Of a stretch of 64,000 nt of DNA, positions 1 to 64,000 are shown piece by piece. The translations under genes were made by a program, and so were the position numbers. Positions within the stretch are counted from its first letter, which is position 1. Every line of letters starts with the position of its first letter. Source of the DNA: Bacteroidota bacterium (lineage in GTDB: Bacteria > Bacteroidota > Bacteroidia > 2-12-FULL-35-15); assembly GCA_017303895.1 (NCBI GenBank), contig JAFLBF010000003.1, positions 181,694 through 245,693 of the forward strand, written 5' to 3'. The notes beneath the pieces were generated by a model that did no database searches, was not told the DNA's origin, and saw only the letters and a program-made list of their open reading frames with translations.

Positions 1-42
1 CATGATTACTTATTGTAACGATAAAAAAGTAGTTCGGTTACA

Positions 43-585
43 TTAAAATTGACTGTTGAAATTTTTGAATATTTCTCCGGCCTTATCTTTTTCAGATAAT
101 ATCGGGTTGTTGATATTCCAATCAATGTGAAGATCCGAGTCATTCCACAAAATACAGCCTTCAGATGCCTTGTTGTAGTAGTTTGTACACTTGTAACTAA
201 AAATTGTATTGTTTTCGAGTGTTAAAAATCCGTGTGCAAATCCTTCCGGGATCCAAAATTGTGTTTTGTTTTGTTCGTTAAGTGTTATTGCAAAATGTTC
301 TCCGTATGTTTTTGAGTTCTTTCTAATGTCTACAGCAATGTCTAGTACAGATCCTTTGATTACTCGAACCAGTTTCCCTTGTGCAAAAGGTGGATTTTGA
401 AAGTGAAGCCCTCTCAGAACACCTGCCTGTGACAATGATTGATTGTCTTGTACAAAATCTACATTAATTCCATTTTGTAGAAAAACATTTTTATTATACG
501 ATTCAAAAAAATGACCTCTATCGTCTTCGAATACTTTTGGTTGAATAATTAATAATCCTTCTAAAGGAGTTTTTGTAATTTCCAT
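43..585 (-). CDS. rfbC: dTDP-4-dehydrorhamnose 3,5-epimerase
   Basis: 180-aa ORF with a cupin fold and RmlC-type motifs (RGLHFQ, WIPEGFAHGF). It lies 1 nt downstream of the Wzc-like gene on the same strand. Confidence 0.9.
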   Translation of the reverse strand: MEITKTPLEGLLIIQPKVFEDDRGHFFESYNKNVFLQNGINVDFVQDNQSLSQAGVLRGLHFQNPPFAQGKLVRVIKGSVLDIAVDIRKNSKTYGEHFAITLNEQNKTQFWIPEGFAHGFLTLENNTIFSYKCTNYYNKASEGCILWNDSDLHIDWNINNPILSEKDKAGEIFKNFNSQF

Positions 586-586
586 A

Positions 587-3034
587 CTATGTTTTCTTGA
601 AAAAAGAACGTTTTTTTATTCTACTGGATTTAGCTCCGTCATCGTAATAACCATACCCATAACCATACCCATATCCGTATCCATAGCCATAATTATATCC
701 GTAGCTTTTTCGCTCTATATCAACCCCATTAAGGATCACGGACAATTTTTTAATATTAGCTTCATTGAATAAACGATCTACATTCTGAATGAAATTGCGT
801 TTAGAATAATCAGCTCTGAAAATATAAATTGGATAATCAGCTTTTTGGATCATTGCAATACCATCGCTTACAAGACCTACAGGAGGATTGTCAATAATAA
901 CAATATCGTATGTGGTTTTTAAGTGCATAACGATATCTTCCATTCTCTGGCTAATGATAAGCTCAGAAGGATTAGGAGGAATAGGTCCAGCGGTAATAAA
1001 ATCTAAATTATCTAAACCACTGTGTTTAATTGCTGAATGCAACTCATCTTTTCCAATGAGAAGAGTACTCATTCCAATTGAGTTATCGGCATTAAATCCT
1101 AAGTGTATTTTCGGCTTACGCATGTCTAAGTCGAGAATAATGACTTTCTTGCCGGAGAAAGCAATTATTCCGGCTAAATTTATTGCTACAAAGGTTTTTC
1201 CTTCTCCTGAAATGGTTGATGTAAGAGCAATGACTTTTGCTCCTGGCTCATTGGAAATAAACTGAAGATTAGATCTAATTGAACGAAAAGCTTCTGCTAC
1301 AAGAGATTTTGGGTTTTTATCAACTAATAGCTGTGATATAGGGATATTTTGATTCGACTTTGGAATAATTCCTAGAATACTAATTGACGCGTGTGTATGC
1401 TTGGTTATTTCATTAAGAGATGTAATTTCATTATGTGCCAGATATTTTATAACAATTAAAACAAGGCTTATTAGTAAGGCTGCTAATGAATAGCCAATGA
1501 ATGTTACTTTTCTGTTAGGTGAGATTGGAGAAGAGGGTACCATCGCTTTTTCAAGAACAAGATTTTGTGAAACAAATCCTGCTTTTGAAATCGAATACTC
1601 TGTTTTTTTCTCTAAAAGCAATGTGTAATATTTTTCATTGATCGTGTAGAGACGCTGTAATCTGGCATATTCTACTTCATTTTCCGGTAATTCTTTGAAT
1701 TTTCCTTCAAACTCTAATGTTTTACTCTGTAGATCTTTTTTTCTAATGCTTAGATTTTCTTTTACACTTTTGATACTTTCTTTTAATAGATTTTTTTGAA
1801 TGTTGATCTGATAATCAATTGCTTTAATTGCCTCACTATTTGGAGTTACTTCGTAAAGCATTTCTTCTTTTTGAATCAGAAGTTTGTGCAAGCTATTGAC
1901 TGCGGTTGAAATGTTACTTTCTAAACTTGTACCTGCCAGCATTGCTAGCAAACTATACGTGTCAATTGCTTTTGAATTGGAGATGTTCTTTTCGATCTTA
2001 GAAAGCACACTTTCCTCCATTTCTAATGCAATGATTTGGTCGTCAAGTCCATTTAATCTGGTTATGTTTGTTGTAGTAATGTCTTGATTTTCGTTGACCT
2101 TGTTTGTTTTTTTGAATTCTTGGATAGAATTTTCAGAGTCTTTTAACCGGTCATATACAACATCTAATTGTTGATCGATGAATCCTATAATACTTTTTGA
2201 ACTTTCACTTTTTCTTTCAACATCAAAGTTGGTGTATTCATCGGTTATAGCATTAATAATGTCAGTAGTCTTCAATGCATTTTGATCTTTGTAGGAGATC
2301 AGAATAGTTTTAGCTGCCTCATTAAGGAGTTTAACATCAAGCTTTTGAGAACAGTCGCTAACCATTCCATCTAAGCTATTGATGACAAAATAGGTGAGAT
2401 TTTGCTTCATTTGATTGCTCAGATTTTGTATCTGTGCAAAGTTGAGTAGGTTGATTTTAATATCAATTTCTGGTAGTTGAATCCAATCGCCAGTCTTGAA
2501 CTCTTTTTTAAATTCAATTTTATTTTTAATGATTTCAATATATCCTGTAGTAGCAGAATTAAAGTGAACATAAATTTTTTGACCGATAATGCTCTCATCT
2601 TTAATTTTGTAGTCCACATGAAATGGAGATCCTCTGTAAAGTTCATTGGCTTTAAAGGTTCCTTCGTTAAAATATGAAATGTCAAGAGGGAGTTTGTTGA
2701 TCACTCGTTTTAAAAACACCTTCGATCTTAATAATTCGATAGCCTCAGAAAGTTCATTCCTGTTTTCATAGATATTCTCAACATTCAACACTTTGTTAGC
2801 CTGGTTGCTTGTCTGAATTTGTATGATACTATGTGATTCATAAGTAGGTGGAGTATATCTAAGGTAGAGGTAAGAAGCCGTTATAGCAAGAAAAAAAAGA
2901 GTGATCACCCAAATTAGATTTTTGCGTGCAATAAAAAGAAACAAACCCAACTCAAACTCACCACTGAAGTTGGAGATACGTTCCTTGTAGCGCTCAAAAT
3001 TCTCGCTGGTTTTTGATATGTCTTCTTGCAGCAT
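587..3034 (-). CDS. Polysaccharide chain-length determinant fused to a BY tyrosine kinase (Wzc/GumC-like)
   Basis: 815 aa. It has an N-terminal TM segment, a long coiled-coil region and a second TM (LAALLISLVLIVI). The C-terminal P-loop carries Walker A SGEGKT, Walker A' ILDLDMRKP and Walker B VIIDNPP, followed by a Tyr-rich tail YGYNYGYGYGYGYGYGYGYY. Confidence 0.85.
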   Translation of the reverse strand: MLQEDISKTSENFERYKERISNFSGEFELGLFLFIARKNLIWVITLFFLAITASYLYLRYTPPTYESHSIIQIQTSNQANKVLNVENIYENRNELSEAIELLRSKVFLKRVINKLPLDISYFNEGTFKANELYRGSPFHVDYKIKDESIIGQKIYVHFNSATTGYIEIIKNKIEFKKEFKTGDWIQLPEIDIKINLLNFAQIQNLSNQMKQNLTYFVINSLDGMVSDCSQKLDVKLLNEAAKTILISYKDQNALKTTDIINAITDEYTNFDVERKSESSKSIIGFIDQQLDVVYDRLKDSENSIQEFKKTNKVNENQDITTTNITRLNGLDDQIIALEMEESVLSKIEKNISNSKAIDTYSLLAMLAGTSLESNISTAVNSLHKLLIQKEEMLYEVTPNSEAIKAIDYQINIQKNLLKESIKSVKENLSIRKKDLQSKTLEFEGKFKELPENEVEYARLQRLYTINEKYYTLLLEKKTEYSISKAGFVSQNLVLEKAMVPSSPISPNRKVTFIGYSLAALLISLVLIVIKYLAHNEITSLNEITKHTHASISILGIIPKSNQNIPISQLLVDKNPKSLVAEAFRSIRSNLQFISNEPGAKVIALTSTISGEGKTFVAINLAGIIAFSGKKVIILDLDMRKPKIHLGFNADNSIGMSTLLIGKDELHSAIKHSGLDNLDFITAGPIPPNPSELIISQRMEDIVMHLKTTYDIVIIDNPPVGLVSDGIAMIQKADYPIYIFRADYSKRNFIQNVDRLFNEANIKKLSVILNGVDIERKSYGYNYGYGYGYGYGYGYGYYDDGAKSSRIKKRSFFKKT
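644..703 (-). repeat. In-frame (Tyr-Gly)n hexanucleotide-like microsatellite encoding the Wzc Tyr tail
   Basis: The plus strand reads gtaata acc ata ccc ata acc ata ccc ata tcc gta tcc ata gcc ata att ata tcc gta, which is alternating TAY/GGN codons on the minus strand. Confidence 0.8.
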
Positions 3035-3049
3035 ACTTAAACTTGTCGG

Positions 3050-3814
3050 TTAGGGAGTTACTCTGTCTGCATACCAGATCAGAACTAAAGTGCTGGATAA
3101 TAAACTTAAAATAGGTGTAATCTCAGCCAGCACCTTGGTTGCATATTTTCTACGTGGTTCAACATAAATAATATCGTTGGCTTGTAAAACCATATTGGCA
3201 TATTTAATGCCTTCAATCTTAGAAAGGTCTAAAAGATATACATCGTCTTTTTCCCCATTTTTCCGGATAAGTTTCACAATCTTTGCTTTTCCATCATCAG
3301 CTATTCCACCGGCTAGTGCTAATGCTTCAATTAATGTGGTATTGTTGTTCATAAGTGGGATGACTTTTGCATCGCCTGCACTACCGGGGAAAATAACAAC
3401 ACGTTTATTTTGTACGGTCATTAATACAAATGGCTTAACGTAATAACTGGAATATTTTTCTTCCAGCATCAATTCAGCTTCACGCACGGTCAATCCACTT
3501 ATTTTTGTTCTGCCAAGTATGGGTAGCTTAACATTGCCATCGTATTCTACCAGAAAATCCATACGGTTATTCATTTGGTAGTCACGATTTGTTTGATTTA
3601 ACGAGGTTAAGTCGATCAATTTGAATCCATCATTTGAGAATATCCTGAACTCAATGAGGTCGTTGGCCGCAATGATGTAGTCTTTCGCTTTTGTTGAGTC
3701 CGGAAGTTTTGAATATTGATAGTCTTTCTTGGTTTTAAGCATAATGCTTGAATTCAGCCATCCGCAGCTTGAAAAAAGCATAGCAATTCCTGCCAATAGA
3801 AGTAGTTTGCGCAT
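3050..3814 (-). CDS. Polysaccharide export outer-membrane lipoprotein (Wza / Poly_export + SLBB family)
   Basis: The sequence is typical of BexD/CtrA/Wza exporters. I place the start at the ATG at 3814 (MRKLLLLAGIAMLFSSC lipobox), not at the TTG at 3835 used by the ORF track. It lies directly upstream of the Wzc-like gene. Confidence 0.8.
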   Translation of the reverse strand: MRKLLLLAGIAMLFSSCGWLNSSIMLKTKKDYQYSKLPDSTKAKDYIIAANDLIEFRIFSNDGFKLIDLTSLNQTNRDYQMNNRMDFLVEYDGNVKLPILGRTKISGLTVREAELMLEEKYSSYYVKPFVLMTVQNKRVVIFPGSAGDAKVIPLMNNNTTLIEALALAGGIADDGKAKIVKLIRKNGEKDDVYLLDLSKIEGIKYANMVLQANDIIYVEPRRKYATKVLAEITPILSLLSSTLVLIWYADRVTP

Positions 3815-3881
3815 AATTGTTTGTAATAATAACAAACAAAGTTAAAAAAAAACCTGAAATGCCCTAAAATTAATATAGAAA

Positions 3882-5084
3882 CTACTTTTTTAAGAGCTTT
3901 TTATACAACTGCTCCATATCGGATACTAAGCGGGTATAATGAAACTTCTCTTTCACATGCCCCCAGCCTTTGTTAGCCATTAAAGCTCGCAAAGAATCGT
4001 TCTCAATAATTTTCAATAATTGAGCGCTAAACTCTGCTAAATTGTCATTAGAGCATAGAAGTGCGGTTTGCCCCGGTAGAACCACATTTTCAATTCCTCC
4101 CACATTGGTGGAAACGATCGCTTTATTAGCTGCTTGCGCTTCTATTAAACTTACCGGAGTCCCTTCATTAAAGGATGTGAGGGCAACGATATCACTGCCA
4201 GCCAAGGCAACATCAATATCTTTGATCCAGGAGGTAAATGTGAGCAAGCGTCTTTCATCTAAATGATGTTCAGTTGTAAATGGAATTTCTAATTCTTTGG
4301 CTTTTGCTTCTATTTCTGCGCGGGACTCTCCATCTCCTATAATAAAGGCTCTGATCTTTTTATTCGTTTTTAGCGAAACGTTTTTTAGTCCTTCCAAAAA
4401 CAGAGCATGATTTTTTACAGGAACCAACCTTCCAATGATCGAAATAGCAATTTCATCATCGGATAAATGATACTTTTCGCGGAAAGTTTTGCGTTTATTT
4501 TCTTTGTTTTCCTGAAATTTGGATAGATCAAACCCTAATGGCACAATGTGTACTTTCTCAGCTTGACAAATTTTATGTATTTCAACTAATTCTTGTTTTT
4601 GTTTTTCACTAATTGCAATGATCGCTGTAGATCGTTTTGCTAAAAAACGTTCGATGTTCTTATAAAATGTAGTCTTTAATTTTCCAAAATAGGAATGAAA
4701 AACATGCCCATGGAATGTATGCACGATTATAGGAACTTTGCATGAATAAGCTGCTAAACGTCCTAATGTTCCGGCTTTTGATGCATGTGTGTGTACAATG
4801 TCGGGTTGATATTCGCGAATTATTGTTTTGATCTTTTTGTAGGCCGTATAATCATTTTTGATCTCGATCTCCCGCTTCATTTCTTCAACAATAATTGGTT
4901 TTAGTCCCAAATTGTTGACAATAAAATCAGAACTCTCTTCGGTTTCATCTTTTGCTCCACCAACCAATAAGGTTTCGAAATCATCAGACATGTATTTACT
5001 TAAGTAAGCTACATTGTATGTTGGACCGCCCAAATTAAAGCGGTTGATAATACGAAGTATTTTTATTTTTTTCTTTGTCAGCAT
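3882..5084 (-). CDS. Glycosyltransferase family 4 (GT-B)
   Basis: 400 aa with an E-x7-E type motif (FNEGTPVSLIEAQAA) and an N-terminal GT4 'GGP' segment. Its start abuts the asnB stop (5084/5085). Confidence 0.85.
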   Translation of the reverse strand: MLTKKKIKILRIINRFNLGGPTYNVAYLSKYMSDDFETLLVGGAKDETEESSDFIVNNLGLKPIIVEEMKREIEIKNDYTAYKKIKTIIREYQPDIVHTHASKAGTLGRLAAYSCKVPIIVHTFHGHVFHSYFGKLKTTFYKNIERFLAKRSTAIIAISEKQKQELVEIHKICQAEKVHIVPLGFDLSKFQENKENKRKTFREKYHLSDDEIAISIIGRLVPVKNHALFLEGLKNVSLKTNKKIRAFIIGDGESRAEIEAKAKELEIPFTTEHHLDERRLLTFTSWIKDIDVALAGSDIVALTSFNEGTPVSLIEAQAANKAIVSTNVGGIENVVLPGQTALLCSNDNLAEFSAQLLKIIENDSLRALMANKGWGHVKEKFHYTRLVSDMEQLYKKLLKK

Positions 5085-6971
5085 TTAATTGCAATATTTC
5101 TTCCACCAGAATTGAAATACGATCAAAGCCCAAACCTTCTCCACCGCATCATTCGGATTACTACTCATTAGTTGTTTCTTTAGTTGTTGGATCGTACTTA
5201 AATTAAAGATGTTTTGTTCTATTATAAACTGATCATCCAGCAATTCATTGGTGATCATGGATCTCAGGTCTGTTCTAAACCATTTTAGCAAAGGTACTTC
5301 AAAGCCTTTTTTTCCTCTTCCCATTAATTCTAGGGGTAATTCTTTAGCGAATGTTTCTTTTAAGATCTTTTTTCTTTGTTCCCCATCTATTTTAAAATGA
5401 GCCGGAAGTGAAAATGCAAAATCAACAACTTTCTGATCTAAAAATGGAACTCTCACTTCCAAACTCTGATTCATACTCATGCGGTCTATTTTCACCAGCA
5501 TATCGTTTTCAAGCACCAATAACATGTCGGTGTGCAAAACAGAATTATAGTCAGCATTTATATGTTTTAGTAGTTCTTTTTTTCTCTGCTCAAAAAGTTG
5601 TTGATCTCCTTGTACTATTGATCTAAATAATTCTCCGGCTTTAAAGCCCGACCATTTGGCCCATTGCCAGTATCTTTCAGCCGGACTCAGCTTCATGCCC
5701 TCTGCAAATTTTTCCAGCTGGCGGATCTTGTTTCCTGCTTTTGTGTTTCTTGACTTTGGTAATTGTTTTAATACCGGATGGCTGGCCTTTACAAGTTTGG
5801 TAGTAAAACCACTATGACGTGCTTTTAACTCAGCTGCATGTTTGTTGTAGCCTGCAAATAATTCATCCGCTCCATCACCTGAAAGTGCTACCGTAACATG
5901 CTTTTTTGTATGCATGCTTAATATGTTCACCGCTAATGCCGATGAATCGGCAAAAGGCTCGTCAATATATTCTAAAACAGTATGCAGGTTTTCGTAAAGA
6001 TCATTGTTGCTTAAACTAAATACCGTATGTTCTGTATTGTGTTTCTTTGCTACCAATTGAGCAAAACTAGTTTCATCGAATAAAGGTTCATCTTTATATC
6101 CGATCGAGAAGGTATTTAGCTTTTGCGTATGTTTAGCTGCTAAAGCTGTAATGATGGAGGAATCGATGCCTCCACTCAAGAATGTTCCCAAAGGAACATC
6201 GGCCACCAGTCTGTTTTTTACGGACTCCTCTAAAAGTTGATGAAGTTCTTTTTTTGCTGTTTCGTAGTTGTTTTCTTGTTTGCTAGTAGCAATTTCAGGA
6301 ATTGAATAGTAGGTACATTTTGTCGTGTTGCCTTTGTTGTCAAGGATCATAAAACTCCCTGCATCTAATTTTAAAACATGCTCAAAAATAGAGTAGGGGG
6401 CAGGAATGTAGTTAAGATGAAAATAGGTTTGCAAAGCTACTTTGTCTATTTGGCGAAGGATGCCAAATTCTAATAATGACTTTAACTCGGATGCAAAAAC
6501 AAATTTATCCTCATCTTGAAAATAGTATAAAGGTTTTATTCCAAAACGGTCGCGGGCAAGGAACATTGTTTCTGTTTCTTTATCATAAATTGCAAAGGCA
6601 AACTCACCGTCCAGTCTTTCTAAACACTTTTCCTTATATTCTATATACAAGGTTAGTAAGACTTCGGTATCACTTTGTGAGCGGAAGGTATATCCTTTTT
6701 GCTCGAGTACTTTTTTTAAAGATCTGTAGTTAAAGATCTCCCCGTTAAAAACGATGGTGTATCTTTTTGAAGGATCACTGAATGGTTGTGCCGCTGCATT
6801 ACTCGTGTCAATGATCGATAATCTACGATGTCCTAATGCGCAATTTTTATTAAAGTAAATTCCTTCCCCATCAGGTCCACGCTTTAATAAAGCATAGGTA
6901 GCTGCACTTATGTTGGATAAGTGTTTTGTACCCTCTTCATTGAATGCCAATATCCCGGTTATGCCACACAT
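5085..6971 (-). CDS. asnB: Asparagine synthase (glutamine-hydrolysing), EPS-locus type amidotransferase
   Basis: 628 aa with an N-terminal MCGI Ntn-glutaminase Cys and the PP-loop SGGIDSS. Confidence 0.9.
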   Translation of the reverse strand: MCGITGILAFNEEGTKHLSNISAATYALLKRGPDGEGIYFNKNCALGHRRLSIIDTSNAAAQPFSDPSKRYTIVFNGEIFNYRSLKKVLEQKGYTFRSQSDTEVLLTLYIEYKEKCLERLDGEFAFAIYDKETETMFLARDRFGIKPLYYFQDEDKFVFASELKSLLEFGILRQIDKVALQTYFHLNYIPAPYSIFEHVLKLDAGSFMILDNKGNTTKCTYYSIPEIATSKQENNYETAKKELHQLLEESVKNRLVADVPLGTFLSGGIDSSIITALAAKHTQKLNTFSIGYKDEPLFDETSFAQLVAKKHNTEHTVFSLSNNDLYENLHTVLEYIDEPFADSSALAVNILSMHTKKHVTVALSGDGADELFAGYNKHAAELKARHSGFTTKLVKASHPVLKQLPKSRNTKAGNKIRQLEKFAEGMKLSPAERYWQWAKWSGFKAGELFRSIVQGDQQLFEQRKKELLKHINADYNSVLHTDMLLVLENDMLVKIDRMSMNQSLEVRVPFLDQKVVDFAFSLPAHFKIDGEQRKKILKETFAKELPLELMGRGKKGFEVPLLKWFRTDLRSMITNELLDDQFIIEQNIFNLSTIQQLKKQLMSSNPNDAVEKVWALIVFQFWWKKYCN

Positions 6972-6972
6972 A

Positions 6973-7716
6973 TTATTTCACTTTAAACACAACCCAATTG
7001 CATTGCTTCTCCGTCTCGGTCCTTATTCTTCCAATGGTCGTTATTTTGCCGGATACAGGGTCTCTGTACCAGCCTTCATCCCAACTGCCCATGTCGGTAT
7101 ACAAGGCATCAATTACACCTAGTTCCAATAGATCTTTTGTAAATGCAGCTAATGTGACGTGTTCAAATGATTCTATCATAGCTGTTTTGTTTCCTTTTAA
7201 TTTTACTATGGCTCTACGCTGAAATAATTTAGTATCCTTATAAGTGGCTCCTTTTCCTTTTTCGATCATTTGTATCTGTTGGAACAAGGATCCTTTTTTA
7301 TTGACAATATGATCGATAAGGGAGTCCGTCAATAGTTTTCCTTTTCCTGAAGGGAAGATCTCGCAATCTCCTTGAACGATCTTTATTGCTCCACCTAAGG
7401 AATGATTTATTTTGTCCTTGTTATATACTTTTCCCTTATCGATGTAAAGACCATCCACTTTTAAAGTTTGTAGGTCGGTATAGGCACCGGGTATGCAGAG
7501 AAGTATATTGTTATCGTTTTTCGATGGACGCGTTAGTGACACATCCATCAGTAAGCTGTTTTTAAAAAACAATGTGTAGTTATATCCTGAACTAGCTTTT
7601 TTGTGTTCTACTTCGAGATTGTTTGTTGCAATTTTTGTGTTCCTGAATCCGAATACACTAATAGTCGTAACCATTGTTACGATCAAACCCAGTAGGATAT
7701 AGTGTATCTTCTTCAT
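6973..7716 (-). CDS. Secreted protein, phosphodiester glycosidase (NAGPA/DUF2233)-like
   Basis: 247 aa with an N-terminal TM/signal segment. The family call is from recollection of sequence character only. There is a 1-nt gap to asnB, so the two are likely co-transcribed. Confidence 0.45.
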   Translation of the reverse strand: MKKIHYILLGLIVTMVTTISVFGFRNTKIATNNLEVEHKKASSGYNYTLFFKNSLLMDVSLTRPSKNDNNILLCIPGAYTDLQTLKVDGLYIDKGKVYNKDKINHSLGGAIKIVQGDCEIFPSGKGKLLTDSLIDHIVNKKGSLFQQIQMIEKGKGATYKDTKLFQRRAIVKLKGNKTAMIESFEHVTLAAFTKDLLELGVIDALYTDMGSWDEGWYRDPVSGKITTIGRIRTETEKQCNWVVFKVK

Positions 7717-7820
7717 GGAATGGAGTAAGTTTTGTGAAAAACTTTGTTAATATACTAAAAATGCCTTGAGCAAAGGTAGGCTTTTTATTCGTTTTCTTTG
7801 TTTGTACAAAAAAGAAAAGT

Positions 7821-9290
7821 ATGTCGCCATCATTGATCCTCTTCAGTATTCTTGGGTATTTTATGTTGCTCATGATGATCGCATGGTACACTTCGCGTAA
7901 TGCAGATAATAATGCCTACTTTTTAGGGAGTAAATCTTCTCCCTGGTATGCAGTTGCTTTTGGAATGATAGGCGATTCATTGTCAGGAGTAACATTCATA
8001 TCACTCCCTGGAACCGTTAATACAAGTCAATTTTCCTACATGCAAATGGTCTTGGGTTATCTGGTAGGCTATCTGATCATTGCTAAAATTTTGTTACCGC
8101 TTTATTACCGGTTAAATTTAACTTCCATCTATAGCTATCTGAATGAGCGTTTCGGAAATTTTTCTCAAAAAACAGGATCGTTCTATTTTTTAATATCACG
8201 TATTATAGGTGCTGCCTTGCGTTTGTATTTGGCTGCCGGGGTTATTCAATTGTTTGTCTTCGATAGCTACGGAATTCCATTTTTTGTAACTGTGGCTATC
8301 ATTATCATTTTGATGTTGTTGTACACCTATCGTGGTGGAATAAAGACATTGGTATGGACTGATACGCTTCAATCGGGATTATTGCTGTTAGGGGTAATAC
8401 TATCCATTACAGCCATTATGAGTCACATGAATTATAGTTTTTCTGATGTGGTAGCAGAGGTAAAAAACAGTGAATATTCCAAAGTGTTTTTTTGGGACTG
8501 GAAAGAGAAATCGTATTTCTTCAAGCAGTTTGCTAGCGGTGCTTTTATTGCTGTTGTGATGACCGGTCTGGATCAAAATATGATGCAAAAGAACCTCAGC
8601 TGTCCGAATTTAAAAGATGCTCAAAAAAATATTTATTGGTTCAGTATTGTGCTTGTTCTGGTGAATTTATTTTTTCTCTCTTTGGGTGCTTTGTTATACA
8701 TCTATGCACAAAAACAAGGTATTCAATTACCGCTGAATGAAGAAACAGGAAAGGTGATTACCGATAAAGTGTTCCCTACGCTTGCTCTAGGACATTTGGG
8801 AACATTTGCAGCGATTGTATTTATTATTGGTTTAACAGCCGCCACATTTTCAAGTGCCGATTCTGTTTTAACTACTCTAACTACTTCTTTTTGTATCGAT
8901 TTTTTAAGGGTAGATGAAAAAGAACACTTGTCTGAAAAAAGAAAGACATCCATCCGTCACATTGTTCATATTGGTTTTGCTTTTGTGCTTCTCATAACGA
9001 TCTTGCTTTGTGAGGTGGTCCCTAAATCGTCCGTTTTAGATGCCATATTTACTGTGGCAGCGTATACGTATGGACCATTATTGGGACTTTTTTCCTTCGG
9101 ATTGTTTACAAAAATAAGAGTGAAGGATGCGTTTGTTCCTATCGTATCTGTTGTTTCTGTGGGACTTTCATATTTGTTGAGAGAAAACTCGGAACAGTGG
9201 ATGGGGGGCTATAAATTTGGCTATGAGTTATTGCTCATCAATGGCCTTTTCACGTTCTTAGGATTGTGGATCATTTCAAAAAAAGATTAA
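7821..9290 (+). CDS. Sodium:solute symporter family transporter
   Basis: 489 aa and highly hydrophobic, with about 13 predicted TM segments and SSF-like sequence character. Confidence 0.8.
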   Translation: MSPSLILFSILGYFMLLMMIAWYTSRNADNNAYFLGSKSSPWYAVAFGMIGDSLSGVTFISLPGTVNTSQFSYMQMVLGYLVGYLIIAKILLPLYYRLNLTSIYSYLNERFGNFSQKTGSFYFLISRIIGAALRLYLAAGVIQLFVFDSYGIPFFVTVAIIIILMLLYTYRGGIKTLVWTDTLQSGLLLLGVILSITAIMSHMNYSFSDVVAEVKNSEYSKVFFWDWKEKSYFFKQFASGAFIAVVMTGLDQNMMQKNLSCPNLKDAQKNIYWFSIVLVLVNLFFLSLGALLYIYAQKQGIQLPLNEETGKVITDKVFPTLALGHLGTFAAIVFIIGLTAATFSSADSVLTTLTTSFCIDFLRVDEKEHLSEKRKTSIRHIVHIGFAFVLLITILLCEVVPKSSVLDAIFTVAAYTYGPLLGLFSFGLFTKIRVKDAFVPIVSVVSVGLSYLLRENSEQWMGGYKFGYELLLINGLFTFLGLWIISKKD

Positions 9291-9868
9291 TTCTTCTTCT
9301 GGAAAAACCGGAATAAAGAGTCAAACATCGACTGCTTTTTCATGATCCCTTTCCAGCCTTCTCTGATCAAAATAAAACCGGCAATACTGATAAGCACAAA
9401 CGGAGCACTCCATAGTTTTTGATAAGTGCCAACAAGCGTAACGATAACGATTATAAAGCCCAGGAACATTCCGCTTGCGAAAAATAGATTATACAACCAT
9501 GGTGCTTGATTATAATAATCTTCATCTGTTTTTTCCTTGAATACTTTCTTGTAGCTTTCGAAATCGTAATGAAAATTACTTGTATTGGTGTAGGTATCGT
9601 TCTTTACAGAAGATCCATAGTAGTGTTTCTTTCGTTCGGCATCGGCTTTTGTGGCATCCGCATAATTGAGTTTAATGTCGTGCAGGTACCTTTTTTTTTC
9701 ATCGATCAATGTCTCATAGGCCTCATTGATTACTTGAAAAACTTCTTTTGCCTTGGGTGAGTTATTGACATCCGGGTGTACTAATTTGGCTTTGGAACGA
9801 TAGGCCCGTTTAATATCCTCAGTGCTTGCATCCCTTGGAATTTCCAATATTTTATAGAAGTCGTACAA
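9287..9868 (-). CDS. J-domain (DnaJ-like) membrane protein
   Basis: The N-terminal J domain has the HPD motif (KLVHPDVN), and there are two C-terminal TM helices. The start appears to be TTG at 9868, with no in-frame ATG upstream before a stop. Confidence 0.75.
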   Translation of the reverse strand: MYDFYKILEIPRDASTEDIKRAYRSKAKLVHPDVNNSPKAKEVFQVINEAYETLIDEKKRYLHDIKLNYADATKADAERKKHYYGSSVKNDTYTNTSNFHYDFESYKKVFKEKTDEDYYNQAPWLYNLFFASGMFLGFIIVIVTLVGTYQKLWSAPFVLISIAGFILIREGWKGIMKKQSMFDSLFRFFQKKN

Positions 9869-9940
9869 ATCCGATTTTTTGATAGTATAAATTTATGGAA
9901 TTATTTGATTTAAACGTCTATCCACAAAAAGGAGGATGTT

Positions 9941-11011
9941 ATGCATTATGTTTTAACTATTATACTGGCACTTTTGTCCTTGCCCAATTTCATCTTTGCT
10001 CAAAAAACACATGATTTAAAGCCAGTAACCGTTTCTGATAAAAAGATCGCAGATACGGTTTTTGGAACCTGGAAATTTAGTGTACACGATTACGAGTTTA
10101 TTGATAACGATCGTTTGCTGCTATTGACGTTTGAAAGAAGTCTGGAAAAAGCGAAAGTTGTTCTGGTAGATGCTTCTCAAAAAGTACTCTCTACCTTTTC
10201 GCTACCGGATGAAGCCCAACAGTTTTATACAGATTATATGGGGTTTGTGAATGTTATTTGTCTGGATCATATCTATAGAGTAAGTGTAAAGAACGATCAG
10301 ATCCATTTGGGATCTTTGCCCGTTGATGATTATCAAACGCGAATTATGCCATGTATTGATACTATTTTGTCGACCATTTATTTTTCTAACTATCAGCGCG
10401 ATTATCCGGAATTCACCTATTATGCCTATAATACAAACGACAGCTCATATGCAGCTTTAAAAACTGTTACAGATCAGGAACAGCTTAAAGAATATAATAT
10501 GGAGTATTATTTTTTAAAACCCAAAGATCGCTTGTATGCCCGGAAACTTGCCGATTATTATAATGTTGATTTTCATAGAGTAGCTGCAACAATGACCGGA
10601 GTTACTAATTCGGTGTACTACACCCCATTATACGCACCACTTTTTACCATCCACGACACGGTTTGTGTATTTGATCACTATAGTAATGCGATCTTAAAAT
10701 ACGACAAGCAAAACCGTTTAGTGGATTCTGTTAATATCAATTACCACCATCCTAAAAACTGGAGAGAGTGGAAGCATAAATTGATCTTTGATGAAGAAAC
10801 AAGTAATGTGTACGCTGTTTATCAAAAAAACGGATTCTATTATTTGAAACAAGTAGATCTATATTCAGGTCAGATAATAGCGTCTTATAAGCTTAGTAAT
10901 CAATATGTTGAAAATATAAAAGTAAAAAACGGGTACGTATATTATGTGTACCGGCCGTTTGAATCATTACAGCAACAATTTGTTTACAAAGAACTGATCT
11001 TAAATGATTGA
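9941..11011 (+). CDS. Secreted hypothetical protein
   Basis: 356 aa with a signal peptide (LALLSLPNFIFAQ). It is Tyr/Asn-rich and I recognise no family. Confidence 0.5.
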   Translation: MHYVLTIILALLSLPNFIFAQKTHDLKPVTVSDKKIADTVFGTWKFSVHDYEFIDNDRLLLLTFERSLEKAKVVLVDASQKVLSTFSLPDEAQQFYTDYMGFVNVICLDHIYRVSVKNDQIHLGSLPVDDYQTRIMPCIDTILSTIYFSNYQRDYPEFTYYAYNTNDSSYAALKTVTDQEQLKEYNMEYYFLKPKDRLYARKLADYYNVDFHRVAATMTGVTNSVYYTPLYAPLFTIHDTVCVFDHYSNAILKYDKQNRLVDSVNINYHHPKNWREWKHKLIFDEETSNVYAVYQKNGFYYLKQVDLYSGQIIASYKLSNQYVENIKVKNGYVYYVYRPFESLQQQFVYKELILND

Positions 11012-11062
11012 CTTTTGGTTTGGTTTTTGTAACTTTATAAAACATTACCAAACTATAAAACA

Positions 11063-11671
11063 ATGAAAAGATCATTCTTATTATTAACGATCGCAGTAGC
11101 AGCAAGTGTTACTGCATTTATGCCTGCAATGAATCCAGAATTGGAGATAGGAAAGCCGGTTCCTTCTGCAGATGTAAAAATGATGGATGTTACCGGAAAA
11201 GAGATCTCCTTAGGTGATGCTAAATCTGAAAATGGTTTGCTGGTCATTTTTTCGTGTAATACCTGTCCTTATGTTAAATTAAGTGAAGCAAGGATCAAAG
11301 ATGTAACGGCTTTGGCCAAGAAGAATAAAATTGGTGTAGTGTTAGTGAATTCAAATGAAGCTCAACGCGAGGATGAGGATTCCTTTGAAGAGATGAAGAA
11401 ATATGCAAAAGCACAGTCGTATGATTTTTATTATGTATTAGATAAAAATTCGCTAGTGGCCGATGCATTTGGAGCAACACGTACTCCACATGTTTTTTTG
11501 TTTGATAAAAAAGGCTTAGCATACCGTGGTGCCATCGATGATAATATCAAAGATGTGAATGATGCGAAAGAGCATTATTTGAAAGATGCTATTGCTGCTG
11601 TTGGTGCCGGTAAGCCGGTGAAAACAACTTCAACCAAATCGGTAGGTTGTTCTATAAAAAGAGTAGAATAA
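11063..11671 (+). CDS. Thioredoxin-fold (redoxin/AhpC-TSA family) periplasmic protein
   Basis: It has a signal peptide, a CxxC motif (CNTCPYV) and thioredoxin-like spacing. Confidence 0.75.
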   Translation: MKRSFLLLTIAVAASVTAFMPAMNPELEIGKPVPSADVKMMDVTGKEISLGDAKSENGLLVIFSCNTCPYVKLSEARIKDVTALAKKNKIGVVLVNSNEAQREDEDSFEEMKKYAKAQSYDFYYVLDKNSLVADAFGATRTPHVFLFDKKGLAYRGAIDDNIKDVNDAKEHYLKDAIAAVGAGKPVKTTSTKSVGCSIKRVE

Positions 11672-11693
11672 TTACTTGATAATAATAACTCAT

Positions 11694-11729
11694 AAAAAAT
11701 CCCCTGAATGTTCATTCAGGGGATTTTTG
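11694..11729. terminator. Bidirectional rho-independent terminator
   Basis: The perfect inverted repeat cccctgaatg/cattcagggg (11701-11722) is flanked by an A-run and a T-run, between convergent genes. Confidence 0.75.
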
Positions 11730-11744
11730 TTTATGATGTTCCGA

Positions 11745-12095
11745 CTATTTGTCCAGGTCTTCAAAATTTACATCAGAGAAGGAATTGTTTTCTGATGAAT
11801 GTTCTGCACGAGGCTCGATTGCTGGAGAATTAGCTTTGATGTGTTCAATTGATTCATTCAAACCCTCTAAGAATTTTTCAAAATCTTCTTTGTATAAAAA
11901 CAACTTGTGCTTTTCATAAAAGAATTTACCATCCTCACCAAAACGCTTCTTGCTTTCTGTGATCGTTAAGTAGAAGTCATTTCCTTTTGTACTTTTTACA
12001 TCAAAGAAATACGTTCTTTTTCCGGCTCTAACAGATTTTGAGAAAATATCATCTCTGTCGTTCCCTTGTTTTTCAAATCCTTCTTCCATCGTCAT
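11745..12095 (-). CDS. PUR-alpha-like DNA/RNA-binding protein (DUF3276 family)
   Basis: 116 aa. The segment KRTYFFDVKSTKGNDFYLTITESKKRF...KHKLFLYKEDFEKF matches the bacterial PUR repeat pattern. Confidence 0.6.
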   Translation of the reverse strand: MTMEEGFEKQGNDRDDIFSKSVRAGKRTYFFDVKSTKGNDFYLTITESKKRFGEDGKFFYEKHKLFLYKEDFEKFLEGLNESIEHIKANSPAIEPRAEHSSENNSFSDVNFEDLDK

Positions 12096-12228
12096 AATTA
12101 AATAATTGAATAATTTTTTCTTTTTTTAGAATTATACTTCTAGCAAATGTTTACAAAAAAAATTGCTAAAACAAGGCTTGTTAATAACTTTTCATAGCTT
12201 GTTAATTAACCCATCAAGCCTTAAAAAC

Positions 12229-13986
12229 TTAGTTTTTTTCTTCTTCCAGTAATTGCATTTTGTGGAGGTTGAAATAATTGCCTTGTTTTGCCAACAATTC
12301 TTGATGATTTCCTTGTTCAATGATGCTTCCATTTTCCATTACAATGATATGATCCGCATTTTTAACGGATGAAACCCGATGTCCAATGATGATGGTAGTT
12401 TTGTTCTTCATAACAGTCTTCAAATTGCTCAAGATCTCTTCTTCTGTTTCGGTGTCTACAGCCGATAAACAATCGTCAAATATGAGTATTTGCGGCTCTT
12501 TGATGATTGCCCTTGCAATAGAGATACGTTGTTTCTGACCACCGGAAAGAGTAATACCTCTTTCACCAACTATTGTTTCAAATTGTTCAGGGAAAGCTGC
12601 AATGTTATCAAATATAGCAGCATTTTTAGCGGCCTGTTCAATCTGCTTTTTGTCTTTATTCTCTATGCCAAACGCTATGTTATTGGAAATGGTATCCGAG
12701 AAAAGGAACACTTCCTGTGGAACATAGCCAATATTCTTTCTTAAAAGTGCCAAATTGTGTTTTGAGATCAATTGTTTGTCCAGCATGATTTCACCTTCAG
12801 CGGGATCATAAAGTCTGCAGATCAGGTTAGCGATGGTTGATTTTCCTGATCCTGTTTTTCCAATGATCGCTAATGAGCCTCCTTTTTCAATTTTGAAGGA
12901 GCAGTTCTGTATGGCTGTGATGCCTGAATCGGGGTAGGTAAAACTTACATTTTTGAATTCAATTTCACCTTCAATAGGGTAGATCTGATCATCTGTATTC
13001 GTGATCGCAGGAGCTGTCTGTAAGAATTCATTGATGCGCGTTTGTGATGCTGCAGCCCTTTGAATGAGGGATGTTACCCAACCCAAAGAGGCAATAGGCC
13101 AGGTTAAACGGTTAACATAAACAATGAATTCAGCGATGTTTCCGTAGGTAAGTCCTTTGTTTTCAATTACTAACATTCCTCCGATATAAATCGTGAAAAT
13201 GGTGCTTAAGCCAATTAACAAGATCATGAACGGTTGGAATAAGGATTCGGTTTTGATCAAATTCAGTGTTCTGTTCTGGTAGGCAGCGCTGTGTTTCTCA
13301 AATTCAGAAATGGAATGTCCTTCTCTCCCATAAGCTTTTAATACACGTATTCCCGAGAAGGCTTCTTGTGCATGAGAGGTAATATCAGATAATTTTTCTT
13401 GAACCTGGGTACTTTTTTTATTGATCGTATGACTCACGTAGTAGATCGAAATGGCAAGAACAGGCAATGGAATAAGTACATAGATGGTGAGCTTCAGATC
13501 AATGTTGATCATCACAAAAATAGTAAGTGAAAATGTAACAGCAGTATTGATGATGTACATAATGGCGGGGCCGATATACATTCTTACCCTGCTAACATCC
13601 TCACTGATGCGGTTCATGATATCGCCCGTATTGTTTCTTTTATAAAAGCCGATATCCAGTTTTTGATAATGCTCATAGATCTCATTTTTTAGATCGTATT
13701 CAATGTGCCTCGACATAACGATGATGGTTTGGCGCATTAAAAACAAAAAGAAACCACTTATTACAGCCAATCCAATGATCAGTCCTCCATAAAAAAGAAG
13801 ACGGGTATGAGGGTCATTATTAGCCTCTTTTAGAGCGGGGATCTCCTTTAAATAGTCGATCGCATCACGTACATAGGTGACAGAATAAACTCCAAAAATA
13901 TTGGACAGAATAACAAATACAACTCCTAATCCCAGTCTCCACCTGTATTTATAGAAGTATTTATTGATGTGTTTGAGTGATTTCAA
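12229..13986 (-). CDS. ABC transporter, fused permease/ATPase (MsbA-like exporter)
   Basis: 585 aa with six N-terminal TM helices, Walker A GKTGSGKST, signature LSGGQKQR and Walker B ILIFDD. Confidence 0.9.
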   Translation of the reverse strand: MKSLKHINKYFYKYRWRLGLGVVFVILSNIFGVYSVTYVRDAIDYLKEIPALKEANNDPHTRLLFYGGLIIGLAVISGFFLFLMRQTIIVMSRHIEYDLKNEIYEHYQKLDIGFYKRNNTGDIMNRISEDVSRVRMYIGPAIMYIINTAVTFSLTIFVMINIDLKLTIYVLIPLPVLAISIYYVSHTINKKSTQVQEKLSDITSHAQEAFSGIRVLKAYGREGHSISEFEKHSAAYQNRTLNLIKTESLFQPFMILLIGLSTIFTIYIGGMLVIENKGLTYGNIAEFIVYVNRLTWPIASLGWVTSLIQRAAASQTRINEFLQTAPAITNTDDQIYPIEGEIEFKNVSFTYPDSGITAIQNCSFKIEKGGSLAIIGKTGSGKSTIANLICRLYDPAEGEIMLDKQLISKHNLALLRKNIGYVPQEVFLFSDTISNNIAFGIENKDKKQIEQAAKNAAIFDNIAAFPEQFETIVGERGITLSGGQKQRISIARAIIKEPQILIFDDCLSAVDTETEEEILSNLKTVMKNKTTIIIGHRVSSVKNADHIIVMENGSIIEQGNHQELLAKQGNYFNLHKMQLLEEEKN

Positions 13987-14010
13987 GGGCTATTTATATA
14001 TGCTTTACAT

Positions 14011-14041
14011 TTTGGCTACTCGAAAAATAACTATAATTTTG
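14011..14041 (+). promoter_or_regulatory. Candidate Bacteroidota sigma-A promoter (TTTG-N19-TAATTTTG)
   Basis: TTTG lies at 14011-14014, followed by a 19-nt spacer and TAATTTTG at 14034-14041. This is about 78 nt upstream of the leucine dehydrogenase ATG. Confidence 0.5.
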
Positions 14042-14119
14042 CGCCACCAAATGAATGTGGTACAAAAGTAAGCATTAAACAATTCGGCACACCGCCAATT
14101 AATCAATAAACAAATTAGT

Positions 14120-15229
14120 ATGATACAAGTTCAGGATATTAAAAATTCATCGTTGATGGAAAATCCGGTTATCGCTCAGATGGCTCTGAATAACCACGAA
14201 CAGATCGTTTTTTGTAACGATAATGAAACAGGCTTAAAAGCGATCATCGCTATTCATAACACGGTTTTAGGACCAAGTTTGGGTGGAACGCGTATGTGGG
14301 CCTATAATAATGAAATGGAAGCATTAACTGATGTTCTCCGTCTTTCTAGAGGGATGACCTATAAATCGTCTGTAGCAGGATTAAATTTAGGTGGTGGTAA
14401 AGCGGTGATCATTGGCGACTCTAAAACACAAAAAAATGAAGCGTTAATGCGCAGATTCGGGAAGTTCGTCAATAGCTTGTCAGGAAAATACATAACAGCG
14501 GAAGATGTAGGTGTAAGCACAAAAGATATGGAGTACATCAAAATGGAAACGGATTTTGTGAGTGGCTTGCCGGTAAATATGGGAGGTAGTGGTGATCCTT
14601 CTCCTGTTACGGCTTATGGTGTGTATCTGTCGATGAAAGCTTCGGCCAAAGAAAAATGGGGGAACGATAGCTTGTCAGGTAAAAAAGTGGTTGTACAAGG
14701 AATTGGTCATGTGGGCGAAAGTCTAGTGAAACATTTGGTGAAAGAAGGTGCTAAGGTTTCTATTTTCGATATTAATGAAGAAAGAGTGAAGGCTGTTGCT
14801 AAAGAAACAGGCGCGGAGGTGATCGCTGATGGATCGAAGATCTATGATCTGGAAATGGATATCTATGCTCCATGTGCATTAGGAGCAACAGTGAATACCG
14901 ATACATTGAATCGCTTAAAATGTGCTATCATTTGTGGTGCAGCAAATAATCAGCTAGCAGACGAAAATGTGCATGGGAAAATGGTGATCGAAAAAGGGAT
15001 TTTGTATGCTCCTGATTTTGTGGTGAACGCAGGTGGTATTATCAATGTGTACTATGAATTAGAAGGATATAACAGAGAACGTGCCTTAGCACATGCAGAG
15101 AAGATCTATGATACCACATTAAATATTTTCAAGATCTCTAAAGAGCAAAATATTCCGACATACGTTGCAGCTAATCGTTTGGCAGAAAAACGTATTGCTG
15201 ATATAGCAAAGATCAAAGTGTCATTTTAA
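14120..15229 (+). CDS. Leucine (Glu/Leu/Phe/Val family) dehydrogenase
   Basis: 369 aa with motifs GGTRMW and the catalytic GGGKAVI, plus the Rossmann segment VVVQGIGHVG. Confidence 0.85.
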   Translation: MIQVQDIKNSSLMENPVIAQMALNNHEQIVFCNDNETGLKAIIAIHNTVLGPSLGGTRMWAYNNEMEALTDVLRLSRGMTYKSSVAGLNLGGGKAVIIGDSKTQKNEALMRRFGKFVNSLSGKYITAEDVGVSTKDMEYIKMETDFVSGLPVNMGGSGDPSPVTAYGVYLSMKASAKEKWGNDSLSGKKVVVQGIGHVGESLVKHLVKEGAKVSIFDINEERVKAVAKETGAEVIADGSKIYDLEMDIYAPCALGATVNTDTLNRLKCAIICGAANNQLADENVHGKMVIEKGILYAPDFVVNAGGIINVYYELEGYNRERALAHAEKIYDTTLNIFKISKEQNIPTYVAANRLAEKRIADIAKIKVSF

Positions 15230-15257
15230 TTTTTTATTAATCGTATAATCAGAGGTT

Positions 15258-16205
15258 ATGTTAAACAGAAGGTATTTAAGAATTAAGGCGATGCAGGCGT
15301 TATACGGTTTTTTTCAATCGGAGAATAAAGATCTTGCTAAAACAGAACGTGAAATGTTTACCGGAATAGATAAGATCTATGATCTTTATATCTATCAGTT
15401 AGCGTTTTTGTTGGAATTAAAACATGTGGCGGGCGTACTTATTGAGGAGGCAAAAACGAAACATCTTCCTTCCAAAGAAGATCTGAATCCAAATTTGAAA
15501 TTTATTGAGAATAAGTTCCTTATTCAGTTGGAGGAGAATATTCATTTGAAACGCGAGATGAACAATCGTAAGATCAGCTGGAACAACGAATTTGAGTTGG
15601 TGAAGAAGGTTCTCAATACGATCAAAGCTTCAGAGATCTACGGAAAATACATGAATGTTTCCGATGATTCATACAAAACGGATCGCAACTTTATCATCGA
15701 GATCTTTAAAGAATTTATTGCGGATTATGAAGTGTTGAATCATTTGTATGAGGAAAAGAATTTGCATTGGGGAGATGATATTTACATTGTGAATCCAACC
15801 GTTGTTAAAACAATTGAGAGTTTTAAAGAAGATTCAACTCCCGATCTGCATTTAAGTGTGTTGTATAAAGACAGAGAAGAGGACATGGAATTTGTGAAGG
15901 ATCTTTTACGACAAACAGCTATCCGTAACGATGAAACGGAAAAGCTGATCGGTGATAAAACAAAGAATTGGGAAGTGGAGCGTATTGCGATGATGGATGT
16001 TCTGTTGATGAAAATGGCTATTACTGAGATGTTGCATTTTTCAAGTATTCCTGTTAAAGTAACATTGAATGAATACATTGAGATCTCGAAAATGTATAGT
16101 ACTCCTAAGAGTAAGATCTTTATCAATGGGATCTTAGATAAGTTGGTTGCCGATTTTAAATCGGGAAATATGCTCAACAAAATGGGTAGAGGTTTAATGG
16201 AATAA
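15258..16205 (+). CDS. nusB: Transcription antitermination factor NusB (long Bacteroidota form)
   Basis: The N-terminus (RRYLRIKAMQALY) and the C-terminal NusB core (ERIAMMDVLLMKMAITEM...FINGILDKL) match. At 315 aa it is longer than the canonical ~140 aa. Confidence 0.75.
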   Translation: MLNRRYLRIKAMQALYGFFQSENKDLAKTEREMFTGIDKIYDLYIYQLAFLLELKHVAGVLIEEAKTKHLPSKEDLNPNLKFIENKFLIQLEENIHLKREMNNRKISWNNEFELVKKVLNTIKASEIYGKYMNVSDDSYKTDRNFIIEIFKEFIADYEVLNHLYEEKNLHWGDDIYIVNPTVVKTIESFKEDSTPDLHLSVLYKDREEDMEFVKDLLRQTAIRNDETEKLIGDKTKNWEVERIAMMDVLLMKMAITEMLHFSSIPVKVTLNEYIEISKMYSTPKSKIFINGILDKLVADFKSGNMLNKMGRGLME

Positions 16206-16249
16206 GTGTTTAAGAATAAATAATAGTATAAATCAAAACAATATCAGAT

Positions 16250-16720
16250 ATGAAAACATCATTTTTATTTTTGGGATTCGTTTTTTTGATCGCAGCATGT
16301 GAGCCACCTAAAGCAAATCAGGCTGAGCCACAGGTTTCTACCGATGTGATCAATGTGCCGGCTACGGCTTCTGATAAACCTTTAGAGGCAGGAATGGGCG
16401 CTCAAATGACTTTCGTAGAAGAAAGTCACGATTTTGGAAAGATCACGCAAGGAGAAAAGGTGTCGTATTCATTTGTTTTTAAGAATACAGGGAATGCCGA
16501 CTTAGTAATTTCTAATGCATCAGCAAGCTGCGGTTGTACTGTTCCAAATTATCCTAAAACCCCTGTTAAGCCGGGACAAGAGTCAAAGATCGATGTGGTG
16601 TTTGATAGTTCAGGAAAATCAGGCTTGGTTTCAAAAACGGTAACGCTTGTAACCAACTGTATGCCGAGTACAAAGCAATTAACTATCAGCACAACGGTTA
16701 TGGTGCCGGAAGAAGAGTAA
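16250..16720 (+). CDS. DUF1573 domain lipoprotein
   Basis: It has a lipobox (LIAAC) and the characteristic HDFGKI...FKNTGNADLVISN..ASCGCT motif. Confidence 0.7.
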   Translation: MKTSFLFLGFVFLIAACEPPKANQAEPQVSTDVINVPATASDKPLEAGMGAQMTFVEESHDFGKITQGEKVSYSFVFKNTGNADLVISNASASCGCTVPNYPKTPVKPGQESKIDVVFDSSGKSGLVSKTVTLVTNCMPSTKQLTISTTVMVPEEE

Positions 16721-16765
16721 TAAGTAACAATCAATAAATTAATCAATCTAAAAACAAAAAAAATT

Positions 16766-17047
16766 ATGGAGCAATTAGGACAGTTTATACCCTTGATATT
16801 GATCATTGTGGTGTTTTATTTTTTTATGATCCGTCCTCAATTAAAAAAGGCGAAAGAACAAAAGAAATTTCGTGAGAATTTAAAAGTGGGTGACAAGATC
16901 GTTACCATTGGTGGGATCCATGCAAAAGTTTCTGAAATACAAGATACTACTCTTATGATCACTGTTGAAGGTGGTGTAAAATTGAAGATCGAGAAGAGTG
17001 CTGTTTCAATGGATTCTTCTTCATTGATCGGTGCTGATCAGAAATAG
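16766..17047 (+). CDS. yajC: Preprotein translocase subunit YajC
   Basis: 93 aa with a single TM followed by [13 protein letters not shown]...[14 protein letters not shown]. Confidence 0.85.
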
Positions 17048-17066
17048 AATTTTTCCAATTGTATTT

Positions 17067-17101
17067 ATAGCGTTGTGGTTTACTGCAACGCTATTTTTTT
17101 G
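17067..17101 (+). terminator. Rho-independent terminator after yajC
   Basis: The stem atagcgttg/caacgctat (17067-17075 / 17086-17094) is followed by a T7 run. Confidence 0.7.
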
Positions 17102-17117
17102 TACTTTTAGTTGATCA

Positions 17118-18110
17118 ATGACACAGACATTCATCCGTTTTTTTAGAAATGATAAAAGCAAACAGCCTGTTAAACTAAACAGACGTGTGATCACGTTCCT
17201 TTTTTGTTTGTTACTATCAGGCTTCTTTTGGTTGCTCATGATGCTCTCCAAGGATTACACGATCAATGTGAGTTTTCCTGTCGATTATGTGAATGTGCCC
17301 TCAGATAAAGTTTTAAGCAGCGAATTGCCGGAGAAGATCGAAATGGAAATATCCTCCCGTGGTTTTAGTTTGCTGTTCTATAAATTGCGCCAGATAACCA
17401 AAACCGTTTCATTGGATCTGAAAGATGCACGTCCTTTAAATATAAAGAATCATTATTTTTTGTACACGAATAATGGTGTAGATAAAATTCGAGCTCAATT
17501 TGCCAATGGAATAAAAGTGATCAAAGTACAGCCCGATACTATTTTTCTGAATTACAATAAAAAGATCACCAAGCGTGTGCCTGTTAAGGTGGATTGTGAT
17601 CTTACTTTTGCGGATCAATATCAGCTGGCGGATAGCATTCAAGTAAATCCAGCTTTTATTACCATTTCAGGCGCAGTAGATGTGGTTGAACCTGTCTCTT
17701 ATGTTATTGCTGAGCCATTATCCATGAAGGGGATCAGTAAAACAGAAAAAGTGAGTGTGGCACTTTACCACGATAAAAAAAGGGGCAAGATAGAATACTC
17801 TAAAAATAAAATAGAGGTGATTATCAAAGTGCAAAAGTTCACGGAAGCAAGTATTGAATTGCCTATTGAGGTGGAGCATTTACCGGCAGGGTATTCCTTA
17901 AAAATGTTTCCTGACAAAGTGCAAGTAAAATATAATGTAGCATTTGATAATTATGAAAAAATAAGTGCTTCCGGCTTTAAAGCGGTTATCGATTATAACA
18001 AGATAGAAGAGGGAGATAATAAAGCCAAAGTTCAATTGGTAGAATATCCCAAGGAAATACGGGCCGTTAAACTCAATCCTGAAAAGGTAGAATACATTAT
18101 CAAAAAATGA
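17118..18110 (+). CDS. YbbR-like domain protein (CdaR family)
   Basis: 330 aa with an N-terminal TM and repeated YbbR-like beta modules. Its stop overlaps the coaE start (ATGA). Confidence 0.6.
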   Translation: MTQTFIRFFRNDKSKQPVKLNRRVITFLFCLLLSGFFWLLMMLSKDYTINVSFPVDYVNVPSDKVLSSELPEKIEMEISSRGFSLLFYKLRQITKTVSLDLKDARPLNIKNHYFLYTNNGVDKIRAQFANGIKVIKVQPDTIFLNYNKKITKRVPVKVDCDLTFADQYQLADSIQVNPAFITISGAVDVVEPVSYVIAEPLSMKGISKTEKVSVALYHDKKRGKIEYSKNKIEVIIKVQKFTEASIELPIEVEHLPAGYSLKMFPDKVQVKYNVAFDNYEKISASGFKAVIDYNKIEEGDNKAKVQLVEYPKEIRAVKLNPEKVEYIIKK

Positions 18111-18688
18111 TCAAAGTCGGGATCACAGGTGGAATAGGTAGCGGAAAGACTACCGTTTGCAAGCTTTTTGAATTGCTTGGTGTTCCCGTATATTATTCCG
18201 ATACAGAGGCAAAAAAGTTGTTGGACGAGGATGAAGTAGTAAAACAACAAATCGTTGATCTGTTCGGACATGATGTGATCGATGAAAGTGGTAAGGTAGA
18301 TAGAAAAAAAATGGCAGCATTGGTGTTCAATAATAAAGAACGACTGGAGCAATTGAACGCTGTTGTTCATCCTGCAGTCGCTCAGCATTTTGAAGCATGG
18401 TGTAAAAAACAAACCAATGTTTTTATATTGAAAGAAGCTGCTATTTTGTTTGAAAGCGGTGCTCACAAGCAAGTAGATAAGGTGATCGTTGTGAGTGCCC
18501 CACTGGATCTAAAAGTGGAACGTGTTATAAAGCGTGATAAGGTTGCTAAAGAAGAGGTGTTAAAAAGGATCAACAACCAAATGCCTGATGAAGAAAAGGT
18601 AAAGCTGGCTGACCATGTAATATATAATAATGAGAAAGAGTTGTTGATACCGCAGGTAATAGCTGTTTATCAGCAATTGATAAATTAA
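18107..18688 (+). CDS. coaE: Dephospho-CoA kinase
   Basis: It has the P-loop GITGGIGSGKTT and is 193 aa long, which is typical for the family. Confidence 0.9.
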   Translation: MIKVGITGGIGSGKTTVCKLFELLGVPVYYSDTEAKKLLDEDEVVKQQIVDLFGHDVIDESGKVDRKKMAALVFNNKERLEQLNAVVHPAVAQHFEAWCKKQTNVFILKEAAILFESGAHKQVDKVIVVSAPLDLKVERVIKRDKVAKEEVLKRINNQMPDEEKVKLADHVIYNNEKELLIPQVIAVYQQLIN

Positions 18689-18735
18689 TTTTTGAGCGTT
18701 CAAAAACTTTACTATTTTAGTTGAAAATTAAAACT

Positions 18736-19107
18736 ATGGAAAATCAAGGAAATACAAATTCAGGAACACAACAACAATTTACTCAACAGTTTGGCGGACA
18801 AAATCTTCCTAACTCAACAGCAGTATTAGTATTAGGTATCATCTCCATTGTAGCATGTTTTTGCTACGGGATCATCGGGATCATTTTAGCGATCATTGCA
18901 TTGGTTTTGGCTTCAAAGGCGAATACTTTGTATCAGCAAAATCCCGGAATGTATACGGAAGCATCTTTTAAAAATTTAAAAGCAGGTAAAATTTGTGCGA
19001 TCATTGGATTGTGTTTATCTGCGTTATATTTCATCTTTATTATTGTTTACATTGTTATTCTTGGTGCTGTATTCTCTTCAATGCCATGGGAAATGATGTC
19101 GCATTAA
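18736..19107 (+). CDS. Small membrane protein (CCC-motif / DUF4190-like)
   Basis: A Gln-rich N-terminus is followed by two TM helices. I place the start at the ATG at 18736 rather than the TTG at 18721. Confidence 0.55.
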   Translation: MENQGNTNSGTQQQFTQQFGGQNLPNSTAVLVLGIISIVACFCYGIIGIILAIIALVLASKANTLYQQNPGMYTEASFKNLKAGKICAIIGLCLSALYFIFIIVYIVILGAVFSSMPWEMMSH

Positions 19108-19127
19108 TTAGAAAATAAACTCATTTC

Positions 19128-19156
19128 AAAGAGGACTTTTTGTCCTCTTTTTTTTT
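19128..19156 (+). terminator. Rho-independent terminator
   Basis: The stem aaagaggac/gtcctcttt is followed by a long T-run. Confidence 0.7.
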
Positions 19157-19158
19157 GA

Positions 19159-19455
19159 ATGGAAAAAGTAATACATTGGCTGGAATCACACATGATGGCA
19201 TGCCCCTACAAGGCTTGGTTGCATGTCGATTGTCCGGGTTGTGGTATGCAGCGCTCTGTCATCGAATTGCTGAAAGGCAATTTTTATGAGAGCTTTTTGC
19301 TATATCCGGCTCTTCTTCCTATTGTTTTTACTTTCTTTATTACTTTTTTGCACTTGGTCTTTAAATTTAAGAATGGAGCTGATTGGATAAAGTATTCCTT
19401 TTTTATTTCTGTTGCGATCATAACAGTTAACTTTGTGGTAAAGCTATTTTTATAA
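19159..19455 (+). CDS. DUF2752 domain membrane protein
   Basis: It has an N-terminal CP...CPGCG zinc-ribbon-like motif and then TM helices. Confidence 0.55.
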   Translation: MEKVIHWLESHMMACPYKAWLHVDCPGCGMQRSVIELLKGNFYESFLLYPALLPIVFTFFITFLHLVFKFKNGADWIKYSFFISVAIITVNFVVKLFL

Positions 19456-20967
19456 ATGAAGATCTTTTCACGCGAACAGATAAGACAAGCGGATGCATTC
19501 ACGATACAGCAGGAGCCTGTTTCTTCTATCGATCTGATGGAGCGTGCTGCTTTATCGGTGGCCAATTGGATCGAGGAAAAATTTGATACCACTACACCTG
19601 TATGTATCGTTTGTTGTTTGGGAAATAATGGCGGAGATGGATTGGCTGTTGCGCGATTATTAAAAGAAAAAGGTTTTTCTGTTGATGTTTTTATTTTAAT
19701 CCACTCTTCATCCAGGTCGGATGATTTTACGGTCAATTATAAACGATACATTAAGATAGGTGCTGCAACAGAGTTACATACTCTAGAAGAGTTCAATAGA
19801 GATTTTTCTATTGCTCCGGATGCTATTCTTGTTGATGCCATTCTTGGTTCCGGTTTAAATAAACCGGTGGAGGGGTTTTTAGCCGATTGTATCCAATATC
19901 TTAATGCATTGCCCACTATTAAAATTGCTATTGATGTTCCTTCCGGTTTGTTTTGTGATCAATTGAATGCAAAAGAATCTGTTGTTTTACATGCTACCTA
20001 TACACTTAGTTTTCAGTTTCCGAAACTGGCATTCATGTATTCTGAAAATGCGAATAAGGTAGGCGAATTCTCTTTATTAGATATTGGCTTGAGCGAAGCT
20101 TATATTGATCAAACACCAACTAACCGTTATTTTATTTTAAAGAAGGATGTACAGACTTTTTTGAAACAGCGTTCATCCATTGCTCATAAAGGAAATTTCG
20201 GACATGCTTTATTGTATGTAGGTTCGTTTGGAAAAATGGGTGCAGCAGTGCTTTCCGCTAAAGCCTGTATGCGCTCCGGTGCAGGTTTGCTAACGTGCAG
20301 GATCCCACAATGCGGATATGAGATCATGCAAACAAGTATTCCTGAAGCGATGGTCTCTGTCGATCCTGAACCCCATTTTCTTGCAGAGCATATTCATACT
20401 GATAAGTATAATGCCATTGGTATTGGTCCGGGCATTGGTGTGGAAAAGGAAACTCAAAATGTATTGAAGTTATTGATTCAGAATGCGAGTTGCCCATTAG
20501 TATTGGATGCAGACGCCATTAATATATTGGCGGAGAAAATGACCTGGTTGTCCTTTTTGCCTTCAAATACCATCCTTACTCCACACCCGAAAGAATTTGA
20601 ACGTTTGGTTGGCCCTTCTTCCAATAGTGAAGAACGAATTCAAAAACAAATTGAATTTTCTCTGAAATATAATGTGATCGTGGTGCTAAAAGGGGCTCAT
20701 ACCAGTATTTCATCACCTCAGGGTGATGTGTTCTTTAATTCCACAGGCAATCCAGGTATGGCTTCAGCAGGCAGTGGCGATGTGCTGACAGGGATCATTA
20801 CTTCATTATTAGCACAGCAATATACACCAATTCAGGCTGCAATTCTGGGCGTTTATTTACATGGATTAGCAGGCGATCTTGCTGCTAAAAAAATTAGTAT
20901 GGAGGCAATGATCGCTTCTGATATTGTGGACAATTTGCCCGATTCTTTCCTTTTTTTAATAAAATAG
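19456..20967 (+). CDS. nnr: Bifunctional NAD(P)H-hydrate repair enzyme (epimerase/ADP-dependent dehydratase)
   Basis: The YjeF_N region (GNNGGDGLAVAR) is followed by a C-terminal carbohydrate-kinase region (GSGDVLTG). Confidence 0.9.
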   Translation: MKIFSREQIRQADAFTIQQEPVSSIDLMERAALSVANWIEEKFDTTTPVCIVCCLGNNGGDGLAVARLLKEKGFSVDVFILIHSSSRSDDFTVNYKRYIKIGAATELHTLEEFNRDFSIAPDAILVDAILGSGLNKPVEGFLADCIQYLNALPTIKIAIDVPSGLFCDQLNAKESVVLHATYTLSFQFPKLAFMYSENANKVGEFSLLDIGLSEAYIDQTPTNRYFILKKDVQTFLKQRSSIAHKGNFGHALLYVGSFGKMGAAVLSAKACMRSGAGLLTCRIPQCGYEIMQTSIPEAMVSVDPEPHFLAEHIHTDKYNAIGIGPGIGVEKETQNVLKLLIQNASCPLVLDADAINILAEKMTWLSFLPSNTILTPHPKEFERLVGPSSNSEERIQKQIEFSLKYNVIVVLKGAHTSISSPQGDVFFNSTGNPGMASAGSGDVLTGIITSLLAQQYTPIQAAILGVYLHGLAGDLAAKKISMEAMIASDIVDNLPDSFLFLIK

Positions 20968-21187
20968 GCATTTTGTAATACCCTATTTTATTGGGTTTAA
21001 CTCTGAATTTTCAATTTTTTTCATTTTGCTAAAAAAGTTAGCAATTTGTATTGTTTCTCTTTCTACTTTTGGAGTGTTGATTGATTGAACGTTCTTTGAA
21101 TAAACAAACCATTTATTAACGTGTTAATAAAATACAAGCTATACGTTTTTAATTCAAACAATAGAAAAGTAGCTTTGATAACACAAT

Positions 21188-21649
21188 ATGGCAAATCATA
21201 CAACAAAATGGAAAGCAGGAGATAAAGCTCCTGATTTCAAAGGAAAAGATCAAAATGGAAAATTGATTTCATTGAAAGATCTGAAAGGTAAAAAAGTGGT
21301 TCTTTATTTTTATCCGAAGGATGATACTCCCGGATGTACTGCACAAGCATGTAATCTGAGAGACAATTACTCCTTATTAAAGAAAAAAGGATATGTGGTG
21401 ATCGGAGTAAGTGCTGATTCCGAAAAGAAGCATCAGAAATTCATTGAAAAGTACGATCTGCCTTTTCCTTTGATCGCTGATGAAGAGATGGAGATCATCA
21501 AAAAGTACGATGTGTGGGGAGAGAAAAAATTCATGGGGAAAACTTACGATGGGATCATCAGAACAACATTTGTGATCGATGAAAAAGGGACGTTGGAAGA
21601 GGTGATCACAGACGTAAAAACAAAAGAACACACAACACAAATTATTTAG
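21188..21649 (+). CDS. bcp: Thiol peroxidase / peroxiredoxin Bcp
   Basis: It carries YFYPKDDTPGCTAQAC and is 153 aa long. Confidence 0.9.
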   Translation: MANHTTKWKAGDKAPDFKGKDQNGKLISLKDLKGKKVVLYFYPKDDTPGCTAQACNLRDNYSLLKKKGYVVIGVSADSEKKHQKFIEKYDLPFPLIADEEMEIIKKYDVWGEKKFMGKTYDGIIRTTFVIDEKGTLEEVITDVKTKEHTTQII

Positions 21650-21699
21650 ATTTATACGCAGTACATTATATTATTTTGTAACCATAAACTATACATATC

Positions 21700-22752
21700 A
21701 TGAGCAAAGAAACCAAAGAATCAAAAGCAGCAAAAGAGATCAACAAAGAAAAATTAAAAGCCCTTCAACTTACAATTGATAAGTTGGAAAAAACATATGG
21801 TAAAGGTGCTATCATGAAAATGGGTGAAGCTGCAGTAGAAAATGTAGAAGTAATTCCTACCGGATCTTTAGGGCTTGACATTGCTCTTGGTATTGGAGGT
21901 TTACCAAAAGGAAGAATTATTGAGATCTACGGACCTGAATCTTCCGGTAAGACAACCTTAACCATTCATGCGATCGCTGAGGTGCAAAAAGCAGGAGGAA
22001 TAGCTGCATTCATTGATGCGGAGCATGCCTTCGATCGTTTTTATGCAGAAAAATTAGGCGTAGATACTGAGAATCTATTGATCTCTCAGCCGGATAATGG
22101 TGAGCAGGCATTGGAAATTGCCGAGAATTTGATCCGCTCAGGTGCTATTGATATCATTGTGATCGACTCAGTTGCTGCATTAACTCCAAAAAGCGAAATA
22201 GAAGGGGAGATGGGCGATTCAAAAATGGGATTACAAGCACGTTTGATGTCACAAGCATTACGTAAGCTTACCGGTACGATCAATAAAACAGGCTGCTGCT
22301 GCATCTTTATCAATCAGTTGCGCGAAAAAATTGGTGTTATGTTCGGTAACCCTGAAACAACTACCGGAGGTAATGCCCTAAAATTCTATGCATCTGTTCG
22401 TTTGGATATTCGTAGAATTGGTCAGTTAAAAGATGGAGAGAATGTGGTAGGTAACCGCACCCGTGTGAAAGTAGTGAAAAACAAAGTGGCTCCTCCTTTC
22501 CGTCAGGTTGAATTTGATATCATGTACGGTGAAGGTATTTCTAAAGTAGGTGAGATCATTGATCTTGGTGTGGAACATAATATCATTAAGAAAAGTGGTT
22601 CATGGTTCAGTTATGGCGATACGAAATTAGGTCAGGGTCGTGATTCCGTGAAAGCATTATTCAATGATAATCCGGAATTGATGGAACAGATCGAAGCGAA
22701 GATCCGAGAAGCGTTGAGCTCAACTCCTGCGCCACAGGTTGAAATGGCTTAA
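21700..22752 (+). CDS. recA: Recombinase RecA
   Basis: It has Walker [10 protein letters not shown] and conserved RecA sequence throughout. Confidence 0.97.
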
Positions 22753-22778
22753 ACCTCAGGTTATTAAATTTATTTTAT

Positions 22779-22838
22779 TGTCGTCCCCATTGCAATGTAT
22801 TTTAAACATTGCGCCTGTGGGACGACATTTTTTTTTAC
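22779..22838 (+). terminator. Terminator-like compound hairpin after recA
   Basis: The outer stem tgtcgtccc/gggacgaca (22779-22787 / 22819-22827) encloses a smaller hairpin and is followed by a T-run of at least 10. Confidence 0.6.
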
Positions 22839-22850
22839 TTTTATAGCATT

Positions 22851-23876
22851 ATGAAAAAGATCATTTACTCACTTCTCTTTTTATCTACCATTACATTTTT
22901 CATTTCCTGCGGCAACGAAGGAGAAAAAGTAGTAGATAATGTAAAAAAGGATTCTGCTCAGGTAAATACTCCCGAAGAGTTAGCAAAACTGAATGAAGCC
23001 ATAGAAAAGGATCCCCAAAATGCTGATCTTCTACACCAACGTGCACTTTATTTTTTAGATAAGCAGGAAGTAAATGATGGAATTTTGGATATGATCAATG
23101 CCTTAAATATTGATAGCTCCAAATCGGAATACTACGTAACCATTTCTAATTTATATTTTGTCGGGAACAAAACAGGAAAATCAAAATTAGCATTGGAAAG
23201 AGCTATTGCGCTTGATGAAAAAAATGTAGAGGCCATTATGAAACTGGCTGAATTGTACTTGTATGTGGCGCAACACGATAAATCTATAGAGTATTTGAAC
23301 AAGGCTCTGAAGATCGATATGTACAATGCGAAAGCCTACTTCATGAAAGGGATGAATTTCAAAGAAATGAAAGATACAGCCAAAGCGATCAGTAGTATGC
23401 AAACGGCTGTTGAGCAAGATCAGTTGTATTATCAGGCCTTTATGCAGTTGGGAATTCTGTGTGCTGCAAAGCATAATCCTTTGGCGGTTCAATACTATAA
23501 AAATGCGATCCGCTTGAATGCTAAAAGCTCTGAAGCATGGTATGGCTTGGGTAAATATTATCAGGATGAAGAAGATTATGCGAACGCATTATCTACCTAT
23601 AAATCATTGTTGGATATTGAGCCGAATAAAAATGCACATTATAACACGGCAGTGATCCATTTGATCAATACCAGAAAATATGATCTGGCTGTTGCACATT
23701 TTTCGGATGCGATCAAGATCGATCCTAAATATGTGGATGCGTATTATGGACGTGGTGTTACCTATCAAAAAATGGGAGATAAAACCAACGCAATTGCTGA
23801 TTTTAGATCTTGCCTGGCACTTACACCGGAATACGAGCCGGCTAAAATCGAATTGCAAAAAATGGGAGTGAAATAA
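22851..23876 (+). CDS. TPR-repeat lipoprotein
   Basis: I place the start at the ATG at 22851 (MKKIIYSLLFLSTITFFISC lipobox). Multiple 34-aa TPR units follow. Confidence 0.75.
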   Translation: MKKIIYSLLFLSTITFFISCGNEGEKVVDNVKKDSAQVNTPEELAKLNEAIEKDPQNADLLHQRALYFLDKQEVNDGILDMINALNIDSSKSEYYVTISNLYFVGNKTGKSKLALERAIALDEKNVEAIMKLAELYLYVAQHDKSIEYLNKALKIDMYNAKAYFMKGMNFKEMKDTAKAISSMQTAVEQDQLYYQAFMQLGILCAAKHNPLAVQYYKNAIRLNAKSSEAWYGLGKYYQDEEDYANALSTYKSLLDIEPNKNAHYNTAVIHLINTRKYDLAVAHFSDAIKIDPKYVDAYYGRGVTYQKMGDKTNAIADFRSCLALTPEYEPAKIELQKMGVK

Positions 23877-23878
23877 TC

Positions 23879-24544
23879 CTATTTCTCTTTGTAATGATAT
23901 TCTTTTAGCAAAAGATCAATGTCTTTCATGAGCTGATCTATTTCTAAAGAATCGGTTCCATCATAATAACCTCTTATTCTTTTCTCTTTGTCTATAAGGG
24001 CAAAATTTTGGGTATGAATAAAATCGTCAGGACCACCATTACCTTCTTGTGCATCCAACAAATAGCCTTGACGGGCGATCCTATATAATTTTGCTTTTTC
24101 TCCCGTCACCATCATCCACTGTTTACTGTCAGCATTGTGCTTAAGGGCATATCTTTTTAATTGCTCAACCGTATCAATTTCAGGATCTACTGTATGCGAT
24201 AAAAATTTTACCTCTGTATTTCCTTGGAATTTACGTGTCACCCGTTCCATTTGTGTACTCATGATCGGGCAGATGCTGTGGCAAGTAGTAAAGAAAAAAT
24301 CAGTCACATACACAGCATTTTCAAAGTTCTTTTCTGTTACCGTATTTCCATCCTGGTCGGTAAAACTGAAGCCGGGAATTGTATGAAAGATCGTGTCGGT
24401 CTTTCCGTTCTTCGATTCATAACTTTTCTCCCCGAAAACAGGCAGGTAGCGGATCGGCTTTTTCGTATCATGAAAGAAAACGGCGTAGATAAAAACGGCC
24501 AATGCCAGTGCCAGTAGTGCTACATTTAAGAATTTAATTTTCAT
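23879..24544 (-). CDS. SCO1/SenC family copper chaperone / thiol-disulfide oxidoreductase
   Basis: It has an N-terminal TM, the CHSICP (CxxxC) motif and a conserved downstream His. Confidence 0.85.
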   Translation of the reverse strand: MKIKFLNVALLALALAVFIYAVFFHDTKKPIRYLPVFGEKSYESKNGKTDTIFHTIPGFSFTDQDGNTVTEKNFENAVYVTDFFFTTCHSICPIMSTQMERVTRKFQGNTEVKFLSHTVDPEIDTVEQLKRYALKHNADSKQWMMVTGEKAKLYRIARQGYLLDAQEGNGGPDDFIHTQNFALIDKEKRIRGYYDGTDSLEIDQLMKDIDLLLKEYHYKEK

Positions 24545-25023
24545 TGTTTGCTGATGGTTTCAATCTCGGTTTTTAAAAATTCGTAATTCAATTTCTTTTC
24601 GAAGAAATGTTTAATGTTCTTTTTGTTGTTAATGATCACAGTGGCGGGTAATGCACCGGTCCATTCATTGGCTATCTTGGGAATAAAATAATCAGCGTTA
24701 CTTTCATCCAAAAGCTGTATTTCCGAATAGATCTTCTTTTTGTTTACAAAAGGTTTAACTTTCGTTTCTAGGTCTTCTTTGAAATCCATGGTAACTAATA
24801 ACACTTTGACCTTTTCATCTTTGTAGGTTTTGGAGATGCTATCAAAATCGGGCAGCTCCTTTACACAGGGAGCACACCAGGTAGCCCAAAAGTTGACGAT
24901 ATAGGTGGTGTCGCTGGAATTGTAGATCCTTTTTTCCAAATCTCCAATCTTGATAACGGGAATGTTTTGAGAAAAGCTGCTGAATGAAATTAAGATAAAA
25001 AATAAGAAGATGCGCTGCTTCAT
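24541..25023 (-). CDS. TlpA-family periplasmic thioredoxin-like protein
   Basis: It has a signal peptide and the WATWCAPC motif. Its stop overlaps the SCO start (ATGA). Confidence 0.8.
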   Translation of the reverse strand: MKQRIFLFFILISFSSFSQNIPVIKIGDLEKRIYNSSDTTYIVNFWATWCAPCVKELPDFDSISKTYKDEKVKVLLVTMDFKEDLETKVKPFVNKKKIYSEIQLLDESNADYFIPKIANEWTGALPATVIINNKKNIKHFFEKKLNYEFLKTEIETISKQ

Positions 25024-25164
25024 GTACTCTGTTTGATGTATGCAAATTTACTAACAAAAATGACACCAAGCTGTTTTCTTTTCTGCATTTCAGTGAGATA
25101 CATATTTTATATTATTTATGACCATGTTTGCTATTTTTTTATAATTTTAACCTTCAATTAACAA

Positions 25165-25599
25165 ATGGCAAACGGTTTTGTAGATCCATATAAGATTATT
25201 GCTCCTGCTATCAGTACGGCAGGGGTTTACTACTTTACAACCGATAGTGATGTAAACTATGAGGTGCGTTTTGGAAGACGTCAGGATAATATTTTGCATG
25301 CAACCATTGTGTTTGGAGTAACGAATGATGAATATGAAGGAGAGGAGTACACTGTTACCAATAAAGGAGAATTGTACCGGGTGATGACCACCATTGTGGA
25401 TGTGGTAAAGATGTTCATGAAAGAACATCCGAAAATGATCGCTTATGAGTTTACCGGATTAGCAAAAGAAGGAGAGTCGGAAGATAAGTTAACATCCCGA
25501 ATCAATCTTTATAAGCGCTATTTGCCAAGAATTTTTGACAAGGAGTGGAAGTTTGATTATTCCAAAGGAAATACCATCACAGTAACACGAGTAAAATAA
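25165..25599 (+). CDS. Hypothetical cytosolic protein
   Basis: 144-aa ORF with no signal peptide and a strong terminator immediately downstream. I recognise no family. Confidence 0.5.
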   Translation: MANGFVDPYKIIAPAISTAGVYYFTTDSDVNYEVRFGRRQDNILHATIVFGVTNDEYEGEEYTVTNKGELYRVMTTIVDVVKMFMKEHPKMIAYEFTGLAKEGESEDKLTSRINLYKRYLPRIFDKEWKFDYSKGNTITVTRVK

Positions 25600-25630
25600 A
25601 AAGCCTCCACATTTGCGGAGGCTTTTTTAT
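25598..25630. terminator. Bidirectional rho-independent terminator
   Basis: The stem agcctcc/ggaggct (25602-25608 / 25617-25623) is flanked by an A-run and a T-run, between convergent genes. Confidence 0.75.
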
Positions 25631-25638
25631 TGATCATT

Positions 25639-27075
25639 TTATTTCTTCTTTTCTTTTTCCTTGTCAAGCATTTCAATAATGTTAGCTATTTGTTCACTAT
25701 CGATACGTTTTGCTTTAATGATCTTGTTTTCATCCAGCAGATAGATCACCGGTGTGCTGTAAATGTCGTAGATCTTTTTCGTGACGGCTCTTTTATATTC
25801 ATCCGGTTCACATACATTGATCCAATTGAGTTTGTGCTCTTTGATGAATTTCTTCCATTCATCGGGCTTGTCCTCTGTTTCAATCGCATACACCTGAACG
25901 CCTTTCGCTTTCAGTTTGGTATTATATTGCTCAACCAATTTAGGGATCTCTTTTTTGCAATGTCCACAACCATGATCCCAGAATATCACCACCGTATATT
26001 TCGATTTTAGATCATACAGGGAGACATATTTTCCTGTACTGTCGGGCATATTGATGAAAGGCGCTTTCTTGCCTATCAATAAAGGTTTTAGTGTATAAGC
26101 TCTGTTGGTGATCTTATAAAGTTGGGTAGAGTCCACCCAGAATGCTTGTTTGGTAACATAATATTGTTCCACTAAATGAACAAATACGGCATCCATTCCC
26201 ATGATGTTGGAGCTTTCATAATTATAGGTCAGCCAGTATACTACATATTTGAATACTTCCTGGTTGGCTTTTGCTTTTCCAATGATATGGTCGGCAGAAG
26301 CGTTGATGGAGTCAACATAATCGGGCCCTTGAGCCGTTAGCTTTTCCATGTATTGTTTGATCTTCGGATGGAAAATCGGTGTGCGAAGCATACGATCGTC
26401 CGAAAAATCAATATTGTCCCAGAAATGAGCTTTGTAATATCTGTAAGCAAACGTGCTGTCTTTTTTTCCATTTGCTAAAATGGGTGCTTCCGGTATTTCC
26501 GGATCCTGCATGGCTTTCATGAGTTTGGCAACGAAGCGTTTTGGATGCTCTTTTTGTAGGTTATTGCGATAGCTTTTTACTTCTTCATCAATTGCCGTAA
26601 TTTTATCCTGAATGATCTTGGTGGAATCTTTGGCTTTTACCTTTTTTAATTGTTCGCGTAAAGGCTCGATCTGTTTTTGCTTGGAAGCCATGAATGTTTG
26701 ATATTCATAAAAGATCTTGTTTTCTTCCGATCCTTTTACTTTCATGGTTTTTATATAATCGGCTGTGTCGGCTTCCAGTGAAAAGTGTTGTCCTTCATCC
26801 ATCACAAAGTCGAAGTATCTTTTGCTGGGAGGAACAAACAAATAGATTCCTTGATCCCATTTGGTCTCTCCTTTAAATACAACTTCGCCTTTAATGACTT
26901 TTGCAGAATCTTTAATGTATTGCTTTTCACCGTAATAATTGGCTAAAAGACAGGTGCTTCCTTCGGGAATTCCTTTCGCAACGATCTTAATATTATATCC
27001 TTGTTGTGGTTCTCCTGCCAATAAGGAAGCAGGAATTAAAAAGAGTAATAATGAACGCATCATAGATGTAATCAT
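25639..27075 (-). CDS. Thioredoxin-fold protein with large N-terminal domain (DUF5106-like + TlpA-like)
   Basis: 478 aa with a signal peptide and a C-terminal thioredoxin domain carrying WDHGCGHC. Confidence 0.75.
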   Translation of the reverse strand: MITSMMRSLLLFLIPASLLAGEPQQGYNIKIVAKGIPEGSTCLLANYYGEKQYIKDSAKVIKGEVVFKGETKWDQGIYLFVPPSKRYFDFVMDEGQHFSLEADTADYIKTMKVKGSEENKIFYEYQTFMASKQKQIEPLREQLKKVKAKDSTKIIQDKITAIDEEVKSYRNNLQKEHPKRFVAKLMKAMQDPEIPEAPILANGKKDSTFAYRYYKAHFWDNIDFSDDRMLRTPIFHPKIKQYMEKLTAQGPDYVDSINASADHIIGKAKANQEVFKYVVYWLTYNYESSNIMGMDAVFVHLVEQYYVTKQAFWVDSTQLYKITNRAYTLKPLLIGKKAPFINMPDSTGKYVSLYDLKSKYTVVIFWDHGCGHCKKEIPKLVEQYNTKLKAKGVQVYAIETEDKPDEWKKFIKEHKLNWINVCEPDEYKRAVTKKIYDIYSTPVIYLLDENKIIKAKRIDSEQIANIIEMLDKEKEKKK

Positions 27076-27096
27076 AAAGTGTTTTTGTATTAGATA

Positions 27097-27708
27097 TTAT
27101 TTTTTTGATTTTGGTTGCTCATTCCGTGAAACAAATTCCATTTCTGCAGTAACAATGATCTGTTTTTCCACAACTTTCACGCCACAATTCTTCGGGTAGG
27201 TGTATAGTTTTTTCTGAGTATTGTCGGGCATATCAAACACCATTTCCGTTCCCATGGTTAATGGACCTTCAAATGTAAAAGGGGTTTCGAAGTATTTCTT
27301 CAAATTCACATCCCATAAATGTCTGCTTTTTCCAAAGAACATGATATTGAGGGGAAAAAGTGCTTCGGTGATCTCCACATAAATAAGGTTAGTGCTGGGT
27401 TCATAACAGATCTCTACATTCCCGGTTACCTTTGTCTGATAGCTGTAGGAACCGACCGTTACTTTTACATCGGTTACAAAATCAGCTTTATTATTGTGAA
27501 GTTTTATCTGAGGATTGATCAATTTCCAGTCGTAAGTACCATCAATGAACATAAAAGAGTAGGAGGAGGTACCTTTGATCTCACCCATTGCTTTGAAAAG
27601 CTTGTTGAGCATCGATTCCTGAATAACAACGGTGAGGTCAGTCGATTGGCATCTAATTGATTGTAATGCAGCTAGTTGTATCAGTATAAGTATTAAAAAT
27701 TTTTTCAT
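27097..27708 (-). CDS. Secreted hypothetical protein
   Basis: I place the start at the ATG at 27708 (MKKFLILILIQLAALQSIRCQ). It lies 21 nt upstream of the thioredoxin-fold gene on the same strand. Confidence 0.5.
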   Translation of the reverse strand: MKKFLILILIQLAALQSIRCQSTDLTVVIQESMLNKLFKAMGEIKGTSSYSFMFIDGTYDWKLINPQIKLHNNKADFVTDVKVTVGSYSYQTKVTGNVEICYEPSTNLIYVEITEALFPLNIMFFGKSRHLWDVNLKKYFETPFTFEGPLTMGTEMVFDMPDNTQKKLYTYPKNCGVKVVEKQIIVTAEMEFVSRNEQPKSKK

Positions 27709-27782
27709 GAAAATATTAATGTACGAGCGGCAAAGGTACAATTTGGCGGATACCAAATGCTAATAATTCTTAAGAATAGATT

Positions 27783-27814
27783 TTTGCCAATCCTAAAATT
27801 CTTTATTATATTTG
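27783..27814 (+). promoter_or_regulatory. Candidate sigma-A promoter (TTTG-N20-TATATTTG)
   Basis: TTTG lies at 27783-27786 and TATATTTG at 27807-27814, 34 nt upstream of the ATG at 27849. Confidence 0.45.
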
Positions 27815-27848
27815 CATTTAAACTATAAACCCAGTAAATTATATTCAA

Positions 27849-28925
27849 ATGAAAAAACTTTACACTTTAATTGTAGGCTTATTTGTTGCCAGTGTATCTT
27901 TTGCACAAGATACGATCCTATTCGAAGATTTCGAATTAACCCGTTTTTATGACACATTGTTGATCAATGATGGAAATCCTCCACCGGCAAACACGGTAGA
28001 TGCTAATTGGTATTCTTATGATGCTGATATGATCCCTGATGCTTCTGGATCTAGCCGTCCTGATGGTTGGTTTGCTATCCAACCTTTTTCAGATGTAGAT
28101 CAATATGAAACAATTTACGGAGATATGAGTAATCCTGATACAAATACTTGTATTGGTGCTAACTCTTGGAATAACAATGGTGAAGGTGCAACTGGTGCTG
28201 AATTCAACTGGTTGATCACTCCAAGTGTTCAATTAGGTGCACACGATACATTATTCTGGAAATCTGCTCCACGTCAAACACCACGTTATTTAGATGGTTA
28301 CAAAGTGAAGATCTCTACTACTGATAACAGTGATTTGAGCTTTTCAGCTCCTTCTGGTGCAACTTTGTTCAATGCAGCAGAGTGTATCTCTTTAGGTTCT
28401 GATACTACTTTCTCTACATTTGGTTTTTCTGCTGGAACTCCAACTCCATTTGTTCATGGTTTAGATGGTACTTATATTGACATTGCTGGTACAGGTACTA
28501 ATCCTGCTCACATGGGTCAATTACGTCCATTCTCTATTCCATTGGATGCATACGCTGGTCAAAAAGTATTCATCGCATTCTTGCATGACTCACACGATGA
28601 TAACTTAATGGAATTAGATGACGTTATGATCCGTGGTAACCACACTGTAGGTATCAACGAGAACAAATTAGACTTAGGTTTAAATTTATTCCCAAATCCT
28701 GCAACGGACAATGTTCAAGTGAACTACGAATTGTCAGCTGAAACAGCTGTTACAATCACTGTTTATGACTTAACAGGTAAATTGGTGAACACGATCAGCA
28801 AAGGTAACCAGGCTCAAGGTCGTCATTTTGCTTTCATCAACACTGCTGAAATGGCAAAAGGTTTCTATACTGTAACTGTTCAAACTGCAACAGGAATCAG
28901 CACTGCTAAATTGATCGTTAAATAA
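27849..28925 (+). CDS. T9SS-sorted surface protein (choice-of-anchor-J-like domain + Por_Secre_tail CTD)
   Basis: It has a signal peptide ending VSFAQ and a C-terminal sorting domain (LFPNPATDNVQVNY...GFYTVTVQT...KLIVK). All 7 Arg codons are CGT and Gly is mostly GGT. Confidence 0.75.
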   Translation: MKKLYTLIVGLFVASVSFAQDTILFEDFELTRFYDTLLINDGNPPPANTVDANWYSYDADMIPDASGSSRPDGWFAIQPFSDVDQYETIYGDMSNPDTNTCIGANSWNNNGEGATGAEFNWLITPSVQLGAHDTLFWKSAPRQTPRYLDGYKVKISTTDNSDLSFSAPSGATLFNAAECISLGSDTTFSTFGFSAGTPTPFVHGLDGTYIDIAGTGTNPAHMGQLRPFSIPLDAYAGQKVFIAFLHDSHDDNLMELDDVMIRGNHTVGINENKLDLGLNLFPNPATDNVQVNYELSAETAVTITVYDLTGKLVNTISKGNQAQGRHFAFINTAEMAKGFYTVTVQTATGISTAKLIVK

Positions 28926-28945
28926 TAAGATCAATTAAGATCAAA

Positions 28946-28979
28946 TAAAAAACTCCCGCCATTTGGCGGGAGTTTTTTT
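28946..28979. terminator. Bidirectional rho-independent terminator
   Basis: The stem actcccgcc/ggcgggagt (28952-28960 / 28965-28973) is flanked by A6 and T6 runs. Confidence 0.8.
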
Positions 28980-28982
28980 GTT

Positions 28983-29771
28983 TTAGAAATGAAAGTTGAC
29001 GCCCAGAGTTAGGGGAGAAAACCGTATGTTTTTAATATATTCTCCGGTATTGTGTTCCTGGTAAAAGGATTTGAAATAAAACACACTCCCTACGCATAAT
29101 GATAACTTGTTTTTATACAAATAGCGTTCAAAAGAAATACTTAAGTATGGTGTTATCCTGTTAAAACTGAGTCTGTCTTTCCGGGGATTTGTATCATAGG
29201 TTTTTAATATTACAGTTTCAGTTACCGGTGGTGCATTGCCTGTGTAAACGTAATAGAATTTGTAATCTTTTGTTTCTTCATGGATTTCTGAATAAATAAA
29301 ATCAAAATTCACTCCTGCCTCAAAATGAGCTTTGAAAAATTTGGTGTAATTTAATTGAGCGCTCACAAATAGTGGAATGCCTATGTATTTATTGGTAATA
29401 GTTCCAACAGCTGAATGCACCCATGTAGTATCTGCTGTTTTTATTACATTCGTATTTATACCTCGTATCCGTTCTTTTGTATAACATAGTCCTGTTCCTA
29501 GAAGGACTAGCTTGTTTATATTTTTTTTTATTCGTAAAGTGTGTGTGTCAAAAATATTGTTGTCTGAATTGTTTCTAATTCTGTTTTTAAAAGATGGAAT
29601 ATCTATTATTTTTATATTGTTATTGGAAAATTCAGGGAATTGATGCTTAATAAAAGTGAGTGCAGTTGTTTTGTATTCAATCGTAAATAGACTGTCAGTA
29701 CTAGCCCTTGATATAAGTGTGGAAGTGCTAAATAGAAATGAGAAAATAAAAACAGCCTTTTTTAAATACAT
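28983..29771 (-). CDS. Putative outer-membrane beta-barrel protein, paralog A
   Basis: 262 aa with a signal peptide, an alternating amphipathic pattern and the C-terminal aromatic terminus LGVNFHF. It is paralogous to 29844..30635. Confidence 0.55.
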   Translation of the reverse strand: MYLKKAVFIFSFLFSTSTLISRASTDSLFTIEYKTTALTFIKHQFPEFSNNNIKIIDIPSFKNRIRNNSDNNIFDTHTLRIKKNINKLVLLGTGLCYTKERIRGINTNVIKTADTTWVHSAVGTITNKYIGIPLFVSAQLNYTKFFKAHFEAGVNFDFIYSEIHEETKDYKFYYVYTGNAPPVTETVILKTYDTNPRKDRLSFNRITPYLSISFERYLYKNKLSLCVGSVFYFKSFYQEHNTGEYIKNIRFSPLTLGVNFHF

Positions 29772-29843
29772 TTCATTGTAGAATTAAAATCATGCTTCTC
29801 TTCAAATGTACAGAAAAATGTTGTTTTTGTTTTATTTTTTGTT

Positions 29844-30635
29844 TTAGAAATGAAAGTTGGCTCCTAGGGTTAAAGGAGAAAACCGTATGTTTTTAATATA
29901 CTCTCCGGTATTGTGTTCCTGATAAAAGGATCTGAAATAAAACACACTTCCAACGCATAATGATAACTTGTTTTTATACAAATAGCGTTCAAAAGAAATG
30001 CTTAAATATGGTGTTATTCTGTTAAAGCTAGCTCGGTCTTTACGAGGATGTGTTTCGTATGTTTTTATCAAATAGGTTTGTGTAACAGGGGGAGCGCTTC
30101 CTGAATGTACAGTTACATATTTAAGATCTTTTGTTTCTTCATGAATTTCAGAATAAATAAAATCAAAGTTCACTCCTGCCTCAAAATGAGCTTTGAAAAA
30201 TTTGGAGTAATTTAATTGAGCGCTCACAAATAGTGGAATACCTATGTATTTGTAAGTAATAGTTCCATAAATGCTATGATACCAAACAGTGTCCCCATCG
30301 ATCTTTTCCATGTTCCAATGGGTACCTAATATTTGTTCTTTTGTATGGCAAGCTCCGGTTCCTAATAGAAAAACATTTCCGAGTTGTTTTTTGATTCGAA
30401 TACTATGATTGTCAAAGAGATAATTTGTAGATTCTTCTTTTATTCTTGTTCCTTTGCCACGGTTTGAATAATTTGGAAGTAAGTTCGGATACCCTATAAA
30501 TTCATAATTTATAAAAGTAAGGCCGGTTGCTCTATATTCAATTGTGAATAAACTGTCTGTATTAGCCTTCATTCTTTTTATTGAAATGCTAAAACATATA
30601 ACAAGTAAAATTATAATTGCTTTTTTGCAATCCAT
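29844..30635 (-). CDS. Putative outer-membrane beta-barrel protein, paralog B
   Basis: 263 aa with the same architecture and the terminus LGANFHF. It lies 2 nt downstream of the 943-aa gene. Confidence 0.55.
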   Translation of the reverse strand: MDCKKAIIILLVICFSISIKRMKANTDSLFTIEYRATGLTFINYEFIGYPNLLPNYSNRGKGTRIKEESTNYLFDNHSIRIKKQLGNVFLLGTGACHTKEQILGTHWNMEKIDGDTVWYHSIYGTITYKYIGIPLFVSAQLNYSKFFKAHFEAGVNFDFIYSEIHEETKDLKYVTVHSGSAPPVTQTYLIKTYETHPRKDRASFNRITPYLSISFERYLYKNKLSLCVGSVFYFRSFYQEHNTGEYIKNIRFSPLTLGANFHF

Positions 30636-30637
30636 AT

Positions 30638-33469
30638 TTATTGTTGTATTACTAGTGCTTTTGAGTTAAAACCACTTGAGGATTTAGTCCTGATTAAATA
30701 AACGCCATTCCTAATATTTCTTAAATCTATATTTTTTTCTTCAGATAAATTTAAATCAACAAATATTAATCTACCGAACGAATCATAGATTTCTATTGAG
30801 TACTTCTCATTATTATTTAATTCTACCTTAAAAATGCCAACATTGGGATTGGGGGCAATAATTATTTCGTTTATATAATTTGAGAGCAAGTTATTGCGCT
30901 CAAATTTTCTAGATTGGGTTGTATCACAATCAGGAACCACAATGTATTGTTCTAATGTATCAGAATTACCAGATGTATCTGTTACAATTAACATTGAGTG
31001 GTAAGTTCCAGGAAAATTATAGTAAACAGTTGGTGTGGACGAATTTGATGTTTGACCATTCCCAAAATCCCAATAATACTGAAAAAGGGAATTAGTGTCA
31101 TTTTCATATACTCCCTCTATCTTAACCGAATCTGTCCAACACATAAGTGTATCATACAAAGGAGGGGATTCGCTTGAATGAAAACTTGTATTATTTGAAG
31201 CCTTGAATGCAAAATCGTAGTTACCTGAAGGGAAGTTAGGTGCAATCATGCCGTACAAATTTGACCAATTTTGAACATTATATAGAAAACCGCCACTATT
31301 TCTCGTTGAATACCACTCAATTTCATATTTCTTAAGAATTTTAGCATGTGTAATAGCAATTTTTCCATTGTAGCTATTGGGGCTAGTTGCATCATCATCG
31401 TTCTGATCACTCGAATATGCAAAAAAGTAATGTCCATTATTGTCGTAACAATTCCACGCCAAATTTCCCATCCAATTGGAGTAATTATGTGCCCATCCCA
31501 TTATTTTACTTTTGTCACCATTTCTGATTTGAAAAACCTCACAGTCAGAATTTCTCATAATTATTGAAGGCTTTTCCCATTTTGACGGAAATGTGAAATT
31601 ATTGCTTTCAAAATCTATGTTGTAGAAAAAACTCCGTAATGCAGGGAAATTATCTTGTTTAAATGAGTTATTGAAATTTTGCCACCAATTAAGGCCAGTG
31701 CCAAATGTAGACATGAATGAAGACGCCCACATGACATTATGAAATTCAACATCGTTACATCCTTCTATTTGGTTGGGATCAAAATCATCTACTCCAGGTG
31801 TATTTCTTTGGGTTGCCATAAATCCTGTTTCTCCAAAAATAGAGGGTTTGTCATAATCAATTAAAAGGCCCTTATATCCGTTGTTCGGAATAGGAAAAGT
31901 TTCGTTCATTACTTTAAATCGTCCTTGATTTTCGTCACGCATATTCCCATACGAATGTGCGCTGGTAACGTCAAAAAGTATATTGGAAAAAGGGTTAAGA
32001 GTGCTAGATTGTCTATCAGCGTATGAGGTGCTAATTAAATGATTCGTTTCTCCTAATTGATTTTTAATGTAACCTGCTAGAGCTAAATTAAAATAGTAAG
32101 AATCAGTGGAGTGACTAGGAAAAGAGTTGGTAGTCCCCCAGCCATCCGCTTCACTTAATAATTCAATTATCCCAAGACTCGTTGAATACCCCCATCTAGC
32201 AATTATATATCGGTATCTTCTTTTTATATGTTCTAATGCGATATTTGAAGTAAGTACATCGTAGGGTTCTTGAATCCCCAAATCTATTTTGTAAGGATTG
32301 TAATCCCATAAAAAATTTGTCTGTTGGTAATTAGGAGAAAGAGGATCGTATTTTACATAATTAAATTGAAATTCTAAATTTAGAAGCATGTATATTTTCC
32401 TGCTTTCACATAATTCAAACAATTTGTCTAACTCAAATGCTTGATTTTGTCTGTTCTGTGAACTGCCATCATAGCTAGTGTATTTTCCATAATGCCCAGC
32501 CTTTTCCCATTCTAACCCAAAGCTATATGGGGTCATTAATATTCTAAAAAAATTTCCTTGACTATTCGCAAGATTATTAACTTCGCTTAAGTATTCAACA
32601 AAGGGTTCTGGCCTGAAATTATTACTATTCCAAGTGGAATTAATCCAATTGAGATTTTGACCAATTGCAAAAAAAGATTCGCTAGTTTCACTGAATTTCA
32701 AATGTCGTTTATGATGGCCAACTTGTAAATATCCTTTGTTGGCAGAAGGGATACATTCAAACTCAATACAATCAACATCTATTGGAGGGAATTTGTTAGT
32801 ATGTGAAATAACCTTTATATCACATTTCCATTTTCCCAAATCATTTGGTGCAAAGCGAATTCTGAAATTGTATTCGTTAATAATTGGATTCCAGCTATAG
32901 TTGTGTTCTACGTCTTGAATCCTTTCAAAGTCTTCCATGTAAAATCCATATATAATTCTATTTAATGAACCACTTGGAGAAATGAATGTTGCAATAATAT
33001 CAATATCTTCCGGATTGAATGGATTGACGTTTGTAGAATTCGCCCCCGAGTTAAAATAATCGCTTACAAGGTTGTCTATACTGGTTGGTAGGTCTAACCC
33101 TAATTCTAATTTTTCATATTTACCTACTTGTGTTGTTGGAGTGGTAATAGGTGATAATACAACAACTTGAAAATTGGGGTTTTCTAACTGTGCCTTAAAT
33201 TTCCCACTTCCACTGAGTGCCGAGACGCTAAAACCCGGTTTGAGGTGAATACAATTGCCAGCGGTGTAGTTTACTTGTGCGGTTCCACTAATTGCCACCG
33301 TATTGCTTGGAATATTGGGTGAAATAATACAATTGTGTGAACAATAATTATGTATTCCAGAAGTTAGTGTTTTGTTTTCAACTATAATAGTTGGCGCAAC
33401 TTGCGAATATGTTATTTCTGCCAAAGAAAAACAGAACACTAATGAGATTAATTTTATTTTAAGTTTCAT
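30638..33469 (-). CDS. Large multi-domain T9SS cargo: coathanger-like N-term, DUF5060-like Ig, GH-like TIM-barrel region, PKD, Por_Secre_tail CTD
   Basis: 943 aa with a signal peptide. Recognisable pieces are NYTAGNCIHLKPGFSV (3-coathanger-stack-like), FRIRFAPNDLGKWKCDIKV (DUF5060-like), candidate catalytic Glu contexts LLSEADGW and FGETGF, a PKD motif YYWDFGNGQTS...GTYHSMLIVTDTSGNSD (about nt 30926-31132), and the CTD APNPNVGIFKVEL...GVYLIRTKS (nt 30641-30862). Confidence 0.65.
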   Translation of the reverse strand: MKLKIKLISLVFCFSLAEITYSQVAPTIIVENKTLTSGIHNYCSHNCIISPNIPSNTVAISGTAQVNYTAGNCIHLKPGFSVSALSGSGKFKAQLENPNFQVVVLSPITTPTTQVGKYEKLELGLDLPTSIDNLVSDYFNSGANSTNVNPFNPEDIDIIATFISPSGSLNRIIYGFYMEDFERIQDVEHNYSWNPIINEYNFRIRFAPNDLGKWKCDIKVISHTNKFPPIDVDCIEFECIPSANKGYLQVGHHKRHLKFSETSESFFAIGQNLNWINSTWNSNNFRPEPFVEYLSEVNNLANSQGNFFRILMTPYSFGLEWEKAGHYGKYTSYDGSSQNRQNQAFELDKLFELCESRKIYMLLNLEFQFNYVKYDPLSPNYQQTNFLWDYNPYKIDLGIQEPYDVLTSNIALEHIKRRYRYIIARWGYSTSLGIIELLSEADGWGTTNSFPSHSTDSYYFNLALAGYIKNQLGETNHLISTSYADRQSSTLNPFSNILFDVTSAHSYGNMRDENQGRFKVMNETFPIPNNGYKGLLIDYDKPSIFGETGFMATQRNTPGVDDFDPNQIEGCNDVEFHNVMWASSFMSTFGTGLNWWQNFNNSFKQDNFPALRSFFYNIDFESNNFTFPSKWEKPSIIMRNSDCEVFQIRNGDKSKIMGWAHNYSNWMGNLAWNCYDNNGHYFFAYSSDQNDDDATSPNSYNGKIAITHAKILKKYEIEWYSTRNSGGFLYNVQNWSNLYGMIAPNFPSGNYDFAFKASNNTSFHSSESPPLYDTLMCWTDSVKIEGVYENDTNSLFQYYWDFGNGQTSNSSTPTVYYNFPGTYHSMLIVTDTSGNSDTLEQYIVVPDCDTTQSRKFERNNLLSNYINEIIIAPNPNVGIFKVELNNNEKYSIEIYDSFGRLIFVDLNLSEEKNIDLRNIRNGVYLIRTKSSSGFNSKALVIQQ

Positions 33470-33480
33470 GTTTTTTAATC

Positions 33481-34659
33481 TTATTTGTTCAAATCTTCTA
33501 TAGCTTTTTTCAGCTCATCATTCTTAATTTCTAATTGCTCAATTTTTTTGTTTTGTTCAATTAGGTAGAGAGTAAGCTCCTCAATTTTCTGCATTTGAAG
33601 TATAACCATTTCTCCTAAGTCGGCACCGTTTGCTGTTACTTCTTTTTGTGATGGAATTTCAGGTAAGTGTTTGTTTGTATGGATATAGGTTTCTAATTCA
33701 TTTAATGTCATTAGTTTATAATCTGTTTCAAAAACATAATCAGGAAATGTTCCTAATTGAATGTTTACTTCTCTGGCATATACTTTCCCATCACCTAATA
33801 CTCTGAAATTTTCAATTCCAGCATTTTCAATCACAAATGCTTTAGTTGTATTGTCATTAACTTCTTGCTTTATTCCATACAATGCTCCAGAAGCTGTTTG
33901 AACAAGAATACCGGAGTTCGTACCAGTGCTAGATGCTGCTACTGTTAATTTATAATTATTCGTATTGGTTAACAAAGTTGTTCCTACCCCGATATTCCCA
34001 TTTTTTAAAATAGTAAGTGCATTTGAAGTGGCTACAGCACTAGTCCCGTTTCCAACAACAAATAAGGGGTCAGTAGGAATCCATGTGCTGGCATTGTAGC
34101 CTGCAGATAATTGATTGAACTGTCCAATAACCATTGATAAGTATGATTGGGCATTTGTAGAATAGCCAAATGCAGCTGAAATGGCTCCGCTGGAAGTAGC
34201 TTGAGAGCCAACGGCAAATGAATAATTTCCGCTTGCTGTTGTGCTTCCGCCAAATGCAAAAGCACCACCACCACTTGCGGTTGTAGTGGTACCTGCAGCA
34301 AATGATCGTGAACCACTTGCTGTAGTATTATAGCCAAATGCAACAGACCATGTTCCGATATTCGTAGGATCCCACTGAGAACTAGTTACTTGTCCTGCTC
34401 GAATAGCAAATTTTGAAGGAATCCACATTAATCTAACCCCAGATCCTGTAGTAGGTGTGGAGCCTGATGATCCATCAAAAAGCACGCTTCCATTTTTTAC
34501 TTGAAACATTGAAACTGGTGCATAGGAAGGAAATCCTATGCCCACATTTCCTGAAGTTATTTGAGTAATATTGCCCGCTGAAGTAGAAAATTGAGCCCAT
34601 GAAAAAGATGCTTTTAAAATTAAAAAGCATGATAAAATTAATTTTGTTGATGTTTGCAT
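33481..34659 (-). CDS. Secreted YadA-head-like (Hep_Hag-type) repeat protein with C-terminal coiled coil, no membrane anchor
   Basis: I place the start at the ATG at 34659 (MQTSTKLILSCFLILKASFSWAQ). It contains repeats SVAFGYNTTASGSRSFAAGTTTTASGGGAFAFGGSTTASGNYSFAVGSQATSSGAISAAFGYSTNA and GNxGIG motifs. The C-terminus is PDYVF...HLPEIPS...GEMVILQMQKIEELTLYLIEQNKKIEQLEIKNDELKKAIEDLNK. Confidence 0.6.
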   Translation of the reverse strand: MQTSTKLILSCFLILKASFSWAQFSTSAGNITQITSGNVGIGFPSYAPVSMFQVKNGSVLFDGSSGSTPTTGSGVRLMWIPSKFAIRAGQVTSSQWDPTNIGTWSVAFGYNTTASGSRSFAAGTTTTASGGGAFAFGGSTTASGNYSFAVGSQATSSGAISAAFGYSTNAQSYLSMVIGQFNQLSAGYNASTWIPTDPLFVVGNGTSAVATSNALTILKNGNIGVGTTLLTNTNNYKLTVAASSTGTNSGILVQTASGALYGIKQEVNDNTTKAFVIENAGIENFRVLGDGKVYAREVNIQLGTFPDYVFETDYKLMTLNELETYIHTNKHLPEIPSQKEVTANGADLGEMVILQMQKIEELTLYLIEQNKKIEQLEIKNDELKKAIEDLNK

Positions 34660-34674
34660 GTCTATAGTTTTTAT

Positions 34675-34705
34675 CAAATCTAAACTAATAAATACAATTT
34701 GCAAA
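34675..34705 (-). promoter_or_regulatory. Candidate sigma-A promoter for the island operon (TTTG-N19-TAGATTTG)
   Basis: On the minus strand, TTTG corresponds to plus-strand 34702-34705, followed by a 19-nt spacer and TAGATTTG (plus-strand 34675-34682). This is 15 nt upstream of the ATG at 34659. Confidence 0.45.
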
Positions 34706-34755
34706 CATGATTTATATCAGCAGTTCTTATTTTTAATAATTGATAAGCATTAAAA

Positions 34756-36345
34756 TTATTCCTCTTTAAACTCAGAGATAAAGTGGAATTTAATATCCGG
34801 ATTTTTTTCTTCAGCCATTTGTAATGCCCATGCGGACTCCGCCAGGAACACAGGACGGCCATCTTTATCGGTTGCCATGTGATGTGCTTTCTCGAAAATA
34901 AACTCGTCCAGTTTTTTCTTATCCTTGCTACTGATCCAGCAAGCTTTATACAAGGAGATACTTTCATAATCGCAGGAAGCGGAGTACTCGCTTCTCAAAC
35001 GATGTTGAATGACTTCAAACTGAAGTGCTCCCACCGTTCCCAATACTTTTCTATTATCGGTACGTTTGGTGAACAACTGTGCCACACCTTCATCGGTCAA
35101 TTGCTCCAAGCCTTTATTCAGCTGCTTGGTTTTCATTGGATCTTTATTTACCACATAACGGAACAATTCAGGGGAGAACTGAGGAATACCTTTGAAGTTG
35201 AATTTTTCTCCTTCTGTTAATGTATCACCGATCTTAAAATTGGATGAATCATATAAACCAATGATATCTCCGGGGTATGCTTCATCCACCACATTTTTAT
35301 CCTGCGCCATAAAAGCAGTAGGATTGGAGAATTTCATATTTCTATTATCACGAACATGGTAATAGTTTTTGTTACGCTCAAATTTTCCTGACACAATGCG
35401 TAAAAACGCAATACGGTCGCGGTGCTTTGGATCCAAATTCGCATGGATCTTAAATACAAATCCACTGAAATTCTTATCATCCGGATTCACTTCTCTGGTG
35501 TCAGTATTTCTTCCTCTCGGTGCCGGTGCGATCTCAATAAAGGAATCCAATAATTCCCTCACTCCAAAATTATTTACCGCACTACCAAAATACACAGGAG
35601 ATACCAGTGCTTCTAAATATTCTTCTTTATCAAATTTAGGATAGCCTGCTTCTAATAATTCCACATCATTGCGAAGTGTATTCGCATAATCTTCGCCTAT
35701 TAATTTATCCAGTGTTCCATCATTCAGATCTTTGATCTCAATGGAGTTTTCTAATGTTTGTTTTTCGCCCGGGTTGAATACGGTCAAACTTTTTTCATAG
35801 AGGTTGTAAACGCCTTTAAACGTTTTACCCATACTGATCGGCCAACTCAAGGGACGAAGGTCGATGCGTAATTCTTTCTCGATCTCCTCTAAAAGATCGA
35901 AGGGATCTTTTCCTTCGCGGTCTAATTTATTGATGAACACGATCACCGGTGTGTTGCGCATCCGACAAACCTCTAATAATTTTCTGGTTTGAGGCTCCAC
36001 CCCTTTGGCACAGTCGATCAACATGATCACACTATCTACTGCAGTCAGAGTACGGTAGGTATCTTCGGCAAAATCCTCGTGTCCGGGTGTATCCAGCAAA
36101 TTGATCTTGATACCTTTGTACTCAAATCCCATTACGGAAGTAGCTACGGAGATACCACGCTGACGTTCGATCTCCATAAAGTCGGAGGTCGTGTGTTTTT
36201 TGATCTTGTTGGATTTTACCGCACCTGCTGTTTGTATGGCACCTCCGAACAAAAGTAATTTTTCGGTCAATGTGGTTTTACCGGCATCGGGGTGGGCAAT
36301 GATACCAAAGGTCTTACGTCTTTCTATTTCTTCTTTTAATGTCAT
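34756..36345 (-). CDS. prfC: Peptide chain release factor 3
   Basis: It has GTPase motifs AHPDAGKTT, DTPGHEDF and NKLD, and RF3 sequence throughout. Confidence 0.95.
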   Translation of the reverse strand: MTLKEEIERRKTFGIIAHPDAGKTTLTEKLLLFGGAIQTAGAVKSNKIKKHTTSDFMEIERQRGISVATSVMGFEYKGIKINLLDTPGHEDFAEDTYRTLTAVDSVIMLIDCAKGVEPQTRKLLEVCRMRNTPVIVFINKLDREGKDPFDLLEEIEKELRIDLRPLSWPISMGKTFKGVYNLYEKSLTVFNPGEKQTLENSIEIKDLNDGTLDKLIGEDYANTLRNDVELLEAGYPKFDKEEYLEALVSPVYFGSAVNNFGVRELLDSFIEIAPAPRGRNTDTREVNPDDKNFSGFVFKIHANLDPKHRDRIAFLRIVSGKFERNKNYYHVRDNRNMKFSNPTAFMAQDKNVVDEAYPGDIIGLYDSSNFKIGDTLTEGEKFNFKGIPQFSPELFRYVVNKDPMKTKQLNKGLEQLTDEGVAQLFTKRTDNRKVLGTVGALQFEVIQHRLRSEYSASCDYESISLYKACWISSKDKKKLDEFIFEKAHHMATDKDGRPVFLAESAWALQMAEEKNPDIKFHFISEFKEE

Positions 36346-36351
36346 GCAGAT

Positions 36352-36388
36352 GTAAATAAAAAACCCCTATCCGTGAAACGGAAAGGGG
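36352..36388 (-). terminator. Rho-independent terminator after rplS
   Basis: The minus strand reads CCCCTTTCCG-TTTCA-CGGATAGGGG followed by TTTTTTATTT. The T-tract ends about 7 nt before the prfC ATG. Confidence 0.75.
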
Positions 36389-36409
36389 TTTTGATATTGT
36401 AATAACAAA

Positions 36410-36760
36410 TTATTGTTTTTTCTCAGTGATACGAGCAGCTTTTCCTGTTAAGTCACGTAAGTAAAACAAACGAGCTCTACGAACAACACCTACTTTATTT
36501 ACTTCTACTTTATCAATGTATGGAGAGTGAACTGGGAAAACACGTTCTACACCAACACCGTTGCTCATTTTACGAACTGTGAATGATTCTGTAGCACCAC
36601 CATTTTTGCGTTGAATAACAACACCTTGGTATTGCTGAACACGTTCTTTATCACCTTCTTTAATTTTATAATGTACAGTAACTGTATCACCTGCTTTGAA
36701 TTTTGGGTGATTTGCTTTTGTTACTAATTGCTCTTCTGCGTATTTTAATAAAGCGTTCAT
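36410..36760 (-). CDS. rplS: 50S ribosomal protein L19
   Basis: 116 aa with canonical L19 sequence ([22 protein letters not shown]...RRARLFYLR). Confidence 0.97.
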
Positions 36761-36808
36761 GACTCTTTTTTTTAATAATTAATTGTTAATAACCTCGAAA
36801 AAGGACTG

Positions 36809-36839
36809 CAAATATAGAACATTTTTTTAGAATGGGAAA
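36809..36839 (-). promoter_or_regulatory. Candidate rplS promoter (TTTC-N19-TATATTTG)
   Basis: On the minus strand, TATATTTG corresponds to plus-strand 36809-36816, with a near-consensus -33 element (TTTC) 19 nt upstream. Confidence 0.4.
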
Positions 36840-36902
36840 CATTGCCATAAATATTTCTGAAAAAACAGCCGACTTGATTGTAATTTATTGTTTTTCAGTG
36901 AT

Positions 36903-37133
36903 TTATTTGGTCTTTTCAACCTTGATGATGTTAACCGGGCAGTGTTTGGCCGCCATCAGATTATCCTCATATTCATCATCACCTACCAAAACCGAAAAAA
37001 AACCTTTTTTGTCTATCCCACCCACTAAGGTACATTTTCCATCTTTCCGTGAGATCCTCCAACGGTGATGCGCTGCTTCTACACAGGCATTACAGCCAAT
37101 GCATTTGGCTCTTTGTTGCGTGATCCGGATCAT
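36903..37133 (-). CDS. Small single-cluster ferredoxin
   Basis: 76 aa with CIGCNAC...C...HCP cysteine spacing. Its ATG shares one nucleotide with the U32 stop codon (TGATG). Confidence 0.75.
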   Translation of the reverse strand: MIRITQQRAKCIGCNACVEAAHHRWRISRKDGKCTLVGGIDKKGFFSVLVGDDEYEDNLMAAKHCPVNIIKVEKTK

Positions 37134-38371
37134 CAGGCATCTACCAGTTTATATAGTTTGTCGGAAGGGCGGACTTTTTCTTCCATTTTTACGGTAAAAA
37201 CGGTGCCTTTCCCGATCTTATCTGCGGTTTTATCTTCCACTCTTATCTCATCCACAAAGGTTTGGACGATTCCGGTGGTTGGACCGGTAACCAATATTTC
37301 ATCACCTAAAGAAAGGATGTGCGATTCCAACTTAAATTCGGCTACACCTGCATTTTCATAATATTTTAATCCTTTTCCAATATAGATCTTCTTTTTGGTG
37401 GCCTTAGAACCATACTCATTGCTCCATTCGCCCATGGTGCGTCCGAGATAATAGCCATCCCAAAAACCACGGTTGAATACCGTTGACAAACGTTTTTTCC
37501 ATTCTTCAAATTTCTCCGGTCCATAAGTTCCATCGTAATAGGTATCAATGGCTTCACGGTAACATTTGATCACGGTATATACATAGTCAGCGCTTCGTCC
37601 GCGACCTTCTATTTTCAAAACGGTAACACCTGCATCGATCACTTTATCCAGAAAATCGATGGTGCAAAGGTCTTTTGCCGACATGATGTATTCATTGTCG
37701 ATCTCAAATTCAACTCCTTCTTCCTTATCGATCACTACATAATTTCTTCTGCAATTTTGGATACATGCTCCACGGTTGGCTGATGCAAAATTGGAGTGTA
37801 AACTCAAATAGCATTTGCCTGAAACTGCCATGCAGAGTGCACCATGAGCGAAGATCTCCACACGGACCAATTCTCCGGATGGGCCTGTAATGTTTCTTCG
37901 TTTGATCTCGCGGGTGATCGCTGCAACTTGTTTTAAACTTAATTCACGTGCCATCACCATCACATCGGCATAATCGGCAAAAAATTCGATGCTATCGATG
38001 TTGGAAATATTGGCTTGAGTGGAGATGTGGACACGAACTCCTGTTTTCTTGGCATAATTGAACACCGCATGGTCGGATGCGATGATGGCATCAATGCCAT
38101 TATTTTTAGCAGCATCAACGATCGTTTTCATCAAATTGATGTCGTGATCATAAACGATCGTGTTCAGTGTAAGATAACTTTTGAGTCCGTTCTCTTTGCA
38201 GATGCTGGCGATCTTTGCCAGATCATCGATGGTAAAGTTGTTGCTGGAGCGAGCCCGCATGTTCAACTGTTCTATACCAAAATAAACCGAGTTGGCGCCT
38301 GCTTTTATGGCAGCCATGAGGGATTCAAACGACCCTGCCGGGGCCATTAATTCTACTTTATTTGTTTGCAT
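37133..38371 (-). CDS. U32-family protein (annotated class 'peptidase U32'; likely Fe-S O2-independent hydroxylase)
   Basis: 412 aa with the N-terminus ELMAPAGS typical of U32. Cys180/187/203/207 form CX6CX15CX3C (nt 37751-37834). Confidence 0.85.
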   Translation of the reverse strand: MQTNKVELMAPAGSFESLMAAIKAGANSVYFGIEQLNMRARSSNNFTIDDLAKIASICKENGLKSYLTLNTIVYDHDINLMKTIVDAAKNNGIDAIIASDHAVFNYAKKTGVRVHISTQANISNIDSIEFFADYADVMVMARELSLKQVAAITREIKRRNITGPSGELVRVEIFAHGALCMAVSGKCYLSLHSNFASANRGACIQNCRRNYVVIDKEEGVEFEIDNEYIMSAKDLCTIDFLDKVIDAGVTVLKIEGRGRSADYVYTVIKCYREAIDTYYDGTYGPEKFEEWKKRLSTVFNRGFWDGYYLGRTMGEWSNEYGSKATKKKIYIGKGLKYYENAGVAEFKLESHILSLGDEILVTGPTTGIVQTFVDEIRVEDKTADKIGKGTVFTVKMEEKVRPSDKLYKLVDA

Positions 38372-38444
38372 TTGCAGTATGCATTAATAATTAAGACCGC
38401 AAATATCGATTATTTTAAAAAGTAGAAAACTGATATTCGTCAGT

Positions 38445-38900
38445 TTAAAGTAAGCCGAATTGTTTGCAATGATGTACTGCGTGTTTGTAGAGCAGGTGTG
38501 TCCATTCTTCGAAATTTAATTCTCCAAAAAAAGGATTGATTAATGTTGCTCCTTTGTTGTTCTCAAAATAATGAATGAAATCTGAAATTGTTGTGTTCAG
38601 TTCATCAATGGATGCTTGCATTGTGTTATGCTTTGCCGGAGCAGGCGTTTCGGACATTAATGAATTGGGTGTATTGGGCTTAAATTCTTTATCACTCATG
38701 GCAAATGCTTTGAATACATCTACCTTCTCAACAGGAGAGATCAGTTTTTGATTATTCTTTCCTGTTGCAAAGCTAATGGAGTCGCTCATGTGTTCCACCA
38801 TTTGTTGTGCATTCAAAACACCCCAGGAGCCTTTTGCATCTGCTTGTAATTTGGTTGCTAGTAAAGGGAATTCGTTTTTTAAGAAATTTAATTTGTCCAT
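38445..38900 (-). CDS. DinB-superfamily / DUF1569-like protein
   Basis: 151 aa and helical, with His-containing motifs (MVEHMSDS, HHCKQF) of DinB-like four-helix bundles. Confidence 0.55.
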   Translation of the reverse strand: MDKLNFLKNEFPLLATKLQADAKGSWGVLNAQQMVEHMSDSISFATGKNNQKLISPVEKVDVFKAFAMSDKEFKPNTPNSLMSETPAPAKHNTMQASIDELNTTISDFIHYFENNKGATLINPFFGELNFEEWTHLLYKHAVHHCKQFGLL

Positions 38901-39337
38901 TATTTCTTTTTTAGTTCTTTCGGAAAATCTGTTTTTACAATATACACGCCATCCATAGGGTTCTCGATTGCATGGGTGTCTCTTAAATAGAAATACAAAT
39001 GTGTTTCTTTTTTCTTTTCATCCACTTGCTTATCGGTTTTCTTCAATAATTTTTTAGAAACTGCAAATTGCATCTTGTTTCCTTTTTCTGTGATACAATC
39101 AATTACAGTCATGTCATTGATGTCAAAACTGAATTGAGTATTATCAGGGAAATAACCGGCTAATGTGTATTGGGTGTTATTCTTTATTTTAAACTCTTTA
39201 ACGTGTTCCGAAACTTTTAATTCATCTTCCCATAAATGTTTGATATTATCTTCCGATTCTTCACCCTTGTGAAGGTCATCGGCAAAGCCTTGACTGAATT
39301 CGGAATTAACTTGTATAAAGTGGAGGTGTAAGTTCAT
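38900..39337 (-). CDS. Hypothetical protein
   Basis: 145-aa ORF with tight spacing to its neighbours on the same strand. I recognise no family. Confidence 0.45.
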   Translation of the reverse strand: MNLHLHFIQVNSEFSQGFADDLHKGEESEDNIKHLWEDELKVSEHVKEFKIKNNTQYTLAGYFPDNTQFSFDINDMTVIDCITEKGNKMQFAVSKKLLKKTDKQVDEKKKETHLYFYLRDTHAIENPMDGVYIVKTDFPKELKKK

Positions 39338-39339
39338 TT

Positions 39340-39729
39340 TTATTTTAGTTTAGAATCTTTGGCCGCATACCAAGGATGGATCTCTACGATCAATCTGCCG
39401 GCTTTTACCATTGGATCTTCATTAGCTAATTTTTCTGCTTCTTCTTTTGTTGCAACATTATAAACACAAATGCCACGTATATCGCCTTTATCCATGAATG
39501 GTCCTGCCAGATCCATTTTTCCTGCATCGGCCATTTTGGTAAGATGAGCAATGTGTTGTTCCTGAAGTTTGGTAACTGTTGCAGAATCCTGATCTCTGTT
39601 TGGACCTTTTTTTAGAAAAACCATGTAATAGGTTTTCATTTCATACTTTTTCTCGAACTCGTTTTTTTCTTGTGCTGAAATTGAATGAGAGAAAAGACAG
39701 ATTACAATTAGAATAAAAACATTTTTCAT
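39340..39729 (-). CDS. YciI-family protein with signal peptide
   Basis: The YciI-like core is YYMVFLKKGP...HIAHL...GPF...IVEIHPW. Confidence 0.7.
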   Translation of the reverse strand: MKNVFILIVICLFSHSISAQEKNEFEKKYEMKTYYMVFLKKGPNRDQDSATVTKLQEQHIAHLTKMADAGKMDLAGPFMDKGDIRGICVYNVATKEEAEKLANEDPMVKAGRLIVEIHPWYAAKDSKLK

Positions 39730-39809
39730 TTGTAAATTATTTTTAATAGTTAATATTAGTGTGTAACAAACTTTAATTAAATCAGCTAATCAGCTGTTTA
39801 GCCAATCAT

Positions 39810-40412
39810 CTAATTACCCTTCGTTTCTTTCCAGGTTTTGTAAATATCCTGTTGTTTCGGACGATCAGGCTCTATTTCTCTCAGTGGCTCACAGGGTTTT
39901 AATGTTGCTTTACAATCAGCTGGCAGTTGTTGGTATAATTTTGTTCCTTGTGTTTTCCAGCTGATCATTTCATCACTTACGTCCTTTACAATTTTTGCAG
40001 GATTTCCTACTACAACTTTTCGTTCCGGAATAATAGTATTTGCAGGTACAAAACACAATGCTCCAATAATGCAATTATCACCAATCACCACATCGTCCAT
40101 CACCACAGCATTCATTCCAACAAGTACATTTTTTCCAATTGTTCCACCATGAATAATGGCGCCATGGCCAATATGTGCGGCTTCTTTTAATAAAACCGTT
40201 GTGCCGGGAAACATGTGAATGGTGCAATTTTCCTGTACATTACATCCATCTTCAATGATGATCTGTCCCCAGTCGCCACGGATAGCAGCTCCCGGACCGA
40301 TGTACACATCTTTACCGATGATCACATTTCCTGTAACAGTTGCATTCGGATGTATGAATGCGCTATCGTGTATAACCGGTTTGTAACCGTTGAATTCGTA
40401 GATGTTTGCCAT
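39810..40412 (-). CDS. paaY: Phenylacetate-pathway hexapeptide-repeat thioesterase PaaY
   Basis: It is collinear with E. coli PaaY as I recall it (IGHGAIIHG, VGMNAVVMD, the LREIEP tail). Confidence 0.85.
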   Translation of the reverse strand: MANIYEFNGYKPVIHDSAFIHPNATVTGNVIIGKDVYIGPGAAIRGDWGQIIIEDGCNVQENCTIHMFPGTTVLLKEAAHIGHGAIIHGGTIGKNVLVGMNAVVMDDVVIGDNCIIGALCFVPANTIIPERKVVVGNPAKIVKDVSDEMISWKTQGTKLYQQLPADCKATLKPCEPLREIEPDRPKQQDIYKTWKETKGN

Positions 40413-40480
40413 TTTTTAACGCAAAGGCGCGAAGGCGCTTTTTTTATTTCACCGCGTCTCTGCGTCTCCGCGGTGAGTGA

Positions 40481-41689
40481 TTAACATTTTTCTATGATAA
40501 CTGCATATCCTTGTCCAACACCAATACACATTGTTACAAGAGCATAACGCTTATTTTGTTCCTGCAATTCAATAGCTGCAGAGTTGAGGATGCGTGCGCC
40601 ACTCATTCCTAAAGGATGCCCTAATGCAATGGCTCCGCCATTCGGATTGATGCGTGGATCATTATCTGCTAAGCCCAAAGCACGAGTGCATGCCAATGAT
40701 TGAGCAGCAAATGCTTCGTTCAGTTCAATAATATCAATGTCTTTAATGGTTAGTCCTGCACGTTTTAATGCCATGTTGCTCGCGTCAACCGGACCAATTC
40801 CCATGATGCGAGGCTCAACACCGGCAACACCACTGGAAACAATTCTTGCTAATGGTTTTAAGTTGTATTTTTTTACTGCCTCATCTGATGCTAATAAAAT
40901 AGCAGCAGCACCATCATTTAATCCTGAAGCATTGCCTGCAGTAACGGTTCCGCCTTCTTTTTTGAATGCACCTTTTAATTTAGATAAACCTTCCATGCTC
41001 GTTTCAGGACGCATGAATTCATCTTTGTCAAATATTTTCGGATCTCCTTTTTTCTGAGGAATCTCAACGGCTACGATCTCTTTTGCAAATCGTCCTTTTG
41101 CTTGTGCAGCAGCAGCTTTTTGCTGGCTCCACAATGCAAATTTATCCTGGTCTTCACGACTGATCTTATCTCTATCTGCTAAATTTTCTGCGGTTTCGCC
41201 CATTCCATCTACTCCGTAAAGTTCTTTCATTTTCGGGTTGATGAATCTCCATCCAAAGCTGGAGTCGAACATTTGCTGATCGCGACCGAATGCTGCGGAT
41301 GCTTTTGACATCACCCAAGGACCACGTGTCATATTTTCTACTCCACCGGCTACCATTAGATCTGTTTCGCCAATCATGATACTGCGAGCTGCAGCCATGG
41401 TTGCAGATAAGCCAGATGCACACAGGCGGTTCACGGTTTCTCCCGGTACCTGATATGGCATTCCTGCTAATAATAAAGCCATACGAGCCACATTGCGGTT
41501 ATCTTCACCGGCCTGATTCGCACAACCCATGATCACATCACCAATTTCTTTTTGGTCGATGGATGGATTGCGTTTCATTAATTCTTTCAGCACTAATGCT
41601 GCTAAATCATCGGTACGAACAGTTGAAAGTGTTCCACCAAAATTTCCGATCGGAGTTCTAACTCCATTTACGATATATGCGTTTTTCAT
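40481..41689 (-). CDS. paaJ: 3-oxoadipyl-CoA / 3-oxo-5,6-dehydrosuberyl-CoA thiolase
   Basis: It has thiolase motifs NRLCASG, GGAIALGHPLGMSG and CIGVGQG. Confidence 0.9.
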   Translation of the reverse strand: MKNAYIVNGVRTPIGNFGGTLSTVRTDDLAALVLKELMKRNPSIDQKEIGDVIMGCANQAGEDNRNVARMALLLAGMPYQVPGETVNRLCASGLSATMAAARSIMIGETDLMVAGGVENMTRGPWVMSKASAAFGRDQQMFDSSFGWRFINPKMKELYGVDGMGETAENLADRDKISREDQDKFALWSQQKAAAAQAKGRFAKEIVAVEIPQKKGDPKIFDKDEFMRPETSMEGLSKLKGAFKKEGGTVTAGNASGLNDGAAAILLASDEAVKKYNLKPLARIVSSGVAGVEPRIMGIGPVDASNMALKRAGLTIKDIDIIELNEAFAAQSLACTRALGLADNDPRINPNGGAIALGHPLGMSGARILNSAAIELQEQNKRYALVTMCIGVGQGYAVIIEKC

Positions 41690-41726
41690 TTATCTACTAA
41701 TTACGAGTTTTTACGAATAGTCTATT

Positions 41727-42158
41727 TTATTTTTCTACAGGAAACCATTCCTTGCTAGTTCTATATACTGTTCCCTTAAATAAGGCAACAACTTTATTGT
41801 TTTGATTGGTAACAGTTATGTGATACACTCCAACTTTGTTGGAAAGACTCATTTCTTCTGCAGTAGCAGTGATCACATCTCCCTCCTTTAAAGATTCGGT
41901 GTGTGAGATACTTGTTTCAACAGAAACACTCATTCTTCCGTGTGAGTTAGAAGCAAACGCTAAAGCACTATCAGCTAGAGAGTAGGTGATCCCACCGTGT
42001 GCAATGGCGAAGCCATTCAGCATTTCTTTACGGATGGTCATTTTTAAAACACATCTGCCTTGTTTTACTTCTAAGCGCTCAATACCTAACCACTGACTGA
42101 ACCAGTCGTTGTCATACATCTTACCTACGATCTTTTCCGGAAGTGTGTTGTTATCCAT
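41727..42158 (-). CDS. paaI: Hydroxyphenylacetyl-CoA thioesterase (hotdog fold)
   Basis: 143 aa with PaaI-type sequence (FSQWLGI...AHGG...LADSA). Confidence 0.85.
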   Translation of the reverse strand: MDNNTLPEKIVGKMYDNDWFSQWLGIERLEVKQGRCVLKMTIRKEMLNGFAIAHGGITYSLADSALAFASNSHGRMSVSVETSISHTESLKEGDVITATAEEMSLSNKVGVYHITVTNQNNKVVALFKGTVYRTSKEWFPVEK

Positions 42159-42167
42159 TTTTGCTTT

Positions 42168-43355
42168 CTAGTTAAAAAATCTTTTACCGTCTTTCACCAT
42201 CATTTTCATTAATACACATGGGCGGTAACGGTCTTCTCCATATAACTCATACATTACTTCTAATGTATTCAATACGTTGGCTAATCCTATCTCATCCGAC
42301 CATTTTAATAAGCCTTTAGGATAGTTTACACCTTTGGTCATTGCCAGATCCAGATCTTCTTTTGTTGCCAATTGTAAATACAAAGAGTCAGCGGCCTCAT
42401 TGATCAACATTGCAATGACTCTGTTGAAAATGTATTTCCCTAATTCTTCATTCTGTTTTGGTTCCGGCATAGCCTTTCCTTCGGCATAATTATAATATCC
42501 TCTGCCTGATTTTCTGCCGAATAATTTTGCCTCAAATAATCGTTTTTGTGTTAAACTTGGTTTGAAACGTGGCTCATAAAAGAACTGTTCCCAAACGCTT
42601 TCTGTTACTTTGTAATTGATATCATTGCCAATAAAATCCATTAATTCAAATGGCCCCATTTTAAATCCACCATAAGTTTTTAGTGCCCAATCGATGGTTG
42701 CGAAATCGGCCATGCCTTCTTCATAGATGCGGATAGATTCACCGTAGTAAGATCGAGCGACACGATTTACGATAAAGCCGGGAGTGTCTTTTGTAAGCAC
42801 TGTTACTTTCCCCCAGGAGTCAATTAATTTTTTTGATTCTATAGTGATGGCTTCATCCGTTGTGATAGCAGGAATGATCTCCACCAATGGCATTAATGGT
42901 GCAGGATTAAAAAAGTGTATGCCGATCACTCTGTTTGATTTTTTGCAAGCAGAAGCAATAGAGGCAATGGATAGAGAAGAGGTATTGCTTGCTAGAATGC
43001 AATCAGCAGTAACAATACTTTCTAGTTCTGAGAATACTTTTTGTTTTACATCCAGATTTTCAATGATGGCTTCAATGATCAATCCACAGTTTTTAAAATC
43101 CTGTAAGTTAGAGGCGTATTTTGTTCTTGCAAAAATTTCAGAAGCTGTTTGTTCTGTCAGTTTTTGTTTTTCTACCAATTTTTTGAGTGTACTCTCTAAA
43201 TTACTTTTTGCTTTGTCGAGTGCAGCTTGATTATTGTCGTAAACAATTACTTCATGTCCTGCAGTTGCTGCTACTTGTGCAATGCCTGCTCCCATTGCTC
43301 CTGAGCCAATTACTCCTATAATGTTGTTAGTTGTTAGTTGTTGGTTGTTGGGCAT
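42168..43355 (-). CDS. paaH: 3-hydroxyadipyl-CoA (3-hydroxyacyl-CoA) dehydrogenase
   Basis: It has the Rossmann motif VIGSGAMGAGIA and HFFNPAP. The N-terminal extension MPNNQQLTTNN is encoded by one arm of an inverted repeat. Confidence 0.85.
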   Translation of the reverse strand: MPNNQQLTTNNIIGVIGSGAMGAGIAQVAATAGHEVIVYDNNQAALDKAKSNLESTLKKLVEKQKLTEQTASEIFARTKYASNLQDFKNCGLIIEAIIENLDVKQKVFSELESIVTADCILASNTSSLSIASIASACKKSNRVIGIHFFNPAPLMPLVEIIPAITTDEAITIESKKLIDSWGKVTVLTKDTPGFIVNRVARSYYGESIRIYEEGMADFATIDWALKTYGGFKMGPFELMDFIGNDINYKVTESVWEQFFYEPRFKPSLTQKRLFEAKLFGRKSGRGYYNYAEGKAMPEPKQNEELGKYIFNRVIAMLINEAADSLYLQLATKEDLDLAMTKGVNYPKGLLKWSDEIGLANVLNTLEVMYELYGEDRYRPCVLMKMMVKDGKRFFN

Positions 43356-43538
43356 GTCTAATCTAATAATTATACAGAATTTGTTTAATGATACTATTTT
43401 TTACAATTAACAGTTCTCGATACGGTTCGTTCCTCACCACTCGAACTGACACTTAAAATTTTGATGATTTTTTAATTATCTAAATTATTATTTTCTTAAA
43501 ATCTAACAACCAATAACCAATAACTAATAACCAACAAC
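43323..43538. repeat. Long-range imperfect inverted repeat of (GTTGTTR)n bracketing the paaG-paaH spacer
   Basis: Arm L is 43323-43352, GTTGTTAGTTGTTAGTTGTTGGTTGTTGGG. Arm R is 43503-43538, CTAACAACCAATAACCAATAACTAATAACCAACAAC. By hand alignment there are about 25 Watson-Crick pairs and 1 G-U pair over 29 positions. Confidence 0.7.
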
Positions 43539-43543
43539 AGTAG

Positions 43544-44320
43544 TTAACATCCCTTAAAAATTGGTTTTCGTTTTTCTAAAAAGGCATTTACACCTTCGTT
43601 ATAGTCGTAGCTTTTAGCTGCTTTTACTTGTTCATTTCCCTCTGCGATCAATTGCTCTGAAAGGTTGTTGGTCATACTTTGGTTTAATAATTTTTTTGTT
43701 AGACCGATCCCAATGGTTGGCATATCGGCCAATGTTTTGGCAATGCTTAAGGCATCAGCTTGTAAATTAACATCGTCAGCAACTTTATAGATCATACCCA
43801 TTCTTTCAGCATCAGCTGCCATTACTTTATCTCCAAGCATCATCAGTGCTGATGCTTTTCCAAAGCCTATTAACCTTGGCAAAAAGAAAGTTCCTCCACT
43901 GTCGGGGATCAACCCGATCTTACTAAATGCCTGGATGAATGCAACAGAAGTTCCTGCAATAACCACATCACAAGCCAATGCAATATTTGCTCCTGCTCCG
44001 GCAGCCACTCCATTTACAGCACAAACAATTGGTTTTTCAATATTACGTATCTTTTCGATGATAGGGTTGTAGTGTTCTCTCACAATGCGTTCAATCCCGG
44101 GTCCGCTAGTATCCATTGCTTCCGAAAGATCCTGTCCGGCACAAAAGGCTTTTCCTTCGCCTGTTATTAAAACTGCACGAATGTTTTTATCATTATTGGC
44201 TTTATCCAATTCAGCTTGCAGTTGTAAAGCCATTTCACGGTTAAAACTGTTGAATTTATCGGGACGGTTAAGTGTTAATTTTAAAACACAACCATCAAGT
44301 TCTGATTTTATAAATGTCAT
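43544..44320 (-). CDS. paaG: 1,2-epoxyphenylacetyl-CoA isomerase (crotonase family)
   Basis: I place the start at the ATG at 44320 (MTFIKSELDG). LTLNRPDKFNSFN...GKAFCAGQDL is closely similar to E. coli PaaG as I recall it. Confidence 0.85.
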   Translation of the reverse strand: MTFIKSELDGCVLKLTLNRPDKFNSFNREMALQLQAELDKANNDKNIRAVLITGEGKAFCAGQDLSEAMDTSGPGIERIVREHYNPIIEKIRNIEKPIVCAVNGVAAGAGANIALACDVVIAGTSVAFIQAFSKIGLIPDSGGTFFLPRLIGFGKASALMMLGDKVMAADAERMGMIYKVADDVNLQADALSIAKTLADMPTIGIGLTKKLLNQSMTNNLSEQLIAEGNEQVKAAKSYDYNEGVNAFLEKRKPIFKGC

Positions 44321-44378
44321 GATTATTTGATTTTTCAGCAATCAAATATAAGGGCAATTGGCGGATAAAAAAAGTAGT

Positions 44379-45518
44379 TTATAGGCTGTTCCTGAAAGTA
44401 ATTTTATAGGTAGAGCCGTTTGTATTGTTATAGGCTAATGTGGCATTTATTTGCTCAATTAATGCATCCAAAATTTCCAATCCGACAGAAGATTTTTTTG
44501 TAGATTGTGGTGTAAAGCCGGGACCGCTATCTTTCACGATCAACTCGACCATTTTTTCATTTTCAGATAGTTCAATTTCAATAGTTCCTGTTCCTGTAGC
44601 TTTGAAAGCATGTTTGTAAGAGTTGGTTACCAGCTCATTGACGATGAGTGAAAGAGGAATGGCAATGGAAACAGGGAGCTCAACATCATTTATTTTTGGA
44701 ACAAGTGTTATGCCTTTTGCTTGGTTGGAGAAGGTTTCTGATAAATTTTGTAGTAATTCGTGTAAATACTTTTTGAAATTAACGCTTGAATAGGATTTCG
44801 ACTGATACAAAAGCTGATGAACTGTTGCTATTGAGTTGATGCGGCTTCGAACTTCTTGAAATAGATCCTGATGAAATTTATCTTTTGCCTTTTCAGATTG
44901 AAGATTTAGTAAGCTTGAAACAATGGTCAGGTTGTTCTTTACTCGGTGGTGCACTTCTTGCAGCAGAACACGTTGCTCTTCGAGCAGTTGTTCCAGTTGC
45001 ATTTTAACTTTTGTTCGCTCATGTGTTTCTACTGCGAGTGATACCATTTGTGTGATCACCAATCCAAATTTTTTTTCATCCTCTGTCCATTTGTGCTGCT
45101 CCTTGGTGTTTTCAAAACATACCACACCAATGATCTCGCCTTCAATACGCATGGGAATATCCATGAGCGATTCAATGTGGTTGGGTTTTAGGTAGATCTC
45201 CAATAATTCAGCTGTTTTGGGATTATTGAGTGCATCATGAGTTGCGATCAATTTTTCCGATTCAAAAAGCTTAAAGTATTTCGGCATTGCCACTCTTGGC
45301 AGGTCGGATTGAGAAACCAATTTGTGTTTTTCCAGATCATAATTGCCAATGCAGTGTATTTGAGAATAATCGGCATTATAGAGCCAGGCATTTACTCGTT
45401 GAGCATTGATGGCCAAAGCTGCTTTTTCAAGTATCTCGTAGATAGCATCTTCCAGTTTCCCATCTCGAATTTTACGTGAACGGGATAATTCTTCTATGGT
45501 ATCGAAAAAAGAATTCAT
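44379..45518 (-). CDS. Cytoplasmic GAF-domain sensor histidine kinase (HisKA_2/HWE-type)
   Basis: 379 aa with no TM. It has a GAF-like N-terminal half, the H-box HHRVKNNLTIVSSLL and an HATPase_c region (NELVTNSYKHAF...DSGPGF). Confidence 0.8.
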   Translation of the reverse strand: MNSFFDTIEELSRSRKIRDGKLEDAIYEILEKAALAINAQRVNAWLYNADYSQIHCIGNYDLEKHKLVSQSDLPRVAMPKYFKLFESEKLIATHDALNNPKTAELLEIYLKPNHIESLMDIPMRIEGEIIGVVCFENTKEQHKWTEDEKKFGLVITQMVSLAVETHERTKVKMQLEQLLEEQRVLLQEVHHRVKNNLTIVSSLLNLQSEKAKDKFHQDLFQEVRSRINSIATVHQLLYQSKSYSSVNFKKYLHELLQNLSETFSNQAKGITLVPKINDVELPVSIAIPLSLIVNELVTNSYKHAFKATGTGTIEIELSENEKMVELIVKDSGPGFTPQSTKKSSVGLEILDALIEQINATLAYNNTNGSTYKITFRNSL

Positions 45519-45585
45519 CGTTGCTGGTCGGTTTAAATTGCCAATTTAAAGTAAAAATATGGCAATTAGTCGAGAAAGTCAAGTG

Positions 45586-46071
45586 CTAAATACACTTAAA
45601 ATAATCAAAAGGCTCTTTGCAATCCAAGCATTTGTATAGTGCTTTGCAAGCGGTAGATCCAAACTGAGAGATCATCTCGGTGTTTTGTGAGCCGCATTGC
45701 GGGCATTTTAAAACTTTGGCTTTCCCTATCAATACGCCTTTATCGACAGTAGAGTGGAGTGGTGGCGCAATGCCGTATTTTCTTAATTTTTCTTTGGCTT
45801 CATCTGTTATCCAATCGGTAGTCCAAGTTGGTGAATACACCAATTTTACACTCACTTTGCCAACATTTTTTTCTTTTAAGGCTTCCTGTATCTGATCTTC
45901 GATGAGTTTCATGGCAGGGCATCCGCTGTAAGTAGGCGTAATGTACACTTCGCAGTTGCCATCTTTTATCTCTACCCGTTGAAGTATGCCAAGGTCTTTG
46001 ATCGTGATCACAGGAATTTCCGGGTCTGGAATTTCTGAGAGAATGTCGTATATCTGTTGTTCGTTTAACAT
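45586..46071 (-). CDS. paaD: 1,2-phenylacetyl-CoA epoxidase subunit D
   Basis: An N-terminal MIP18-like domain is followed by a C-terminal zinc ribbon, CPQCGS...CLDC. Confidence 0.85.
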   Translation of the reverse strand: MLNEQQIYDILSEIPDPEIPVITIKDLGILQRVEIKDGNCEVYITPTYSGCPAMKLIEDQIQEALKEKNVGKVSVKLVYSPTWTTDWITDEAKEKLRKYGIAPPLHSTVDKGVLIGKAKVLKCPQCGSQNTEMISQFGSTACKALYKCLDCKEPFDYFKCI

Positions 46072-46095
46072 AGTTCGTTTGGTATAACAAAAATA

Positions 46096-46124
46096 AATCC
46101 TCCAATGTTTAGCAAAGGAGGATT
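46096..46124 (-). terminator. Terminator-like hairpin between paaC and paaD
   Basis: On the minus strand an 8-bp stem, AATCCTCC/GGAGGATT, with a 13-nt loop is followed by TATTTTTGTT. Confidence 0.4.
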
Positions 46125-46146
46125 CATAATTATTGGTTAAGAAAGA

Positions 46147-46905
46147 TTACCATTTTGCATCCGGATATGCACGTTGTAAGTATTGCATTTCCGCTAAAAT
46201 ATAACCTAAATTTTCAGTATGAACTCCTTTTCTGCTTCCTGTTTGCATGTATGCATCAGCAGGTACAGTTAATGTTGCTTCCAATAACACTTCTGTCATG
46301 ATCTTTTTCCAGCGTGCTTTCAAGCTATTCAGGTCAACTGCTATTCCTTCTTTAATAAGAATAGCATCTACCTCATTCATTTCAAATAATTCACCGGTGT
46401 ACATCCAGATATCGTTGAATGACTTTTGGATACGTTGATGGCTTTCTTCAGTTCCATCGCCCAAACGAAGTGTCCAGTCGGTAGCGAACTTTAAATGGTA
46501 TTTTACTTCCTTCACTGCTTTTGCAGAGATAGCAGCAATGGTCTCATCTTTTGATTTTACCAGCTCTTCGTATAAACAAAGATCAAATGCCGACATGATC
46601 AACTGGCGGGCAATGGTATAACCAAAATCACCGTTAGGTAATTGTACGATCAGGTTGCAAAGAAATTGACGCTCGCCACGTTTGTATGCTAAGTCATCTT
46701 CTGTTCTTCCTTTTCCTTCTACTTGTGCTGCGTATTTAAGCATAGCATCGGCACGACCGATCAGATCCAACGCCATGTTTGTCATGGCGATATCTTCTTC
46801 CAATAAAGGACCTTTGCTGCTCCATTCTGAAAGACGATGACCAAGGATCAAGGCATTGTCGCCAAGACGAAGTGTATAGCTAAATAATGCTTCTTGTTTT
46901 GTCAT
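46147..46905 (-). CDS. paaC: 1,2-phenylacetyl-CoA epoxidase subunit C
   Basis: 252 aa, ferritin-like, with PaaC-type sequence (LGDNALILGHRLSEW). Confidence 0.85.
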   Translation of the reverse strand: MTKQEALFSYTLRLGDNALILGHRLSEWSSKGPLLEEDIAMTNMALDLIGRADAMLKYAAQVEGKGRTEDDLAYKRGERQFLCNLIVQLPNGDFGYTIARQLIMSAFDLCLYEELVKSKDETIAAISAKAVKEVKYHLKFATDWTLRLGDGTEESHQRIQKSFNDIWMYTGELFEMNEVDAILIKEGIAVDLNSLKARWKKIMTEVLLEATLTVPADAYMQTGSRKGVHTENLGYILAEMQYLQRAYPDAKW

Positions 46906-46909
46906 GATA

Positions 46910-47203
46910 TTAAATATTTTTTGCGCCTTCAGGCATTACATAAAAAGTCGGGTGACGGTATGGTTTGTCGTTTGATGGATCGAACAACATTCCACTATCT
47001 TCCGGTGCAGATGCAACGATCGCTGCAGATAGAACAACCCAAATGCTCGTCCCTTCGCTTCTGCGGGTGTATAGGTCGCGTGCATTTTGTAATGCCATTT
47101 CTTTGTCGGTTGCATGTACGCTACCGGCATGTTTGTGAGGAATTCCAGGGTTCGCTTGAATAAACACTTCCCATAACTGTCCTTGTGAATCTTTTGTGCT
47201 CAT
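46910..47203 (-). CDS. paaB: 1,2-phenylacetyl-CoA epoxidase subunit B
   Basis: 97 aa with WEVFIQ...HAGSVHA typical of PaaB. Confidence 0.9.
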   Translation of the reverse strand: MSTKDSQGQLWEVFIQANPGIPHKHAGSVHATDKEMALQNARDLYTRRSEGTSIWVVLSAAIVASAPEDSGMLFDPSNDKPYRHPTFYVMPEGAKNI

Positions 47204-47236
47204 GTTAATTTTTTTTATGTTATGTAATCGCTATGA

Positions 47237-48178
47237 TTACGCTACTAATACTTCTTTCTTTTGTTTTGCTGCGTATGCATTGGCTGCTTCGCGCACCCAT
47301 GCTCCATTTTCATGTGCACTGATATGGTTGGCCAATCTGATCTTATTTAAAGGACCATTACCATTGATCACCTGATTGAATTCTTCCCAGTTGATCTCAC
47401 CATGCTCATAAACACCTTTTGCTTCGTTCCATTTTAATTTATCATCCGGAATTTTTAATCCGATCACTTCAGCCTGTTGAACAGTTTTGTCAATGAAACG
47501 TTGACGCAATACGTCATTGCTTTCACGTTTAATTCTCCATGTCATTGCTTTTCCTGAATGAGGAGAATCTGAATCATGCGGGCCGAACATCATTAAAGAT
47601 GGCCACCACCAGCGGTTCAAAGCATCCTGTGCCATTTCTTTTTGTTCAGGCGTTCCTAATGCCAACTTGCCCATGATCTCATATCCTTGGCGTTGGTGGA
47701 AACTTTCTTCTTTACAGATACGGATCATGGCACGTGAATACGGACCATAAGAAGTACGTTGTAAGGAGATCTGGTTAACGATAGCAGCACCATCTACTAA
47801 CCAGCCAATAGCTCCGATATCGGCCCAGGTAACTGCAGGGTAGTTGAATATACTGGAATATTTTGCTTTTCCGGTATGTAATTGGTCGATCAATTCTTCG
47901 CGGGAAATACCTAATGTTTCGCAAGCGCTGTAAAGATAAAGACCATGTCCGGCCTCATCTTGGATCTTCGCCAATAAGATCAATTTAGCACGTAAACTAG
48001 GAGCACGTGTGATCCAGTTTCCTTCCGGCTGCATACCGATCACTTCGGAGTGTGCATGTTGAGAGATCTGACGGATCAAATGCTTACGGTAATCTTCCGG
48101 CATCCAATCCTTCGGTTCTATTTTAGTGTCAGCATCAATGATGGTCTGAAACTTTTCTAAATTGTTTGTACTTTCCAT
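47237..48178 (-). CDS. paaA: 1,2-phenylacetyl-CoA epoxidase catalytic subunit A
   Basis: 313 aa with diiron motifs QDEAGHG and EESFHQRQG. Confidence 0.92.
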
Positions 48179-48346
48179 TGAAAATATTTTTTGTGTTACA
48201 ATAGTACGTTAGTCATACTGATAAAAAAATGATTTTTATCACTGCTTACAAATATCGTGATTTTTTATCTAAAAAGATAACAGTTTTTGAGGTGATTTGT
48301 TCGGTAAAATCATTTTGGCCTAAATTACATTTTTGGCCTTACAAAT

Positions 48347-49519
48347 TTAGATTTTATCGGAATAAACAGCTTTTACTCTGTCGCGCAGGTTGTAGGCTGA
48401 ACTCATAACTTCACCATAGGCACCGGCTGTTCTTAAAGCGATCAGGTCGCCACGTTTTGTTTCGGGTAAATTAACCGCTTTCCCAAAACAATCGGAACTC
48501 TCGCAGATCGGTCCTACCACATCGTATTTCAAGTTGTTCGTTGTTTGTTTTTTGCTGTCGGAGGCGGAAATGTTTTCAATTTTATGATAGGCCTGATACA
48601 AAGCCGGACGCATTAATTCGGTCATGCCCGCATCTAAAATAGCAAAATTGGTATTCACTCCATTTTTAATGTATAACACTTTAGAGATGAGGGTGCCGCA
48701 TTGTGCAATGATGGCTCTTCCTAATTCGAAATGCACTTTTTGCTTAGGGCGTAATTCTAAAAAGTCGTTGAATAATTTGAAGTAAGCAGCAAAATCTGCG
48801 ATCAGGTTTTCATCCGGATTGTGATAATCAACACCCAGTCCTCCACCAACATTAATGTTTTCGATGTGTATTTTATGGCTTACAAACCAACTTTGAATTT
48901 CATTTACTTTTAAGCAAAGGGATTTAAAGGCACTTAGATCCGTTATTTGTGATCCGATATGAAAGTGCAATCCGATCAGTTTTATGTTAGCGCAAGTAGC
49001 AATTTTATTTACTACAGTTTCCAATTCCCACAGATTAATGCCGAATTTATTTTCTTCTAATCCGGTAGTGATGTATTTATGTGTATTGGCATTTACATTT
49101 GGATTTATCCGGAGTGCAATGCTTGCTGTTTTGTTTTTTGCTGTTGCGAGTTCATTAATAATCTCAATTTCCTGCAAGCTTTCGCAGTTAAAGCAAAAAA
49201 TATTTTGATCCAATGCATAATTGATCTCCTCATCACTTTTTCCTACTCCTGCAAAAACTATGTGTTGTGAGTCGAACTGACATTCCACTGCTTTTTTTAC
49301 TTCGTTTCCACTTACACAGTCAGCACCAATATGATACGACTTTATGATGTTCAATAGCTCATTATTAGCATTTGCTTTTAAAGCATAATGCACAATAAAA
49401 TTATATTTATCGCTTTCCTTTTTTACGGCATCCAATGTTTGTTTTAAAACATTTACATCGTAATAATAAAACGGTGTTTTTATAGATTGAAACTTGTTAA
49501 TTATTGTTTGATCAAACAT
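48347..49519 (-). CDS. lysA: Diaminopimelate decarboxylase
   Basis: It has the PLP-Lys motif HYALKAN, the GGG loop and the C-terminal GAYG motif. Confidence 0.9.
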   Translation of the reverse strand: MFDQTIINKFQSIKTPFYYYDVNVLKQTLDAVKKESDKYNFIVHYALKANANNELLNIIKSYHIGADCVSGNEVKKAVECQFDSQHIVFAGVGKSDEEINYALDQNIFCFNCESLQEIEIINELATAKNKTASIALRINPNVNANTHKYITTGLEENKFGINLWELETVVNKIATCANIKLIGLHFHIGSQITDLSAFKSLCLKVNEIQSWFVSHKIHIENINVGGGLGVDYHNPDENLIADFAAYFKLFNDFLELRPKQKVHFELGRAIIAQCGTLISKVLYIKNGVNTNFAILDAGMTELMRPALYQAYHKIENISASDSKKQTTNNLKYDVVGPICESSDCFGKAVNLPETKRGDLIALRTAGAYGEVMSSAYNLRDRVKAVYSDKI

Positions 49520-49533
49520 GGTCGTAATTGAGT

Positions 49534-50844
49534 TTAGAATAATCCATTGTTAAGTGCAACCAGTGTGTCTTTTTTTAGTTTGCTATCCACCAGAATAGAT
49601 ACATTGTGTTCACTTCCTCCATAAGAGATCATGCGGATTGGTATGTGTTTTAACGCATCAAATATTTTAAAGGCATAACCTTGTTTTTCGGCAGCAAAAT
49701 TTCCAACGATACAAACAATAGTCAGATCGTTATCTACTTCAACCGAACAAAATTCCTTTAATTCCTGCATGATGGCATCCAGATTTTTTGTATTGTCGAT
49801 GGTCAATGATACCGCCACCTCTGAAGTGGTAATCATGTCGATCGGTGTTTTGTAGCGTTCGAATATTTCAAATACAGCACGTAAAAAACCATAAGCCAAT
49901 AGCATTCGTCCCGATTTAATTTTGATAGCCGTGATGCCATCTTTGGCAGCTACTGCTTTTACATTGTCGCCAGTTGTTTTGGATGAAATAACAGTGCCTT
50001 TTGCTTCGGGCTGCATGGTGTTGAGCAGGCGAACAGGAATGTTGCGCATTTGAGCCGGAAGAATACAAGTAGGATGTAGGATTTTCGCTCCGAAATAAGC
50101 TAACTCGGCAGCTTCATCAAATGAAAGCTCGGCAATAGGATGTGTTTTGTCAACTATGCGCGGATCGTTATTGTGCATCCCGTCAATATCAGTCCATATT
50201 TGAATTTCATCCGATTGGATGGCTGCGCCTAAAATAGTAGCAGTATAGTCGCTACCTCCACGTTTTAAATTGTCGATCTCACCAAAGGCATTTCTGCAAA
50301 TGTATCCTTGTGTAATGAAGAGCTTGGTGTTTGGGTATTTCGCTAATTCTGCTTTTGCATTTTGCTCGATGTATTTCATATCGGGCTCTTCATTCTCATC
50401 AATGCGCATAAAATTGAGAGCAGGCAAAAGAACAGATGCTGTTCCTATCTCCTCCAAATAATAATGGAACATGGCTGTGGAAAGCAATTCGCCTTGTGCC
50501 AATATTGCCCGCTCTTCGTTTACCGTGAACATGTCCATAGTAAAAGAGCGCAGGTAGTTGAAGTGCGAATGAATAAGTTCTTCACCCTTTTTTAAGGCAG
50601 CACCGGTTTTGTATAATTGTTTGATCACTTCCTTGTATTTGTTCTCAAGTACATCGATCAAATTGTTCGCTTTGTTATTATCCTTTGCGTACAGTGCTGC
50701 CGCTATCTCAACTAAATTGTTGGTGGTGCCGCTCATGGCGGATAAAACAACAATTTTTGGTGTACTGTCGCTGATCAGGTTTACCAATGCATGCATACGT
50801 TCAGCAGAACCTACAGAGGTGCCTCCAAATTTTAAAACTCTCAT
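49534..50844 (-). CDS. lysC: Aspartate kinase
   Basis: It has the N-terminus VLKFGGTSVGS and C-terminal ACT repeats. Confidence 0.9.
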   Translation of the reverse strand: MRVLKFGGTSVGSAERMHALVNLISDSTPKIVVLSAMSGTTNNLVEIAAALYAKDNNKANNLIDVLENKYKEVIKQLYKTGAALKKGEELIHSHFNYLRSFTMDMFTVNEERAILAQGELLSTAMFHYYLEEIGTASVLLPALNFMRIDENEEPDMKYIEQNAKAELAKYPNTKLFITQGYICRNAFGEIDNLKRGGSDYTATILGAAIQSDEIQIWTDIDGMHNNDPRIVDKTHPIAELSFDEAAELAYFGAKILHPTCILPAQMRNIPVRLLNTMQPEAKGTVISSKTTGDNVKAVAAKDGITAIKIKSGRMLLAYGFLRAVFEIFERYKTPIDMITTSEVAVSLTIDNTKNLDAIMQELKEFCSVEVDNDLTIVCIVGNFAAEKQGYAFKIFDALKHIPIRMISYGGSEHNVSILVDSKLKKDTLVALNNGLF

Positions 50845-50986
50845 TTTTTATGAATTAACAGTAATTAACAAATTAAAGTCAGCAAATTTATAATAATTGA
50901 AATACACTCAGGCAATTATTATGTACTTTCGTAGGGCAAAAAACATCCCTGCCATCTTATTTTTAATGGTAATTTAGCAACGATTT

Positions 50987-51718
50987 ATGTTTACATTATT
51001 AAAAAAAGAAATACGCAGTTTTTTGAGTTCGCTCATTGGCTACATTACAATTACCGTTTTTTTGCTGGTGATCAGTTTGTTCATGTGGGTGCTGGAAACC
51101 GATTCGAATGTGTTGGATAACGGGTATGCGAACATTGATCCTTTGTTCATTTTAGCTCCTTGGGTGTTTTTATTCTTGATTCCGGCCATTACCATGCGAT
51201 CCTTTGCGGATGAAAAAAAGGCCGGAACCATTGAGTTATTACTGACTCGCCCCTTGACCGATCTTCAGATCATTCTTGCGAAATATTTTGCCGGATTCAT
51301 CCTTGTTTTATTTTCGTTGCTACCAACACTTATCTATTATTATTCCGTTCATAAATTGGGCAGTCCGGTTGGAAATATTGATACTGGAGGAATGTGGGGG
51401 TCTTACATTGGTTTATTGTTTTTAGGTGCTGCATTTGTTTCTATTGGCGTATTTGCTTCTGCTATCACCGATAATCAGGTGGTATCGTTTATTTTGGCCT
51501 TGTTCTTATGCTTTTTTATTTATACCGGTTTTGATTTTATCGGTTCCTTCTCTTTGTTCGGAAAATTTGATAATGTGATCCTTTCACTTGGGATCAACCA
51601 GCATTATATTTCTATGAGTCGCGGTGTTATCGATACCCGCGATATGATCTATTTTATAAGTTTAATCGCTTTGTTTGTGGTAGCAACACGCACAGTTTTA
51701 GAAAGCAGAAAGTGGTAA
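50987..51718 (+). CDS. gldF: Gliding-motility ABC transporter permease GldF
   Basis: 243-aa ABC-2 type permease located immediately upstream of a GldG-like gene. Confidence 0.8.
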   Translation: MFTLLKKEIRSFLSSLIGYITITVFLLVISLFMWVLETDSNVLDNGYANIDPLFILAPWVFLFLIPAITMRSFADEKKAGTIELLLTRPLTDLQIILAKYFAGFILVLFSLLPTLIYYYSVHKLGSPVGNIDTGGMWGSYIGLLFLGAAFVSIGVFASAITDNQVVSFILALFLCFFIYTGFDFIGSFSLFGKFDNVILSLGINQHYISMSRGVIDTRDMIYFISLIALFVVATRTVLESRKW

Positions 51719-51719
51719 G

Positions 51720-53414
51720 ATGAGCGAGATAAACAAAAATAAAAAACGGGATCTAACAGCGCTGGCATTAGCGGTGCTGATCATTGTGTTGCTCAATTTT
51801 GTCGGGTCATTTGTTTTTCATCGTTTCGACCTTACAGCGGAAAAGCGCTATACATTGTCCGATGCTACTAAGAATCTATTGTCGGAGATCAATGATGTGG
51901 TGTATGTGAAAGTATATCTGGATGGCGATTTCCCAGCAGGATTTAAGCGCTTGCGTGATGAAACAAGAGAGATGTTGGATGAATTCAGAGCCTATTCAAA
52001 CGATAATATTGAATATGAGTTCATTAATCCTTCGGTAAGTGATAATAAGAAACAGCAGAACGAGATCTACAAGCAGTTGTATGACAAGGGGCTGGAGCCG
52101 ACCAATCTGGAGGTGAAGGAGGAGAATGGAACTACGCAACAAATCATTTGGCCTGCCGCACTTGTAACCTATAAAGGAAGAGAATTGCCATGGCAATTGC
52201 TTAAAACACAAATGGGGCAATCGGCTGAAGGGCAGTTAAACAATTCTATTCAGGCTTTGGAATATGAATTTGCGAGTGTGATCCGTAATTTAAGTAAGGT
52301 GATCCGTCCGCAGATCGGATTTATTGAAGGGCATGGTGAGTTAGATACACTGGCTACTTATGATATTGCTGCTGCTTTGAGTGAATTCTATATTGTAAAA
52401 AGAGTAGAGATCAAACAACAGTTGAAAGCTTTGGAAGGTTATAAAGCGATCGTTATCGCAAAACCGGATACCGCTTTTAGTGAGCAGGATCAATTTATCC
52501 TCGATCAATACATCATGAAAGGTGGAAAAGTGTTGTGGGTGGTGGATCCGATCAATATGCCGGTGGATAGCTTGAGCAGAATGGGAAGGGTAATGGCTGT
52601 TCCATATACGCTTGGTATCGATAAGATGTTGTACAAATATGGCGTTCGTGTGAATGAGAATATGGTGGTTGACATGCAATGCAGCGCTATTCCGATCAAC
52701 AAAGCATTAAAAGGGCAGCAACCCCGCTTTGAATTGATGCCTTGGATCTTTTCTCCATTGCTGAATCCAACACTGGATCATCCGATCGCAAAAAATCTGG
52801 ATATCATCAAAACTGATTTTGCTTCAACTATTGATACGATCGAGCAAAAAGGGGTGAAGAAGACCATTCTTTTACAATCGTCAAAATATAGTAAAACATT
52901 GGTGCAGCCGGTTCGAGTTGATCTGAACTATTTACGTTTCCAATTGGATGAAAAACAATTTAATAATCCGTATCAGAATGTAGCAGTGTTGTTAGAAGGC
53001 GAATTTCAATCGGTATTCAAAAACAGGATACCTCCAGAAATAGCCAATGATAGTGCCATTGGTTTTAAAGCAAATGGAGTAAAAACAGCTATGATCGTGA
53101 TCTCTGATGGCGATATCATCCGTAACGATGTGCAATATCAAACACGTAAACCTTATCCATTAGGATTTGACAAATACACACAACGTACCTATGGTAACCG
53201 TAATTTTATTTTGAATTGTATCAATTATTTATGTGATGATTCCGGGTTGATCAGTGTACGGGCACGTGAGTTAACATTGCGTTTGTTGGATAAAAAGAAA
53301 GTAAAAAATGAAGGAACAAAATGGAAGGTGATCAATACTGCTGTTCCTTTATTATTGGTGATCGTTTATGGTTTGATCTATTATTATATCCGTAAACGTA
53401 AGTATTCTTCATAG
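51720..53414 (+). CDS. gldG: Gliding-motility ABC transporter accessory protein GldG
   Basis: 564 aa with N- and C-terminal TM anchors and GldG-type sequence. Confidence 0.8.
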   Translation: MSEINKNKKRDLTALALAVLIIVLLNFVGSFVFHRFDLTAEKRYTLSDATKNLLSEINDVVYVKVYLDGDFPAGFKRLRDETREMLDEFRAYSNDNIEYEFINPSVSDNKKQQNEIYKQLYDKGLEPTNLEVKEENGTTQQIIWPAALVTYKGRELPWQLLKTQMGQSAEGQLNNSIQALEYEFASVIRNLSKVIRPQIGFIEGHGELDTLATYDIAAALSEFYIVKRVEIKQQLKALEGYKAIVIAKPDTAFSEQDQFILDQYIMKGGKVLWVVDPINMPVDSLSRMGRVMAVPYTLGIDKMLYKYGVRVNENMVVDMQCSAIPINKALKGQQPRFELMPWIFSPLLNPTLDHPIAKNLDIIKTDFASTIDTIEQKGVKKTILLQSSKYSKTLVQPVRVDLNYLRFQLDEKQFNNPYQNVAVLLEGEFQSVFKNRIPPEIANDSAIGFKANGVKTAMIVISDGDIIRNDVQYQTRKPYPLGFDKYTQRTYGNRNFILNCINYLCDDSGLISVRARELTLRLLDKKKVKNEGTKWKVINTAVPLLLVIVYGLIYYYIRKRKYSS

Positions 53415-53423
53415 AAAATAAAG

Positions 53424-54482
53424 ATGAAAAAAAATAGAATAGCAATTATTGTGTTGATCGTTCTGGCTGCTGTTTCAGGATGGTTTATGTTGAACAATAA
53501 AAAAGGAACCATTAAAGAAACGCTGCGTGATTTTGCCGTAGCAGACACAGCGTCCATTACCAAGATCTTTTTAGCCGATAAAGAAGGGAAATCAGTTACA
53601 CTGGAGCGCGAAATTGGTGGCCCATGGAAAGTGAATGGGAAATACAATGCCCGTCCGGATGCTATTCAAGTGTTGATGGAAACCATCAAACGTGTGGATG
53701 TGAAAGAGCCTGTGGGGAAGGCTGCACAGGATAATGTGGTAAAACGTTTGGCGGCAAAGGCTGTGAGATGTGAGATCTTTCAAAACGGACAGTTGACAAA
53801 GGCGTATTATGTGGGAACAGAAACACAGGATCAGACAGGAACCTATATGATATTGATCGACCTGGAAACAATGAAAACATCGGCTAAGCCATTTGTAACC
53901 TATATTCCAGGATTTGAGGGTTATCTGACCACCCGCTATTTCACGAATGAGCGTGATTGGAGAGATAGAACTGTATTTCAGTATGTACCAACCGATATCA
54001 AGTCTGTAAAATTAGAAGTACCTGATAAGCCGGAAATGGGATACGAGTTGATCATTAATGGGAATAATGATTATGAAGTAAAGATGCAAACAGGAAAGGT
54101 CTTGAACGGGATTGATTCCATGGCCGTGAAACAATATCTTTCTTATTTTCAGCAGATCAATTTTGAGAGTATGGATCTTGCCATGACACAAAAAGAGATC
54201 GATTCAACATTATTATCCAAACCGATCAATATTCTTACTGTTACCAATCAAAAGGGCGAAGTGAATTCGGTGAAATTCTTTCTTCGTAAGCCAAGCAAAG
54301 AATCCTATGATGTGGATGGAAAGTTGAATGTGTTTGATCCGGAGCGTATGAATGCACTCTTGGATGGTAAAGATCTGGTGATGGTACAATATTATGTTTT
54401 TGGAAAATTGATGCCACCGGCAGAATATTTTTTGAAAAATACAGGAGGTCCTCAGGCAGGCAAACCGGTTTCGAAAAAATAG
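53424..54482 (+). CDS. DUF4340-like protein downstream of gldG
   Basis: 352 aa with an N-terminal TM. Its position after gldG is typical for DUF4340 proteins. The family call is from context and sequence character only. Confidence 0.5.
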   Translation: MKKNRIAIIVLIVLAAVSGWFMLNNKKGTIKETLRDFAVADTASITKIFLADKEGKSVTLEREIGGPWKVNGKYNARPDAIQVLMETIKRVDVKEPVGKAAQDNVVKRLAAKAVRCEIFQNGQLTKAYYVGTETQDQTGTYMILIDLETMKTSAKPFVTYIPGFEGYLTTRYFTNERDWRDRTVFQYVPTDIKSVKLEVPDKPEMGYELIINGNNDYEVKMQTGKVLNGIDSMAVKQYLSYFQQINFESMDLAMTQKEIDSTLLSKPINILTVTNQKGEVNSVKFFLRKPSKESYDVDGKLNVFDPERMNALLDGKDLVMVQYYVFGKLMPPAEYFLKNTGGPQAGKPVSKK

Positions 54483-54651
54483 GTCATTTTATTAACCGAA
54501 ATTCAAGGAAATCCTCATTAAATGGAGGTTTTTTTATGTTAAAAAGTCGGTTAAAACAAATCATTTTAATAAAAATTGAACAAAGTAAATGCAGTATATT
54601 TGCTCTGTAAGTTTTTACAAAAAACGTAATCACTCTTAAAAATTATACGAT

Positions 54652-55773
54652 ATGAAATTTATTGTTTCAAGTACATCATTACTAAAACAGTTGCAAGCGA
54701 TCAGTGGCGTGTTGAATTCTAACAATGCATTGCCTATTTTGGACAATTTCCTGTTCGAGATCGACAAAAATCAGTTGAAGGTGTCAGCATCTGACCTGGA
54801 AACGACCATGACGACCATTATTGCTATTGAATCAAAAGATACCGGCAATATTGCGGTGCCTGCTAAATTGTTAGTAGATACTTTGAAAACATTTGCTGAT
54901 CAGCCTCTAACATTCAGTATTGACGATAAAAAATACGGTATTGAGATCCTCTCTGATTACGGTAAATATAAATTGACAGGTCATAATGGTGATGAGTTCC
55001 CTAAATTACCTGCTATTGAATCGGCTTCCTCTTTGGAGATCGATGCAAGTGTATTGGCATCTGCCATTAATAAAACGATCTTCGCAACCGGAAACGATGA
55101 ATTACGCCCGGTAATGTCAGGTGTATTCTGCCAACTTTCTACCGATAACATCACATTTGTTGCAACCGATGCTCATAAATTGGTGCGTTACAGAAGAAGT
55201 GATGCAAAAGCAGCAAGTGCATCTTCGTTCATTTTACCAAAAAAACCATTGAACTTGTTGAAGAACATTCTTTCAAGTGTAAGTGGAATGGCAAAGATCG
55301 AGTACAATACTACAAACGCATTTTTCTCTTTTGAAAATACAAACCTTGTTTGTCGTTTGATCGATGGAAAATATCCAAACTATGAAGCGGTTATTCCAAA
55401 AGAAAATCCAAATAAATTAACCGTTGACAGAGTTTCTTTCTTAAGTTCTATCAAACGTGTATCTATCTTCTCTAACAAAACAACACACCAGGTGCGTTTA
55501 AAAATTGCTGGTAGCGAATTAAGTATTTCTGCAGAAGATCTTGATTTTGCAAACGAGGCAAGTGAGCGTTTAACTTGTCAGTATGCCGGTGAAGATATGG
55601 AGATCGGATTTAACTCTAAATTCTTAGCAGAGATGTTAAGTAACTTAACTTGCGAGAACGTGAATTTAGAAATGAGTGCTCCTAACCGTGCAGGAATTTT
55701 ATTACCTGCTGAAAGAGAAAATGATGCGGAAGATGTGTTGATGTTGGTAATGCCTGTAATGTTAAATAACTAA
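54652..55773 (+). CDS. dnaN: DNA polymerase III beta sliding clamp
   Basis: 373 aa with canonical DnaN sequence (MKFIVSS...LLKQLQ...). No dnaA is adjacent. Confidence 0.95.
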   Translation: MKFIVSSTSLLKQLQAISGVLNSNNALPILDNFLFEIDKNQLKVSASDLETTMTTIIAIESKDTGNIAVPAKLLVDTLKTFADQPLTFSIDDKKYGIEILSDYGKYKLTGHNGDEFPKLPAIESASSLEIDASVLASAINKTIFATGNDELRPVMSGVFCQLSTDNITFVATDAHKLVRYRRSDAKAASASSFILPKKPLNLLKNILSSVSGMAKIEYNTTNAFFSFENTNLVCRLIDGKYPNYEAVIPKENPNKLTVDRVSFLSSIKRVSIFSNKTTHQVRLKIAGSELSISAEDLDFANEASERLTCQYAGEDMEIGFNSKFLAEMLSNLTCENVNLEMSAPNRAGILLPAERENDAEDVLMLVMPVMLNN

Positions 55774-55794
55774 GAATACTGATTACTTGAATAT

Positions 55795-55827
55795 AAAAAA
55801 GCTTCTACATTTTGTAGAAGCTTTTTT
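55795..55827. terminator. Bidirectional rho-independent terminator
   Basis: The stem gcttctaca/tgtagaagc (55801-55809 / 55813-55821) is flanked by A6 and T6 runs. Confidence 0.8.
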
Positions 55828-55839
55828 ATATTTCCCTGA

Positions 55840-56277
55840 TTACTCCCTTTTGTAATACACGTCAATATCAGAAAGCTGAATTATCCCTTTTGATGTTAAA
55901 GCATTCATTAACTCCGGATAAATAATGTCTATTTCAGGTGTTAGGGGAAATGGATCGTTTCCGTTTTTGGGCCATCGTAATAAATAGTCACTTACCCATT
56001 CGTTTTTTTCGTTTTTTGATAAGAATGTGAGTTTGTTTTTCTCCAGTAAATAGCGTCCATGTGTAGTTTTGCCATTAATCGTTTTAGTATAGGTTGAATC
56101 GGTCTTGAAAATGATCTCGGCAGTGAATTGTTGTTTCGTTGAGTCGGGAATAGTTCTTTTCTTGTCAAAGCATTCTAATTTATAGTATTTCCATTTCCCG
56201 ATCAAGAAGTTGGAAGGAGCGTCTTGCCAGGACAAAGATATTAATGCAATTAACAGACAATAAAAAAAGATTCTCAT
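55840..56277 (-). CDS. Small secreted hypothetical protein (lipocalin-like character)
   Basis: 145 aa with a signal peptide and a GKWKY motif. Confidence 0.4.
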   Translation of the reverse strand: MRIFFYCLLIALISLSWQDAPSNFLIGKWKYYKLECFDKKRTIPDSTKQQFTAEIIFKTDSTYTKTINGKTTHGRYLLEKNKLTFLSKNEKNEWVSDYLLRWPKNGNDPFPLTPEIDIIYPELMNALTSKGIIQLSDIDVYYKRE

Positions 56278-56368
56278 GTTATTGGGTTGTTTTACTCAAA
56301 TTTATTCCATTATAATAACACTTCAAAATAAGGATAACATTAAATCAATAATTGTTTAAATTTGATCT

Positions 56369-57478
56369 ATGAAAAAACTACTACTCTCATTCTTCTTATT
56401 GTGCTCATCTTTGTTGATGTCGCAAACAACAATTGTTGATAGCATTATTTCAGGAGGTATTTACCGTAACTATCGTGTGTATGTTCCAGCAGCCTATAAT
56501 GGATCAGCAGCTTGGCCATTGGTGTTCGATTTGCATGGTTATACTTCATCGGCATTGAACGAGCAGTTGTATTCCAACTTTATGCCTATTGCTGATACGG
56601 CTCACTTTTTAATTGTGTATCCGAATGGAACCTTGATAAGTGGTCAACCTTTTTGGAATGCAGGATTTGGCGCAACGGTGAATGATGTTCAGTTTATCTC
56701 CAATTTAATTGATACTTTATCTACTCAGTATAATATCGATGCCAATTCTGTGTATTCCTGTGGAATGAGTAATGGTGGCTATATGAGTCACACACTCGCT
56801 TGTGAGTTGAATGATAAAATTGCTGCTATTGCATCGGTAACAGGTAGTATGTCGGTTTTGCAAAAGGCAACGTGTACGCCCAATAGAACAGTGCCGGTAA
56901 TGCAGATCAGTGGTAATGCAGATGCAACAGTTGCTTATACAGGCTCTTCTACATCTCTTCACATTGATACATTAGTGAATTATTGGGTGAATAACAATAA
57001 TTGTAATCCTACACCGGCTTTTACTACTGTTCCGAATACGAACCTAACAGATGGTTGTACTGCAGAGCATTATGTGTATAGTGGAGGTGATAATGGTTCA
57101 AGTGTAGAGTTGTACAAGATCATTGGTGGTGGCCATACCTGGCCAGGGGCTCCATTCACAATAGGTGTAACTAACCGCGACTTTAATGCTTCATTGATGA
57201 TCTGGTTGTTCTTCCGGAAATATCATTTGACTCAATTTACAAGTATCAATGAATTGAATACTCCTCTTGATATTACTATATATCCGAATCCGGCAATGGA
57301 TCTGATCAATGTAGCTGTATCAGGGAATGTGCTGATAAGCATCATGGATATTAATGGGAAACAAGTTTTGTCAGGTAATCAAAAAACGGTCGATGTATCC
57401 TCTTTGAAAAAAGGGATCTACTTTGTTCATGTAAGTAATGCAAAAGGCAGCGCAGTAAAGAAATTGATCAGAATGTAG
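56369..57478 (+). CDS. Secreted alpha/beta esterase (PHB-depolymerase/LpqC-like family) with T9SS CTD
   Basis: It has the nucleophile elbow GMSNGG and a C-terminal sorting domain (IYPNPAMDLINVAV...GIYFVHVSN...KLIRM). Confidence 0.75.
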   Translation: MKKLLLSFFLLCSSLLMSQTTIVDSIISGGIYRNYRVYVPAAYNGSAAWPLVFDLHGYTSSALNEQLYSNFMPIADTAHFLIVYPNGTLISGQPFWNAGFGATVNDVQFISNLIDTLSTQYNIDANSVYSCGMSNGGYMSHTLACELNDKIAAIASVTGSMSVLQKATCTPNRTVPVMQISGNADATVAYTGSSTSLHIDTLVNYWVNNNNCNPTPAFTTVPNTNLTDGCTAEHYVYSGGDNGSSVELYKIIGGGHTWPGAPFTIGVTNRDFNASLMIWLFFRKYHLTQFTSINELNTPLDITIYPNPAMDLINVAVSGNVLISIMDINGKQVLSGNQKTVDVSSLKKGIYFVHVSNAKGSAVKKLIRM

Positions 57479-57479
57479 A

Positions 57480-57890
57480 TCATTTATTTTTCTTTTCGCC
57501 CTTTACATTGTACACCATCCCGCCTCCTAGTCCATTTCCCGGACATGTGGAAGAAGAGTATTCAAAAGCTACTGTGTTCCGGTCGCTAAATTTTCCATTG
57601 CTTCCACATACAGAAATGTTTCCATCTTTATCAATGGTAAATGTGAAATCCATGTTTGGAGCGAATTCAATATGAATTAAATTTTTCGCTTCTTTTTTAT
57701 TGTAGTAAACCTTTCCCCAATATTCTTCGGTAATAGTAGGACTCTGATAAGGAGTTGAGTTCCACGTATAATAGGAATAGGTAAAACGATAATTCCCCAA
57801 GTACTTATTTCGTTTGTCGAACGGGATCTTTTCACAGGAAGAAAGCAGTATTGCAAAAATCGCAATTATGTAGAATGTTGTTTTCTTCAT
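57480..57890 (-). CDS. Small lipoprotein, unknown function
   Basis: 136 aa with lipobox LLSSC. It lies 4 nt downstream of the GH92 gene on the same strand. Confidence 0.45.
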   Translation of the reverse strand: MKKTTFYIIAIFAILLSSCEKIPFDKRNKYLGNYRFTYSYYTWNSTPYQSPTITEEYWGKVYYNKKEAKNLIHIEFAPNMDFTFTIDKDGNISVCGSNGKFSDRNTVAFEYSSSTCPGNGLGGGMVYNVKGEKKNK

Positions 57891-57894
57891 ATTG

Positions 57895-60800
57895 TTATTT
57901 TATATCGATTTCATCTACAAATATAAAGGCATCACCACCTGCACCTTGGTGCCATTCCGGGAATTTGCCATAGTTATAGGCTTTGATCTTAATATAGCGT
58001 GCTTTTGTAGGGTCAGTTTTTAATTCCAACTTTTGCATTTGGACTTCATAATCTTTTGCATCAATCTTATTGTCGATACTGCCCACCAATTTGAAATTTA
58101 CGTTGTCCGTAGAAGTGTAATATTCCACTTTTGTCGGCATTACGATCCATGCGCGCGTATCTTGTAAATAAGAAGAGTTGAAAGTGCTTACTTTTTGTTC
58201 TTTTTTCAAGTCTATGATACATTCAAAATTCTGCGATTGATAACCTTGCCATTCTCCTTTTCTCCAATTGATCTCTCCATGTACCCCGTCAATAATACCT
58301 TTATCTCCTCCTGCAGTGTATTGAGGATTGTATTTTGAGAGGATCTTTATATCCCAATTGTTTGGGCGTTTGTAAAAGTGTGCAACATTCATTGCACTTT
58401 GTTTTGAGTTTATTTCAGTTATCTTTTTGATGCAATATGCAGAAATTGTTGCGTTTTTATTTATGTAAAAAGGTTGAGTGTATTCAATGATATTTCTACC
58501 TGATGTTGAAAAAATGGATTCAGGCAATTGGGATGAAATGTCTTCGATTATGTAATAGATTTTACTATTCCTTTCATAGCCTATCAATTCTATTTTTAAA
58601 CTGTCTTCAAATACTTTTGAATCGGCTTTAATTACAGGTGAAATAGCTAGCTCATTGTCGTTGACTCCATTTTCGTAATTATGAAAATAACTAGGGTCGG
58701 CTATGAATAAGTTAGGTTCGGGAGTTGTATTAGGGGTTGCTGTCATTTCGAATACTAATTCGCTATTGCCTATAATATTTGTTGGGTAGTATATGTCAGC
58801 ATAGTTAATTCTATTTTCTTTGACCGGCATTTTATTCATTTTTGCCGATTGAATGAACTTATTTTTTTCGGAGATGTTGGTTGCTCTTATTACAAATGCA
58901 TTTCCATTTTCAAGATGAATTTTAACATCGCTGAATAGGGGTGTTCCAATATTAAACTGTGAATTGCCTGGACAAACCTGGTATAATCCCATTGCACTCA
59001 TCACATACCATGCACTCATTTGCCCACAGTCTTCATTGCCGATCAGTCCATCCGGTGCATTTTTGTAAAAATCATTCATTAGCTGATATACACGTTCTTG
59101 TGTTTTCCAAGGTTTGCCAATATAATTGTATAGGTAGGCAATATGATGGCTAGGTTCGTTTCCATGTGCATATTGACCAACCAATCCAGTGATGTCTGCT
59201 TGTTCACGACCGGTAGTTTGTGAAGTAGTAGTAAATAGCTCATCCAGTTTTGCATCAAATTTAACTGCTCCTCCCATATGTTCAACTAATCCATATACAT
59301 CATGCGGCACAAAGAAGGTATATTGCCATGAATTGGCTTCAGTGAAATTATTATTGACTTCGCGAGGATCAAAAGGGGATAACCAGCCTCCGTTCTTTTT
59401 AGGTCGCATAAAACCTCTTTCCGGATCAAATATGTTTTTCCAGGTTTGTGAACGTTGCATAAAATAATTGTATTCGCTCGTTTTTGAAAGTTGTGAAGCA
59501 ACTTGAGCAATGCACCAATCATCATAGGCATATTCCAATGTTTTGGAAACACTTTCATGCTCATCATCCATTGTTATCATGGCATGTTCTTTTACTGCTT
59601 TTAATCCCAGATGATCAAGCATAGCGCTGTGTTTCATAGCTTCAAATGCAAGATTCATATTGTATGTTAGTTTTGGATTGTAATTTAAGATGCCTTTAGA
59701 AGCAGCATCTGCAATTACACTCACAGAGTGATAACCGATCATACAATCGGTTTCGTTGCTTGCCAGTTCCCAAACGGGCAAGCGTCCACCTTGTTTGTAT
59801 TGCTCTAAAAATGTGTACACAAAATCTTGTGTGCGTTTGCGGTCAATGAGCGTATAGAGCGGGTGTGTTGCCCGGAAGGTATCCCATAAGGAGAATACAG
59901 AGTAATAGGTAAAACCTTCTGCTTTATGAATTTTATTGTCGCGTCCACGATACAAGCCATCCACATCCATCGCAACGTTGGGTTGGATCATGGTGTGATA
60001 TAATGCGGTGTAAAAGATCGTAAGCTTTTCCTTATCTGCTGATGTTACTTCTATTTTGCTTAATTCTTTATCCCATAATTCTTTAGCATCTTTTTTTACT
60101 TTTTCAAAATCCCAATGAGGTAATTCCGCATTCAGGTTTTTGCGAGCCCCTTCAATGCTAACATTGGAAATGCCGACTTTGACGAATAGAGGTTTGTCAT
60201 TTAGTTTTCCAAAAGTAAAACGTATAAAGCCGGTGGTTTTGATTCCATCATTATTACCTTTTCCAATGCTCCCTTCATTTTCGAATTTTTCGGAGAATTC
60301 GATCACAAAATAAATATATTGATCTTTTGCCCAGGCTTCGCTTCTTCTGAATCCTTCAATGGTTTTGTTGTCAACTACTTTTAAATCTGATTCCAATGTT
60401 TTATCACGGTGGTCGAGTTGAACTACGATCCTTGCTTCTTCGTTTTGGGGGAATGTGTATTTGTGAAATCCAACACGAGTTGTCGCTGTTAATTCTGCTA
60501 GAATATTATTGTTCATTTTTACTGAATAATATCCTGCACTTGCTTTTTCGTTTTTATGGGAATAGCTTGCTGCGTAGTTTTTGTAATCAAAATTTTCCGG
60601 TTTTTCTTTGTCCTCATTTTTGTACTTAGTGAATGGAAGAATGGCAATATCACCATAATCACTGCACCCTGTGCCGCTTAAATGGGTGTGTGAAAAGCCA
60701 TAAATGATAGAATCGCTGTAATGATAACCACTGCATCCATCCCAGCTTCCATCAATACGTGTGTCGGGTGACAACTGCACCATTCCAAAAGGGACTGTTG

Positions 60801-60939
60801 CTCCCGGGAACGTATGGCCATGTCCTCCTGTTCCGATGAATGGGTTTACATAAGAAGAGTAGTTGGTTTTTTGTGCATGGATAGCACTAAAAAATATTAA
60901 GAAAAGTATTGTTATATAGTTGCAGGTCCTTTTTTTCAT
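57895..60939 (-). CDS. GH92 alpha-mannosidase with C-terminal discoidin (F5/8 type C)-like domain
   Basis: It carries the GH92 signature GTGGHGHTFPGATVPFGMVQLSPDT. At 1014 aa it has an extra C-terminal beta-sandwich. Confidence 0.9.
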   Translation of the reverse strand: MKKRTCNYITILFLIFFSAIHAQKTNYSSYVNPFIGTGGHGHTFPGATVPFGMVQLSPDTRIDGSWDGCSGYHYSDSIIYGFSHTHLSGTGCSDYGDIAILPFTKYKNEDKEKPENFDYKNYAASYSHKNEKASAGYYSVKMNNNILAELTATTRVGFHKYTFPQNEEARIVVQLDHRDKTLESDLKVVDNKTIEGFRRSEAWAKDQYIYFVIEFSEKFENEGSIGKGNNDGIKTTGFIRFTFGKLNDKPLFVKVGISNVSIEGARKNLNAELPHWDFEKVKKDAKELWDKELSKIEVTSADKEKLTIFYTALYHTMIQPNVAMDVDGLYRGRDNKIHKAEGFTYYSVFSLWDTFRATHPLYTLIDRKRTQDFVYTFLEQYKQGGRLPVWELASNETDCMIGYHSVSVIADAASKGILNYNPKLTYNMNLAFEAMKHSAMLDHLGLKAVKEHAMITMDDEHESVSKTLEYAYDDWCIAQVASQLSKTSEYNYFMQRSQTWKNIFDPERGFMRPKKNGGWLSPFDPREVNNNFTEANSWQYTFFVPHDVYGLVEHMGGAVKFDAKLDELFTTTSQTTGREQADITGLVGQYAHGNEPSHHIAYLYNYIGKPWKTQERVYQLMNDFYKNAPDGLIGNEDCGQMSAWYVMSAMGLYQVCPGNSQFNIGTPLFSDVKIHLENGNAFVIRATNISEKNKFIQSAKMNKMPVKENRINYADIYYPTNIIGNSELVFEMTATPNTTPEPNLFIADPSYFHNYENGVNDNELAISPVIKADSKVFEDSLKIELIGYERNSKIYYIIEDISSQLPESIFSTSGRNIIEYTQPFYINKNATISAYCIKKITEINSKQSAMNVAHFYKRPNNWDIKILSKYNPQYTAGGDKGIIDGVHGEINWRKGEWQGYQSQNFECIIDLKKEQKVSTFNSSYLQDTRAWIVMPTKVEYYTSTDNVNFKLVGSIDNKIDAKDYEVQMQKLELKTDPTKARYIKIKAYNYGKFPEWHQGAGGDAFIFVDEIDIK

Positions 60940-60941
60940 AA

Positions 60942-63545
60942 TTACAAAGTGTCAATTAAAGATACGATCTTTATTTTTTTCTTAAGGTTCTTGATCTTAA
61001 TATTTTTGGGTAAATAATAGGACTTTGGTTCGTTAGGAAGAATATCCGAAAAATTATCATTTAAATTCAGGTCAATGCCATCAATGCTGATCATCGCATT
61101 CTTAATAAGCACATCGGTTTTTATGGTAAAACACTGTAATGCTTCTGAGTGATCTTGCTTACAAGTACCTTCCGTAATCGTATAATTAGGTTGCTTTAAT
61201 TTCAATTCTTTTGGTTTAACAAAGTAGTGAATATCATTTGCAGTACCAACGGATCCATCCAGAATAAATAATTCTGACTTTAAATAAATTTCGTTTAGAT
61301 CAAAGGTTTTGATCATATTCTTATCGATAGAAAAAATGATAGCAGAGGAGTTGCCTTCTATTTGTATTGCATTAAAATTCGACCATAACGCATTTCCTTC
61401 AAAGTTGTATAGACTTATTCCTAATTCAGCTTTTTCAATTTTATTTGGCAGGTCGGATATGGCATAAATATATATAGAGTCGTTTTTCTCTACGATAGAC
61501 AGAATAACATCTTTATAAGATCGCTTTACTTGATAATGCGCTGCTTTCAAAATATTGTTGTGGTCAATCGTGCTCCAGGATGTTACCGGCCAGCAATCAT
61601 TCAGTTGCCAGTAGAGTGTTCCCATGCAATGCGGTTTGTTTCTCCGGTGTGCTTCAATCGCTGTTCGCATCCCATCAGCCTGTAATAGTTGCGATACATA
61701 GGTGTAGTGTTCAATTCGATGTTGTGGGATCTTATAATCACGAGCCATATAGGTGCTAATCGTTTGAAACCCTGTTGGATGTTTTTGATGAGCATTTAAC
61801 ACAGTGGAGTCAATGATGTGAGGATAAATATCCGAGGCATACTTGTCTTCATAAACAATGTCTTTTTTATTCCGCTTTGGGAATAAACCAACCTTAATGA
61901 GTGTGTTTAAATTGGGCATTCCCTGGAAGCCATATTCGCTTACAAAACGTCCAACCCTCGTATTGTAATTTTCGAAAGGTTCCATTCCCCACCAAACACC
62001 CCAGTAGTGAGAATCACCATTCAGTAAACTTTCTTTGTGTCCCCATCCGATGCTTGGCGATGAAGGCCAGTAGGCACGATCTCCATCATGTATATTTACA
62101 ATGTCCTTAAGCAAATAATCAAAAATGATCGTATTGTTCATGGCAATTTCAGAGGAATCTTTCTTGGAATACTTGTATTGTTTTTGCCAACCCCAGTTTT
62201 TCCATCCTTCATCTACTTCATTATTGCCGCACCATAAGGCAATACTCGGATGATTGCGTAAACGCTCTACTTGCTCGGCTGCTTCTGCGGCAACATTATT
62301 CATGAAGTGTTTGTCTCCGGGATACATGGCACAGGCAAACATAAAATCTTGCCAAACCAGAATTCCATTTAGATCACATTGCCTATAAAATTCATCATTT
62401 TCATAGATGCCCCCTCCCCAAACACGTAACATGTTCATATTGGCATCTACTGCATTTTGAATGATCGTGAAATAGTTTTCCGTTTTTACTTTCGGAATAA
62501 AATTATCTTGTGGAATATAGTTAGCCCCTTTTATAAAAAGTGTTTTTCCGTTAACTTTAAAATAGAAGGATGTGCCAATGCTGTCTTTTCCATTGACTAA
62601 TTCTATTGTTCGCAAACCAAGGGCTGAATGATGTATGTCAAGTATCTTTCTGTTGAAGGATAAACTGATGAATATATTGTATATATATTGCTGTCCCATA
62701 CCGTGTGGCCACCATCTGTTTGGGTTTTTAATAATATACTCCAATTCATATTTATGTATTCCTTTTTTTAAAGGAACTTTGATAGTGCGTTGATCCTTTA
62801 GATCGCTGGAGGCTGATCTTGTAATATCAAAATAGGCATTCGCATTTGTGTCACTTTCTATTTCACAAATAAAGTTGATGAGTGCAACAGAATCATTTAA
62901 TTCAATGATCTTATTTTGAACTGTCTTAATGCGCGCATCGTTCCAATATTTTAGTTGTACATCTTTCCAGATGCCGCAGGTCACCAATCGTGGTCCCCAA
63001 TCCCAGCCATATTGGTATTGCGCTTTGCGTGTAAATACTTTTTCATCTCCGGGTAAAGTATAGGATAGTTTTTTTGCTTCTTCTTTTCCTTTGTTGACAG
63101 CAGATTGAAAACAGACTCTTAATTGATTTTTTCCTATTCGTGCGATCTTTTTAATGTCAATGTTCCATGTCCGGAACATATTGTCTGTGATTAATATTAA
63201 TGAGTCGTTCAGATATACATTTGCATACGTGTCAAGCCCCTTGAATTGTAATTCAATATGATCTTGAGTCAATTCTTGTTTACTGATATTAAATGTGCAT
63301 TGGTATTCCCAGTCGCTTTTTTCTATCCACTGGAGTTGCTTTTCATTATCAGCATAGAATGGATCAGGTATGATCTTATTCGCCAACAGATCGGTATGAA
63401 CAGTGCCAGGAACTGAAGCCTTCATCCATTTGGTGTTAATTGATTTCTTGAAAGTCCAATTGCATTGATTCAAACTTCTTTCACTCGTTTGTGCAAAAAC
63501 AAACAGCGGAATCAGTAAAAACGATATGATCCAAGTTTTTTTCAA
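60942..63545 (-). CDS. GH2 beta-mannosidase
   Basis: 867 aa with acid/base context WCGNNE and nucleophile context VSEYGFQ. The apparent TTG start at 63545 overlaps the cutC stop. Confidence 0.9.
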   Translation of the reverse strand: MKKTWIISFLLIPLFVFAQTSERSLNQCNWTFKKSINTKWMKASVPGTVHTDLLANKIIPDPFYADNEKQLQWIEKSDWEYQCTFNISKQELTQDHIELQFKGLDTYANVYLNDSLILITDNMFRTWNIDIKKIARIGKNQLRVCFQSAVNKGKEEAKKLSYTLPGDEKVFTRKAQYQYGWDWGPRLVTCGIWKDVQLKYWNDARIKTVQNKIIELNDSVALINFICEIESDTNANAYFDITRSASSDLKDQRTIKVPLKKGIHKYELEYIIKNPNRWWPHGMGQQYIYNIFISLSFNRKILDIHHSALGLRTIELVNGKDSIGTSFYFKVNGKTLFIKGANYIPQDNFIPKVKTENYFTIIQNAVDANMNMLRVWGGGIYENDEFYRQCDLNGILVWQDFMFACAMYPGDKHFMNNVAAEAAEQVERLRNHPSIALWCGNNEVDEGWKNWGWQKQYKYSKKDSSEIAMNNTIIFDYLLKDIVNIHDGDRAYWPSSPSIGWGHKESLLNGDSHYWGVWWGMEPFENYNTRVGRFVSEYGFQGMPNLNTLIKVGLFPKRNKKDIVYEDKYASDIYPHIIDSTVLNAHQKHPTGFQTISTYMARDYKIPQHRIEHYTYVSQLLQADGMRTAIEAHRRNKPHCMGTLYWQLNDCWPVTSWSTIDHNNILKAAHYQVKRSYKDVILSIVEKNDSIYIYAISDLPNKIEKAELGISLYNFEGNALWSNFNAIQIEGNSSAIIFSIDKNMIKTFDLNEIYLKSELFILDGSVGTANDIHYFVKPKELKLKQPNYTITEGTCKQDHSEALQCFTIKTDVLIKNAMISIDGIDLNLNDNFSDILPNEPKSYYLPKNIKIKNLKKKIKIVSLIDTL

Positions 63546-64000
63546 TTCAATTGGTCTTTTAATTTTTTTACTTCATTCACATCTGCTAGCTCTCCCTCAA
63601 GAATAGCGGAAGAATGATAATAATGCGCTTGGGTGCCGTTTTTTATTTCAGCAATGTTGCTTGAGCGAACACCACCACCCGGCATAATTGTGATTCTGTT
63701 TCTCGATGCCTTTACCAGTTGTTCTAAATTTTTGATTCCATTCATGGCAGAGGATGTAAACCCTGAAGTGAGGATCGTTTTAAATCCGCAGTTGATAACA
63801 ATATCTAATGCTGTTTTCTGATCATTGATCTTGTCGAATGCTCTGTGAAAACTGCAGGGTAGGGGAGATGCTAATTTTAGTAATTCGATATTCTGTTCTA
63901 TATTAATGCTATTATCTTCATTTAGTATTCCGAAAACAAATCCATCCACATTCAAATTTTTAAAATGAAGAATATCTTTTTTCATTTGCTCGAACTCTTC
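63542..64000 (-). CDS. cutC: CutC family protein (5' end beyond window)
   Basis: It has the FHRAFD motif and a TIM-barrel CutC-like sequence. The reading frame stays open to the window edge. Confidence 0.8.
   Translation of the reverse strand, partial: EEFEQMKKDILHFKNLNVDGFVFGILNEDNSINIEQNIELLKLASPLPCSFHRAFDKINDQKTALDIVINCGFKTILTSGFTSSAMNGIKNLEQLVKASRNRITIMPGGGVRSSNIAEIKNGTQAHYYHSSAILEGELADVNEVKKLKDQLN

Follow-up and report, generated by a model that had tools for sequence, protein, structure and literature searches.

A probable accessory cell-surface cassette beside prfC is one copy of a conserved, undescribed Bacteroidota gene trio

Four genes next to prfC in a Bacteroidota bacterium, a member of an uncultured Bacteroidia lineage, lie in DNA whose composition departs abruptly from that of its surroundings, which raises the question of whether they arrived as a foreign island and what their products could do together. 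We analysed them within a window of 64,000 nt, the whole stretch of DNA under study, and at homologous loci of other genomes. Our analysis indicates that they form an accessory cell-surface cassette and represent one copy of a trio that is conserved but undescribed, at an old variable locus.

Gene content of the cassette

All four ORFs are on the minus strand (28983-34659), as are the domains described below, and lie where the original prediction had placed them, between a bidirectional intrinsic terminator (28947-28978) and the prfC stop at 34756. Their products are also those predicted: an anchorless protein with a YadA-like head, here called the fibre (33481-34659; 392 aa counted from the ATG, with a TTG at 34704 as an alternative start), a multi-domain T9SS cargo with a glycoside-hydrolase core (30638-33469; 943 aa), and two paralogous small outer-membrane-type proteins, barrel A (29844-30635; 263 aa) and barrel B (28983-29771; 262 aa). 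Each protein carries a signal peptide, and the gaps between successive genes are 11, 2 and 72 nt. The terminator, common to barrel B and the convergent choice-of-anchor-J gene, has a perfect stem (14 pairs in the terminator scan, 15-nt arms in the repeat search) with T runs on both strands, and the region 28943-28978 is 100% identical in the sister MAG L168. The claimed absence of mobility genes, tRNA and flanking repeats is borne out by the window scan and the Pfam lists of the syntenic loci: we found no tRNA in the 64-kb window, no flanking direct repeats except one 14-nt AT-rich match that is incompatible with the indel borders, and no integrase or transposase families among the precomputed Pfam hits for genes of the syntenic loci L081, L168 and L169. 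As had also been claimed, the gene combination matches no described system that we could find.

Behind its Sec signal peptide (MQTSTKLILSCFLILKASFSWAQ), the fibre has a beta-roll head resembling that of YadA, joined by a variable linker to a conserved helical module at the C-terminus that ends in a coiled coil; profile searches found no membrane anchor, no YadA_anchor barrel domain and no T9SS C-terminal sorting domain (CTD). The head repeats (33985-34437; aa 75-225) have a 14-residue strand periodicity, and the Pfam YadA_head score of 24.7 bits falls just under the cut-off of 25. In the AF2 model (mean pLDDT 74) the head exceeds 90, with aa 75-225 at 85-98 in a regular strand pattern. Foldseek matched the head to those of the trimeric autotransporters (TAAs) CbpF, BoaA, BpaC, AtaA and UspA1 with a probability of ~1.0 and, in a viral library, the fibre to phage YadA-like and S74 tail-fibre proteins (E 2e-9). 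The fibre also has a PHROG match at 2e-8, and many of its >3700 homologues carry PF13884. In the homologue alignment, the C-terminal module (33484-33810; aa 284-392) shows the motif (F/W)PDYVF...HLPxIPS...GEM...KIEELTLYLIEQ, followed by a coiled coil of ~40 residues; searches of Pfam and the PDB gave nothing convincing for it (best PDB E 0.28; best Pfam, a coiled-coil family, ~1e-3). IMG/VR has the module in 32 viral contigs as well, among them some with fibres of 1800-2100 aa. These phage fibres bear it without any cargo, which favours a role in assembly over one in docking. The fibre is presumably trimeric.

The cargo comprises, in order, a signal peptide, a 3-coathanger-stack (GCX_COOH) motif, a DUF5060 Ig-like domain, a clan GH-A TIM-barrel core, a PKD domain and a type A CTD. 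It matches PDB 9gmj/9gpc ('DUF5060 domain-containing protein') at E 6e-20 as a single sequence and 7.5e-67 as a profile. The GCX_COOH motif (33218-33295; aa 59-84) scores 26.5 bits with NF045639 (cut-off 26), the PKD domain (30941-31147; aa 775-843) matches PF18911 at E 1.7e-10, and the CTD (30644-30859; aa 871-942) scores 41 bits with TIGR04183 (cut-off 23) and 41.8 with PF18962 (cut-off 27). Two predicted catalytic glutamates, spanning 31829-32152, are invariant in 21 homologues. E440, the predicted acid/base, lies within ELLSEADGW (codon 32150-32152) and aligns with the position occupied by E in the solved homologue 9gmj and by Q in its E-to-Q variant 9gpc (WNEVD vs WNQVD); E547, the predicted nucleophile, lies within IFGETGF (codon 31829-31831) and aligns with GEFG of the 9gmj/9gpc homologue. 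We predict a retaining enzyme of clan GH-A in which both catalytic glutamates are in place, and refer to the cargo as the glycosidase. It shares DUF5060, the TIM barrel and both glutamates with the DUF5060-GH5-like hydrolases (9gmj/9gpc, and relatives with Cellulase PF00150 or DUF4038 PF13204); however, its subfamily adds the N-terminal coathanger-stack, PKD and T9SS CTD, and always has a fibre gene upstream.

Barrel A is beta-rich, ends in ...NFHF and has a sub-threshold OMP_b-brl_2 match (E 0.007) as its sole family match; the OMP_b-brl_2 match of barrel B is also sub-threshold (E 0.002). The barrel fold is a putative assignment, with Pfam matches below threshold and an AF2 model at pLDDT 39. 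Neither protein has similarity to YadA_anchor or any autotransporter barrel, or a PorP_SprF (PF11751) match. The family is rare, with 17 representatives among 1.84 billion proteins. Barrels A and B are tandem paralogues with a duplication unit of 861 nt, seen as direct repeats D1 and D2 (85-93% identical, 861-nt spacing), and their L168 orthologues are 91% (A) and 86% (B) identical.

A recurrent gene trio in Bacteroidota

A cassette survey through glycosidase homologues of 23-65% identity yielded 15 distinct loci (18 records). At all 15, the same-strand gene directly upstream of the glycosidase ends in the fibre C-terminal module (HMM E 1e-24 to 1e-51); the encoded proteins are 280-800 aa long with a YadA-like or collagen-like N-terminal part. 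The plainer DUF5060 enzymes of a metagenome scan, which match only residues ~100-650, have no fibre neighbour. Three independent loci reached via fibre homologues contain a fibre followed by a non-homologous T9SS cargo, with small proteins trailing the cargo in two of the three, one of them with an OMP_b-brl_2 match at E <= 1e-5. The GCX_COOH motif occurs in each of the four kinds of cargo encoded next to a fibre (three at or above the NCBIfam cut-off of 26 bits; 25.1 bits in L170). Four nearby cellular T9SS cargos without a preceding fibre gene all lack it, as does the CTD protein that follows a short fibre on a phage contig (L172).

Downstream of the glycosidase, the barrel-family profile matches proteins in L084 (E 9e-10) and L087 (E 4e-4); the small downstream proteins of more distant cassettes have no detectable homology to the window barrels (hhalign probability 0.4%). 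A membrane protein of 444-482 aa takes the barrel position in two cassettes, no barrel is present in L082, L094 and L170, and the barrel is duplicated in two independent cassettes, those of the window and L102. Cassettes of this type elsewhere sit in unrelated contexts, one beside an Arm-DNA-bind_5 gene and one among defence-like genes. Judged from these sequence comparisons, the window cassette is one instance of a recurrent Bacteroidota trio of a fibre, a coathanger-stack T9SS cargo and one or two small barrel-type proteins.

Composition and synteny of the locus

The compositional break that had first drawn attention to the island, with its abrupt borders and higher AT, was confirmed by GATC counts, GC and tetranucleotide statistics. 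GATC occurs exactly 10 times in 28981-34755 vs 48.7 expected from the rest of the window (Poisson P 2e-11), and other 5775-nt windows contain 32-74 sites (mean 49.5, sd 10.4), with none below 32. The earlier hand tallies proved exact (nusB 15, recA 13, prfC 18, and about 10 in the island). The three longest GATC-free gaps in the whole 64 kb are all within the island, and its left edge, at the terminator, is sharp: native GATC sites lie at 28913, 28929 and 28939 and the next only at 29929. GC is 0.334 vs 0.373, CpG observed/expected is 0.65 vs 0.89, and the tetranucleotide L1 distance of 0.254 vs 0.147 +/- 0.014 (z 7.5) makes the island the strongest outlier in the window, with z still 4.6 without GATC-related k-mers. 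The codon-usage check suggested with the original prediction showed no such shift: overall, the four genes use synonymous codons in the ordinary way (z -1.65 to +0.45). The anomaly is specific to certain k-mers, namely GATC, CpG and ATC/ATA codons.

The GATC contrast had been read as a sign of foreign DNA; instead, it arises because the host genome became enriched in GATC in this lineage, and the island shows no unusual avoidance of the site. The observed/expected ratio for GATC stands at 2.49 in the native DNA of the window, 2.34 in L168 and 0.56 in the island, and at 0.25-0.66 in L081, L169 and most other relatives, with three more distant loci at 0.8-1.4. Enrichment to ~2.4 is thus peculiar to the window lineage and its sister L168, and it predates their split because the majority of GATC sites are common to both. 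Native Ile codons are ATC in 79% of cases after NNG vs 12-32% after other bases, island Ile codons after NNG are ATC in 7%, and intergenic DNA has 27 GATC vs 15.8 expected; the enrichment acts at the DNA level. Every other gene >1 kb is enriched regardless of GC3, and the neighbouring choice-of-anchor-J T9SS cargo has 8 G|ATC vs 0 G|ATT. Enrichment is not perfectly uniform, since two small syntenic native genes (38445-39337) have no GATC in the window or in L168. What mainly sets the island apart is that the cassette did not follow the host genome in its rise in GATC. Low GC and low CpG are intrinsic to the cassette, as the orthologous L081 cassette shares them and is atypical in its own genome too (L1 distance 0.215 vs 0.134 +/- 0.016; CpG 0.64 vs 0.87).

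Synteny argues against a recent mobile insertion. L081 (PrfC 95.7% identity) carries a fibre, a glycosidase and a single barrel here, their proteins 65-71% identical to those of the window, which indicates long-standing occupation of the locus. The site holds just the two barrels in L168 (PrfC 99.6%; flanks 91-95% nt identity) and one barrel without fibre or glycosidase in L169, so barrels cannot depend strictly on either protein. In L002 the site is empty and the choice-of-anchor-J gene directly follows prfC, the arrangement that the original prediction had suggested looking for in relatives that lack the island. L001 has another T9SS cargo between the same flanks.

A 4.1-kb segment with fibre and glycosidase (30652-34755, blastn breakpoints) is missing in L168, with 5 nt in its place. 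The 20-nt spacer between prfC and the barrels in L168 can be aligned to the final ~16 nt of the glycosidase genes in L081 and the window, a 3′ remnant indicating that fibre and glycosidase were deleted there rather than inserted in the window. Between the window and L168, identity at 4-fold sites is 0.71-0.75 for the barrels and 0.72-0.77 for the flanks. The fibre and glycosidase genes and the flanks show the same synonymous divergence from L081; for the C-terminal half of the barrel, 0.69 of codons are identical to L081 vs 0.53 in the housekeeping flanks, a lower divergence that would fit an exchange of cassette DNA from one lineage to another. We found no donor lineage for the cassette. Presence at the same locus in L081, and the low GC and CpG of that copy, speak against a late arrival of the cassette.

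Origin and function of the cassette

Our best explanation, taken as a whole and held with about even confidence, is that the trio is a surface cassette ancestral at this site whose GATC-poor allele was imported or swapped in. The ancestor shared by the window organism and L168 would already have carried the complete cassette at the site, the barrel duplication would precede their split, and L168 would later have lost fibre and glycosidase. The cassette would have missed the genome-wide GATC enrichment, most likely because a GATC-poor relative supplied its allele, through import or through a homologous-recombination swap at the locus, after the bulk of the enrichment and before the split. O-antigen and capsule loci are variable surface-structure loci between conserved genes that are exchanged by homologous recombination. 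Similarly, the prfC and choice-of-anchor-J flanks are fixed, the DNA is AT-rich without mobility genes, and close relatives differ in what the locus contains (the complete cassette, barrels alone, nothing, or the different cargo of L001); the prfC locus differs in carrying protein surface components, not glycan synthesis genes. We infer recombinational replacement here from the missing GATC enrichment.

A tentative and less probable account is that the cassette has been inherited vertically since before the L081-like split, was never replaced, and kept an intrinsically AT-rich, CpG-poor and GATC-poor composition while the GATC-enriching force (selection or biased repair) acted weakly on it, possibly through silence, poor expression or counter-selection of GATC. 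The shared locus and gene order in L081, the equally atypical L081 copy, the flank-like divergence of fibre and glycosidase and the escape of the native genes at 38445-39337 all fit this account, as do the barrels, which gained no private GATC since the L168 split where ~2-3 gains would be expected (a rough estimate from site turnover). However, enrichment in intergenic DNA and in every other gene >1 kb, including the choice-of-anchor-J cargo, suggests a process acting on the DNA itself, and it is not obvious how this could have spared 5.7 kb. The glycosidase gene, with 3 GATC vs 106 GATT, AATC and AATT sites, has a far lower ratio than any other long gene.

It is improbable that the cassette is a split analogue of a TAA, with the barrel as translocator and anchor, the fibre's coiled coil threaded through it and the glycosidase merely co-expressed. 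Like the type Vc TAAs YadA, UspA1, BpaC, AtaA and CbpF, the fibre has a left-handed beta-roll head followed by a coiled coil; a small barrel-type gene trails in most cassettes, and barrels were duplicated independently in the window and L102. Unlike TAAs, the fibre is short, lacks YadA_anchor, places its coiled coil at the very C-terminus and has a conserved C-terminal module not known in TAAs. The barrels also resemble no autotransporter barrel, are absent from three cassettes and survive without a fibre in L168 and L169, and phage fibres bear the same C-terminal module where no barrel is possible.

A recent horizontal island, as the DNA was originally read, for which a mobile element or illegitimate recombination would have brought in all 5.7 kb as one unit, is very unlikely and largely refuted by synteny. 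The abrupt borders, the empty L002 site and the unrelated contexts of similar cassettes would suit it, but there is no integrase, transposase, tRNA or flanking repeat, the barrels have co-diverged with the flanks, L168 retains a deletion scar of the glycosidase gene, L081 has its cassette at the same site, and barrels alone in L168 and L169 show that the genes are not one unit.

Least credible of all is a degraded prophage or tailocin receptor-binding module of tail fibre and depolymerase, for which the head and C-terminal module common to phage tail fibres (Foldseek E 2e-9; 32 viral contigs) and the PHROG match speak, but against which stand four signal peptides and a T9SS CTD as cellular secretion features, the lack of genes for phage structure, lysis or integration for 10 kb on either side in the window or at the syntenic loci, and no glycosidase core in IMG/VR, where the PKD domain alone matches. 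The likeness to phage YadA-head fibres and Bacteroidota Peptidase_S74 'tail fiber domain-containing proteins' lies in a homologous head, best structural matches that are viral, and a C-terminal module that sits where the S74 intramolecular chaperone does and also tips phage fibres of up to ~2100 aa; the window fibre differs in its Sec signal peptide, chromosomal location without phage neighbours, lack of S74 and T9SS cargo partner.

For the surface cassette of our best explanation, T9SS type B cargos offer a parallel, as their cognate PorP/SprF-like outer-membrane protein is encoded directly downstream, e.g. SprB/SprF of Flavobacterium johnsoniae. The window trio is likewise Bacteroidota-restricted, with a T9SS cargo gene followed by a small outer-membrane barrel-type gene in the same operon, an order that suggests a dedicated partner. 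However, its CTD is type A (TIGR04183) rather than type B, its barrels lack a PF11751 match and form their own tiny family, and a third component, the fibre, is always upstream. The originally proposed surface adhesion and glycan-processing module, with barrels as anchors, is a plausible hypothesis that conserved gene order across distant Bacteroidota now supports. The glycosidase would be exported by the T9SS and attached to the cell surface, the fibre would trimerise via its C-terminal module and be displayed alongside it, and the small barrel protein may serve as a dedicated outer-membrane partner or anchor. Together, the trio would bind and cut polysaccharide on a target surface.

Gene content and composition of the cassette

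The interval between prfC and the convergent choice-of-anchor-J gene (28981-34755) encodes four proteins, all on the minus strand: a fibre of 392 aa (33481-34659), a type IX secretion (T9SS) cargo of 943 aa that resembles a glycosidase (30638-33469), and two small outer-membrane-type proteins, barrel A (263 aa, 29844-30635) and barrel B (262 aa, 28983-29771). The gaps between successive ORFs are 11, 2, and 72 nt, and the gene set lies between the prfC stop codon at 34756 and a bidirectional terminator at 28947-28978, whose 15-nt arms pair perfectly. The original prediction, which called this interval a horizontally acquired island, had placed the four ORFs at exactly these positions and read the genes correctly, and its hand tallies of GATC in nusB, recA, and prfC were exact.

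The composition of the island is atypical. It contains 10 GATC sites compared with 48.7 predicted from the rest of the window (Poisson P 2e-11), while every window of equal length elsewhere holds 32-74, and the longest three GATC-free gaps in the 64 kb all lie within it. GC is 0.334 versus 0.373 and CpG observed/expected is 0.65 versus 0.89. The tetranucleotide distance of the island to the rest of the window is 0.254 versus 0.147 ± 0.014 (z 7.5), and it stays an outlier when GATC-related k-mers are left out (z 4.6). The abrupt change that had been expected of foreign DNA is present in k-mer and GC statistics; the overall likelihood of its synonymous codons does not separate the island. CTAG is also unevenly distributed, with observed/expected of 0.96 in the island versus 0.17 in native window DNA, where it is strongly avoided; it is 0-0.37 in all relatives, and in the related prfC locus L081 it is 0.67 in the cassette copy versus 0.36 overall.

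The GATC contrast is caused by enrichment in the host lineage and not by unusual avoidance of GATC in the island. GATC observed/expected is 2.49 (8.4 per kb) in native window DNA and 2.34 in L168, the prfC locus of the sister MAG GCA_016786925.1, compared with 0.56 in the island. The closest other relatives found through PrfC (L081, L169, L001, L002, and L003) have values of 0.25-0.66, as do most of the more distant ones; of the remaining distant loci, L004, L005, L007, and L011 reach 0.8-1.4. The enrichment in native genes takes the form of NNG followed by ATC, with Ile encoded by ATC in 79% of cases after a G-ending codon versus 12-32% after A-, C-, or T-ending codons; the island uses ATC after a G-ending codon in 7%. 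GATC is about two-fold over the synonymous-shuffle expectation in native genes, with no excess in island genes, and intergenic DNA holds 27 GATC sites versus 15.8 expected. The counterparts of window GATC sites in L081 and L169 are mostly AATT, GATT, AATA, or AATC. Of the GATC sites in the window and L168, 88-93% are shared, a conservation beyond the neutral expectation of 71-79% (overall nucleotide identity, 0.917-0.942, to the fourth power), and one-step precursors are not in excess opposite the private sites. Together, the sharing, intergenic, and codon-context patterns indicate a DNA-level drive or selection for GATC that arose on the branch to the ancestor of the window and L168, before the two split, and that is now maintained. 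Our guess at its cause is Dam-type methylation with biased repair, or selection. A motif scan of the ORFs in the 64-kb window gave no Dam-like DPPY motif, and the literature searched yielded nothing applicable on very short patch repair or an excess of GATC.

The cassette is untouched by this enrichment. The glycosidase gene, with 3 GATC versus 106 GATT, AATC, and AATT sites, has a lower ratio than any other long gene. A second GATC-poor patch lies at 38445-39337, where two short genes, native and syntenic, encode proteins of 151 and 145 aa (one of them DinB_2-like) and contain a single GATC in 893 nt. This patch is equally GATC-poor in L168, its divergence from L081 and L169 is normal, and it does not look acquired.

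History of the prfC locus

Using a PrfC genome scan and homologue look-ups, we collected the corresponding loci of relatives. L081 (PrfC 95.7%) is colinear with the window across 22 kb and carries a fibre (70% aa identity), a glycosidase (65%), and one barrel (69-71%). The much closer L168 (PrfC 99.6%, flanks 91-95% nt identity) has only the orthologs of barrel A (91%) and barrel B (86%), with 5 nt replacing window 30652-34755. One barrel is found in L169 (PrfC 95.1%), and the site is empty in L002 (PrfC 91%), where prfC is followed after 254 nt by the choice-of-anchor-J gene, the cassette-free arrangement that the original prediction had envisaged. In L001 (PrfC 92%) an unrelated 1073-aa PKD_5/CHU_C cargo with a type B C-terminal sorting domain (CTD) follows prfC (11818-15039), and the prfC 3′ flank therefore looks like a hot spot for T9SS cargo genes in general. 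L168 also has the convergent choice-of-anchor-J cargo gene as a tandem duplicate (11710-13943), the copies being 93% and 88% identical to the single copy of the window; the locus is duplication-prone on both sides of the terminator.

At four-fold sites, the barrels of the window and L168 are as alike (identity 0.71-0.75) as their flanks (0.72-0.77), and therefore the barrels and their duplication are older than the split of these two genomes. The 20-nt spacer between prfC and the first barrel of L168 aligns with the last glycosidase codons of L081 and the window, a remnant from which it follows that the fibre and glycosidase genes were deleted in L168. The notion of a unit recently dropped into an empty site is contradicted by the L081 cassette at the same site and by the barrels and deletion scar of L168. 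The island is rather a cassette for surface proteins, variable in content, at a long-occupied locus subject to deletion and duplication. The original prediction was right about the anomaly and its genes; in place of a newly inserted island, we see a long-standing locus and a change in the GATC content of the host.

An assembly chimera is an unlikely source of the fibre-glycosidase segment, as the fibre protein is recorded on two contigs, and the glycosidase scar in L168 and the identical gene order of L081 also speak against it. An exact 14-nt direct repeat, ATTTTTTTCTTCAG, occurs at 30731-30744 in the glycosidase 3′ region and at 34801-34814 in the prfC 3′ region. The spacing of its copies, 4070 nt, is near but not equal to the 4104-nt indel relative to L168. 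We rejected a deletion mediated by this repeat because the deletion ends do not coincide with its copies, and it is probably a chance AT-rich match.

The island combines atypical composition with patchy presence among L081, L168, L169, L002, and L001, as a mobile island does, but the pattern fits deletion and duplication at a long-occupied locus. The 64-kb window contains no tRNA, the island has no direct repeats at its borders, and mobility genes are absent from the Pfam matches listed for the genes of the syntenic loci L081, L168, and L169. Part of the compositional anomaly is intrinsic to the cassette, because the L081 copy is an outlier in its own genome too (distance 0.215 versus 0.134 ± 0.016), with the same CpG deficit, and because the islands resemble each other, the window island being nearer to that of L081 (0.165) than to the DNA of either host.

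The explanation that we prefer, with slightly better than even confidence, is that the present cassette allele entered after most of the GATC enrichment and before the window/L168 split. Its source would be a GATC-poor relative and its route recombination at the conserved flanks, which would also explain the missing mobility genes. Such late entry is favored by the fact that the enrichment acts at the DNA level and hits every other long gene, that of the adjacent T9SS cargo among them, and by the C-terminal half of the barrels, which is nearer to L081 at synonymous sites (0.69 identical codons) than are the housekeeping flanks (0.53). However, no donor is known, and the fibre and glycosidase genes have diverged from L081 as much as the flanks have. 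The patch at 38445-39337, poor in GATC in both sister genomes, indicates moreover that exemption may occur without transfer, and the cassette could then have been inherited vertically while exempt from GATC enrichment, an alternative that we hold to be possible but rather doubtful. The GATC poverty of the island reflects a change in the host genome. As this case shows, a lineage-specific k-mer drive, here a roughly five-fold enrichment of GATC in two sister MAGs, can date DNA and flag sequences that arrived late or escaped, even at a syntenic locus with no mobility gene. It is also a warning that the "foreign" composition of an island can stem from change in the host and not in the island.

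The fibre, cargo, and barrel proteins

In the fibre, a signal peptide is followed by a YadA-like beta-roll head, which scores 24.7 bits against PF05658, just below the cut-off of 25, and which has pLDDT >90 over residues 75-225 of an AF2 model. It shares these head repeats with the trimeric autotransporter adhesins (TAAs), and Foldseek matches it to the solved TAA heads of CbpF, BoaA, BpaC, AtaA, and UspA1 with a probability of about 1.0, with better E-values still to phage YadA-like and S74 tail-fibre proteins. No YadA_anchor was detected in Pfam or NCBIfam at E <= 0.1, and the model ends in a helix (residues 348-391); with the anchor domain missing, the fibre is therefore not a TAA. Neither the fibre nor the barrels have a T9SS CTD. 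The last ~110 residues of the fibre are a conserved module, (F/W)PDYVF...HLPxIPS...GEM...KIEELTLYLIEQ with a coiled coil, for which there is no convincing Pfam or PDB match (best PDB E 0.28; only weak coiled-coil families in Pfam). The fibre family has >3700 matches, many paralogues ending instead in the Peptidase_S74 intramolecular chaperone, and the module also ends phage fibres of up to about 2100 aa on IMG/VR contigs. We infer that it serves in trimerisation or assembly. A phage tail fibre proper is very unlikely: the domains are common with phage fibres, but the neighbours are prfC, rplS, and T9SS cargo genes and not phage structural genes, so that the genomic context is cellular. On some predicted phage or prophage contigs of IMG/VR (L172, 5626-7159; L174; L179, 5518-6816), signal-peptide proteins of 200-280 aa end in the fibre module, and the very next gene encodes a small protein bearing a T9SS-type CTD; in L172 this pair adjoins an amidase-like gene. 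The pair may be a phage-borne miniature of the cellular one.

The cargo is composed of a signal peptide, a 3-coathanger-stack motif (NF045639, 26.5 bits versus a cut-off of 26), DUF5060, a clan GH-A (glycoside hydrolase) TIM barrel, PKD, and a type A CTD (TIGR04183, 41 bits versus 23; PF18962, 41.8 versus 27). The hydrophobic N-terminus and the signal peptide together with a type A sorting domain are those of a type A T9SS cargo, and the choice-of-anchor-J cargo nearby, within the 64 kb of genome seen, suggests that the host has a T9SS. Residues 146-630 match chain 37-467 of the solved member of the 9gmj family (phmmer E 5.6e-20, single sequence), and a profile of 21 homologues matches PDB 9gmj/9gpc with E 7.5e-67 (profile 144-651, chain 36-496). 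Homologues bear PF00150 or PF13204. E440 and E547 are invariant among the 21 sequences; the position of E440 is occupied by E in 9gmj and by Q in 9gpc, and E547 aligns with the nucleophile motif GEFG. The protein thus has both the TIM-barrel homology and the conserved acid/base and nucleophile glutamates of GH-A enzymes, and by its sequence it is probably an active retaining glycosidase. A literature search on the solved DUF5060 homologue (9GMJ, 9GPC, 9GPA, 9HHJ) found no relevant paper, and an exact-protein look-up of the 943-aa product returned no record.

The barrels are beta-rich proteins that begin with a signal peptide and finish in NFHF; the C-terminal ...(Y/F)HF of their family is typical of outer-membrane protein beta-signals. 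They score 16.8 and 18.7 bits against PF13568 (OMP_b-brl_2), under the cut-off of 27, and sub-threshold matches to OMP_b-brl_2 occur in 4 of the 19 family members (best E 5e-4). The family is rare, with 17 representatives in a set of 1.84 billion proteins. No match was found in the PDB or to PF11751 (PorP_SprF), and an AF2 model from a 7-sequence alignment is all-beta with long strands but unreliable (mean pLDDT 38.7). We regard the proteins as putative barrels. The C-terminal 140 residues (window 28983-29400 and 29844-30260) are 78-96% identical across all members of the clade, paralogues included (alignment A2), versus only 42-58% in the N-terminal halves between paralogues and between lineages. 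Synonymous codons in the C-terminal part are 0.62-0.86 identical versus 0.53 in the housekeeping flanks of the same genomes; this conservation could be due to any one of gene conversion, exchange between lineages, and constraint at the nucleotide level.

A recurrent trio and its possible role

Wherever homologues of the glycosidase have its N-terminal region, the upstream same-strand neighbour ends in the fibre C-terminal module. This was true of all 15 distinct loci (18 records, two pairs being one place on different contigs), in which the glycosidases are 23-65% identical. The loci lie in unrelated genomic contexts and the N-terminal parts of the upstream fibre genes vary; a neighbour of this kind is absent from the plainer DUF5060 enzymes, which lack the N-terminal region. 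On the downstream side, most loci encode a signal-peptide protein of 196-263 aa, in some cases after one of ~135-147 aa. L102 has two small proteins in tandem, and in L082 and L094 a membrane protein of 444-482 aa takes this position. The downstream proteins of L084 and L087 are members of the barrel family of the window, a link seen only with a barrel profile enlarged by added database matches; a profile of three close barrels did not reach other cassettes, and when the family was compared by hhalign with the proteins at this position in distant cassettes, no relationship emerged (probability 0.4%).

We also used fibre homologues to sample three loci independently, and in these the fibre is followed by non-homologous T9SS cargos, with small proteins next in two of the three, one having a clear OMP_b-brl_2 match. 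The coathanger-stack domain occurs in 4/4 kinds of fibre-adjacent cargo (25.1 bits in L170, just below 26) versus 0/4 nearby cellular T9SS cargos (Fisher exact P about 0.014, small sample); the CTD protein after the short fibre of phage contig L172 is without it. Literature searches on tail fibres with T9SS, YadA with type IX and Flavobacterium, and the coathanger domain turned up no account of an operon of this kind.

Cassettes elsewhere occur in variable contexts (L084, 2764-6318 and 14650-16236; L083, 13367-13657): one sits in a defence-island-like setting, with a 1184-aa SIR2_2 protein on one side and an AAA_15/AAA_21 ATPase on the other, and another adjoins an Arm-DNA-bind_5 (integrase N-terminal) gene. 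Two cassettes of the fibre/T9SS-cargo/barrel type, independent of each other (L225, 5713-5913; L227, 5712-5912), have a gene for a 66-aa HTH_11 protein, perhaps a dedicated regulator, just before that of the fibre. No such gene exists in the window, where prfC and the fibre gene are only 96 nt apart.

From these arrangements a working mechanism can be proposed. The T9SS would export and attach the glycosidase, the fibre would trimerise through its C-terminal module and be displayed together with it, and the small barrel would be the membrane partner, so that the three proteins could jointly bind and cut polysaccharide on a target surface. A split autotransporter, with the coiled coil of the fibre passing through the barrel, is a less well supported possibility. 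Barrels persist alone in L168 and L169, so they are not strictly dependent on the fibre and glycosidase.

The cassette is akin to known kinds of element, namely T9SS cargo operons and tail-fibre-like adhesins. Two classes of T9SS cargo are known, and type B pairs with PorP/SprF partners. This pairing is the nearest functional analogy to joint display of fibre, glycosidase, and barrel, but in the cassette the cargo has a type A CTD, and the barrels lie outside PorP/SprF. Across distant Bacteroidota, a type A cargo is consistently flanked by a fibre that lacks a CTD on one side and a small outer-membrane protein on the other; the fibre module and coathanger domain are constant, but the cargo itself is not. 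We put forward, as a speculative reading with a low chance of holding in all its parts, that fibre, coathanger-domain T9SS cargo, and small barrel might be an unrecognised three-partner surface-display system of Bacteroidota, in which a phage-tail-fibre-like trimer with neither anchor nor T9SS signal would get to the surface and be held there by its two operon partners, and a cargo slot could be filled by a glycosidase, a choice-of-anchor-L protein, or others. If the proteins do cooperate, this would explain how the anchorless YadA-like and tail-fibre-like proteins, of which Bacteroidota have thousands, arrive at the surface, and would give a role to the uncharacterised coathanger-stack domain. 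The full reading, if true, would mean a new route of surface display tied to type IX secretion and the domestication of phage fibre modules by bacterial cells.
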